A stretch of 64,000 nucleotides of DNA from positions 59,210,001 to 59,274,000 of the forward strand of contig OX597827.1 of the NCBI GenBank assembly GCA_951406725.2. The letters are read 5' to 3'. This document shows, in pieces, positions 1 through 64,000 of this stretch. The DNA is from Octopus vulgaris (lineage: Eukaryota). The notes below the pieces were generated by a model. The model was given only the letters and a program-made list of their open reading frames with translations, searched no databases and was not told the origin of the DNA. The position numbers were made by a program, and so were the translations under genes. The first letter of the stretch is position 1, and every line of letters begins with the position of its first letter.

Positions 1-363
1 TGAACCCGGAACCATGTAGTTGGTAAGCAAGCTATTTGCCACACAGCCACACCTGCGCCTATAAATGTGTGATGCTTACAGCACCTAGGTTTCCCAAGTG
101 GTCACTAAATACTAACTAGGCTCGACGTTGCTTAAGTTCAGTGATCGGATGAGAACCGGTGCTTTCAACGTGATATGGCCATAATTAATTAACAAAGAAG
201 ATTATCCCATTTGTCAAAGTTAACAGAAGGAAGGGTGTCAAGTAACAAAAAACAAAAAATAATAATCTATACCATGAATGTTAGTTAACACAGAAAAACT
301 GACATAACATTGAAAAATCTGTAAGAAAAAAAAAACCCCAGAAAAAGTAAAGAAACCTCTTAC

Positions 364-468
364 CTGAATCTCTCTCCAGTTGCATTCGCCGCCGAGCTAT
401 CTTACGCCTGGCTCCAACTGGGATATTCTCACGAACAGGAACATTCTGTAGTCGGTGTACAGGTTCAG
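364..468 (-). CDS. Second coding exon of the same minus-strand gene (continues left of the window)
   Basis: Acceptor ttctgtcattgctatttgaAG| and donor CAG|GTAAGA. 105 nt, phase 1-1, compatible with the 2065 donor. Encodes (A)EPVHRLQNVPVRENIPVGARRKIARRRMQLERDS. Confidence 0.72.
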
Positions 469-1436
469 CTTCAAATAGCAATGACAGAATATGTTAAATA
501 CGGATTCAAACATTATCATAATTAATATGCTTTCATATTTTGGCACAAGGCTAGCAATTTGGTGGGAGAGGGAAAGCCAAATACATCGACCTCGGTGTCC
601 AACCAGTACTGATTTTATCAACCCCGAAAGGATGAAGGGCAAAGCCAACCTTGGTGGAATTTGGACTCAGAGCGTAAAGATGGATGAAATGCCACTATGC
701 ATTTTGCCTAACATGCTAATAATTCTGCTAGTTCACCACCTTATTATCGTAATTAATGTGGGCATTGATTAATGTGCTTGTTAATGAAAGAAGATAACAC
801 ATGTACACAAATGTATTTGTACATATATAAATTTATATTTACAAGTATGACCTCAGACATATCTTTTATATTATGTTTTTTTCTTTTACTTGTTCTCAGT
901 CATTAGATTGTGGCCATGCTGGGGCACTACCTTGAAGGCATTTAATGCAAATGAATCAACCCCAGAGCTTATTTCTTTTTACTTCTGGTACTTATTCTAT
1001 CAGTTTCTGCTGCTGAACTGCTAAGTTACAGGGACATAAATACACCAATACCAATTGTCAAGTGGTGATGGGTGACAAACACACAGACACTCACTCACAC
1101 ACATACAATATATACATACATATATGATTGACTGCTAACTCCAAAAGTCTTTTTTATTCTCTCTTTGTGTTCCTTTCTGTTGAAGAGCGTAGGCTCAAAA
1201 CGTAAAAGACATTCTCACCTTCCTGAGCGTTAAACTAATACACCTGTTTATTGCTTATATACTTGTCTTCTTCGCCTTTTGTTTTCTTGTAAATTTCAAC
1301 TATATATATACATATAGTTGAAATTTCAGTGCAACTTTTCTGATGTTTCATTTTATTTTGTCACAATCAAAACCTCAGATGTTTTTATATATATGAAAAG
1401 GATTATATTATAAGGAATGCAAGTACTGTTTGTGAA

Positions 1437-1470
<34 letters not shown>

Positions 1471-1660
1471 GACATGTTTCTTTCAGTTTCCATCTACCAA
1501 ATCCACTCACAAGGCTTTGATCAGCCTGAGGCTATAGTAGGAGACAGTTGCCTATGGTGTCATGCAGTGGGACTGCATCCCTAGAACGATGTGGTTGGGA
1601 CATTAGCTTCTCACCACATGGCCACACCTGCACCTATGCAAGCTCCTTCAGAAAGACTTT

Positions 1661-1909
1661 CGGCATTCCTTCGATATAACTCGACAAAATTAAAACAGTT
1701 CACTTCAGATATTTCCGTGGAAGCAAATTTGTGGATTTTACATACACACACGAAACAGGTAAGAACAAATATACAAGACTTTTTTCTTCAAGTTTAAATA
1801 AAATGAGACATTGCTGGCATAATTTCGTTATATCTATTACTCTACAACCAACGGAAAATACCCGAAGTAAAATGTTATGATTTTGTCGAGTTATATCGAA
1901 GGAATGCCG
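1661..1909. mobile_element. MITE with perfect terminal inverted repeats, MULE-like
   Basis: cggcattccttcgatataactcgacaaaat (1661-1690) is the exact reverse complement of 1880-1909. Flanks aaagacttt / aaagactga are a 7/9 match, consistent with a 9-bp TSD. Confidence 0.7.
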
Positions 1910-2064
1910 AAAGACTGAGAAATCATCAGGTTTACAAAATTAACTAAAATATTAATGAATCACGAGATATTAAACGTTGTTCAATCGAATAGTGACACAA
2001 ATAAACAAATATCAACAATATGTGTATGGTGCAACATATGTTTACCTGTGACGGAACATCTTAC

Positions 2065-2224
2065 CTCTAACTGGTTGCAGTGGCTCGCTAGAGCTGAACC
2101 ATCGGTTAATGAGAGTGAGTATCAAGATAGTTAACAGCAATAACCCAACTAATACAAGGTAAACCGTCTCTCGGGGCCAAATCGACTGCTTATTGCCGGT
2201 GAAACTCTGACCGTGGTCGGCCAT
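2065..2224 (-). CDS. First coding exon of a single-pass, N-terminally anchored membrane protein, possibly DDRGK1/UFBP1-like
   Basis: aagATGGcc start at 2224. Encodes MADHGQSFTGNKQSIWPRETVYLVLVGLLLLTILILTLINRWFSSSEPLQPVR with one hydrophobic helix. Strong donor GAG|GTAAGA after 2065 (phase 1); a weaker alternative donor CAG|GTAAA lies after 2046. The DDRGK1 call rests only on architecture (TM helix, Pro/Arg-rich linker, start of acidic tract). Confidence 0.75.
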
Positions 2225-2330
2225 CTTTAAATCGTGGCGACACAATTGAGTAGGTTGAAAACTGGAATGGATAAACGGAACGAATGATTATATTTATTGA
2301 CAAACGAAAAACGGAAATGAATGTTACGCT
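2219..2330 (-). promoter_or_regulatory. Probable proximal promoter / 5' UTR of the minus-strand gene
   Basis: Local CpG retention, YY1-like AAGATGGC overlapping the ATG, and ETS-like CGGAA motifs at ~2276 and ~2312. Confidence 0.45.
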
Positions 2331-2529
2331 CACAATATATTTCACATCATATGGCGATAACCTTGTTATATGAATATTTTTAGACTTTATCAACATATGT
2401 ATAAAATATTTTAGAATATATAAACATTATACAGAAATAGTAATATTAGTTTTGGTTATGTTTTACGTTTCTTGGGGTTTCCAAGTTAGATAATTCCTAC
2501 GACCATCAAGCAAACAAGAACCTCTACGT

Positions 2530-4106
2530 CAGTGGTTCTCAACCAATTTTTAATTATGGAACCTTCTGATTACTATTTTATTGTAGTGGAGCCATCTGAT
2601 GTTTAAAAAACTATCCTCTGTGTGAAAAGTCTGGCTGCATACACGTTAGCACATGTCTGGTGCATACAACTGACAACACAGTTAATTAAGATTTATTCAG
2701 TGAGTTCTATTCAACACATATTTACACGTGGAATTAGCAGAATCATTATTAACTTTAGATGGCTCGCAGGCGAGGTGAACAAATTAGTGAGAGAGATAGA
2801 CTGGCAATACTTCTACGCTACCAGCAAATTAAAGATGGGGTCGCAAATGAAACAGTGAGTGATCTTTGCAATGCCTTTCAAGTAGACCGCAATATACCAG
2901 CGCGAATTTATAAAAATGCAACTCTTCATGGAACAATACAGCCAAAACAGCGTTCTGGGCGACCAAGCCTTGTCAAAAATGCTGCTTTGCAAGAAAGAAT
3001 GGTCAATGCTATTCGTGAAAGGCGTACTGCAACCAGTAGACAACTTGGTAGAGAATTGGGATGCTCTAACAGTACAGCAAACATAATAAGGCATATTCTA
3101 AAATTTTGTGCTCAAGGCCGTGTGAGTAGACCTCCTTTATCTGCCCTAAACATGGAAAAACGCTTACAGTTTTGTCAGGAACATCCAAATGTTAGACCAC
3201 ATACAGGTTTCTTAGATGAAAAATGGTGGCATACATTTTGGGGTAGCAAGAAGATTTACAGACGGTCAACATCACGCATATTTATGAACACCCACCATGT
3301 CATGTTCCTAAAGCTATGTTTATCGCTGTGATTAGCAGAGACGTGCCTGGTGGAAAAGTTGGGTTTTGGCCAGTTGCTGAACAAAGACAATACGTACGGA
3401 ACTCTCGATATCATCAACGCGGTGATCCTTATTGGAGTGATTTAAGCTGCGATGGTGCTTTTTTCTGCCGTACACTGGATGTTGATATTTTACCAGCCTG
3501 TGAAAAACATGGGATCCGCATATTGCAAATGGACAATGCGAGACCACATATTGTCAACAATTTGGATGCTTCTATTGCCGAAGTAATGGCTCGTCACCCG
3601 ACTGTGCAACTTTTATTGCAACCGCCTCAAAGCCCGGATTTAAATCCATTAGAGGAAGGCATTTTCAAAGTTTTGGTCGATAAAGTTGAACTGAAAAACC
3701 CTACAACGCGGCATGAATTGCACGAAGCCGTCTTGCAGTCTTGGGAAGAGCTATCTGAGCGGAAAATTCGTGGCTGTATTCAGCATCAAACTCGTGTTCG
3801 GCGTCAAATAGTTGACTGTCGTGGGGGGTAACAGATTCGTGTAATAAATTTTGTGTTTATTTTTGTTTCATAATGTTTTGTTTTTCACATGTGTAGGTTG
3901 AACTGTACAAAAAGTTAAAAATTAGCTTTTTCTTGCAATAAATACATCTAAATCTAGACTTTTTCCTTAACCTTTAAAATAAGACTGTTTACTATTTTGT
4001 TTACATGGACCCCAAAAAATCCTGTATGAAATAGATAGAGAAGAAAGAAAATCATAGTGATGGTGCCTGGTTTTATTTTCATACGGATCCTGGTTGAGAA
4101 GCACTG
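2530..4106. mobile_element. hAT/Charlie-type terminal shell enclosing an ITm transposase
   Basis: TIRs cagtggttctcaacc (2530-2544) and ggttgagaagcactg (4092-4106), one mismatch. 8-bp flanks ctctacgt / ctttatgt match 6/8. No TA dinucleotide flanks. Confidence 0.7.
2759..3831 (+). pseudogene. IS630-Tc1-mariner transposase, DD39D (plant-mariner/Guest)-like, frameshifted
   Basis: HTH region with RSGRP, then FLDEKWW, HVPKAMF, GKVGFWP, QMDNARPH and QPPQSPDLNPLEEGIF. Split into ORFs 2759-3331 and 3316-3831 by a frameshift near 3270-3290. Confidence 0.88.
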
Positions 4107-4227
4107 CTTTATGTGGTCTTTGGATCTGTTAGAAACAACGACCAAAACTCCTTTAAATGTCACTCCTTATATATATATATATAATGTGATTCTACTAACT
4201 TCTAAGTTCAGTGTTGATCTGGGACAA

Positions 4228-4398
4228 AAACGATTCTGATGCCCAGTTATTTCTTTTACAGGGTTTAGAAAAACTGAAGGACCTCTGCAATAAACGTGTG
4301 AACCTACGAGAGGAATATGTTGAATAAAATCATAGTTAACTGATCCTCCTGTTTGTTTGTTTTTACTCAAATCCAGGAACTTTCCAACATCCCTTCAT
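4228..4398 (+). mobile_element. Mariner 3' end fragment
   Basis: Translates as LQGLEKLKDLCNKRVNLREEYVE*, the typical mariner C-terminus, followed by a TIR-like tail ending in TA. Confidence 0.65.
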
Positions 4399-6125
4399 AA
4401 AGATATTGTTCACAAAGGAAAATTAACTACTAGTTCAGTGCTAGAGATGAAAATAATATATGATTTTAGGTTTTGTCATAGCGGAAAGATCGCTAGCAAA
4501 TGATTTAGCGTACATGTTGATAACACCAGTGCCAACATATTTAATGCAGTGAACAAACAAATTTTAATTGAAGGAAATTAGTTACAAGAAAACATTAGTA
4601 TAATTCAGATTAAAAAAAAAAAGACTTCAAGGAGAAACAATTATGGTATGCAAAGTAAAACAAAAATGTTAATTAATTCAGTGGGAAGGTGTTTTATCTT
4701 GACAGTATGGTGACAATGATTCTATTTTTAATTTCAATGGAGTAAGCTAATCACCAACCAAATAATTTTATTCTATTGTTTATCTAAAAGATTGTATTTT
4801 TAATTTAAATTTAAGTATGCTAATCACCAACCTCATCATTTTATTCAATTTTTCAATGAATTTAAATGAACTTCACTGTAATTTTAAATAAAGTATGTCA
4901 ATACCAACCTAACAATTTTAATTCATTTTTAATTAATTTAAATCACGTATGTTAATCACTGACCTTACCATTTGATTTTCAAGCAGAGCATATTGTCAGG
5001 TATTTTACCTACGTCTTATCTTAAAATTTCCTAGCAGTGCCTTCTGTCTACCAGAACCATTCACAAAGCTTTGGTTGATCTGGGACTATAGTGAAAGACA
5101 CGTGCCCAAAGAAGTATGCAATGGGACTGAACCTGGAACCTTGTGGTTTGGAAACAAACTTCCAAACCACATTTCTTACTAAGAACAACGTGGGAGAAAA
5201 CTCTGGAATCTAGAAATTGCTTAAGAATTGAATGGAGATGTAGAGTGGAGAGTGAATCTAATCACCTGTATGGTAGCAATGGCAGACATGTTTCTGTTTT
5301 ATTAGATATCTGCAGCAAAGCATAATCAAAGAATACAGATTGACTAGAATTAAAGTTTACATTGTTTTTCAAATGTAAAATTCAAATTCAAAGTTCAATT
5401 TCCACTGAGGTTGACTGCCTTTTAGCCTTTTGGAATCAATGAAATAAATACCAGTTGCAAATTGGAATTGATATAATCAACTATCCCTTCCCTCAAAATT
5501 TCACACCTTTTGCCTTTAACAGAAGTGATTAACATTATTGAAAGGATATTGATTAATGTTGATTAGTTTCTACAACTGACATCACCGTGACTGACCAAGT
5601 TATCAGATGTTGCTACACATCACTGGTCACAATGCGCTTCGCATTGTTTTAGCCTTCAAATGACGCCACCCCGCTGGCTAAGTGAGCAGGCCAACAGAAG
5701 AAAGAGTGAGAGAGAAAGTTGCGGCGAAAGAGTACAGCAGGGATCGCCACCACCCCCTGCCAAAGCCTTGTGGAGCTTTAGGTGTTTTCGCTCAATAAAC
5801 ACGGTCTGGGAATCAAAACTGCGATCCTACAACCGTGAATCCGCTGCCCTAACCACTGGGCCATTGCGCCTCCACAACTGACATAAAATGTATTATTATT
5901 AAGGTGACTGCTGGTAGAACTGTTAGCACACCAGGCAAAATGCTTAGCAGCATTTCATCTGTCTTTACATTCTGAGTTCAAATTCCACCGAGGTTGACTT
6001 TGCTTTTCATTCTTTTGGGGTTGATAAAATAAGTACCAGTTGAGCACTAGGGTTGATGTAACCGACTAGTCCCCTCCCCACAAATTTCAGGCCTTGTGCC
6101 TTTAGTAGAAAAGATTATTATTATT

Positions 6126-6327
6126 GGAGATGTACTCGCATAGCAAGTGATTTGATCTGAGATCGTGTGCTGAAACGAAAACGATTGCAGCGTGGAAGGT
6201 GTTTGTAAGCCATTTAAGAAACACACAAAAGCCATTCGATTCACTTCAACATTTATGTTTAATTTGTCAAAATATTTTCGTCGCTAAAATTCGCGACCTG
6301 TTCACTGACAAAAATCCATGCTGCATT
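6126..6327 (-). repeat. Half copy of a palindromic repeat family carrying a G3:C8 hammerhead-like motif
   Basis: Homologous to 32450-32743 and 34593-34921. Motif at 6263-6312 on the minus strand. Confidence 0.8.
6263..6312 (-). ncRNA. Putative type-I hammerhead ribozyme, G3:C8 variant
   Basis: Minus strand reads UUUGUCA-GUGAACA-G-GUCGC[gaauuuua]GCGAC-GAA-AAUAUU-U-UGACAAA. Confidence 0.6.
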
Positions 6328-8713
6328 ATTATTAACCAGAATTGTTAGCATACTAGACAAAATGCTTTAATGTATTTTGTTCCATCTCAGTTCAAATCCC
6401 GCTGAAGTTGACTTTGCATTTGGGGTTGATAAAGTACCAGCTGAACACTGGAGCTAATGTAATCGATTTACCCCTGTCCCACCCGAAATTGCTGGTCTTG
6501 TACCAAACTTTGAAACTGCTATTAATATTATTATCAAAGCAGTGAGCTGGCAGAGCTGTTAGTGCACCAGGCAAAATGTTTAGTGACATTTTGTCTGTCT
6601 TTACATTCTGAGTTCAAATTCTGTCAAGGCTGAATTTGTTTTTCATCCTTTTGGAGTCAATAAAATAAGTACCAGTTGAGCACTGGGGTCAATGAAATGA
6701 ATACCAGTTGAACATTGAGGCCAATATATATTTACACACACACATGCACATATGTATGAGTATGTGTATGTCTTTGTTTGGCCTCCTACCACCTGTGCTT
6801 AACTACAGCTGTTGGTTTGTTTACTTCCCTGTAACTTAGTGGTTCAGTAGAAAAAAACCAATAGAATAAGTATCTGACTTTACAAAAAAATAAGCAGTGG
6901 AATCAATCTGTTTGACTAATAACCCTTCAAAGTGGTGCTCCAGCATGGCTGTAGTTCAATGACTGAAACGGATAAAAAAATAAAGTGATACCTTTCTTCA
7001 CAAACTGTTTCAAATCATCTGTCCCCTATTCTGCTATATTTCCCTCCTATCTTTCTTTCTGCAACTTACTTGATCTAATCCACTTCCTCCAAATCATAAA
7101 CATTAAACCTGTATCTTATCTTCTCATCACCGTCACTAGCATTGAAGCTAGAATCACTCACTAAAACACAATCTTATCTTCATCAGAATTGCATTTCTTT
7201 AGAAGTTATTTCCTGTCCGAGTATTTTTCTTCCCTTTCAGCAACTTCATTTTAGGCAGATCTTTACCTTTTGACTGACAGATTTAACAAATAATTTTTTG
7301 TAACTAAACACTTTCAAACTTCAGACACTGGTAGAATGTGTCATATGAAACATACTCTTAGCATTTTTGAGAAAAACTTATATTTACAAAGTTATTTCAC
7401 ATTAAAGTTCTCATATTTTGGTAATTTCAACCAATCAATGACGTGTATTCAGCTGAATAAAATTACTGCTGTTGTTTGTCAAGAACTTCTGGCAGTGTAT
7501 ATTTCGTTTGTCAGTTATTTATGACAACCCTAACCCTAAAACCCTAACTGTAACCCTAAAACCTTAAAACCAGTACAAATGCACAAATGATGTCATAAAT
7601 AACAGTGACAAACGAAAAATACACCATGCTCCAGCATGGCTGTAGTTATGTGACTGAAACAAATAAGAGGGTAACTAGTTAGTTGTCTTACAAATCATCA
7701 TTTATTAATTACTAACAAGGACGCATTATTTCATTTTGCAACCATAAAATATATACATGTATACATACATACATACACACATAGTAGACATATACACATA
7801 TATATGAGTTGAATGCGAGAATTCATCATCATCATCATATATACAGTTAGGCATACGTAAATAATGGACCGCATCCCCTTTTGTTATTTATTTATTTATT
7901 TTTTTTACAGAAAGCCCCATTTTTGAATATAGAGATTCTGATTCTGCAAAAATAAAAATAAAAAACGGCATTTAAAAATTTTTATTTTTTCCCCACCCCC
8001 ACCACTGCCAAATTCTTCAATTTGACTGTAAAAAAGAATTTCTGTAAAAAGTGAAAATTGAAGAATTTGGTGGTGGTGGTGGTGGTGGGGAGGCGATTAA
8101 AATTTTTAAAAGCTATTTAAAAAATTTTTTTTTTGCCGAATCAGAATCTCGAAAATGGGAAATTCTTTAAAAAAAAAAAAAAAATAACTAAAGTGGGTGT
8201 GGTCCACATTCTTTACCTCTGTCCATATGCATACACACACGCACACATATATGTGTGTGCCTATATACATGCCAGCAATACCTGTGCAAAATTTTAAGTT
8301 TGATAAGGCTTGCATGATACCTCATAGTTCCTCTCCACCCTATGACATGATTGAGACAAACTGAGATAAGTTATCTAGTGCCAATATGAGTCACAAGCTC
8401 AGGACTATAGGAGTGCCATGATATCAAAACACCAAGAAAAACATCACCATAATGTTCAATGCCATTCCATGCATATCTGGTTTTACATCAGTGATCTACA
8501 TTTTCTGGAAAGACTTCTGCCCGTTCCCCCCACCACCACCACTACCACCGTCCACTTTCTCCCAAATTTGTTTATTTAAAAAAAAATTTTTTTTTCCAAA
8601 AATCCCCGTTTTCAGATACGGAGATTCCGGAAAATTGCCAAGAATTGGCATTGTGAAAATTTTTCTCCTCCTTTACCCACCAACTTCTTCAATTTTGACT
8701 TTTTTCTGCAACA

Positions 8714-8815
8714 CTAACCCTAAAACCCTAAAACCCTAACCGTAACCCTAACCCTAAAACCTTAACCCTAACCCTAAAACCCTAACCCTAAAACCCTAAC
8801 CCTAAAACCCTAACC
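8714..8815 (+). repeat. Interstitial telomere-like array of CCCTAA / CCCTAAAA units
   Basis: Directly visible; a shorter related tract lies at 7527-7571. Confidence 0.85.
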
Positions 8816-9461
8816 ATAAGTACAGAAATGTTCTGGAATTTTTGTCCGAATCCTGATGTCTGTATTTTTCTGCATGCTTAGAAAAGAAAAAATTCTTAAA
8901 AAAAATTTTACAAAGATTTTTGGGAATTTTTTTCAGAATCATAATCTTTGTATTTTGAGGGGAAAAATTCTGAAAAAGTTTTAAATGAAGGAAATGGGGG
9001 TGGGGTGGTGCTGGTAATTTAGAAATGTCGATTTTTGCCAATTTTTTTGCAGATTCGTATTCTCCGTAGCTGAAAAAAAAAAAAAAGGGTGGGACGGTTG
9101 TTGTAAAAAAAAGAAAAAAGTTTTTTAAAAGGGTGGTTTTTCGGTGGGCAGAAATCTTGCCCATTTTTTTCTTCTTCTGACAGATATATGTATGTACGTA
9201 TAAAAAACAACTGTGTGTGTGTGTGTGTGCATATACACATAGTGTCATTTAATCATCCATAAAAGCATTTTCCAGGCTGTTTGCTATTCAATAAACTGAG
9301 GATATTATCTTAATCAAAAACAAATGAAGGTTGATGAGAAGTGCATCCAAAAGTAGAAAATTTGATTCAACAAAGTTTTGTCACATTGAGCCCTTGAGCA
9401 AGGCATTTCATTTCATTTTAGTTGACTCAGCTGAAAATTAGTACTAACCTAAATTTGGTGC

Positions 9462-10235
9462 TGTGGAGGCGGGTAGGTTAGTGGTTAGGGTGTCAGAACC
9501 GTGATCGTAAGATTGTGGTTTCGATTCCTGGACCGGCGACGCGTTGTGTTCTTGAGCAAAACACTTCATTTCACGTTGCTCCAGTCCACTCAGCTGGCAA
9601 AAATGAGTAATGCTGTGATGGACTGGCATCCCGTCCAGCTGGGGAACACATACGTCATAGAAACCAGGAAACCGAGCCCATGAGCCTGGCTAAGCTTTAA
9701 AAGGGCACATTTATTTTGTGGAGGCGCATGGCTTAGTGGCTAGGGTGTTAGCACCATGATCGTAAGATTGCGGTTTTGATTCCTGGACCGGGCGATGCGT
9801 TGTGTTCTTGAGCAAAACACTTCATTTCACGTTGCTCCAGTCCACTCAGATGGCAAAAATGAGTAACGCTGCGATGGACTGGCATCCTGTCCAGCTGGGG
9901 AACACATACGCCATAGAAACTGGGAAACCGGGCCCATGAGCCTGGCTAAGCTTTAAAAGGGCACATTTATTTTGTGGAGGTGCGTGGCTTAGTGGTTAGG
10001 GTATCAGAACCATGATTGTAAGATTGTGGTTTCGATTCCTGGACTGGGCGATGCGTTGTGTTCTTGAGCAAAACACTTCATTTCACGTTGTTCTAGTCCA
10101 CTCAGATGGCAAAAATGAGTAATGCTGTGATGGACTGGTGTCCCGTCCAGCTGGGGAACACATACGCCATAGAAACCAGGAAACCAGGCCCATGAGCCTG
10201 GCTAGGCTTTAAAAGGGCACATTTATTTTTATTAT
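9462..10235 (+). mobile_element. Head-to-tail trimer of a ~255-bp tRNA-derived SINE
   Basis: Units start at 9462, 9717 and 9973. A box tggcttagtgg and B box gtttcgattcc. Direct repeat atttggtgc at 9453-9461 and 10236-10244. Monomer copy at ~47228-47490. Confidence 0.88.
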
Positions 10236-11819
10236 ATTTGGTGCAGCCCTTCTGCTGTTATTTCAGAGAGCCGAGACAGTTTCTCTCTGTTCTTGACTAC
10301 ATAGGCACTTAGAAAAAAAAACATGAAGTGGATGGAGCTAATGCATTTTTATGAAAAAAATTTTTCGGATTCCTAAGTTTTAGATGTCGGAGATTACGAA
10401 TATGTAAAAAAAAAAATTTATTCCTGTCCGTTTATTCATAAAATATATTTGTCAACTAAATATAGCAGTCCTATAAAAAATGGTGTTGTTGTTGTTTTTA
10501 GCCCCAAGAAAATATTCATATCTATCTCTTCATACACATATCTATATGCGTACTCTTTTACTTGTTTCAGTTATTTGACTGCGGCCATGCTGGAGCACTG
10601 CCTTTAGTCGAGCAAATCGACCCCATACATACTGAATTTTTTTTCGAAATTTCAAGTTTCTCTTTTTGTACATCTATACGATGTGTGTCAGTAAATATGT
10701 GCACAAGTACACCAGTTTTGTTTTTCATATTAAATTCCGATATAATTGTAATCTATACGTTCTGAAATGTATTTAAAGAAAATTAAACCAACCTTTTTTT
10801 TTTCTAAAAGATATGAGGAAACAAAATCGATTCGTGTGAATTTTTTTCAACTCCTCTCCCCACTCATGGAATTTTTTCTTTCTTTTTTTTTTTCCACAAC
10901 AATTTCTGATTCAACAAATAATTGAAGTCTACATCGTCTGAAGCGTATTTATTCAACATTTCATTAGAATTTTTTTAAATATCCATTTTTCTGGAAGTTT
11001 TGAAGCAATAAAATCAGTGGTAGAGGGGGCATACATGTGGAGGTATACCTATTATCTAATGTGTCCTTACCGTATTTAACACAGTTGGGAGCAGTTTGAG
11101 AGAGATTTGGCTATTATCTTTAGCATGTCGAACGATCGAGTAGAGCTATTCGCTTTAACTTGGCAGTTAAACTTAGCAGACAAGGCGCACACAAAAGGCT
11201 AATATAACCCTATAAAGGTATCTGGGATGTGAATGGAATTAAAATAGAAAAAGAAAACAATAAGTACACGAACAACAACTAAAAACTTTGTATAAAAGTT
11301 TTTATTTATTTATTTTTGAGGATGAGTAAAAGAAACGAAGAAGATAAAGGAAAAGAACTATTAATAGTTACACTACACTTGAATATTACGAGAACCAACG
11401 AGGATACATCTATGTCTTCGTTCGACCTGCTAGAAATAACAGTCATATCTTACTCAAATCATACCTATGACTTCGGGTCGCATTAGACGATGTAGTCTTA
11501 CATTAACTTTCAGAATAAATAATGCGCTAATCATAACTAGAACGTCTTTGATAAGTCTACACGACCCACTGTCAACCTGGGGTTAAATATCTTCAGTCCT
11601 AAAATAATAAATACGAAACTGCTATTTTATTCTGATAAACTATTATTCTTTACTGAAATAAGAAAGAATATATATATATATAAATAAATATATATATATA
11701 TTAAAATCAAATCGATCTAATAATATTTTAGATTTTAGACGAACAGAAAACGAACACCTAGAATGTTAAAAGGCATAAGAACAGATTGATACAATTCTGT
11801 TGAACTGCTATTCTTAGAA

Positions 11820-12168
11820 CCGGTTCAGCCGACGACAATACGCACCATTTTTGACTCAAACCTGACGATGGTAGAGGTAAAGGTTGGCTGTCAGTGACAG
11901 CTCCTCTCGGCAATAGATGTCATAATTACTTCACATTTACGTCACAAACTGACAATTATCTCTCCTTCTAGTATACACTACACTGAGTGAAAGTACGAAG
12001 ATACTTTCCAGTGTAATAAACGTCGTCCGACTTGTTCGAATTTGTTGTTGTTTCTGCTCTAATTAATGTCATGGAGACGACTTAATTATTCGACTACGTG
12101 TACCCCAATCATTTCCTGTACTCATATCGTTGTCTTCCACTGATCTCTTCAGACACAGACATATACAC
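11820..12168 (+). promoter_or_regulatory. CpG-retaining unique region: promoter / 5' UTR of the ENTPD4/7-like gene
   Basis: Repeat-free and CpG-enriched, with CRE-like ttacgtca at ~11937-11944. Lies directly upstream of ATGGCTCG|GTAAGT. Confidence 0.6.
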
Positions 12169-12176
12169 ATGGCTCG
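12169..12176 (+). CDS. ENTPD4/7: ENTPD4/7-like apyrase, coding part of exon 1 (ATG GCT CG)
   Basis: Consensus donor CG|GTAAGT, phase 2. Joins the 44025 acceptor to give MARITCSW, resembling vertebrate ENTPD7 MARISFS / ENTPD4 MGRIGIS. Exon 2 has no in-frame ATG before its TM helix. Confidence 0.75.
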
Positions 12177-12281
12177 GTAAGTTTGTCCTTTTTTTAGTCG
12201 CAATTATCAAATCGCATTTGTATTGTGTAGACTACACGAACAAATGCAAAACACACAACTATTACATTATATTATATTATA

Positions 12282-12324
<43 letters not shown>

Positions 12325-12471
12325 GGGTTCAGCAAAAAAATTTACTTTACCACACACCGAACTTTTGGAAATAGCAGCCAAAGAATTATATATATATATA
12401 TATATAATACGTGAATTTTTTTGAGTGTATGTGTACACGTGTCATACATACATACATACAAACACACACAT

Positions 12472-12518
<47 letters not shown>

Positions 12519-12617
12519 CACACATACGTACACACTACATACGCACACGTCTTTCAATGATTGTCATTTCAACACTTAATCAAGTTTCATCATTCACTTG
12601 TTCTGTGTGTGTATGTC

Positions 12618-12681
<64 letters not shown>

Positions 12682-12898
12682 CACACACACATATATATAT
12701 GTAAGAGTAGTATAATTTCCGTGTGTGTGTTGTACGTTGTGTCTACAAACTTTGAAGTACATTTATGGAACTCATCATGTTTAAAGTACACATGCCACAA
12801 CGTATACGTGTTGTTTGGGATGCCAACCAATAAGCGGAAACATTTATTAGACAGTGGAGACATATGTGTTAAATGTAAATGTTTATGGGAACGTATGG

Positions 12899-12930
<32 letters not shown>

Positions 12931-13540
12931 GTATGTATGTATAGGCAATCTTTCGTTTTAAACTTATAAACTCAATCTTAAGAATCGTGACTGTGAGATA
13001 CTGTTAGATTTTTTTAACAAGTGTATAAATTTTACTTGAGTACGCTTTTCTTACGTTTGTATATCCAAACGCATATGATATAATCATATACACATACCTT
13101 CTGAAGCATATGTATACTGAGTTCTAACAGCAGGTTATTACTATCGCTATCCCTAAGTGAAATATATATGTATATATATATGTAGAGAGAGAGAGAGAGT
13201 TAAATGTACGGCATAAGATCAGATTCTATAACGGGAAAATAACCACGTTCTTTCTACTGGTATTAATCATCCTCGCATACTTACAAACTTGTTATATATA
13301 AATGTAATGTATATGGGGGTTGATTGTGACATCACTTGCGCTTTTCGAGGTCTATTCAAGCAGATTGCTTCCATAAGCCCCGAGAGACGAGACCTGAGGT
13401 CACGGTCAACTCGTGTGTATGTGTATATAATATTTATTCACTCTTATACCGTTGTTTAATTCTTTCATCAGTTACTGTTTTGCCGATGTTACTTAAAAAC
13501 CTTAACATAAACGCATGCATATATATATGTGTGTGTTTGT

Positions 13541-13599
<59 letters not shown>

Positions 13600-14034
13600 T
13601 AATTATTTACCGTCCGCTTTTGGTATGTTAACTGTTGGACAGTTAACAAGAGCTGGAAAACCACAAGACTGTGCCAAGCTCTGTCATCTACTTTCGCGTG
13701 GTTTCTACGGCTGAATGACCTTCCTAACACCAACCACTTTACAAAGAGTACTGGATACCATTTTTTTTTTTTTTTGTGTGGTGCACAAGCTTTAGCAGGG
13801 TCACCAAATAACTTGCAAGACAAAGGCCTCTTGACTAGGAGGAAAAATAGTGTTGAAGGAGATGGCTTTGTGCCTGTTGATGAGAGGTTGAAACGTATAA
13901 TACAAAGAAAGGGAGAAGCGTTTTGCTTCAGAAGACATACAAGGATATTCCAGATGGAAAAGAATGGAGAAAAAAGAGAGACTTGGAGAGAAAGAGAGAG
14001 AGAGAAAGAGAATGCATGTATATCCATGTGTGTG

Positions 14035-14070
<36 letters not shown>

Positions 14071-14076
<6 letters not shown>

Positions 14077-14263
14077 TCCAAATTTAAGGAATTGAGTTGA
14101 TAAAATCCAAGCTACATACGTTTCCTAGCTAGTAGAATCTCAGAAATAGTAATTACTCAATGAAGGGTACTTGTTGAGTAATTATTACTTCCAAGGTTCT
14201 GCTAGCTAGGAAATATATGCAGCCTGGATTTTACCTAGTACATTCCTTAAATTTGGATTTATA
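14071..14263. repeat. Fold-back palindrome / MITE, ~90-bp imperfect arms
   Basis: aatccaaatttaaggaat...tttcctagctag...taattactcaa [~13-nt loop] ttgagtaatta...ctagctaggaaa...attccttaaatttggatt. Confidence 0.8.
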
Positions 14264-14690
14264 TTTGCGTACACAGTAACTTTGAACTATAAAATAACTT
14301 ATTTCAGCTGAACAAACTTCAGTATAGGAAACATTTACAACCTTCTATGTCAATAAAGCACTGTTGTTCTTGAAAGTTGTTTTTTTATACCTTCTATGGA
14401 CTACTTGAAGCGTGATAACTTCCTACACCTGGATCCTAAACAACATTCGAGCGAGGGCGTTGCCAGTGCTGCTGGACTGGCTCCTGTGCAGGTGGCATAT
14501 AAAAACACCATTTGAGCGTGGCCGTTGCCAGTACCGCCTGACTGGCCCTTGTGCCGGTGGCTTGTAAAAGCATCCACTACACTCTTGGAGTGGTTGACGT
14601 TAGGAAGGGCATCTGGCTGTAGAAACTCTACCAGATCAGATTGGAGCCTGGTGCAACCATCTGGTTCAGTCAAGTGTATGTTAAACGATG

Positions 14691-14740
<50 letters not shown>

Positions 14741-15157
14741 TATACATACTTACATACATTTAGCCTTTTGTCCAGCACAAGTCTAACAATTCTGCCAGCT
14801 CACTGCCTCAGTAGTAGTAGTAGTAATAATGGTTTAAAATTTTGCCACAAGGGCAGCCATTTTGGAGGAGAGGATGAGGTCGATTCCATCAACCCAAGTG
14901 TTCATCTGGTACTTGTTTTATTGACCCCGAAAGGATGAGAGACAAGGTCGACCTCAGTGGAATTTGAACTCAGACTGTAGCAACGGGCAAAATACCGCTA
15001 AGCATTTTGTCCAGCACGCTAAGGATTCTGCCAGTTTACCACCTTAATAATAATAATAATAACTCTTTGTAGTATAGGCACAAGATCTGAAATTTTTGTG
15101 GGGAAGGGAATAGTTTATTACATAGACCCCAGTGCTCAACTGGTATTTATATTATCA

Positions 15158-15492
15158 GCCGCCCTGACTGGCCTCATGCCAGTGGCACGTAAAAAGCACC
15201 ATCCAAGCGTGGCCATTGCCAGCCTCACCTGGCCCCCGTGCCGGTGGCACGTAAAAAGCACCATCCGATCTTGGCCGTTTGCCAGCCTCGTCTGGCACCT
15301 GTGCTGGTGGCATGTAAAAGCACCCACTACACTCACAGGGTGTTTGGCGTTAGGAAGGGCATCCAGCCGTAGAAACATTGCCAGATCAGACTGGGCCTGG
15401 TGCAGCCTTCTGGCTTCCCAGACCCCAGTTGAACCGTCCAACCCATGCTAGCATGGAAAGCGGACGCTAAACGATGATGATGATGATGATGA
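15158..15492 (+). repeat. SINE/LINE-tail repeat with internal tandem units and (GAT)n tail, RTE-like 3' end; representative copy
   Basis: ttaggaagggcatccagc...cccatgctagcatggaaagcggacg..aaacgatgatgatg. Further copies near 14450, 28780(-), 35400(-), 36660(-), 37250, 38800(-), 40360(-), 48100, 59020 and 62730(-). Confidence 0.8.
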
Positions 15493-16479
15493 ATCCCAAA
15501 AGGATGAAAGGCAAGTCAGCAGAATTTGAACTCAGAACTCGAAGGCAGATGAAATGTTGCAAAGCATTTTGTCCAGTGCGTTAATGATTCTGCCCAACAA
15601 CATCAGCACCATACTTGGCTAGTTAAGAGATACTAATAATAAACATAACACCACATTTTACAATTTGACAGAGTACACCTCCATCCTATTGTTTTCAGGT
15701 TCACACTTTGTAAAGCACTAAATTTCACCAAATTGTATTGATACAATTGTGTAGATAACAATGAATTAGCAGAATGACAAACAAATTCCATTTTGACAAT
15801 TGTATTGTGTCAAGAGATCCAAGGTAGACACATGTATTGATACAGAGTGGGGTCCATCTGATAGTGTAGAGGTTTGCAGCATTATCAGACACTATATCTA
15901 AATGTAACTTAGGAACAATTTTACTTCAATAATTTTTTTTTTTTTTTTGTGGCTTATATTATGATGTTGGATTGGCTGTTTCCAATAATGTTAGCAGACA
16001 TACTCTAGATAAATACAGGAAGGATATGATTCAATTTTTCTACTTGTTAAGGATAAAAATTACCATTGCAGCTTCATCGTATCATTTATCTTTTACTTGT
16101 TTCAGTCATTAGACTGCGGCCATGCTGGGGGTACTGCCTTGAGGAATTTTTAGTTGAACTAATCAACCCTGGTGTTTATTTTCTTTTTAAGCCTGGTACT
16201 TATTCTATCAGTTTCTTTTGCTGAATTGCTAAGTTACGAGGACACAAACACACTAATAGCGGTTGTCAAGCACATATCCACACGCACACACACACACACA
16301 CACATACAATGGGCTTCTTTCAGTTTCCGTCGACCAAATCCACTCACAAGGCAGAACTGCTAAGTTGCATAAACATAAACACACCATCTGGTTGTCACAG
16401 GGTGGTGAAGGACAAACACACACACACAGAGAAACACTTGCACATAAACACATATACATGTACGCACACACACAACCAT

Positions 16480-16670
16480 CTCTTATATAAAATCCGTTCT
16501 GTCTGTCTGTGTGTGTGTGTGTGTGGCTTCTAGGATCTCGGGCATCCTCCATCCGATTGCATTCAAATTTGATATGTAGATACTAATGGTATCAGGGCGT
16601 GTATGTCTTGAAAAAATTACAAAAATCGATTCCAGTTGAGAATGCGATCGATAAAGCCGTGGTAAATCGT
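16480..16670 (+). mobile_element. Possible non-autonomous Helitron-like 5' segment
   Basis: TCttatataaaa start, (gtct)n/(gt)n tract, ccgatt...tcaaatttg motif. A similar internally duplicated segment lies at ~26330-26610. Confidence 0.4.
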
Positions 16671-17199
16671 TTTTCTTTGGAATAGAAAAAAAGTCTATCT
16701 TTATTTCTTCTTTTGCTGGTGTCTCAAATTTAGGTTAAATCAGTGTTTCTCAAAGGGGAGGCCTATGGGACGGTCGGACAAGTTGTTTTGAGAAAATTTG
16801 GTTTAAATGTTTGACAACTCAGCATTGTCCATTGGACGGGGGGGGGGGGCGTTTTGCTCGTGTATATATATATATACATTGGTCTTATTTCAGTTTCTGT
16901 CCATCAGATCCACTCAAAAGGCTTTGGTCAACCTGAGGCTATAGCAGAAGACACTGCGGATGAAATAATTATTCGAGTGTTTGTTTTTATTGGAATGATT
17001 AAACGATGATCTGTTTGTAGTAAGCAAAATGAAACTTCATTTAATTCATTTAGAGGAATTATATAGGAGTCAAATTCGATATTTATGAAGTCTGAATATT
17101 CGTATCCTCAGTATGTGGTTGGGAAGCAAACTCCTCGCCATACAGTCACACTTGTGCCTATATATTCACTATTCAGTCATCATCCTCTACTTTAGTATC

Positions 17200-18050
17200 T
17201 TATAAGAAACCTATTGAGAAGCTCACCTACATCAATACTGAATCGAGCTACTTACCGAGAGTTTTACAGTTTTTAGCGACCTGGTTAAGAATATAAGGAA
17301 GAGGATATCAAACCTCACTGTTAAGAAATCATTGATAAAGCAACTCCTTATTACAGTGGTACAGTAAAGATCAATGGATCTAAAGATAAGCTAGTACTCC
17401 AATAAAGGGTAAGGATCCCATTTGGTCATGAATGACCATGGGACTGCATCTAGAAAGGTTCCTCTCAGAGTCACAAGTCTGGGCAAGGTTGTTCATGGAA
17501 GACCAGCAGTCGCCCATGCATATCAGCTTCTCCTCTCCATGCCACCAATGTTGTCCAAGGGAAAGGCAAAGGGGCCGATACAGCTTAACACCAGTGGTGT
17601 CCTAACTCATTTCTACAGCAAGTGAACTGGAGCAATGTGAAATAAAGTGTCTTGCTCAAGAACACAACACACAGCCCTGTCCGGGATTCGAACTTACTAC
17701 TTCATGATTGTGACCCTGATGCTCTAACCACTGAATATGGCTACATATTCAAGATTCCCTCGAAAGAAGGCAATATGTTAACTGGTTTGCAGCCTCACTT
17801 TCCTCCAGTATAAAATTTAATGTATCAAAAATCTTTCTTAATAGACAAGCAGTTTTCCCACATCCATCAATAACGGAATATTACAGTTTATTTAGCAGTC
17901 ACACTCTTAAGTTGAGTTAGATTTGTAAAACACCAGATTGTATCGATCCACAGCCAAATGTGAAGAAGTGAAGCCTCGCACTTGTTCTCAGAATTGATTC
18001 AGTAACATCTAAGCAATTATTTCCCAAGCAACAGTTGGGTATTGAAACCC
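17200..18050 (+). mobile_element. Possible highly decayed Penelope-like retroelement remnant interrupted by a SINE
   Basis: Only scattered short motifs (YKKP at 17201, RGYQ, RQAVFPTSI). Supported by a degenerate hammerhead core just downstream at 18491-18546. Confidence 0.3.
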
Positions 18051-18368
18051 TAAACCAGGCAATATACATGCACACATATACATATATATTTCATATATAT
18101 ATATATATATATTACCATACAACTATGCCTGAGCCTAGGGGTTTATATATATATATATATTATTCTTTATACTTTATACTTTGTCATTTGACTGTGGCCA
18201 TGCTGGAGCACTGCCTTTAGTCAAGCAAGTCAACTTCAGGTCTTATTCCTTGTAAGTCCTCGTACATATTCTATCAGTCTTGATTTGCTGAACTACTAAG
18301 TTACAGGAACGTAAACGCTTCAGCATTGGTTGTCAAGCGATGGTGGGAAGGATAAACACAGACACACA

Positions 18369-18409
<41 letters not shown>

Positions 18410-19345
18410 CGGGCTTTCAGTTTCCTTCTACCAAGTCCACTAGATATTTATACATACATTTATAAATATCTCATTTATTTCCCTAAGTATGGCTCGCTGA
18501 TGAAGAAAAGTTATTGGACTAATCCCAAAACTGATCAATCCAAGGCATTTCTCAAAATTTTCATGGGATTTTCCCTCACAAAATAATGACAATTGTTGAC
18601 ATTATGACCAAGATTCCAAGAACATGGTTTCGGACGCTGATTGATAATGTCTTGTTTAAGACTGTTTTGTCTGAAGCAGTGTGGAGCCGGCTTAATAGAG
18701 TAGCAATGAAAACAATCACTGTATCACTTCAAGTCTCAATGCTAAAAAGCAAGTCTGTAAAACTGATGCACGCACTGATGGATTTACGGTTTCACATAAG
18801 GCTATAACAAACTCAGTCTCACAAAACAAGTCAGTATAAAGTTGGCCATGACTATGTAATTACTAAGTAAAATACGTAGCACAGATCACAATGAAAAAGT
18901 GGATGAGACAGGGGACTCTTTGTGTATTATACATGAAGTCACTTTGTCCCACTATGCTGGTGTAGCTGACAAGGAAATATTACCTTGATATACTTGTTGC
19001 TTTGAGTTTAAATTGATTGCATTCAAAGAAAAATGCTTCCAGTCTCTAGGAATGACATCATTAAACACAGTAAACTTTCCTTTCATATATCTGTATTGTA
19101 AGTTTAGGGCGTTTAATGATTTTAGACAAAAATATTCAACATTAAAAAAGAAACAAAATATACCAATGGCCACACTTAATTACCTTGAAGGCCGCAGGTT
19201 CCCCCATTTCTGTCTTAATGGCTTTGGCATACAACCCTGGGCACATTGTTCCTTATAACAAAAACAGGTTTAAATTAATGGAGGTGTTTGTCTTGTTCTT
19301 TTCTCATTCATTTATTAACTAATATATACTTATTTGTATGTATAC

Positions 19346-19388
<43 letters not shown>

Positions 19389-19560
19389 AATTGAGATAGG
19401 GCTTGTAAATGCAACCCTCTATGGGATAACGTATATCCAATATACTGCTAGTGAAGTACCCAACAAAGTTAATACATAAATGTTAATAATTGCGATGCAA
19501 TCAATTCATTTACTGTATTATATGGGCAAAGGTAAAATGATTTACCACAAATTACTAATA

Positions 19561-19779
19561 CAAGATAAGAAAATGTAGAAATACATCTAAATCAAATATC
19601 AATTACCAGATAATACTCAATCACATACTTTATTAAACCACCACATAAGAGACTGTAGGGTTAAATATAAAAAGCAGAACAAATCAGTGTACATAAAGGA
19701 GTGGTTTAATAAAGTATGTGATTGAGTATTATCTGGTAATTGATATTTGATTTAGATGTATTTCTCCATTTTCTTATCT

Positions 19780-19781
<2 letters not shown>
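19561..19781. mobile_element. TA-flanked MITE with ~80-bp near-perfect inverted arms
   Basis: 19561-19641 versus 19702-19781, about one mismatch. TA on both sides. Confidence 0.85.
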
Positions 19782-19829
<48 letters not shown>

Positions 19830-21090
19830 TATACATGCACACCATACACAAACACGTTATCAATTACCTATTTCTTTATTACTCACACGGGGCTAAACAT
19901 AGAGGGGACAAACAAGGACTGACATAGGTATTAAGTCGATTACATCGACCCCAGTGCATATCTGGTACTTATTTAACCGACCCCGAAAGGATGAAAGGTA
20001 AAGTTGACCTCGGCGGAATTTGAACTCACAACGTAACGGCAGACGAAATACCACTAAGCATTTCACCCGGCGCGCTAACGTTTCTGCCAGCTCGTCCCAT
20101 AAACAGACATTTAGGATTGGCCATGTCTCCACTTGTGTTCACACTTCACTGCATTCACCTCTGTAAACAATCTATCCATTTACTGATCTCCTTTCAAATT
20201 CTCACAAACTTACTCACCTATCCCCCCAACTTCTGTACTACTTTTCTTATATTAAACTTCCTGTAACTTGAGAGTAACCTCATGGTATGCTCTGACACAT
20301 TTCCACTACTATCTTCTCTCTCTTTTCCAACTGGAGTAGCCATGTATCTGCTGGACAGCGAGACACCTGTTCCCATTTCCCTATCATGCTTTAAACCTCT
20401 CATCATCAAGTATAAAACCACCATCTTCAGTACTATACATCAGGCCTGGCCAATTCAAACTACATTGGGGGCCACTTTAATCACAGAAAGTTTTTGAGGT
20501 CTGCTTGTATACTTTATGCACTAATAGTCAATCAAATTACAGAATCAAGAATTTTTTGTACTTTTCATTTCTTTAAAATTATAAAATTGTAGGCTATTAC
20601 TCTATTGCCACTTATGAATTCTAATTTTATTTTAAAATTAAACACGATACTTAAAGAAAGTATCAAGCAGGCTGCAAGATAAAAGCCTGCGGGCCACGTT
20701 GGTGCCCCCTAAAAAACACCCAGCACATTTTGTAAAGTGGTTGGTGTTAGAAACCATACCAGAATAGAAAACATCCTTTCTGTAGAGGAGTGTAGGCTCA
20801 AAATGTTAAAAACTTTTACCTGCGCATCAACCTAATAGATCTTGTTGTTCTTTAATCCCATCTTTGTATTGTTGCAATCCTTTGAATGATAACTGAAGAG
20901 GATTTGGTGACATTCTGTGTGTTTGTCTGTCTGTCTGTCTGTCTGTGGTTATATAAATTATGTGTGTTTTTTTTAACATATTATTTAATGCTTATCCATG
21001 CATCTAAGCGTGAAGCTTACATAAATACCATCCCAAATTGTGAACTGTAAACATTGAACCAAGAAAAATGAACAAACAAGCAAGCAATGC

Positions 21091-21246
21091 AAAAAACCAG
21101 CATTTAGAATTGGATGTTGGAACAAAAGGACCATGACAACTTGTCTGTCAGAGGACCTTCAAAAAATCACCAACACACGCAAGACAGCAGTGATCAACAA
21201 CGAACTGCTTCGACTCTGAGTGGATATTACAGCATTCCAGGAAACT
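21091..21246 (+). mobile_element. RTE-type LINE APE endonuclease N-terminal fragment
   Basis: KKPAFRIGCWNKRTMTTCLSEDLQKITNTRKTAVINNELLRL*VDITAFQET, containing WN.R and DI..QET motifs and one stop codon. Confidence 0.8.
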
Positions 21247-21296
21247 CTATTCTCTGTTTTCCTTAATCTGATTCATTATGTGTGTGTGTGTGTGTG

Positions 21297-21490
21297 TTGA
21301 AAAAAAAAGAGGCAGTCAGAATTTTGGATAATTCTTTATTAGTGCTTCTGTTTGTTTACCCAAACTCTTCAAGACAAAAATTAAAACCAAAATTATTTTG
21401 GCTTTAACTTTTGTCTTGAAGAGTTTGGTTAAATGAACAAAAGTGTTAATAAGGAATTACCCAAAATTCTGACTGCCTCCTTTTTCTCAA
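21297..21490. repeat. Fold-back palindrome, ~95-bp arms with almost no loop
   Basis: gaggcagtcagaattttgg...caaactcttcaagacaaaa...ccaaaat|t|attttgg...ttttgtcttgaagagtttg...ccaaaattctgactgcctc. Confidence 0.82.
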
Positions 21491-23735
21491 TATACAATAT
21501 CTGTACACCACTTTAAAGACTCCATCCATCCATCCATCTGTATGTATGTACGTATTCTTTTATGTTTCAGCCCTAGGTCTGTGGCTTTGCTGAAACACCA
21601 CCAGTGTAATCACCTTTTCAATGTCCAATCTTATTTGATTGGCTTTTGATGAAGGAGGGAGTTCGACACTGCTGCTCTCTTTTGAGTTTCCTGCCTTGAT
21701 ATAGGTTTATCTGGGGCACTTTTCTATGCTTGCATGGATCAGAGAGAATTCATTAAGATAGTTTTTCTATGGTTAGATATTACTTGTTGCTAGTTCTCAC
21801 GTGTTTCCCATCTATTGTGATAATCTCTTACTCTATCAAATGACAAACAGCCTCAAAATAGTTATGCAGTGAACTGGAAATGATGAACACCACCTGCACT
21901 GTTGTTTACAGTCAGCAAAACCACTTGAGGACAAGGAGAAACACACAAGTACCATTGAATGTAGCACTTACCCTTCCCAACTGTAAATGTAGATGAAACA
22001 GGATTTTTCTTAAAAAACATACTTTCCTGCGATTTAATCGCCCAAGAAGGACAAAAACACTTCCGGGTTGAAAGCCAGACAAAACTGTTAACCGTATTAC
22101 TTGGTGGTAATGGTTCAGGAACCAGTAATACCAGAAAGAATTCTTACTACTCAATTCTTCAGTATCAGCATCACTAGGGTTATGGAAATCATGGACCTGT
22201 TTACTGAGGATGATCCTGACTTGAAGTACAACAGTAATGTAGAGAGAGATATTCTGGATATGATCATTCTCCTACCATCAACTACTTCATGAGAGAACAT
22301 GCAAAAGAACACAAGCAACATTTGATGCTGTCTTCATAAAGCAACCACTATGCAAAGAAGAGCCATTGCCTAGACCTTCATCTTAGATACAGCATCTTTT
22401 ATCCTGCTTTGCACTATTGCTTTTCAACTAAATCAGTGGTTAATAGGCTGGTGTATTGTGTAATTAAAGTTAATTTCACCTGTTTAATAATTTCATCCTT
22501 TAAGCTGCCTCCTTTCTACTATAGCCTCACTCAGTCGTAGGGGATCACAGTTTTGTTAGTGATGTGATGATATACCTAGTGCTGATGCCTTGAAAAAAAA
22601 TGTTTTGACCTAATTAACACTGATACTATGCTATAAAGTGGTTGGAGTTAGGAAGGGTATCCAGCTGTTGAAAAACATGCCAAGCAGTCATTGGAGCATA
22701 ATGTAGTCCTGGGAACTATCAGGTCCTTTCAAACCATTCAACAAATGAGGATGGTGATGATTAAGATTTCATGTAGCAATCATACCTCACCACTTCTTCC
22801 CATGTCTTTTTGGTCTTCCTTTTCCACAGGCTCTTTCCACTTGTATCATTTGACACTTTTCCACCCAACTATCATTTTTCTTTAAACATCCCATGATTAT
22901 ATCTATGCAGTCTACTTTCATGTATAACTCTTGCTTAAGTCTTGTTTGCGCTATCAAACAATATATCTCTTAGCTTGATGGTTCAGAGCACTGTCAGCAT
23001 TTGAGAGGACCGGGGTTGGATTCCCTATGGAGACTTGCTGGCCACTTTATTTTTTTTTTGTTATTGCCCTCGTGGCAAATAAAGAAAACATCAAAGTTCT
23101 TTAGAACTACAAGAGTATTTCACACCCTTCCAATTCTCCTTTTAAAACATATTTTGTTCTTTGTTACAAGAATTCTGTAGCAGATGAGTTGATTTTGAAT
23201 ATTAGAGTATAAATTATTTAAGAGAAAGGTCTTTAATCATCTATCTTTTGTGATGACAGCTGGAGGAGTGGGTAGAGAATTGGACATTATTTGAAGAGAG
23301 ATCTGAGAAATAACAGATGTTGAAGGTCACAACTTATTACCTTTCAGTTGAAATAACAGAACTAGAAATATTGATTGAGCAAATAGAATGTTATGTAACA
23401 ACCATAAGCTGCAATGGTTTTAACAAACTCTTTAAGAGCTACACAGGGGGCTTCTATATGATAACTTGACCTGCCAAAAGAATGCTACCACCTTAAAGGG
23501 GAAGATGGAGATGCATGTTATATAGGATAAAGACAGGGTTTCTATAACTGGAATACTTTTGATCATAAGTTTGCTCTATCTTGGGAATGAACTACACATT
23601 CCCCATCTGTGAGGTGTGGAAGGGGATTATTACAGTCTCACCACATGGTATCTTGGGCAAGTCCGTTCTACTATTGTCTCAGGCTGACAAAGCCTTGTAA
23701 GTAGATTTGGTAGATGGAAACTGAAAGAAACCTGT

Positions 23736-23792
<57 letters not shown>

Positions 23793-23959
23793 CCACTACA
23801 CATTCTTTCTCTCCTTGTTTCTTCCTGTGTTCCTTTCCATGGAAAAGCGTAGGCTTGAAACGTTAAAGACATTTTCACTTCCTGAGCGTAAAACTAATAC
23901 ATCTGTTTGTTATCTACACCTCCTGTTTTTGCCTTTTGTTTTTTTGTGAATTCTCTCTC

Positions 23960-24010
<51 letters not shown>

Positions 24011-24499
24011 CTGTGTTTGTCCCCCACCATTGCTTGACAACCGGTGTTGGTGTGTGTATGTTTTTTCGTAGCTTTGCAGTTCGGCAAAAGAAACCAATAG
24101 AATAATTACTAGGCTTAAAAGATAGTTAAGTCCTGAGTTTAATTTCCTTGACTACAAACCCTTCAAGGCAGTGCCCCAGCATGGCTACAATCAAATGACT
24201 GAAACAAGTAAAAGATACAGACATATATATGCATGCATACTGTATGCTATCTTCTAAATCCAATTGTAAAGCTTTGACTGGCATGAGGTCTTATAGTTAA
24301 AGGCATTTGCTAAACGTGCTGCGCCAGTTGATTGACTTGTTAAAAGAAAGCAACATGGGGTGAATAAGCTGTTTGATGATGATAACTATAAAGGGAATAT
24401 TGAACATAAAATACAGAGCACAAAGGCAAAATGTAGATAGAGTAGCTCAGAAGCTAATTTAAAATCTGACTGATTTTACATGTTCAGGCACATCTTTTA

Positions 24500-24931
24500 C
24501 CCTTTTACTCTTTTACTTGTTTCAGTCATTTGACTGTGGCCATGCTGGAGCACCGCCTTTAGTCGACCAAATCGACCCCAGGACTTATTCTTTGTAAGCC
24601 TAGTACTTATTCTATCGGTCTCTTTTGCCGAACCGCTAAGTTACAGGGACGCAAACACACCAGCATCGGTTGTCAAGCTGGCAGAAACGTTAGCACGCCG
24701 GGCGAAATGCGTAGCCGTATTTCGTCTATCGTTACGCTGTGAGATCAAATTCCGCCGAGGTCGACTTTGCCTTTCATCCTTTCGGGGTCGATAAATTAAG
24801 TACCAGTTACGCACTGGTGTCAATGGAATCGACTTAATACCTATGTCTGTCCTTGTTTGTCCCATCTATGTTTAGCCCCTTGTGGGTAATAAAGAAATAG
24901 GTTGTCAAGCGATGTTGGGGGACAAATACAA

Positions 24932-24964
<33 letters not shown>

Positions 24965-25126
24965 CATTTCTCTCCTTGTTTTTTTCTGTGTATCTTTCTG
25001 TCGAAGAGCATAGGCTCGAAACGTAAAAGACTTTTTCTACTTCTATTCCTGAGCACTATACTAATACATTTGTTTGTTTGTACTCCACCTGCCTTCGTCT
25101 TTTGTTTATTTTCATAAACTTTCCCG

Positions 25127-25172
<46 letters not shown>

Positions 25173-25348
25173 ATATATATACGATGGGCTTCTTTTAGTT
25201 TCCGTCTACCAAATCCACTCACAAGGCTTCGGTCGGCCCAAGGCTATAGTAGAAGACACCTGCCCTAAGGTGCCACGCAGTGGGACTGAACCTGGAACCA
25301 TGTGGTTGGTAAGCAAGCCACTCACCACACAGCCACTCCTGCACCTAT
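24500..25348 (-). mobile_element. tRNA-derived SINE with two nested insertions
   Basis: Host SINE interrupted by a plus-strand Meta-like SINE (24679-24899, TSD ggttgtcaagc) and by a hammerhead-like repeat (~24965-25128) inside its (TA)n tract. Confidence 0.8.
24993..25030 (+). ncRNA. Putative minimal hammerhead-like motif (A6U variant), best copy of five
   Basis: UCUUU-CUGUCGA-A-GAGC[auag]GCUC-GAA-ACGU-A-AAAGA. Confidence 0.45.
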
Positions 25349-26829
25349 AACGATGATGATGCTTTTAGTATTGGATATTTTGATTTATTTTTCTTAGCTA
25401 TTCATGCGGTTCATAGTTGATGAGATGTGAAGCTTGAACTTCTGTTTGTATTCAGTCAAGTAGAAGGTTGTAGTTGGTATGTTGATGTGCTAGTGAAGGA
25501 TTGGTTAGCAACCAATGCAGTGACACGGCAGCTGGAATAGCAATTAAAGCTGGTTCAGTTGATTAGTTGATTCCTGTATATAATTGGAGCTGAATATTGC
25601 ATCTTTGTAAAGGTGTGTGTAGGTCAATAGGAAGTGTGTGTATGTGTGTATGAGAGAAAGACAATGACATTTGGTTGTACAATATACTTATTAATAGATG
25701 AATGACAGAAGAACAGAAATTATGTAATCATATATATATGCATATACCCAATACATACAATCTGTGTCTGTCTGTCTTTATTGATAGGAGTGTGTGTGTG
25801 TATGTATAGATATATATATATATAGATATATATAAGTGTATGTATGTATATATATATATATATTTGCGTGTATATATATGTATATATAATTCAACAAAAC
25901 TGTCCGACGAACGGGAACGTGAAACTCAGAGTATCTATATATATATACACACACACACGCGTGCGCACACTCATACATACAGGGTGTCCATAAATTACCT
26001 TTACAATCTGAAGTGTGGGAGTTGTAAGTATACACGCATGCACACACTCACACAGGTGCATCTTTTTTCTTTTATAAAAACTTGCCATTTCACATGTGGA
26101 GAAAGAACAGTAATTATACACAGCCATAAGCTACACCTTGCATGATTTATAGCCAGTGCAAATAGGCCGACAAAGGTTAAGTGTTTTGATTTCAGTAACA
26201 AGATATAAATCATTAACTTCTCAGATCTTGTTGAATGAAACACCAGTGATCTCACCCCTCCCCCCCGGCACCCATAGCACAGTTAAAAACATTGGAAACA
26301 ACACTGGCTTAGTTGTTTTGTTTACTAATCTCTCTCTGTATAAAATTCTTTGTCTGTCTGTTTGTTCCCTATGCATTCTCAAACAGCTCCATCAGATCAA
26401 ATTTTACATGGTGATAGTATTAGAGACCCTGTGAGTGTCAACATGTAATTTTTATTTTCATTTGGGTTAAAGTCTGTCTGTATGCCTCTCTGTCCGTTCC
26501 CCATGCATTCTCAAATGACTCCACCAAATCAAATCAAACCAAATTTTACAAGGTGGTATTAGACCCCGCGAGTGTCAACATGTAAATTTTATTTTCATTT
26601 GAATTAAAATAATATATTTTATTTTAAATAATTTTACCACCATGACTTCACATTTTGTATATGAGTGTGTATGTGTTGTGAGTGTGTGTTGTGTGTTCAT
26701 TACATACAACTACTAAAGGACATTTTATACCACCACTACCACCAACATGACAACACATTTTATATATGAGTGTGTATATGTCAGAGTGTGTGTGTGTTAG
26801 CACATTTGTTACGTACAAGATAGTAAAGG

Positions 26830-27085
26830 ATTTTGGAAACAGAGACCTGGACCCAGTGAAATTGAATGAAGCTGTTGTCTGGCATACACTGACCCTCGAT
26901 AATGAAGGCTTCAAGACTAATAAACCAGATATTGTTATTGAGGACTTTTCAAGAAGGGAAGTGCCTCTTGATAGATGTATTTGTCTCGAGAAATAATAAT
27001 GTATCTCTAAAAGATATGAAGTTACTATCCAAATATAAAGATGTGGAAAATAGAGAAAAGCTACATGTGGAGTTTGAAAACAGAA
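26830..27085 (+). mobile_element. R4/Dong-type non-LTR retrotransposon fragment (restriction-like endonuclease)
   Basis: Across a frameshift: KTNKPDIVIEDF / QEGKCLLIDVFVSRNNNVSLKDMKLLSKYKDVE, giving the PD..D and K..KY motifs. Confidence 0.78.
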
Positions 27086-30000
27086 AAAAAAATTCCTATG
27101 ATATCAGCTATGTCATTATTGACGTTGTCATTTTAATGTCCATTTTTCCATGCTTAAATGGGTTAGATGAAAGTTGGTTTTCTACTGTTAGATGCTCCCA
27201 ATCCTCACCTGTTTCCAGGCAAGGTGATATTTATCCATGACCAGACATGTTTTATATAGAGGACTGGAAATGAACAACGCCCTCTGTATGATGATGCTTG
27301 ATTACAAATATTGCACAATGTTAAGGCAAGAAGACAGTAACATACACACATACAGATATACATATATATGTGGCATTGGAGGAGGTCATCTGACACAAGA
27401 TCACCTCCTCCAATGCCCCCTCTCCCTTCTCAAAGATTCCTGTCTTGCAAGTTATTTGGTGACCCTGCCAGTGTTGGTACCTCTTAAAAAGCATCCAGTC
27501 CATGCTGTAAAGTGGTTGGTAAAGTCCATGCTGTAAAGTGGAAGGGCATCCAGCTGTAGAAACCATGCCAAAACTAACCACACCTGTGCTGGTACCACAT
27601 GAAAAGCACTCAGCCCACTCTGTGGGGTGGTTGGTATTAGGAAGGACATCCAGCTGTAAAAACCATGCCAAAACAGGTATAGAAGTCTGGTGCAGTTTTC
27701 TGCCTGGCCAGTTCCTGTCAAATCGTCTTACCAATGCCAGCATGGAAGACATGATGATGAATTGGCATTCAGTTTTTGTCTAACAAATCCCCTTGTCCCC
27801 TCACAAGGATTTGGTTGACCTGGAACTATAGTAGAAGACTCTTGTACTGTGTCATGGGACTGAACTCAAAACCATGTGGCTGTGAACTGAACTTCTTAAT
27901 CACACAGCTATTTTGGGAATAAATTTTAAAAAGCGCCAGACAAATACTTTATAAAGACGTCTTACTGTGTAAGAAGTGTTTTCAGTACAGTAGAAACTAT
28001 AAACCTGAAGCATTACAATGCAAGCCTTGACGTAAGCTCTGTGTACTATGCAGAGGTGTATTTAATTGAGTCATGAAAGCACACTATAAAGATATGACTG
28101 AAAAGTAATAATGTTAAAAAGGAAACTGTTAGCTATGGTTATTTAACTCTTTAGCTTTCAGGTTATTCTGCCAAATGTAATGCTTATTTATTCACATTCC
28201 TTTGAATTACTCATTCATTCATTATCTCATAGCTTTGAGATTCCGATGATGAGATTGCTTGTTTTTAGAATGACACTGTAGGGGAGGTGTGAAAGGTCAG
28301 ATTTGGCTGGTTTTGAATATAAAACAAGTAGAGTATGTGGGCTGGATATGGCCAGTTTAAATGCTTAAAGGATTAATAGTTGTTGGCTGGTGAGAGCGAG
28401 CAGCTCTTTATTTGGTTCTTTTAATAACAATAATATAAACTTCTGTTTCCAGCACATCCAAGCTACGACGTATCTTGTTAGCGATATTTTGGCATTTGTT
28501 GTTGTCGGTTTTCAAATTTTTGACTGTTTCAACAAGCATGTAGATATGTGTTTACTTCTATTGAAACCAAGTACGGACTCCACCCAATATATAGAAGAAA
28601 TGCAAATTAATCATATGACAGTTGCTCATTCTCCCAGATATAATATCAAGTTATCTCCATTGTTAAACTCTGTACTCTTTTTGTAAGTTGTTGGGAACTA
28701 GATTTGTTAAACTAGGATGTCATTCTGTTTTTGTTCATGGAACACTATCAGAAGTCTTATTTTTGTTCATCATAATCATCATTATCATCATCATCGTTTA
28801 ACGTCTGTTTTCCATGCTAGCATGGGTTGGACAGTTCGACCAGGGTCTGGGAAGCCAAGAGGCCACACCAGGTCCCAGTCTGATCTGGCAGTGTTTCTAC
28901 AGCTGGATGCCCTTCCTAACACCAACCACTCCGTGAGTGTAGTGGGTGCATTTTTGTGCCACTGGCACGGGCCAGTGGAGGCTGGCAAACGGCCATAATT
29001 GGTTGGTGCTTTTTACGTGTTACCGGCACAGACGCTAGTCAAGGTGGTGCTGTGATGTTGTTGATAAAACATGTTCTTTGTCTATCTACTTATCCTCTTT
29101 GTGGTTTTGGATAAAAAGAAAACCTATACAAATGAATCCTTCGAATTTAACTAAATTCTATATTTTTATGCATCTGAAGATTGCTCTACATTTTAAATTG
29201 ATGTAATGTTTGCATTGTTCAATTAAATGGAGTCACATGAAACAATCATACTGCATTATCTCTGGATATCCTTGTTGCTTATTTGGATTATAATCATCCC
29301 ATTTTGAATTATATGGATAATACCATACTAAATTCTGGTGCCTTTAACTTAAGTACCATATTCATCTGAATCTAAATTTTAATGAACTTATACACACACA
29401 CACACACACAATGGCTTCTACACACTTTCTACCAAATTCACTCACATAGCACTGGTCAGCCTGGGGCTACAGTAGAAGACAGTTGCTCTGCAATAGGACT
29501 GAACTTGAAACTATGTGGTTGCAACATGAGCTTCTTAACTACACAACAATGCCTGCACTTGAAATGAAATAAAATTAAAGGTTAAAAGTGAACAAAAATT
29601 CTACTTGCACTTAATTAATCAGGAAACCAACAGAGCTAGATAGACTGCCTGGTAGTATTTGTTCAGGCTCTTTGCATTCTGAGTTCAAATCCCACTAAGG
29701 TTTTTTCATCATTTCTGGGTCAGTAGAATAAATACCAGTCCACAGTGTGAAACTGGCTGGGTTGTTAGAGCATTGAATGAAGTTCCTTGTAGTCTTTGTT
29801 CTGGCCCTCTGCATTCTGGATTCATGGGTGGTGGAAAACTTGAATAGTTTAACTCTGCCACCTGGTCCTTAGCTGTCTTTAGCTGAGTCCACTCCGTTGC
29901 ATGCATTCTTTAGGTCAGGTTTTCCCATGCCCCGTTCAAGAATAACTTACCTCAACCAATCTCAGAGACCTTGAAAAGGTAAAAAGTCATAGATAATGCC

Positions 30001-32449
30001 CATCCTTAACCTGACTAATAAGAGGAAAAAATAAAGATAGATAAACGAATACATAAAAACAAGGAAAGAAAGAAAACATCTGACTTATCTCCATAGAAAC
30101 TGCACCTCAATTTATTGTCACACATATTCAATGTTTGTATTTTTTATTTCCCACAATGAGTGGATTTTTCTTGTCATTATGTAAGTAATAACAAATTTGT
30201 ATGAGAGTTAGGTGTGGTTCTTATAATTTTTTTTTCTTTTCTTTCCTATTTATTATTTTGTTAATATCTTCAAACTTAATCTTTGTATTCTTTTTTCCTT
30301 GTGAATTTTCTCAGAAACCGTAAAAAGTACCAACCAGTTGTGGACGTTGCTAGCCTCTTCTGGCCCCTGTGCCAGTGGCACATAAAAAGCACCCACTACA
30401 CTCATGGAGTGATTGGCATTAGGAAGGGCATCCAGCTGTAGAAACACTGCCAGATCAGACTGGAGCCTGGTGTGGCCTCCTGGCTCCCCAGACCCTGGTC
30501 TTTATCATTTGTCTTTTGATTTTTATTTGTTTCAGTCATTGGACTGTGACCATGCTGGGGCACCACCTTGAAAGGTTTAGTCAAACAAATTGCTCCCAAT
30601 ACTTATTTTTTTTATAAGCCTAATACTTATTCTATCAGTCTCTTTTTGCCAAAGTACTAAGTGAGGGCAATGTAAACAAACCAACACTGGTTGTCAAGTG
30701 GTGGGGGTGGGGTAGGGGACAAACACACACATACATATATATTACAAGCTTCTTTCCACCTATATAATCAACTCAGAAGGCTTTGGTTAGCCTGAGGCTA
30801 TGGTAAAAGACACTTGCCCAAGGTGCCACACAGTGGGACTGAACCTATCGTCATGTGGTTGGGAAGCAAACTTCTTACATCAGTGCCACACCTCTGCCAT
30901 GTTTGTGCCTTATAGGCCTTATAAATTTCTTACTCTAAATACTGAGTGCTTTAATTTTTGTTCATATCAACAATATTAATTACACCATGTGTGTGTGTTG
31001 TATAGCACTGTGGTTAAGAAGTTCACTTACCAACCATGTGGTTTCGAGTTCAATCCCACTGTGCTGCACATTTGGCTGTTGTCTTCCTCTATAGCCCCAC
31101 ATCAACCAGAACCAAAACCTTGTCGATGAATTTGGTAAATGAAAATTGAATGAAGCCTGTTGTGTTTATATGAATAAATACATATACATGTGAAGGTGCA
31201 TGGCTTAGTGTTTTGGGCATTTGTCTCACAATTGTAAGGTTGTGAGCAACACACTTTAATTCACATTGCTCCAATCCACCCAGCTGACACAACTGAGTTG
31301 CATCTGTAATTCAGAAGAGCCAGCCCTATCGCTTTCTGTGTCACGCTGAATCTCCCTGCAAACTACATTAAGGGTACTCACGTCTGTGGAGTGCTCAGCC
31401 ATTTGCATGTTAATTTCACAAGCAGTATGTTCCATTGAGTGTATTAAGTGGAACACTTGTCATTGTAATTGATAGAAAGCCAGGTCACATACACATTGTG
31501 TGTGTGTCTGTGTGTCCATGTGTTTGTTTACATATGCCTTCTGTGACAGTTGGTACAGTGTTGTTGTTATCTCTCTTCTTGTCAACAACTTATCAACTTG
31601 CTTCACTCCTTCATAGAAGTATGAGATAAGAGATCCTTTGCTTAACCCTTTGGTTACCAAACCGGCTGAAACCAGCTCTGGTCCTGAGTACAAATGTGTT
31701 GTTTTCATAAGTTTTGTATTAAAATCTTCCACCAAACTTTTGTCACCATTTATGTTCCTAACACTAGCTGAATGATAACTAAGTTATTTTGCTAATTTCT
31801 TTGTTATATTTAAAGTAATTGAAAGAAATACAGAGCATCTCAAAATAAATATAGTAACAAAAGGATTAAAAAACAAATAAGTTAGTGATAGGAAGGGCAT
31901 TCAGCTGTAAAACAACACTTGAATGATATATTGTCCAATCCATGCAAACATGAAAAAATCGACATAAAATTAACAAATGAATATATATAATATTGATATA
32001 TTTTAACTTATTAATCAAATCAAATATATTTGAGAAGACATCTACATAAAAAATGCATACATCCATCAGTTTGAAAGTGGGCCCTCCGATTTGAACTATA
32101 TTTATCTCAATTACTGCTGAGCACTTTTAATCCATAAATGGTGCACAGGAATAAAGTACCTGTGCTAGTACCACATAAAAAGCACCTGTATTGGTGCCGG
32201 GTAACAAAAAATTTCCATGCTAGTTCCACATAAAATGTACTCATGCTGGTGCCATGTAAAAAGGAACCTGTGTTGGTATCACCTGAAGGGCATCCAGATG
32301 TAGTAACCTTGCCAAAACAGACAATTGCAGCCAGGTGTTGCTCTCCAGCTTGCCAGCTCCTGTCAAACCATCCAACCATGTCAGCATGGTAAATGGTCAT
32401 TATATGATGATGATGATACATATATATATATATATATATATATATTACG

Positions 32450-32743
32450 GATCTGAGATCGTGTGCTGGAACGAAAACAATTGCAGCATGGGAGGTGTTT
32501 ATAAGCCATTTAAGAAACACTTGCATGTTTCACTTCAACATTTAAATTTAATTTGTCAAAATATTTTTGTCGCTTTTAGACCGTGACCTGTTCACTGATG
32601 CAGCACGAAGCTTTGCCAATGAACAGGTCGCGGTCTCAAAGCAACGAAAATATTTTGACAAATTAAATTTAAATGTTGAAGTGAATCTAATGGTTTTGTT
32701 TGTTTCTTAAATGGCTTATAAACACCTTCCACGCTGCAATTGT
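32450..32743. repeat. Palindromic repeat with two decayed inverted hammerhead-like motifs
   Basis: Same family as 34593-34921. Minus copy ~32552-32598 has G12>A; plus copy ~32612-32662 has G3>A. Confidence 0.8.
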
Positions 32744-33241
32744 ATATATATATATATATATACGTAGTGGTTTTGCAGAATTGTTTGAGCATCTAGCTGC
32801 TTTGCAGTATGTAACTACATCCCTTTGTATTCTAAGTTCAAATTCTGCTAAGATCCATTTTGGCCTCTCTTCTTTCCAGGCTTGGTAATGTATGTATGTC
32901 ACATGCTAGATGGGAATGACATAATCAGCTAATGTATCCTCTAGTTATAATATCAATATAGTCAATAATCTACTGACGTAAATTTGTGATCAATGAAAGA
33001 AAGATGAAGCAATTGACTTTATTTATCTGCACCAGTAAATGTGATGTACCAGTATGGTAAACGAGTAGCATTTTCTGTAATGTGTGTGTGTGTGTGTTTA
33101 TATATATATACTCATAGAGAACAAATTTTTGAGTGGATTGTAGGTATTTGACATCTACTTCTAGCACTGGCGATGGACATTTCCAGAAGCCCTTAACTAT
33201 AATTATATTTTTATAATTATATATATACATATATACATATA

Positions 33242-34117
33242 CATGGTCTGATCAATAAGTATCCGGACTGTTGCCATAGTAACGAAGCTAAAGCATGCAG
33301 AGTAAAGCTGCTTGGCACAGATTGACTCTGAACTCTGCTGTGCATGCACACTAAGTTTTAACGTTGTAGCTCACTTCTGCTGTTTACAGCAGTGCATGGA
33401 AGGAAGGTGTGTAGTGTGTGATTGTCATATTGACCAGGACAGAGAAAGTTGAACAGAGAATTTACATCAAATTTTGCCAAAAGCTTGGTGATATCTGCTC
33501 AGAGGCCTACACAAAGTTTTCAAAAAGTTTTCATCATTCTCAACACAATTAAGGAGATCTTGTGCAACTGAAACCTGTGTGTCATTTGGGTCAGCTGAAA
33601 GCAGTTTTAGTGCAAACTTGGCAGACATGCACCTCATACCCAAATCTTCAGTGATAATGGACTGAACTGAACCATAACTAATCTGCACATCCTCTGATAA
33701 GTCACGGATGGTGATTTTGACGATTTCCTCTCACAGCTACACACACATCTGTGATGTTTTTTTCAGTTCTGCTGGTTGCAGGCCTCCCAGAACATTCAGT
33801 AATATCAATATTTTTTCAGCCATCTTGGAAACATCTGAACCACTTGCACACTTGTGTGCAGCTCATACTCTCCTCTCCATACACTTTTTGCAACCTTGTG
33901 TAGACCTCTGAGCAGGTATCACCATGACAACTTTCTCTGCCATGGTCAATGCAATGATCACACCTTACACACCTTCCTTCCAAGCACTGCTGTAGACAAC
34001 AGAAATCAGCTAGAACATTAAAACTTAATTCACATGTAGAGCAGAGTTCATGGTTAACTTTTGCCAAGCAGCTTCATTACTATGGCAACAGTCCGGATAC
34101 TTATTGATCAGACCTTG
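33242..34117 (-). mobile_element. Mariner-derived non-autonomous element built from two inverted 5' ends
   Basis: TA-flanked TIR ca(t/a)ggtctgatcaataagtatccggactgttgccatagtaa at both ends. Minus strand carries N-terminal transposase remnants (VYGEESMS, WFRCFQDG, ISYGSVQSIITEDLGMR, SAKF..KLLS). No catalytic domain. Confidence 0.88.
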
Positions 34118-34123
34118 TATATA

Positions 34124-34154
<31 letters not shown>

Positions 34155-34592
34155 GAATAAATAAAGATATTATTATTATTATTATTAATAAATAATAACA
34201 ATAATATAAACATTAAAGCCAGAATAGCAAATTTATAAGTTTTTAATTAATTATTAATTATAATTGAGGGTACATGAAGTACTCAGTGTTGCTAGAAATA
34301 AGAGTCAAATAAGTACTCAAATAAGTCATGATTTCACTGAAAATACAACTGGCTGATTAAAGTCAAGCGATAAGCAAAATCTAACTTACTGAAAGTTGCA
34401 AATGCTTACCTCCCACTCCTCAATCCTATCCTCTTGGCCCTGTGCCACTGTATCATTGCTCGCCACCCCACCCCCACCCCACCCCGTGACCTGTGTGCTC
34501 CACTCACACCCCCTATCTCACTGTATTATTGTTATCTGCTAGCCTTTGACCTGTGTATTCCACCCACACATAACAAGAAAACTTTTCACTAA

Positions 34593-34921
34593 CTGGAAGG
34601 TGTTTGTAAGCCATTTAAGAAACACACAAAAGCCGTTCAATTCACTTCAACATTTAAGTTTAATTTGTCAAAATATTTTCGTCGCTTTAAGACTGCGACC
34701 TGTTCACTGACAAAAATCTGTGCAGCACGGATTTTTGTCAGTGAACAGGTCGCGGTCTTAAAGCGAGGAAAATATTTTGACAAATTAAACTTAAATGTTG
34801 AAGTGAATCGAACGGCTTTTGTGTGTTTCTTAATTGGCTTACAAACACCTTCCACGCTGCAATTGTTTTCATTCCAGCACACAATCTCAGATCAAATCAC
34901 TTGCTATGCGAGTACATCTCC
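34593..34921. repeat. Palindromic repeat with back-to-back hammerhead-like motifs
   Basis: ~125-bp inverted arms centred near 34724. Motifs at 34664-34714(-) and 34734-34784(+). Confidence 0.85.
34664..34714 (-). ncRNA. Putative type-I hammerhead ribozyme, G3:C8 variant, intact copy
   Basis: Minus strand reads UUUGUCA-GUGAACA-G-GUCGC[agucuuaaa]GCGAC-GAA-AAUAUU-U-UGACAAA. Confidence 0.62.
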
Positions 34922-35351
34922 GTAATTTTCACTAACTCTACCCCCAACAAACCAATCTACATCTCCACATCTCTTTTCTTCCTGACATTTCTTCCTTCAT
35001 ACACTATACCTTGCTCTCACTCCCCAATCCTGTCTTCATGGCCCTGTTCTTCTGTATCAGTAGCACCCCCTTCCACTGTCTCTGTACATACCCAGGTTTT
35101 CGCCACTCATTCCCCACCTCCACACACTTTAACCATATTTTGCAATATCCTGCCACTTATATTATGGGTATGTCCTGGCTCTTACACCATCTATATCTCT
35201 CTCTTCCTTTACTCAACCATCCCATTTATATTCTGACCCCCACCCTTGTGAGTATACCCAGCATTTAGACACCATCTAAGTTACAGGAACATAAACAAAC
35301 TAATATTTGGTTGTCAAGTGATAGTAGGGGGGTTCAAACATGGACACAAAG

Positions 35352-35393
<42 letters not shown>

Positions 35394-35811
35394 CATCATC
35401 ATCATCATCGTTTAACGTCCGCTTTCCATGCTAGCATGGGTTGGACGGTTCAACTGGGGTCTGGCAAGCCCGAAGGCTGCACCAGGCCAGTCAGATCTGG
35501 CAGTGTTTCTACAGCTGGATGCTCTTCCTAATGCCAACCACTCCGAGAGTGTAGTGGGTGATTTTATGTGCCACCGACACAGGTGCCAGACGAGGCTGGC
35601 AGACGGCCACGCTCGGATGGTGTTTTTTATGTGCCACCGGCACAGGTGCCAGATGAGGCTGGCAGACGGATATAAAAATTAGAGAAGAACCACCATGTAT
35701 CAATTCAACAATGATATACTTAAATCATACCATATAGAAAATATTAAAGATACGATGAAACATTTACGTAGAACTAAATAAAGTACGAAATAATAAATAA
35801 ATAGTATATAA

Positions 35812-35851
<40 letters not shown>

Positions 35852-36829
35852 CATATGACGGGTTTCTTTCAGTTTCTGTCTACCATATCCACTCAAAGCT
35901 TTGGTCGGCCTGCAGCTATAGTGGAAGACTCTTGCCTAAGGTGTCACAGTGGGACTGAACCCATAACCATATAGTTGGAAAGCAAGGTTCTTACCACTTG
36001 CCTGTGCCTACACATATCAGTGCACAAAAGACAATTCTTCCTGAATAAGCACTGCTGAAATTGGGGTGTGGCTTATATGCCTTCTCCTTATGCCATCAGC
36101 TACAGTACATACATTTGACACAAAGCTTTTTTTTTCCTCTTTTGGCCCAGGATATGTTTCACCCAGCATACTTTTCTTATAGTATTTCCTATAAAACTTA
36201 CTCGCCTAGTAACCCTGAGTGCTGTAATGGTAGGAAAATCGTTGTAGTAATTAAGAAAAGAGTTTCCAATTTACTTGTGCATGTAGGTGTGTTGGGGCAG
36301 GGATGGAGGGGCATAGGATTATACATAGAGTTATTTTGGTTGTTAATCATTTAGTGCCAAAATGTTTGGCATTCTGGTTTGGTAGTACAAACAGCTACAA
36401 ATAGCAAAGCACAAAATTTTACTTGCTCCACACAGTTTACCCAAAACGTAATCATCGCCACTGTAACATCCATTTTGTAACATGCTTGCATGGGCCAGAG
36501 GGATATTATACTGTGGCAGATTTTCTGTGGCCAGATTCTCTTTGTGTTGCTAATCATTTGCTGTTTTCTAAGCAAAGAAATATTTCTTTGCTTAGAAACA
36601 TGTTTCCACAGAATATTAGAAATGAATGACAAATGAAGGTTGATTTTATATATATATCATCATCATCATCATCATTTAGTGTCCGCTTTCCATGCTAGCA
36701 TGGGTTGGACAGTTCAACTGGGGTCTGGGAAACCAGAAGGCTGCACCAGGCCCAGTCTGATCTGGCAATGTTTCTACGGCTGGATGCCCTTCCTAACGCC
36801 AACCACTCCGTGAGTGTAGTGGGTGCTTT

Positions 36830-37100
36830 GCAACGGCCATGATCGGATGGTGCTTTTTGGGGACTAGATGTAAGTTATCTTGCTTGTCTATGACTACCAA
36901 GCTAAATTGAACAGAGTATATTCTTGTATGTCAATAATGACAGCTTGCCTACAAACTGGGGGCCAGGCGAGGCTGGCAACGGCCATGATCGGATGGTGCT
37001 TTTTTGGGACTAGATGTAAGTTATCTTGCTTGTCTATGACTACCAAGCTAAACTGAACAGAGTATATTCTTGTATGTCAATAATGACAGCTTGCCTACAA
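36830..37100 (+). repeat. Local direct duplication of ~125 bp (offset 146 bp)
   Basis: 36830-36954 is nearly identical to 36976-37100. Confidence 0.88.
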
Positions 37101-37203
37101 CTGGCAAAACACATACCTTGTGTGTACGTGTACTTGATATTGTTTTTATCCCTCAGCCTGCTTCTCATGCATATTTGATATACACACACATATATATATG
37201 TAC

Positions 37204-37254
<51 letters not shown>

Positions 37255-38147
37255 AGTGCTGCCTGACTGGCTCCCATGCCGGTGGCGCGTAAAAGGCACC
37301 ATTCAAGTGTGGTCAATGCCAGTACTGCCTGGCTGGCCCTTGTGCCAGTGGCACGTAAAAAGCACTCACTACACTTTGGGAGTGATTGGTGTTAGGAAGG
37401 GCATCCAGTTGTAGAAACTCTGCCAGATCAGATTGGAGCTCGTACAGCCTTCTGGCTTGTCAGCCCTCAGTCAAACCATCCAATCCATGCCGGCATGGAA
37501 AGCAGATGTTAAATGACGATGATGATGATGAAATACAGGCAACGCATAGGTGTGCGGTTCTAGAAATTTGATCACCAACCGCATGGTTTTAAGTTCAGTC
37601 CTACTGTATGCTGCCTTGAGCAAGTGTCTTCAACTATAAGAACTGAGTTCACCAAAACTGAGGAAAGCCCATTGTGTGTGTGTGTGTGAGAGAGAGAGAA
37701 AGAGAGAGAGAATGTGTATGTTTGGATGAGTGAATTCATATTTCCCTTCTCTACACATGTTCACTGGTTGTAGTTCTACAGACTGGGAGCTTGCTACTTC
37801 AGTTGAAAACAGATGGGACTGTATTCAGGAGGGTATCTTGTTCCCAAATCTTCTTCCCCAATGTACTCCCATCTGATTTATGCAAACATGGAAAAAGTAG
37901 CCAGTAAAACAATAGTGACAGTGATGGTGATGATGGTAAAATATTGTACTCAGTATGCACATGCACACACACACTTTTTAAAAGCAAAATCAGTAAGTGA
38001 AGAATTTCAGTTCTTGTTTCATATACTCTTACCTGATTGATGTGTTCTGTCATTCAACAATGGTATTCGTTTCTCTCAGTTTGCAAGCTGTGTACCTTTT
38101 TTGACCTCCTAACCTACCCTCTGTTGAGGGTGATTCCTATTTTACCC

Positions 38148-38535
38148 AATAGGTGTAGGAGTGGCTGTGTAGTAAGTAGCTTGCTTATCAACCACATGGT
38201 CCTGGGTTCAGTCCCACTGCATGGCAACTTGGGCAAGTGTCTTCTACTATAGCCTCGGACCAACCAAAGCCTTGTGAGTAGATTTGGTAGACTGAAACTG
38301 AAAAGAAGCCTGTTGTATATATGTGTGTGTGTGTGTATGTTTGTGTGTCTTTGTCCCCCAACATCGCTTGACAACCAATGCTGGTGTGTTTACGTCCTGT
38401 AACTTAGTGGTTCAGCAAAAGAGACCAATAGAATATTACTAGGCTTACAAAGAATAAGTCCTGGGGTCGACTTGCTCGACTAAAGGCGGTGTTCCAGCAT
38501 AGCCACAGTCAAATGACTGAAACCAGTAAAGAGTA
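38148..38535 (+). mobile_element. Abundant tRNA-derived SINE with internal microsatellite; representative full copy
   Basis: gtggctgtgtggtaag A box, ggttcagtccc B box, CORE-like cttgggcaagtgtctt, tail gactgaaacaagtaaaagag. Other copies: 46432-46808(+), 39461-39876(-), 44583-45096(-), 45798-46155(-), 51326-51733(-), 881-1636(-). Confidence 0.85.
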
Positions 38536-39651
38536 AATTCAAATAATGTCTGTTACTTTGGTGACATTTTATGATTCTTTGTGATTAATTAGAATAGTAT
38601 CCCTACTCCTTTCAACTAATTATTGTTCTTTAATTAGCGCTTGTCAAAAATCGATGTAACTAACATTTTCATGCCATACTTTATGACACTGTGACATGTC
38701 ATACTTTCGTTCTAAAAGTCTCCATTGGTTACCTGTTGACAGCTGAAGCTGTTCCATTCTCAGCATTAGTTTATCTTTGTCTATAATCTGGATTAAAATA
38801 TCATCATCATTTAACGTCCGCTTTCCATGCTGGCATGGGTTGGACGGTTCGACCGGGGATCTGGGAAGCCAGAAGGCTGCACCAGACTCCAGTCTGATCT
38901 GGCAGTGTTTCTACAGCTAGATGCCCTTCCTAACGCCAACCACTCAGTGAGTGTAGTGGGTGCTTTTTACGTGCCACCTGCACAGGGGCCAGGCGAGGCT
39001 GGCAATGGCCACGATCGGATTGGTGCATTTTACGTTCCACTGGCACGGAAGCCAGTCAAGGTGGCGCTGGCATCGGCCACAATTCGGATGGTGCTTTTTA
39101 CGTGCCACCGGCACAGGGATCACAATTGCAGTTTCCATTGATTTTGATGTTGGTGTACTTGACTCAATGGATCTCCTCAAGCACAGGGTCGAAATGGTGT
39201 TTCTTCACTTGCCACCTGCACAGGAGTCAGTCCAGCGGTCCTGGCAACTGCCGGATGCCAGTCATAGGATTGGTTCAATTTCGATTCCGGTTGATGATAT
39301 TTTCCTGGTGATATCACCGGAGTCATAGATCCTTTTGGGAGGTACTAGACATCATTCATCTTGTCTGTAAAGTGTCCCAGTACCCAACAGTGTGATGGGT
39401 ATATTGATAATTTACTACTTTTAGTAGCCAGTGTCTCTGTCATGTGTCGCCAGGTGTCACTTTTACTCTTTTACTGTTTCAGTCATTTGACTGCAGCCAT
39501 GCTGGAGCACCGCCTTTAGTCGAGCAAATCGACCCCGGGACTTATTCTTTGTAAGGCCAGTACTTATTCTATCGGTCTCTTTTGCTGAACCGCTAAGTGA
39601 CGGGGACATAAACACACCAGCATCGGTTGTCAAGCAATGCTAGGGGGACAA

Positions 39652-39714
<63 letters not shown>

Positions 39715-40547
39715 CACGACCGGCTTCTTTCAGTTTCTGTCTACCAAATCCACTCACAAGGCATTGTTTGGCCCGGGGCTATAGCAGAAGACACTTGCCC
39801 AAGATGCCACACAGTGGGACTGAACCCGGAACCATGTGGCTGGTTAGCAAGCTACTTACCACACAGCCACTCCTGCAGATCTTCGAGGATCTTATACATA
39901 AACTTCATTGATGTTGTGACGTAGTTACAGCCCAGCTGTGATCAAGGATTACTCTCACAAGAATAAATTAATAGGTTATTGATAACCTTAAGAGTAACAG
40001 ATTGCATTGAAAGTAACATATGGCTTTAATATTAGTTAATATAACAGCTTACCCTTTGCAAATATTCCTATAAAAATATAAGACACAAATTAGTGTGTAG
40101 GAGGACGGATTATAGTTTGTGTGCTGTTTTACAGGTGTCATCGTAACTAGCTGATGTAAATTTATATATATATAAGGTACACGTATACCTACAGTCAATC
40201 ATTTTATTATACACAAAATGACTGACTCCTCCTCATCCAGGTAAGAATATTTAAAACCAAAAAAATCTTCACTTTTAAATTTTGCTGTTTAATGTATACT
40301 TCTGTAATATATTTATTTAAGTTGCCAATTCTGGCCGAAATCTATCAAAGTGTGTGTATCATCATCATCATCGTTTAACGTCCGTTCTCCATGCTAGCAT
40401 GGGTTGGACGGTTCGACCGGGGATCTGGGAAGCCAGAAGGCTGCACCAGGCTCCAGTCTTATCTGGCAGTGTTTCTACAGCTGGATGCCCTTCCTAACGC
40501 CAACGACTCCGTGAGTGTAGTGGGTGCTTTTTACGTGCCACCTGCAC

Positions 40548-40592
<45 letters not shown>

Positions 40593-40939
40593 CAATAATG
40601 TCTCGATATACAAGTTAATTTGTTCCCTGGGGACTGCTCATAAAGTGAAAACTCCCACTAGACTCACGCTCACCGTCACTTGTAAATGTGATTGCCAATT
40701 CACAAGCACTTGTAGATGGACTTGTAGATTTCTTTTTAAAAACAAGTCTAGAGTTTTCTTAGAAGAAGCTTCTTTCTTTGTTCCACTCTCTGTAAAATTC
40801 TCGGTAACATGCAGAAGCATTTGTCATAGTAGTACAAACTTTTGCACTTCATTCGAAATTTGGATCTTGTGCTTGAAAAAATTAAACTTGTAGACCCGGT
40901 GTCTTGTAAAGCGGGTCGTTGTAAAGTGAGATACTACTG
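40593..40939 (-). mobile_element. Tigger/pogo-like non-autonomous element
   Basis: TA-flanked termini caataatgtctcgatatacaa / ttgtaaagtgagatactactg. Homologous, in opposite orientation, to 61583-62100. Confidence 0.65.
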
Positions 40940-41301
40940 TATGTTTATATCCTGTTTGTTTGAAAGATTTGCCCTAAATTACAGACAGTAAAAACAATTG
41001 GTGTTTTATTGATTGATTGTTGAGCTGGTCTGTCATCAGTCATTTCAGCTGTAACAATCTTTTGTATTTTTATGATGGCAGGCTGCAGTTTGAAGGAAAT
41101 TGAGCTGCTGTTTCTCGTAGGTTGAGATATCATATATACACACACTAACTTGTAATCTATTAGGACTCGGTTTGTTGATCCTGTTGTGATAAGAGGATGT
41201 GATATGAATACACCCATGTATAAGAATGTTAATTTTTCTTAAATGACACCATCAGAACATCTAGCACCAAATTTCTCAGCAGTCAAGTGCACACGAACAA
41301 G

Positions 41302-41340
<39 letters not shown>

Positions 41341-42040
41341 CTCTCTCTCTCTCCCCTTTCTCTTTCTCTCTTTCTCATACAGAAGCGCGCACACACACAC
41401 ACAAACATTTTAACCTTGGGTTTTTAAAAACAATTCCACGAAAATATACAATCACAACCAAACAAAAATCAAACTGTCTTCTGATACTTGTGAGAACAGA
41501 CCTGGCTGCACTTAACATAATAGACATATAGCCGTCTTTTCTTCAGAACTCAATCAACTTACGTCAACAACCTTAAATTGCATAAACCAACTAGGGAGCT
41601 TCTACATGGTTGCTCGGCATACTAGAAATAGCAACCAAATCACTCTCAAATTATACTGTACTGTCTTGAAATAGTCATATTGGATAATGTAGTCCAGGCT
41701 ATGTATCACTTCAGAAAAGCAAAATAGTAATGGTTGAATTGCCCTTGATCGTAGGTTCTCTTAACCAGAGCTGACCAAAAGGAGCAGGAAGCTCTACAAC
41801 AACCTTAACCTATTTGCTATAATAGTTCTCTTAAAATATCTTTTATTTTTTACTTGCTTCAGTCATTTGACTGTGGCCATGCTGGGGCACTGCCTTGAAG
41901 GGCTATGGTCAAACAAATCAACCCCCAGGACTTATTTATTTTTTCAAGCCTGGTACTTATTCTATTGGTCTCTCTTGCCGAACTGCGAAGTTATAGAGAT
42001 GTAAACACACCAACACCAATTGTCAAGTGGTGATGGGGGA

Positions 42041-42074
<34 letters not shown>

Positions 42075-44024
42075 TATATATACATACATATACAGACAGA
42101 CAGACAAAATTAATATAAGCAGCAGTTTGCAATGTTTCACCAGAAAGGAGAATTATAATTGTCACTAGATGTGAGTAGGATGAAAGGCAAAGTCGACCTC
42201 GGCGGAATTTGAACTCAGAACGTAACGGCAGGCGAAATACCACTAAGCACTTCGCCTGGCGTGCCAGCTCACTGTTTGTATCGGAGAACAGAAGGTGGTC
42301 TTGGGTAGTTAGGTATCAAATGGGTTAACCTACAAAGGTTGGTCCACATTACTCCATAGGAAACATGGGGCCAGTTTCCTGGTTTCTCTGGCATATATAT
42401 TCCTCCCTGTATAGGACGCTGGTCCAGTGCAGGGATTACTGATTTCTACCAGCTGAGTGAACTGGAGCCAATGTGGAGTGAGGTGTTTTGAAACCACAGT
42501 CTTACAATCTTGAGTTCAACATCCTAACCACTAAGTCATGTGCTTCCACAGAAATCTTCCATTACTGTAGATTTATCTCAATAAACTATCTTACAAAATG
42601 TGCTGTATCTATACGGCTTCTGATAGTTTTGTTGATTGGATGTCAGACTGGCTTGTTCAGATTAAGGTCATGAACGTTTGTTGGTTCAATTCTAAGGAAA
42701 AGACGGTTTCCTCTCTATAACGTTAATTGCCTCCATATCTTTTCACATGAATAGCAGAAGACAGAGGACAGATTTATATTTGTGAGTGATAATATAATGG
42801 GTGACATTTGGGATATGAACCAGTAACTAACAGGTCTCTGGTTGATATCTTATATCTTACCACCAACACTGTGCAGGCTCTGCATTTTCTCATTTACTCT
42901 TTCATTAAGTCTGTTCATATAAATGTAACTGTAAGCCTTTGTTTTTTTAACCCCATGTTAGTTCTGATGAAGCAAATTTTTATCAAAGATATTCCTTGTC
43001 ACGGGCATCCTGTCTTTTTGTTTGTGTAGGGTTACTTTGTCCAGTTATTCCTTCTATTTTTAGACTGTAGTATTTGATTTAAGAGAGATTTGAATGCTAA
43101 TTGTAGTAGGTTGAATGATCATGTACAAGCTCCTGTGTAATAGATAAGTACTTAGCTTACAGTAAAGATTCTGATTCTGATTTGGAGCTTCATGTGTTGG
43201 CCTATGTTGTACAAGTCTGCCTGTTAAACTTACAACATGTGAACAGCCGGTCACTAAGTGTGTTTCTTAATCAGCAGCTAATGACAACAATACCTTAGCC
43301 CTGTCCCCTTCGCTCACTTCTCTTTAGCATGAAACTGAGCAGATATCTCAGACACTCTTGTCATAGCCATCCTGTCTATTTGTAGGGTTACATTGTCTAA
43401 TTTTTCTTTGTTTTTAAGACATTAGGTTTTGATCTAAGAGAGATCTTGGTACTCACCAAACAAACAAGAATCGATTCTTAAGAAATATCATCATCATCAT
43501 CAACATCCCTTCTCCCTCTTCTACAACGACATGGGATGGACAGGGGCTTTTTGAAGTGGGTGTTTTCAGATGGACATCTTTCTGAATGCTGTCTCTTACA
43601 ACATGCAGGAATACAGTGTACATATTCTAAAAACCAGAATACATGCAGTATCTGAATAACTGGGTCTATTAGTGTGTGTGTGTGTGTGGTGTGGTGGGGT
43701 GGGGGTATGTATGAAAGATAGAGAGATGGAGTGAAAGTATGGCTGACATTAAAGTGCTGAGCTAGATGTATTATACAACCAAGGTCAGCATTTATTTGTT
43801 CTGTGTTTAAATATTGCTGGGGTTGACTTTATTTTTGATTTCTTTTTAAATCCTTGTTATATGTCTTAGTTTGCAAACCTTGAAATGTTTCTACATTTGT
43901 TTGTATTCCTTCTCTTTTTCATTTTTTTTTTTTTTTTTTTTTAAAATATTAACCTTCTTGTTCAAGCAACAGTTTGTTGTATCATTTAATGATGTAGTTT
44001 CTAAAGTTCTGTTTTCCTTTGCAG

Positions 44025-44464
44025 GATCACATGCAGCTGGTGTCGTTACCTCACGTCAACCCCCAGCACTCCAGTCACCGTCACGCTCTCTCTGAAATGC
44101 GTGATTATTGTAGTTATTCTGTTGGTTCTCTACACTATTGCTCTGATAATGTTTCTGGAGCTACGACATTCAAACATATATCACACTCCGTCAATACACA
44201 AACACCAGAAGCTGGATTCAATATACCCTTCGCTTGTGTCTGCAGCCTCTTCGTATGGCAGCTTTCAACAGAACGCAGGAGATGACCATGGCAGCTCCTC
44301 AACTCAGCGCTACCACTATGGTATCGTGATTGATTGTGGGAGCAGTGGCAGTCGTGTGTATGTATATCAATGGCCAACACATTCCGGAAACCCTAATGAA
44401 CTCCTGTACATTACTCAGCTTCGGGAAACATCTGGAGAGCCAGTAGTGAAGAAGATCACACCAG
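44025..44464 (+). CDS. ENTPD4/7: ENTPD4/7-like exon 2: TM anchor and apyrase conserved region 1
   Basis: ttttcctttgcAG| acceptor. Hydrophobic VIIVVILLVLYTIALIMFL, then YGIVIDCGSSGSRVYVYQWP (ACR1) and PVVKKITPG. Donor CAG|GTGAGG, phase 1. Confidence 0.95.
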
Positions 44465-44808
44465 GTGAGGTTAATTTGGTACATTTTAATGCAAAGAAAA
44501 AGTTAATAATTAGTGTTTGTCAAATATTTATTACACATAGAGGAAATTCAGTTTGGAATAAAATTCATAACTCAGTTTTATATACTCTTTATTCTTTACT
44601 CTTTTACTTGTTTCAGTCATTTGACTGCGGCCATGCTGGAGCATCGCCTTTAATCGAGCAACTCGACCCCGGGACTTATTCTTTGTAAGCCCAGTACTTA
44701 TTCTATCAGTCTCTTTTGCTGAACCGCTAAGTGACAGGGACATAAACACACCAGCATCGGTTGTCAAGCAATGCTAGGGGAACAAACACAGACACACAAA
44801 CATACATG

Positions 44809-44890
<82 letters not shown>

Positions 44891-44898
44891 CATACACA

Positions 44899-44930
<32 letters not shown>

Positions 44931-45218
44931 AGACAGGCTTCTTTCAGTTTCCGTCTACCAAATCCACTCACAAGGCTTTGGTTGACCCGAGGCTATAGTA
45001 GAAGACACTTGCCCAAGGTGCCACGCAGTGGGACTGAACCTGGAACTGTGTGGTTGGTAAACAAGCTACTTACCACACAGCCACTCCTGCGCCTATTTTA
45101 TAATGATTTTTATAATGTATAGAAAAAATAAGCAAGAGAGTAAAGTATGAAACTAGTGATGTCCCTTTGTTTTTAACCACTTCACTCTTTTGCACTTTTC
45201 TCCTACCTCACTTACCTA

Positions 45219-45598
45219 CACTACCGTCAGAAATTAATTAGCACCCTTGATTTGCTCTTCACTCAAGGTATGTGCTGTCACCTAGTGGCCATATCTCGAA
45301 CTATTGCTTTGTTGCGAGTTCACTGTTGCGCAGAACGATGACGTAACTTTGTTTGCAGAGCAGTTTGAGAGTCTACAGCCTTATGATGTTGACATAGCAG
45401 TGCAACAACAACTTGGAGTGCAGATGCAGACAAATCTTCCTTTGTTTAATAGATATAGGTAGCGCCTCGCAAGGACCGAAATCACACCATACTAAGTTTT
45501 CTCATTGCGTAAGACGTTTTGAACAGCTCATAGGTTAATTGATTTAACCTATTTAATGTAGAAATTTGAGAAGTGCTAATTAATTTCTGACGCAAGTG
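45219..45598. mobile_element. Tc1/mariner-type MITE
   Basis: TA-cactaccgtcagaaattaattagcac ... gtgctaattaatttctgacgcaagtg-TA; 26-bp TIR with two mismatches. Confidence 0.85.
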
Positions 45599-47583
45599 TA
45601 CTTCTTTGATTATCCTTCCTCTGCTTTTTCCCCTCTTATCATACTATTCCCACATCTAACTTTTCCTCCTCTCTTTCTTCAAATCTATCTCCTGACAAAA
45701 TTCCTCCATTTCCTTTTGTCATTCACTTATTTGCACCTTAGTGTTGAAAGCATTATTCCTTTCTCTCAAGAAGGACAAGTATCTGAAGCATTGTATCTCT
45801 CTTTTTACTTGTTTTGGTCATTTTGACTGCGGCCATGCTGGAGCACCGTCTTTAATCAAGCAACTCGACCCCAGCACTTATTCTTTGTAAGCCCAGTACT
45901 TATTCTATTGGTCTCTTTTTGCCGAACCACTAAGTGACGGGGGACATAAACACATCAGCATCGGTTGTCAAGCAATGCTAGGGGGACAAACACAGACACA
46001 CAAACATACATGCACATACATATATACGACGGGCTTCTTTCAGTTTCTGTCTACCAAATCCACTCACAAGGCTTTGGTCGGCCCGAGGCTATAATAGAAG
46101 ACCCTTGCCCAAGGTGCTACGCAGTGGGACTGAACCCGAAACCATGTGGTTGGTACACTTTCATGACAAATTAACTCATTGTAATTTATTTTTATCTATA
46201 GCTTTTTATGGACATCAATAACTTATTTTACAAGGCCATTTGCAAAGCCTTAATCTTTGTTGTTGGAAATAGGCACCAGATTTTCAGTGAATGTTGCTGT
46301 CTGGTATTCAATACAGGATTAAATTTCTATTTCATACTATTTACATCATACAACCAGAGTGAAGCATTAACTCTTATGAATCTTTAAAAATTTCTTGGAA
46401 CTTTCACATTTAAAAATTACATCAACCCACCATAGGCACAGGAGTGGTTGTGTGGTAAGTAGCTTGCTTACCAACCACATGGTTCCGGGTTCAGTCCCAC
46501 TGCGTGGCACCTTGGGCAAGTGTCTTCTACAATAGCCTTGGGCCAACCAAACCCTTGTGAGTGGATTCGGTAGACAGAAACTGAAAGAAGCCCGTCGTAT
46601 ATATGTATATATATGTGTGTTTGTGTGTCTGCTTTTTTCCCCCCAACATCGCTTGACAACCGATGCTAGTATGTTTGCGTCCCCGTCACTTAGCGGTTTG
46701 GTAAAAGAGACTGATAGAATAAGTGCTGGGGTCGATTTGCTCGACTAAAGGTGGTGCTCCAGCATGGCCACAGTCAAATGACTGAAACAAGTAAAAGAGT
46801 AAAGAGTATAAGGCTTCTGAGAGGTATTAACTTCATTTTGTATCTCTTCAAGAGGATTTGGATACCTCACCTTACAGCCTTATGCAATTATTATCCTCTG
46901 TGGGGCTCTTTTGATCACAAGAGAAATGCTTTACTTATTCGTGTACAAGTTTCACCCCTTATTTAGTGTTAAGTCTTGGTACAGAATTTTTTCCTGTCAT
47001 AGTTTTGTTTTTGCTCTGTTTGTAAGTTGCACCCTAGCTTTATTCAGTTAAAATCAAGTATAAAATATTGTGACGTATACTTGATTAAATGCTCTAATTC
47101 CTGATAATTAATGAATTTAATGCCGGTCATTCACTTCTCACAACCAAGTAATAACTATTGAAAACACAAAGGCTTGTTCTTCTTCATAGATGAATTCTCA
47201 AAGAAAATATAGATGTAAATGTAGAAATGTGAAGGCTTGTGGCTTAGTGGTTAGGGTGTTAGCATCATGATCATAAGATTGTGGTTTCGATTCCTGGACC
47301 GGGCGACGCGTTGTGTTCTTCATTTCACATTGTGCACTTCATTTCACATTGCTCCAGTCCACTCAGCTGGCAAAAATGAGTAACGCTGTGATGGACTGGT
47401 GTCCTGTCCAGCCGGGGAACACATACGCCATTGAAACCAGGAAACCAGGCCCGTGAGCCCGGCTAGGCTTTAAAAGGGCGCATTTATTATTTATTATATT
47501 AAATGTAGAAATATCCTGATTGTAGTCATTGCTCTTATGTGTATCTTTATTGTTCTCATTTTTGGTTTTTCTGTTTCTTGTAG

Positions 47584-47734
47584 GTTTATCAACATTTGCT
47601 TCTAATCCATCCGCAGCAAGCAAATATCTACATCCATTGTTATCCTATGCTGCCAAAAATATACCAGAAGTGAAGCATTCTGAGACTCTGTTATATATTC
47701 TTGCCACTGCTGGCATGAGAGTTTTGCCTGCAAG
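47584..47734 (+). CDS. ENTPD4/7: ENTPD4/7-like exon 3 (ACR2)
   Basis: tgtAG|GT TTA acceptor. GLSTFASNP...ETLLYILATAGMRVLP. Donor AAG|GTAAGC, phase 2. Confidence 0.95.
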
Positions 47735-49101
47735 GTAAGCAGTGACATAATTTTTAAGATATTTCAATGCTCTCTTTATTTTTTTTTTACCTATTTTTAA
47801 AAAAAATTTATGCTGCCTGAAGGTTCTTCACACAAAAATGCAAAGAACAGGTGAGAGAACAATGTAGAATTGAGTTTAAGTTTTAAAATAAATCTAAAAT
47901 TCGAAATCAAACCAAATTCGTCGACTGGCACCCTCCCTTCACTGGACACTAAACTCTGCTTGCGAAGACCTGTTGGGGCAAGTGAAATCGAAATTGAACC
48001 AAATTCAATGACTGGTACCCATGCTAGTGGAGCGCTAACAGCTCCATCCAAGTGGGATCACTGCCAGAGCAGCTGTCTGGCACGTAAAGAGCATCATTTG
48101 AGCATGATCATTGTCAGCGTTGCCTCACTGGCACGTGAACAAAACATTTGAGCGAGGTCATTGCCAGTGCTGCTGGCCTGACTCCTGTGCAGGTGGCACA
48201 TAAAAAACACCTTTTTGAGCGTGGCCATTGCCAGTACCACCAGACTGGTCCTCTTGCCAATGTCACTTTAAAAGCACCCACTACACTCTCGGAGTGATTG
48301 GCGTTAGGAAGGGCATCAAGCTGTAGAAACTCTGCCAGATCAGATTGGAGCCTGGTGCAGCCATCTGGTTCACCAGTCCTCAGTTGAATCGTCCAACCCA
48401 TGCTAGCATGGAAAGCGGACATTAAACGATGATGATGATGATGTATAAAATTCAGCAGTAAATATTGCTACTGCCATATATGGTCTCATAAAAGATCTTC
48501 CCATTCTTGTTATCTAGAATGTGACTGGTGGAAGGGTGCATTGAAAAATGCAAATAGAGTAGACAATATAAGTAATTCTTATCAGAGGTCACTATTGAAA
48601 AATTTACAGAGCTTGTAATCTTGCAAGCTGCATTCTAACCTCTCTAGTGCTGGAGTCATGAAAGAGCACCCAGGATACATTATAGAGTGGTTGGTGTTAG
48701 GAAGGGCATTCAGTTGTAGAAACCATGCCAAAGTAGACATTGGAGTATGATGCAATTCTTAGACCTATCCAACCCAGACAAGCAGTGCATATTCAGGAAA
48801 TGTAAAAACGATTTTTAGTACTTTAATGTATATAATATAGGCCCAACTCCAAATATGGGACCCAGGGTGACATTTTAAGATTTAAAAAAAAAAAAGGAAA
48901 TCTTATATACCATCAGATATGGTAACTCAAAGATCATGAGTTTATTCCATTGCAATTTTCTACAGAATACTACAACCAGACTGCTTTCCTCTACGTAGAA
49001 AGATTTGTTCTCAGTTCACTTAGTGCTGTGGAAACTGGAATTATGCTCTTTCTCTGCCCTAAGAATTCATTTATTCTTTTTCTCTCCTCTCTTCTTGCTA
49101 G

Positions 49102-49265
49102 TGCCCAAGCCAGTATTTTGGAAGAACTGCAAACATCCATACCAAAGTATTTCAAATTTGTTGTGGCTAAGAATAATTTTGAAGTTATCACTGGCAAACA
49201 AGAAGGTGTCTATGGTTGGATTGCTGTCAACTATATCTTAAACAAGTTTGCTCATGGCATTGAAG
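49102..49265 (+). CDS. ENTPD4/7: ENTPD4/7-like exon 4 (ACR3)
   Basis: Polypyrimidine tract plus ctAG| acceptor. EVITGKQEGVYGWIAVNYIL. Donor AAG|GTAAGT, phase 1. Confidence 0.95.
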
Positions 49266-49337
49266 GTAAGTGCCTTTATTTTCATTGTTGTTATTATTAC
49301 TATTATCATTATTATTATTATTATTATTATTATCATC

Positions 49338-49627
49338 AAGGTGGTAAGCTAGCGGAATTGTTAGCATGTTGGGCAAAATGCTTAGCAGCATTTTGTCTAT
49401 CTTTACAGTCTGAGTTCAAATTCTGCTATGGTTGAATTTGTCTTTCATCCTTTTGGGGTTGATAAAATAAGTACCAGTTGAGCACTGAGGTCGTGTACTC
49501 AACTAACCCACTTCCCCCAAATTGCCGGCTTTGTGTCAAATCAATAAAATAACAGTCAAGCACTGGGGTCAATGTAATCAATTTACCCCTTCCCCAAACT
49601 TGCTGGCCTTGTGCCAAAGTTTGAAAC

Positions 49628-49670
<43 letters not shown>

Positions 49671-50540
49671 GTTGTTATTATTATTATTATTACTTTTGAG
49701 GTGGCAAGCTGACAGAATCGTTAGCACACTTAATGGTATTTCGCCCATTGCTACGTTCTGAGTTCAAATTCCGCCAAGGTCAACTTTGCCTTTCATCCTT
49801 TCAGGGTCTATAAATTAAGTACCAGCTGAGTACTAGGGTCGATGTAATCGACTACCCCATCCCCCAAATTTCAGGCCTTGTGCCTATAGTAGAAAGGATT
49901 ATTATTATTATTATTATTATTATTAAGGTGGCGAGCTGGCAGAATTGTTAGCATGCTGGACGAAATGCTTGCCTGTGGCTACGTTCTGAGTTCAAATTCT
50001 GCCGAGGTCAACTTTGCCTTTCATCCTTTCGGGGTTCATAAAATAAGTACCAGTTGAACACTGGGGTCGATGTAATCATCTCATCCCCTCCCCCAAAATT
50101 GCTGCCCTTGTGGCAAAATTTGAAACCATTATTATTATTATTGTTGTTGTTGTTGTTAAGGTAGTGAGCTGGCAAAATCATTAACACATCAAATAATATA
50201 CTGAGTAGCATTTTTTCCAGCTCTTTTTCTTCTCTGTTTAAAATCACCGAGATAACTTTTGCCTTTTCATCCTTTTGGAGTTGATAAAATAAAGTACCAG
50301 TCAAGTACTGGGGTTGATGTAATCAACTTACTCCCTCCCTTAAAATTGTTGGCTTTGTGCCAAAAATCTAAAACCATTATTATTATTATTGGTATTAAAA
50401 GATGGTTAATTAGTAAAGTGACAGATAAAACACCATGCTGCAATTTGGTTACCATGACTAGACTTGGGAGGAATTTAGTTGTTGCCTTCAGGTTCTGAGT
50501 CCAAATAAAAACACAGCCAACTTCATATTTCATTCTTTTG
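49338..50540 (+). repeat. Array of about five Meta-like SINE copies separated by (att)n
   Basis: Repeated aggtggcgagctggcagaat...ttctgagttcaaattc...tttcatccttt...aagtaccag units. Confidence 0.78.
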
Positions 50541-52649
50541 GGGGCATATTAACCCTTTAGCATTTCCTGTTGCCTTCTCCAGCCGGGTAGAATTTGAACT
50601 CAGATTGCAGAGAGCCTGAAGATACACCTTAAAGCATTTCTGCCAACTCCAACAATTCTTCCACTCTCCCATCCACAGAGCAATGTGAAATGAAGTGTTT
50701 TGCTCAAGAACACAATGTGCCGCCCAGTCCAGGGATCGAACCCATAAACTAGCAATTATGAGTGCAGCACCCTAACCACTGGACCACATGATTCAAGTAA
50801 CCATTTATAAGCCTTTTTATTGGCCTAAAGATTCTCTCATTGGTTCCTTCAGCGGTTTAAATGAGTCAGTAGAAGGTTTCTCATTAATTTCAGACTGGTG
50901 TATTCCTGATGTTTAGTTGTGTTTTTTAGGCCCTATGCTATTCTGGATTGCATAATTAACTGTAGTTCTGAGTTCAAATCATGCCACAATCATCTTTCAG
51001 ATATTAGCAAACTGAAATCTTGCTGAGAACTGATTCAAGATTACTTGAAGAAAATCTTGCTGGAAGAATGGTCAAAGTGCCAGAACATTTCTTTTGCATG
51101 ACAGTCAAAGACTAGTCTCATACAACTATTTCAGTCGTGATTTTATGGAGACAAAAATTAAGAAAATCAGTAAATATAACTGCAAATAATTAAATTGATG
51201 TGAGATGCACACATATACTCACAAACTTTTCAACATTGAAATGATATATTGAGGTTGTGAGTTAGTGCTTAAGCAGGTATGACTGTCTGTGTACTAAAGT
51301 AAATTCACTTCACAACCACATAGTCCTTACTCTTTACTCTTTTACTTGTTTCAGTCATTTGACTGCGGCCATGCTGGAGCACTGCCTTTAATCGAGCAAC
51401 TCGACCCCGGGACTTATTCTTTGTAAGCCCAGTACTTATTCTATTGGTCTCTTTTGCCAAACCGCTAAGTGACGGGGACATAAACACACCAGCATCAGTT
51501 GTCAAGCAATGCTAGGGGGGCAAACACAAACATACACGCATGCACTCATACACATATATATACATATATACGGCGGGATTCTTTCAGTTTCCGTCTACCA
51601 AATCCACTCACAAGGCTTTGGTCGGCCTGAGGCTATAGTAGAAGACACTTGCCCAAGGTGCCACGCAGTGGAGCTGAACCCGGAACCATGTGGCTGGTAA
51701 ACAAGCTACTTACCACACAGCCACTCCTGCGCCTTGTTCAATTCCACTGCATTCCCACAACACTTTGGGCAAATATCTTATAACCATAGCCTCACGGTTG
51801 ACCGATGAATAAATAACTGGCACTCCATTGGTTATGACGACAAGGGTTCCAGTTGACCTGATCCGGGAAACAGCTTGCTTGTGAAATTAATGCGCACATT
51901 ATTGAGTACTCCACAGACGTGTACCCTTTAACGTAATTCACAGGGAGATTCAGCATGACACAGAATGTGACAAGACTGGCCGTTTGAATTACAAATACTA
52001 ATCATTTTTGCCAGCTGAGCAGACTGGAGCAATGTGACAGAAAGTATCTTGCTCAAGGACAAATTGCACTGCCAGGTATTGATCTCACAACCTTACGATC
52101 ATGGGCCGAATACTCCTAACCACTAAGCCACGTGATGAAACTTTATAGAGAGAGACTGTGTAGAAACCTTGTTACATGTGTGTATGTATGTATGTATGTA
52201 TGTATGTATGTATGTATGTATGTATGTTTCTTTCTTTCTTCCTTTTTTCCTTTCTTTCTTTCTTTTTTTCTTTCTTAGGCATATATTAGCTAATGATTTA
52301 AATATCAGTAGGAAAGCTGAAAAAAAACTGGTACTTTTCTATCAAATTTCCTTGAGATATTTGTTCTGCCTCAGTTTAGATACTCCCTTGTCACTCTCAT
52401 TGTCAGACATGGTTACTGATTTCCATTGATTAGAAATCGGTAACCAACAATGCTATTGTTCTCAAAGTGTGAAATAAAATAAAATAAAATTTTTTATTTG
52501 TTTTTCTAGTTTTATAACAGTGCTGCAGCAGAAGGTACTTGGTCTTCTCAATTGCAATTAACATAATTAATGTTTTTTTTTATGTCATCTGTTTCTATTT
52601 CTCTGTTATACTCTACTGTCAAACGGAATTGTTGATACCATGTAGTTAG

Positions 52650-52912
52650 CACACAGAATTACTAGATAGCACACACAATTGCCCAATAACACACAGAATT
52701 GCCCAATAACACACACAATTGCCCAATAACACACAGAATTGCCCAATAACACACACAATTGCTCAATAACACATGCAATTGCCCAATAACACATGCAATT
52801 GTCCAATAACACACACAATTGCCCAATAACACACAATTGCTCAATAACACACAACTGCCCAATAACACACAATTGCTTAATAACACACAATTGCTTAATA
52901 ATACATACAATT
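52650..52912 (+). repeat. Minisatellite with 18/20-bp unit (ac)acacaattgcccaataac, about 13 copies
   Basis: Directly visible tandem array. Confidence 0.92.
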
Positions 52913-55900
52913 ACTACATAGAGAAAGAAAACTTATAGATACCTTTCTAATCATGTTTTTATCAACATCATCGTCACTTCTATCATCTTCACTTTCATCA
53001 TCATACCACCACTACAACTACTGCCACCATCATCACTAAGACTCCTGGTTGTCATCATTGTTACTCTCTTCTCCCATTCTCATCATGCTTCATGTCCATG
53101 CTTAGATTAATTACTGGTATCATAGTGTCTTGTGAGATGATATAATAAAAATATTACCATCTGCCTGATTATTTTTCTAGTAAAAAGGGTAACAAGAGTT
53201 TTGGTGTTGATGCCTTTCCATAGTCCTTGATGTTCTGTGTGAAATTAAATAATTCTATTGAGGAATCAAATTTATCCACTTGAAAGTATTTTATTTGATA
53301 CGTAATTATAAGGTCACCAGAGAAAGGAAATGAAAAATAATGGAAATAAAATAAAAATAAGCAATTACCATCACAGTAGCATCTTACCATGTTCAAGGCA
53401 TTATGTATTTCTTTGTTGTCTTTCTTCTAAAAGATATTTGTCCGAAATATAGAATAATCCACTGGACAAAAAAGGACAAAGTGACACAGATCCTGGAAAA
53501 TGGAGAGTCTCTTTCAATGGGATGTATTCTATAGCTAGAAAACCTACTAAAGACTGTCCTCTCTATATAGAGTATACTCTATATCTAAGTGTAGCTACAG
53601 AAGTGTTTATATACTAGAATTTTTGTAGCTATTCTTATATAAACATTTACTTACAGAAATCTTATGAAGACTTTAACTGAACTAAGATAAAAATTATAAT
53701 TACTTATTACTAATTTTTGGGGGACTTTTTGTGTTTAATTGACACGGTTTTAAGCTGGAGTTGGAAGAAAACTTCTCATCATTTATTGTAACCAGTTGTT
53801 TAACACTTTTGATACAAACCCATGTGTAAGTGGCCCTGGTTCTTGCTTTAAAGCGATCTAAATTAAAAATTTTATGTTAATTTATGCTTCAAGCATCAGC
53901 TTAATGACAACAGTTATTTTACTTCAATTATTTTCAAAATTAATTGAAATAAATAATGTGTATTTCAAAGAAATATGGAAATAAATGGGTTAAGTTACTT
54001 AAAAATCTTGACTCTTGGCTCTCTTTTACTATTGGCTGTATATTGTACTCCAGTGCAAAATATATCAACTGCACAATAGTTTAAAGGGGACAAAAAGAAA
54101 AAATAACCATTTGGTTATTTGACCTACTAGGAATAGCAGCAAAATTCCCTCCAACCACACTGTGTGTTGGAAAAAAAGAAATTTGACACATTGGATAATG
54201 TAGCTCAATGAACCCATGAATACTAACCTGGAGTTAAGCAACAATATACCAGTCATATTTGTCTTGGTCTAATGAACTTCTTTCTCCTTTGTTAACCTCC
54301 ATTGCATCAGACAGCATGTTAAGTAAATCAATGTTTCTCAACCTTGTTAATTATTTTGTATATAAGCTCACTCAACCATGAGATAAGCTGAGAGCCAGGC
54401 TTATTAGATATGGTAGCTGAGTATATAGAATGTTGTTTCATTCCTAAAGATACAAACAACACAGTTGTCTACAACATTTTTGAATCTTGAAAAGCATTTC
54501 TTCATAAACTTTATTCTATTTGCCCCAGTTAGTCTCAATAGAAAAAAAATTCACATTCATTTCCACATCATGCACGAGTGGTTTGTGTGGGACAAACACC
54601 TGGTTTTATTAAGAAAAACGTAAATATAGGAAACAATTGCTCTACTAAGTTATAGAAATGCCTAAATCTACAGAAGCTTATAAATTACTCTTGCATGATG
54701 TAGTTGGAAATATTAAAATTTAGAAAACAGTTTCCAGTGATATGTCTTCAAGGAACCAACCTCCAAGACTGCAGTCCTAAAAAAAAAGCTACATCATTTT
54801 AAAGGGTCCTCCTATATTTATCATTTGTCATTTCTTTTTTTTTTTTCTAGTTAACTGTGATGCTGGAACCCAAGGAGAAAACTTCAACACTATTTCACAC
54901 GTCATAAATTTATCTGTGCCACCAAACAAGGTCAATTTGTCTGAAAAGACCCTTAATGGCATTAACCAGCAGGTGAACTCTTCTCTCACTGCATCACCTG
55001 TCTCCAACAGTAATTACTCAACAGGTAATTGCAGGCAAACGTTGCCCTCAGTACCTCACCCCACCTCAGCTTTATTGTGACATTAGGCAATTTTAAGCAA
55101 ACTCTACCGTTGATATTCTGCCTGCTCTCAATAAATTGATTGTTAGTAAATTCTGCCTTTGTACTTGTTATTGGCAGTTGTTGGCAAACACCTCCCTCAA
55201 TACCTTATTTGTTATCATTAGCATTAACAGTACCTGTATAATATTGAATAGCTTTGCTCCCATCATTGCTACTATATTAGAGTTCATGACCTCTTTTCCT
55301 CTCACTTCTCCCCTATTTTGTTGTGCTCATTTTTTCACTTGCTTAGTTCAAGCTTGGGTTGAAAATTTCATAGATATAAACATCCACTCTAACACTCACA
55401 TCTTGTTCTTACTATTAACCATACTAAATTTGTTACAACTAATCTTACTGAATGAATTTTTTCTTTATTGGGAATCACTTGAATGGGAAATCCATTACCT
55501 TCATCAATCATTTTGATTTTTTTTTTTAAATGATATAACACTTCATGGCAACCCTATCTACACCTGATATTATCACTCATTATTCCTCATTCACATTTCT
55601 TCATCCTCAAAGTTCAACATGGAAAATACTGTACGTGCCCATTTCTGCTGCTACTGCATTCAAGCAATGTATCCCAAATGCCTCTGAAAACAACAAAGAA
55701 AAAAATCAGCTCTTCAACCTCATCTCACACACAGGAATCTGTCCTGAAATTTGACACCAAACAATTGCTTCACTCTCCATGTGATTGTCAGTAGAGTGTT
55801 TGACTAAATTAGATCTACTTGGGGTATTAACAGCTCTCAACCCTCCCTACAAAAAAACAAAAACAAGGACCTTGGGTTGTGCTACTTTTTCTCTGAAATC

Positions 55901-56423
55901 CAAAAGGAACTATATGTTAGTCTTTTAGAGCAATGCTTTCTCAAGTTTCCTATTCTTGCTTAGGCAATTCATTGAAGGTTAAGTTAATGAATAATCTTCT
56001 GATGAAACTGGAACAGACAGAAGTGATGAAAGATGATCTCAGGATGCTGAGCCTCACAAAGGCATTGACAAAATGATGATGATGATGATTGCAGAGATGC
56101 TATGCCAAACTGTGTTAACTTGTAAAAGCAGACATTAAAATGATGATGATGATGACAATATGATGGCCTGTCACAACAACAATAAAGAAAGAGAAAGTGT
56201 TCTAGATTCTATCTCAATCATTTCACTTGATGCATTCATAATTTTATACGACTAGTTTTTACCAAAAACAACAGCTTTAAAATTTAATTCTCTTTAAACT
56301 GGTTATTATATATTTTTGTCATTGCTTAACAACTCTTCTGAAGATTTCAAAGTATATGATGTGTTGTACACTCAGTCCTGGACAGTTATCTTTTATCATT
56401 GATCTCAATTCATGGCAGGGCCT

Positions 56424-56458
<35 letters not shown>

Positions 56459-58674
56459 TTAAAATTTGTTTTCCATGCTGACATGGGCTGGATGGTATGA
56501 CTGGAGCTGGTAAGGGACTGCACCAGGCACCATTGTCTGTTCTAGCATGGTTTCTGTGACTGGACACCCTTCCTAACACCAACCACTCCACAGAGTGTAC
56601 TGTGTGCTTTCTATGTGGCACAAGCACCAGTGTTTTTAACAGGACACCAGCATGAGTACTTTTTATGTGACACCAGCATCGGTTTCAACTCTGCTGTGGT
56701 AGTCAGATATTTTTGAATACAGCAATGTACCACTTATCTCAGTCCTTGGTCATCTCCTTCATAAGGCTCAGTGTCTTCAGATTAGTTTTCAATATACCTT
56801 CACTAAATTTTATACTGGATCTGAGTAGACCCTTGTTTTGTATTCTCACGACTTACATATATTTTGATGTTGGTGATTATATATTTGTGCATCCCCACTA
56901 GGTAAACTGGATTTACTAAGCCTGATGAGTGCAATTGTCATGGTAATTAATATTATAAGAGTTCATTCCTTTGGAAAATGAACTGAGGTGATGAAAAAAA
57001 ATCCAAAAAACTCAAAGTGATCAGAGATCAAAATACCTAGTTACATCAGGCTGGGAACAATACATCAGAAACAAAACTAAACATTCAGAAACTGAGAAAT
57101 AAAAAAAAAAACAACTATAAAATGTACAAACAAAAAGAATGTGTCCTACTTAAACCAAACACACTGTCTTAGAAATCTCTACAGGAAATGAAGAAGAACA
57201 TTAATGACTTCAACACCATCCCCACTCTGTTGCATGTATCGTTTTATTCCATTACTACACTTCAACAAAAATTAGCAAACTAGGTCACTGAGAACACCTC
57301 TGTACTGTCTCTCATCCTGTAAGATGATATGTTCAGATTTCCTTCAGATTGCTTGCTATGATCTTAGGAAAAAATAAAAATGAGAAGATACATTTGATTT
57401 AATCGCTGAAAATTTATGACAAATACTCCCATCACTATCACTATCATCATCATCATCATCATCATCACCATCATCATCACCAGCATCATCATCATCCAGT
57501 TTAAGGTTCACTTTTCCATGCTTCTTTAGGTCAGACCGGATTTGTTGAGGCAAATTTCGCATGGTGGGATGTCTTTTTTGTTGCCAACCCTTACCTGTTT
57601 CCAAGCAAGGTAAAAGTTCCCTATTGGCCTAACATGCTTTCACAGAAGTCTTAAATGAGCGACTTCACTTGTATAATGGTAACACTCATTTATAATTTTC
57701 CTATGATGTCAAGGAAAATACACACTCACAGGCCTCTTTCAAATTCTCTCTATCAAATTCACTTACAAGCATTTGGTTGGCCCAAGCCTATAGTAAAAGA
57801 CACTTGCTCCCAAGATGCCTCACAGCCATCCATACATCTGCAAAAAGACAAAAAGATGGTGTGACCATGGTGGAATGTCTTCTGGATTATGGCTGACCTG
57901 AGCTAAACAACTTCGGATAATATAGTCCTTGAAGACCTACATACACTAAATAATCACTAAAAGGAAAACTTTTATAATAGATCTGTTGAATTAGAGCTGA
58001 CACAAGGTTAAATGAGTAAGGACTCCCAGCCTTGAAGCATTGAAGAAATAAATCCATCTCAGATATCTCTATAGTGACCACTGCTACAGTTTTTGACCAT
58101 ATAAGAACTAATTAAATAACAAGTTAACTAACCTGCTCTGTTTGTAATACTAACAGTACATTCCTCAAAACAAATAACCGACTAACAATGTTAAGATGGG
58201 GTTTCACACCAAACTAAAGCATGAGAGGTACAGTATGCTACACTTGGATATAACATGTGGCTTACTCAAGCAGGGCTGACTGAGAGTAATCGATGACAAC
58301 CAATAAGACATGTAGGGTTTGTCATAAGCCCTAGAACTCATAAGTTTAGGGCTTAATATCTGGTTTCCATTGTATATAAGTGAGTGACATTACAATATTC
58401 CCTTCTGGTCTGTCACAGAGTTAACTTCCTAGCTATTGCTAGAACTCATTTACAACTAAATGGATTAGGATTAGATTAGATTGCCTATGTTCAGTCCACT
58501 TCAAGACTAAGACCTCAGCATGTTCTCTCCACCAACCATGGTCCGATGTGGAGGCCTTGAATTTGTGCTTAAGGTCATACTGGTTCAACAAGCCTACTCT
58601 GTCACACTGGCTCAACATATCTTGGCAGGGGGGTGCAGTTTTTAATCTCTCAACAAAAAGTTGTCACTGATATC

Positions 58675-58711
<37 letters not shown>

Positions 58712-59258
58712 CAGTACTCAGCTGCTACTAATTTTATTGACCCCGAAAGGATGAAGGGGAAAGTCGGCCTCAGCAGAATAGGATATAGAGACACATGAAA
58801 TGAAATGTCTTGCTCAAGAACACAATGTTCCTCCTGGCCCAAGAATCAAAGCCATGAACTTACAGTTGTGAGTACAACAGCCTGACCCCTAAGCCAGATG
58901 CCTTCAATAAGGCATATGAACCCAGTTTTATTCCAAAACACCTAATATATATATATATTAAGCAGAGTTTCTACAGCTGGATGCCCTTCCTAACGCCAAC
59001 CACTCCGAGAGTAAAAAGCACCCACTACACTCTCGGAGTGGTTGGCATTAGGAGGGGCATCCAGCTGTAGAAACTCTGCCAAATCAAGGCTGGAGCCTGG
59101 TGCAACCATCTGGTTCGCCAGCCCTCAGTCAAAATCGTCCAACCCATGCTAGCATGGAAAGTGGACATCAAACGATGATGATGATATATATATACATCGT
59201 CAATGTATCCTATATCTGAGAAAGAAGCACGCTCTAAAACATAGAACAGTAATGTGTT

Positions 59259-59414
59259 TATATGTAGTTAAGTCTATATTCAGTCATAGAGCGACCAGTG
59301 GTTTTGCATCCAAAAAGGGCTTGGACCCATGGGTGAGACGTCCATTGGGCTAAGTCCTTTGTTGATGCAAAAATATTGGTCACTCTGTGACCAGACATAG
59401 ACTTAACTACACAT
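59259..59414. repeat. Fold-back palindrome / MITE
   Basis: tgtagttaagtctat...gtcatagagcgaccagt...ttttgcatc ... gatgcaaaa...attggtcactctgtgac...atagacttaactaca. Confidence 0.78.
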
Positions 59415-59741
59415 ACACACATATATATATAATACCATCTACCTGTTGATGTGATTGCATTCTTCTGTCCCTGCTTTACTTTCTGTTTCAGTGATTTGCT
59501 TCAGTGTTTGTTCCCCTGTTCTTTTTTTTTATTTTTTTAGGAGGGGTGGTTGTTGTTGTTTTTTTGTTGTTGTTTTTTTTTGCTTCTTCTCCGGATGATG
59601 TCAAAACACTTTGCAACTTAAATGTGTTCAAAGCAGTTGTTCTCCAAAGTTTGATTTCTTCTGGCTGCTCTCAGTTTGAAACATTTTTCTGCTATTTATA
59701 TCTGTACTCTTTTTTTCCCTCTCTCTTATTTTTTTTTATAG

Positions 59742-59893
59742 ATCATCCTCTTGTAGTTGTTGATGTCTCTAGTCAAACAGGAAGTGTGACACCTCACATT
59801 AGGCGGCGAACGGTTGGTGTTATTGACATGGGTGGTGGTTCCATGCAGATTGCCTTTGAGGTTACCAAAAGTGTGAAGTTTGATTTTACTAAG
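59742..59893 (+). CDS. ENTPD4/7: ENTPD4/7-like exon 5 (ACR4)
   Basis: tttttatAG| acceptor. RRRTVGVIDMGGGSMQIAFEV. Donor AAG|GTATTC, phase 0. Confidence 0.93.
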
Positions 59894-59905
59894 GTATTCC
59901 ATGTT

Positions 59906-59952
<47 letters not shown>

Positions 59953-60369
59953 CTTAAGATGGCAAGCTGGCAGAATCATTAGCGCACTGGGCAAAATGCT
60001 TAGTGGTATTTCATCTGCCGCTACATTCTGAGTTCAAATTCTGCCAAGGTCGACTTTGCCTTTCATCCTTTTAGGGTCGATAAATTAAGTACTAGTGAAA
60101 CACTGAGGTCAATGTAATCAACTAGTCCCCTCCCCCAAAATTTCAGGCCTTGTGCCTATAATAGAAGGGATTATTATTATCCTTATCATCATCAAGGCAG
60201 TGAGTTGGAAGTATCATTAGCACATCAAGCAAAATGCTTAACATTTCTTCTGGCTTTTACATTTTGAGTTGATCTATAGAGGTCAGTATAGTAGAACCTC
60301 AGTTTTTGAACAACCCTGATCACGAATAAATCGTACTTTATCTCCTGTCTTTCTCATATTCATTTAATA

Positions 60370-60660
60370 CAGTAGTACCTCGGTTTACAAACACCTGATC
60401 ACGAATAAATCATATATATCTATATCTAACTATATATATCAAAATTAACAAGTATATCCAGAGGTAATGCAGTACGATCGTTTCAAGCAACTCCATTTAA
60501 TTGAACAACGCAATCATTACATCAATTTAAAATGTAGAGCAATCTTCAGTTGCACAAAGACATAGAATTTAATTAAATTACAACAGGTGGACACAAAATT
60601 GTATGGATGATATTGTACTAAATTCTGGCACCTCAACTTAAGTACCATATTCATCTGAAT

Positions 60661-60698
<38 letters not shown>

Positions 60699-60734
60699 TG
60701 AGATTAGAGTTGTTCGAAAACCAAGGTACTACTG
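60370..60734. mobile_element. Tigger-like MITE shell containing a hammerhead-bearing repeat
   Basis: TA-cagtagtacctcggttt ... aaaccaaggtactactg-TA. Interior 60440-60665 is related to 29160-29375. Confidence 0.7.
60468..60554 (-). ncRNA. Putative type-I hammerhead ribozyme with canonical core and long stem II
   Basis: Minus strand reads UGCAa-CUGAAGA-[~58-nt hairpin]-GAA-ACGAUCGU-A-cUGCA. Confidence 0.55.
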
Positions 60735-61582
60735 TATATATAGATATAAGTAAATGAAGTCAGGAGGTATGGGATGAATATATTTATTTTACCAGTTGAT
60801 ATCTATATTATGATTGTTTCACAGCCAACATAAAGGAAAAAAAACAAACTATTTTAGTGTATAATAAATTAGTTTATATGGCTGCACCAGTGTATTTGTT
60901 TAAATTACATAGTGAGTGCCACTGGATTAGATAAATCCATATATTGTGCATCAAATTTTTATATATATATATATGTGCTGAGACCCCCTTCAGTCATGAC
61001 TGACCAAGGGATTGCACCTAGAAAGTTACCATCCCAGGCACAAGTCCGGGCAAGGTTGTTTTATGGGAGACCAGCAGTCGCCCATGTATACCGACCTCCC
61101 CTCTCCATGCCACCATTGTTATCCAAGGGAAAGGCAAAGGCTGATACAGCTTGGCACCTGGGACGTCGCAACTCATTTCTACAGCTGAGTGAATTGGAGC
61201 AACGTGAAACAAAGTATCTTGCTCAAGAACACAACATGCAGCCCGGTACAGGATTCGAACTCACAACTTCACGATCGTAAGCTTGATGATCTAACCACTG
61301 AGTCACACACTCAATGGTTATATAATATATTATATTAATGATTATATAATATTGGTTATATAATATATATATAGGGAGAGTTTACGAAAAAAACAAAAGA
61401 CAGATGGTGTACAAAAACAGATGTATTAGTATAATGCTCAGGAATAGAAAAAGACTTTTATGTTTCAAGCCTACGTTCTTCTACAGAAAGGGACACAGAA
61501 AAAACAAGGAGAGAAAAAAATGTGTATAGTGGCTAACGATCTATCATGGCGACTATATAAAATATATATATTTTATATGATA

Positions 61583-62100
61583 CAGTAATACCTTGCTTTA
61601 AAAGGACCCACTTTATGAGACCCTAGATTTACAAGTTTTATTTTTCATGCACAAGATCCAAACTTTGAATGAAGTGCAAACGTTTCTACTACAATAACAA
61701 ATGCTTGTGTGTGTTACTGAAAAATTTATAGTGAGCAAAAAAAAAAGCTTCTTCTAAACAAGCAACTCTAAACTTGTTTTAAAAAAGAAACCTACAAGTC
61801 CATCTATGAGTGCTTGTGAATCAGTGATTACATCCAGAAGTGATGATGCGCATGCGTCTAGTGCAAGTGAATGCAATTCAGAAAATGATCATAATAATAT
61901 TTCTTATTACTTTACATAAAATATTCTTTACATTCTACTGTTGTTTTATTGCCATTTATTAACGATTATTATAAATTTTACAGGTAAGATGTTTTTTCTG
62001 AGAATGAATTATGGTTTATAACATTACTATTATGGGAAATTATTGCTCTCCTTTATGAGTTTTTGCTTTACAAGCAGTCTCCAGGAACAAATTAATTTGT
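61583..62100 (+). mobile_element. Tigger/pogo-like non-autonomous element
   Basis: TA-cagtaataccttgcttt start; homologous to 40593-40939. Confidence 0.6.
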
Positions 62101-62156
62101 GTGTGTGTTATATCAATTTTAATCATTTTTTTCTCTCTTTCTATTATTTGTTATAG

Positions 62157-62317
62157 GAGGATTTGGCAAAAGACTTAATGGCAGAATTTAATCTTGGCTG
62201 TAGAAGTTTTGATCTTGACCACAACTACCAACTTTATGTATCTACTTTTCTGGGTTTTGGGGCCAACTCTGCTCGTCGGCGTTATGAAGAAATGTTGCTA
62301 AACGATGGGACTAACAG
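62157..62317 (+). CDS. ENTPD4/7: ENTPD4/7-like exon 6
   Basis: ttatAG|GAG acceptor (NAGNAG). EDLAKDLMAEFNLGC...LYVSTFLGFGANSARRRYE. Donor CAG|GTGTGT, phase 2. Confidence 0.93.
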
Positions 62318-63528
62318 GTGTGTAGATATTTATCTCTACCTGTCTGCATTACCAATATTGTGCAACACACCAATTAATCCTGATTCCTTGTTCAGTGAAG
62401 TTTGTCAGTTTTTGATAAGTTAGTATGCTGTGGGGGGAAAAGGGGATACTGATCTTTCATTTGAAACAAAATAATTCTTTCCAGAAAAAGAAATTGTTTT
62501 TTTTTTTTATTTCAGTCAACCCTGAAATACCTTCTCCCTCCTCTTCCCTATCTTTTCCTCCCCCAACATGTAAGGACTTATCCAAACTTTTAATTTTTGC
62601 CAAAGCAGACCAAAACCAGTTTCCTTGACTTTAGTCTTTTTTGCACAAATTTTTGGGAATCTTGTTGGAAAATTAAAAATTTTTTCCTTATGCTGTTATT
62701 AATTTCAGGTTAAGCCTGATTGGATATTCATCATCATACGTTTAACGTCATCTTTCCATGCTAGTATGGGTTGGACGATTTTGACTGAGGGCTGGCGAAC
62801 CAGATGGCTGCACCAGGCTCCAATCTTGATTTGGCAGAGTTTCTACAGCTGGATGCCCTTCCTAACTCCAACCACTCTGAAAGTGTAGTGAGTGCTTTTT
62901 ATGTGCCACCGGCATTGGGGCCAGTCAGGCGATACTGGCAATGACCTCGCTGAAATCCTTTTACACATGCCACCAGCACAGGTGCCAGTAAGGCGACGAT
63001 ATTGATCAGGCAAATTATCAAACACATTAAAATCATAACCATACACTCTTTTTAGAGAGTATTGTTATGATTTGAATGTGTTAGATCTTTTCTACATTAG
63101 TCGGATACCCTGTGTGGTAGTTAAGAAATTTGCTTTCCAACTACATGGTTTGGGGTCCAGTCCCAATGTGCAACAACTTGGGCAAATGTCATCTGCAATT
63201 GCCTCAGGTTCACTAAATCTTTCATCAACATTTAACATCCACCTTCCATGCAGGCATGGGTTGGACGGTTTGACACACACAAGCATACATTCACCAACAC
63301 ACACACACCCACACATATTGCAGGCTTCTTTCTGTTTCATCTATCAAATCCACTCACAAGGGAGTAATCGACTCAGGGCTATAGTAGAAGACACTTGCCC
63401 AAGGTGCCCTGCAAACTTCTTAACCACACCTATGCCTATTAACCCAGAAAAAAAAGGAAATTGGTCAGTAACAGCAGTATATATTTAAACTTTGTATCTT
63501 TATTTTATTTTTTTTTTTATCCTTTTAG

Positions 63529-63853
63529 CTCTCAAGGCTTTGACAAACTGAGCCCTGTTCCTGACCCTTGTCTTCCATTGGGACTACTCTATACTTCTGC
63601 AACCAACACTCAACAAAAGACCTTTTTCATTGGGCTCGGTGACTATGCACTGTGCCGCAGGAACCTCTTTCCCCTGCTCAATGTCACTGTCCCCTGTCAG
63701 AAGAAACCCTGCTCTATGAACGGTATTTACCAGTCAGACATAAACTTCCACAACAGTGAATTTTATGGCTTCTCAGAGTTCTGGTATTCCATGGAAGATG
63801 TCTACCGCATTGGAGGGCACTATAATGCTGACATATTTGACAAGATCTCAATT
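63529..63853 (+). CDS. ENTPD4/7: ENTPD4/7-like exon 7 (gene continues past the window)
   Basis: cctttt AG| acceptor. DPCLPL...SMNGIYQSDINFHNSEFYGFSEFWYSMEDVYRIGGHY. Donor ATT|GTATGT, phase 0. Confidence 0.93.
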
Positions 63854-64000
63854 GTATGTTGGACAATTTCTTTCTTCTTTATTTTCTGTCTTCTGTCTTT
63901 TTTTTTTTCTTTCATTTTATGTAACAAGTGATGAAGTAGGAGTGGTAGTACTGGTAGGGTGTTGGACAAAATAACATGCAGCATTTGTGTTAGCTGTGCA

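Follow-up and report, generated by a model that had tools for sequence, protein, structure and literature searches.

Pseudo-LTRs of an Octopus vulgaris Penelope-like element carry a predicted G3:C8 hammerhead and probably form palindromes by two-site priming

Minimal type I hammerhead motifs have been described in the pseudo-LTRs (pLTRs) of metazoan Penelope-like elements (PLEs). Their activity is weak even as dimers, and their 3:8 pair shows natural covariation to U3-A8 (PMC4209133), a state also reported in PMC3088659. The exchanged pair G3-C8 is described as an engineered variant (PMC3884650; PMC8495972; PMC11167929), and the C3G/G8C double change is partly active, also in a PLE ribozyme that requires protein (PMC11167929; PMC8495972). 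For that PLE, studied in vitro, reverse transcription starts at two internal sites in the ORF and both strands are cut and extended; uncut RNA is the main template, cleavage is assisted by protein, and C3G/G8C rescues it in part (PMC11167929). PLEs also leave head-to-head repeats with a tail on one side only. The one-sided tail was previously known in qualitative terms, and how such repeats form is a question raised in PMC3846280 and PMC8557442.

We examined a window of 64,000 nt from Octopus vulgaris (contig OX597827.1, forward-strand positions 59,210,001 to 59,274,000), in which an initial annotation had described a palindromic repeat at 34593..34921 with back-to-back hammerhead motifs in which the bases at positions 3 and 8 were swapped. 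The repeat is located there, except that its right edge lies further out, the long arm running to ~34925, and the coordinates given for every copy are borne out by the window sequence (Table 1). The repeat is the pLTR plus ORF start of a PLE that encodes a reverse transcriptase (RT), a Cys linker and a GIY-YIG endonuclease (EN). We consider it probable that this pLTR bears a predicted G3:C8 hammerhead and that the palindromes represent two cDNAs joined head to head, each begun at its own fixed site on sense RNA that was capped and uncut. A stronger version is advanced only tentatively: a natural G3:C8 hammerhead that is catalytically competent and fixed in thousands of copies, together with obligatorily asymmetric two-site priming, in which a protein dimer would copy two capped RNAs, possibly held together by stem III, one from each fixed site.

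Table 1. Copies of the repeat in the 64-kb window and their features (feature, position, strand, remarks)
Short arm of head-to-head insertion	34594..34726	-	pLTR and first ~21 nt of ORF
Long arm of the same 34.7-kb insertion	34722..34925	+	pLTR and tail, end at ORF +92
Intact minimal type I hammerhead motif	34664..34714	-	G3:C8, with G3 at 34707; predicted cut 3' of U17 at 34671
Hammerhead motif with G.G mismatch at 10.1:11.1 (34767)	34734..34784	+	G3 at 34741, C8 at 34746, U17 at 34777
First ~30 codons of PLE ORF	34834..34925	+	start codon changed in the 34.7-kb copy
Solo long-type copy within (AAT)n tract	6126..6324	-	intact hammerhead motif at 6263-6312, loop II of 8 nt
Older head-to-head insertion, long arm	32445..32598	-	tail internally deleted; A at position 12; left boundary approximate
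Older head-to-head insertion, short arm	32600..32743	+	A at position 3; stems I and II broken

The arms of the 34.7-kb insertion are 96% complementary over 130 nt with a 1-nt spacer, and its short arm ends slightly upstream of the usual short site (ORF +27..37; see below). The intact motifs of this short arm and of the 6.3-kb copy fit a single descriptor consisting of a 7-bp stem I, a core running from G3 to C8, one extra base, a 5-bp stem II, GAA, a palindromic stem III and U17. Loop II has 9 nt in the 34.7-kb copies versus 8 nt in the 6.3-kb copy, and the stem is identical, in agreement with the loop variation originally noted. The mirror motif on the plus strand is present as annotated but is not intact, and the mismatch at the base of its stem II likely impairs it. 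The copies near 32.5 kb are indeed decayed, each at a core position, and this older insertion has (TA)n on both flanks. When the window was shuffled locally 30 times, none of the 30 versions gave a G3:C8 or C3:G8 match to the descriptor, and a covariance-model search of the window returned the five known copies and no others. At E<=1 the window gave no match to any Rfam hammerhead model, and hairpin-driven matches to miRNA models stayed below the gathering score; the expectation that CUGANGA-based searches would miss the motif is supported, and Rfam searches miss it as well.

Several other features of the window are recorded here. A 5S rRNA match at 73-186(-) (82.8 bits, above the Rfam gathering score) is probably a dispersed copy or pseudogene. 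Three copies of a 256-nt tandem repeat fill 9535-10302, and 47308 marks one more copy that is related to them; at 52627-52855 there is a minisatellite with a 20-nt unit. Long hairpins unrelated to the PLE repeat (~7970-8111, 14087-14247 and 21342-21446), with sub-threshold miRNA matches, may represent MITEs or further inverted pLTRs. Several SINE-like families that end in microsatellites are abundant (e.g., 39658-39876, 44582-45090 and 51320-51730).

Genome-wide (2.8 Gb), the core 20-mer with G3:C8 has 6,323 exact matches, and a reversed control has none. Among the arms of this family (family A), position 3 is G in 156/158 and position 8 is C in 156/162; A9 is found in 162/163 and U17 in 167/169. 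Family A does not carry the literal core C3 U4 G5 A6 N7 G8 A9. It does carry the remaining hammerhead signature of U4 G5 A6, A9, G12 A13 A14, A15.1-U16.1 and H17, along with G10.1-C11.1 and an extra base after position 9. The contigs of runs X2, X9, X16 and X18 contain the repeat, and among the run-contig matches listed there was no common alternative letter at positions 3 or 8. The runs listed as containing the repeat include no RNA run.

Protein searches led to two sister families in the same genome, with ~57% and ~50% amino-acid identity, one of which has an Octopus vulgaris protein as a near-identical homologue. In a quick tree built from 36 rows, family A and the two sisters, B and C, fall into a single clade, (A,(B,C)), with an SH-aLRT of 100. 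The motif sits at the same place in each, ~90-135 nt upstream of the ATG, with G3:C8 in family A, C3:G8 in B and U3:A8 in C, which argues that the swap within a minimal type I hammerhead fold is genuine, as first proposed. Families B and C were initially picked up by a descriptor demanding a 3:8 pair; the position of the motif relative to the ORF serves as the independent check. Unrelated hammerhead-like families also occur (L061:2457, 3041, 5926, 6496, 8403; L221:3025, 5748; L087:5773), with cores that are either U3:A8 (L061, near a different GIY-YIG ORF) or canonical C3:G8.

Fifteen natural copies, drawn from the three families, were aligned with plain MAFFT on sequence only. In this alignment 97% of cells pair, versus 31-50% in slid controls, and 7 of 11 pairs show changes on both sides. 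The 3:8 pair is GC in 5 copies, UA in 5, CG in 4 and other in 1 (14/15 paired). Five of the between-family compensations are each backed by more than one copy (one at 3:8, plus two pairs in each of stems I and II), and U4, G5, A6, G12, A13, A14, A15.1 and U16.1 are invariant in 15/15, the copies representing three lineages rather than 15 independent events. The covariation called for at the outset is present, with stems I and II and the 3:8 pair all changing compensatorily. Within family A (197 arms), subfamily-diagnostic positions number 0/42 in stems and core, 5/9 in loop II and 14/142 elsewhere; conservation of the 5' half is inflated because 80/107 loci were chosen by the exact core 20-mer, and the unbiased 3' half by itself has 0/22 diagnostic positions, a contrast that is not significant. 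Protein-coding constraint on the core is rejected, as the ATG lies 92-93 nt downstream of G3. The 3:8 states and the stem compensation support selection on the predicted hammerhead fold.

The Penelope-like origin suspected in the initial annotation is established by the joining of the repeat to ORFs with RT, Cys linker and GIY-YIG. The repeat lies 3' of the ORF in all seven long-ORF loci retrieved (L082-L088), and at L103, L104 and L107 it continues straight into the ORF start, its last ~90 nt being the first ~30 codons. The 87-aa ORF start of L104 is 37% identical to the N-terminus of a sister family (BLASTP, E 6e-15), and a BLASTP comparison of the window's 29 codons with the sister ORF gave no match. 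The GIY-YIG domain exceeds the Pfam cut-off (25.4 vs 22.6 bits). The Pfam search of the ORF gave no RT-domain match, and the RT was assigned by motifs and by homologues named RT-domain proteins. A CX2-5CxxC linker lies between RT and EN (P0001 residue 896; P0002 residue 1186). As in EN+ PLEs, a single ORF combines RT with a C-terminal GIY-YIG, and the pLTRs derive from partial tandems and inverted 5'-truncated copies with an optional tail; at L084 and L104 pLTRs flank the ORF on both sides and an inverted copy is present in addition. Its Cys linker groups the element with Neptune/Nematis-type PLEs; no named Neptune reference is among the 120 homologues listed. No unbroken start-to-stop ORF was found among the family-A copies inspected, which counts against our explanation. 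The palindrome, two PLE end pieces joined head to head, is an integration product. The family-B ORF contains a long asparagine-rich insertion (P0002 residues ~250-505, L089), similar to the N-rich inserts described in rotifer PLEs (PMC3846280).

The ends of the copies were surveyed on 180 arms at 107 loci, of which 27 were selected by the stretch downstream of the cut site, with 3 duplicate loci removed, and the other 80 were taken in chromosome order from the core 20-mer match listing (L172/L174 and L175/L176 are apparent duplicates within the survey). Two fixed ORF sites account for the 3' ends of 161/180 arms: 93 end at ORF +84..96 (long) and 68 at +27..37 (short), leaving 19 elsewhere. The long end was reproduced against a reference reaching further into the ORF, and families B and C have the same two ends as judged by eye. 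Head-to-head pairs number 63, and all 51 that are classifiable combine a long with a short arm (p about 1e-16 if ends are independent); there are no tail-to-tail pairs. The 41 solo arms include 25 long and 11 short. At the 5' side, 79/180 arms end at -26..-17 from G3, with a peak at -23. Arms starting at -23 are preceded by G where the element has C in 20/24 cases, some of which, in paired arms, could derive from the opposite arm; for solo arms the count is 8/9 (p 0.001). L139 has the extra G on both arms. TA-type repeats directly abut 101/180 arms, and short palindromes or microhomology are frequent at the junctions. A splice-acceptor reading of the sequence upstream of the motif (a branch-point-like word, a pyrimidine tract and AG) is disfavoured, because the 5' ends peak at the A of that AG, which spliced RNA would lack; there was no GT..AG joint among the run-contig matches listed.

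Reverse transcriptases can copy a cap as an extra G, and L1 inversions form by twin priming. In the mechanism we propose, transcription would start at -23 and the extra G would be a copy of the cap. The endonuclease would cut both strands in TA-rich DNA, as has been seen for the PLE of PMC11167929, and a dimer of the ORF protein would prime one cDNA at ORF +~33 and another at +~92, with uncut sense RNA as template for both. When primed on the 5' pLTR, these cDNAs would reach the cap and stop there at a length of ~150 or ~205 nt, which would be the source of the thousands of short copies, and the joining of two cDNAs through microhomology would create a head-to-head palindrome; long copies would come from priming at the downstream pLTR or on a circle. 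Short copies, a one-sided tail and palindromes would thereby all follow from two-site priming. The templates of most copies would have been intact at the predicted cut site. The ribozyme would be weak alone and would cut only as a dimer or with protein help. Cleavage would be most plausible where two same-strand pLTRs (the 5' and 3' pLTRs of a tandem) lie in one transcript. Its product would be an RNA of unit length, which might then form a circle as PMC4209133 proposes.

Other origins of these copies appear less credible. Fold-back self-priming, e.g., on an antisense template as for rotifer PLEs (PMC3846280), would suit the short palindromes and microhomology at junctions and the 1-nt spacer at 34.7 kb, but one cDNA would yield mirror arms with equal or random outer ends, whereas every classifiable pair combines the two different fixed ends, both ends recur in solo copies, and L139 carries its extra G twice. 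The antisense scheme in the portion of PMC3846280 covered would not on its own lead one to expect two distinct fixed ends; in a variant, fold-back may be followed by fixed endonucleolytic trimming. We judge self-priming improbable. More improbable in our view is the suggestion, made in the initial annotation, of a separate non-autonomous or retrozyme family, in which the ~200-nt unit would spread in retrozyme- or SINE-like fashion from short masters. It draws on the dominance of short copies (15/180 arms reach 5' of -26), on exact-match counts of 406 for a 30-mer that spans the upstream sequence and 6,323 for the core 20-mer (a rough ratio, the lengths being unequal), on the retention of the predicted start site in short copies, on the lack of any intact family-A ORF among those seen, and on one 5-copy tandem array (L023). 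The repeat is, however, physically joined to RT and GIY-YIG ORFs at both the 3' end and the start, copies with 8-nt and 9-nt loops are both ORF-joined (L082, L084, L104; L098, L107), the end of the unit falls inside the ORF, and the copies are dispersed, the first 30 loci containing a single tandem array. It is barely conceivable that the repeat is a palindromic DNA transposon (MITE) that looks like a hammerhead by chance: the near-perfect inverted repeat at TA-rich sites recalls one, but the arms are unequal, 41 are solo, copies are 5' truncated and the motif covaries across families. The MITE reading is refuted by the RT/GIY-YIG ORF linkage, and symmetric terminal inverted repeats are not what is found.

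On the role of the motif, the main rival to a ribozyme keeps the same PLE and holds that a hammerhead-shaped but non-catalytic structure is retained for protein binding, RNA pairing or 5' UTR control, which is possible, if doubtful. Folding of the predicted capped RNA gives the pairs of stems I and II probabilities of p>=0.69, and 11/12 pairs reach >=0.92. Stem III is weak, in favour of this rival: the palindrome is present, its duplex is worth -0.2 kcal/mol, and a co-fold of two copies contained no active dimer. The predicted cut site is the 5' end of 2/180 arms, not above neighbouring positions, and, apart from the older L204:6013 with A9, C occupies position 9 in 7/8 loci examined of family B, the most intact sister family (C9 in L089:7892, L090, L203, L208 and L214). 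These results, that on stem III included, count against our explanation and point toward a non-catalytic structure, as do U17 and the report that dead mutants transpose normally in vitro, with no reads ending at the cut site (PMC11167929). On the other side, the 3:8 pair belongs to the tertiary structure of the active fold, where it stays Watson-Crick in three different states, the eight core and flanking residues listed above are invariant, and cut templates would be uncapped and perhaps simply unused. The young family B has many intact 1,310-1,312-aa frames despite C9; a perfect core seems dispensable there, and C9 is either a tolerated core variant or a sign that catalysis was lost in a successful lineage.

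The reading of the palindrome as a pair of functional ribozymes is not supported. RNA transcribed across it is predicted to form a single ~130-bp hairpin (-221 kcal/mol), in which the hammerhead fold is lost, and the back-to-back motifs lie on opposite strands and so cannot dimerise in cis. Each intact arm is predicted to specify a self-cleaving hammerhead RNA. At L023:809-1953, five ~200-nt units lie head to tail with short TA runs between them; this array is retrozyme-like, and its same-strand motifs could dimerise in cis.

The classic C3G/G8C compensation experiment has here been carried out by nature, as the sister elements bear G:C, C:G or U:A. A survey that looks for hammerheads by CUGANGA or by Rfam models would overlook a whole abundant family, whose core has no fewer than 6,323 exact matches in this genome alone. 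The ends of thousands of copies likely record the PLE copying mechanism: the strict pairing of a long with a short arm, the G that resembles a cap copy and the lack of cut-site ends yield countable genomic predictions for the existing in vitro PLE assay. If true, the stronger, obligatorily asymmetric version of two-site priming would settle whether a sense or an antisense template gives rise to PLE inverted repeats.

The octopus motif is like the minimal type I hammerheads of metazoan PLEs (PMC4209133) in its pLTR location, the extra base between 9 and 10.1, G10.1-C11.1, a short palindromic stem III, opposite-strand pairs and many solo copies. Unlike those hammerheads, the octopus clade has three 3:8 states in one genome and a 7-bp stem I, and G3:C8 is not mentioned in the main-text portion of PMC4209133 covered. 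The literature searched contained no natural G3:C8 hammerhead; Lunse et al. (PMC5785218; PLE hammerhead variants), Dfam and Repbase lie outside that scope, and Lunse et al. may already list G3:C8. By its structure the motif belongs to the minimal PLE hammerheads, with cleavage predicted, but it fails the literal core consensus.

Non-LTR retrozymes are likewise short non-coding units with type I hammerheads from PLE pLTRs (bioRxiv 10.64898/2026.07.22.740005; PMC7229834). They form tandem arrays without an ORF, whereas the octopus family is dispersed or inverted and ORF-linked, with the one array seen (bioRxiv 10.64898/2026.07.22.740005). With Neptune/Nematis-type EN+ PLEs (PMC8557442; PMC3846280) the element shares an RT, a CX2-5CxxC linker, a C-terminal GIY-YIG, partial tandems, an inverted 5'-truncated copy, microsatellite targets, first codons within the pLTR and a tail that is often one-sided; unlike theirs, its core is non-canonical and its tail is longer than the quoted 30-40 bp. 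The Poseidon element PAc of Anolis (PMC11167929) is similar in its AT-rich targets, in its uncut RNA template and in having a tail that is defined by two RT start sites within the beginning of the ORF. The strict long+short pairing and the cap-like G are absent from the portion of PMC11167929 covered. Unlike PAc, the octopus element belongs to another clade (Cys linker), its motif lies wholly upstream of the ATG and its tail is ~55-60 nt; C3G/G8C is partly active in PAc as an engineered mutant, and in the octopus G3:C8 is natural and fixed.
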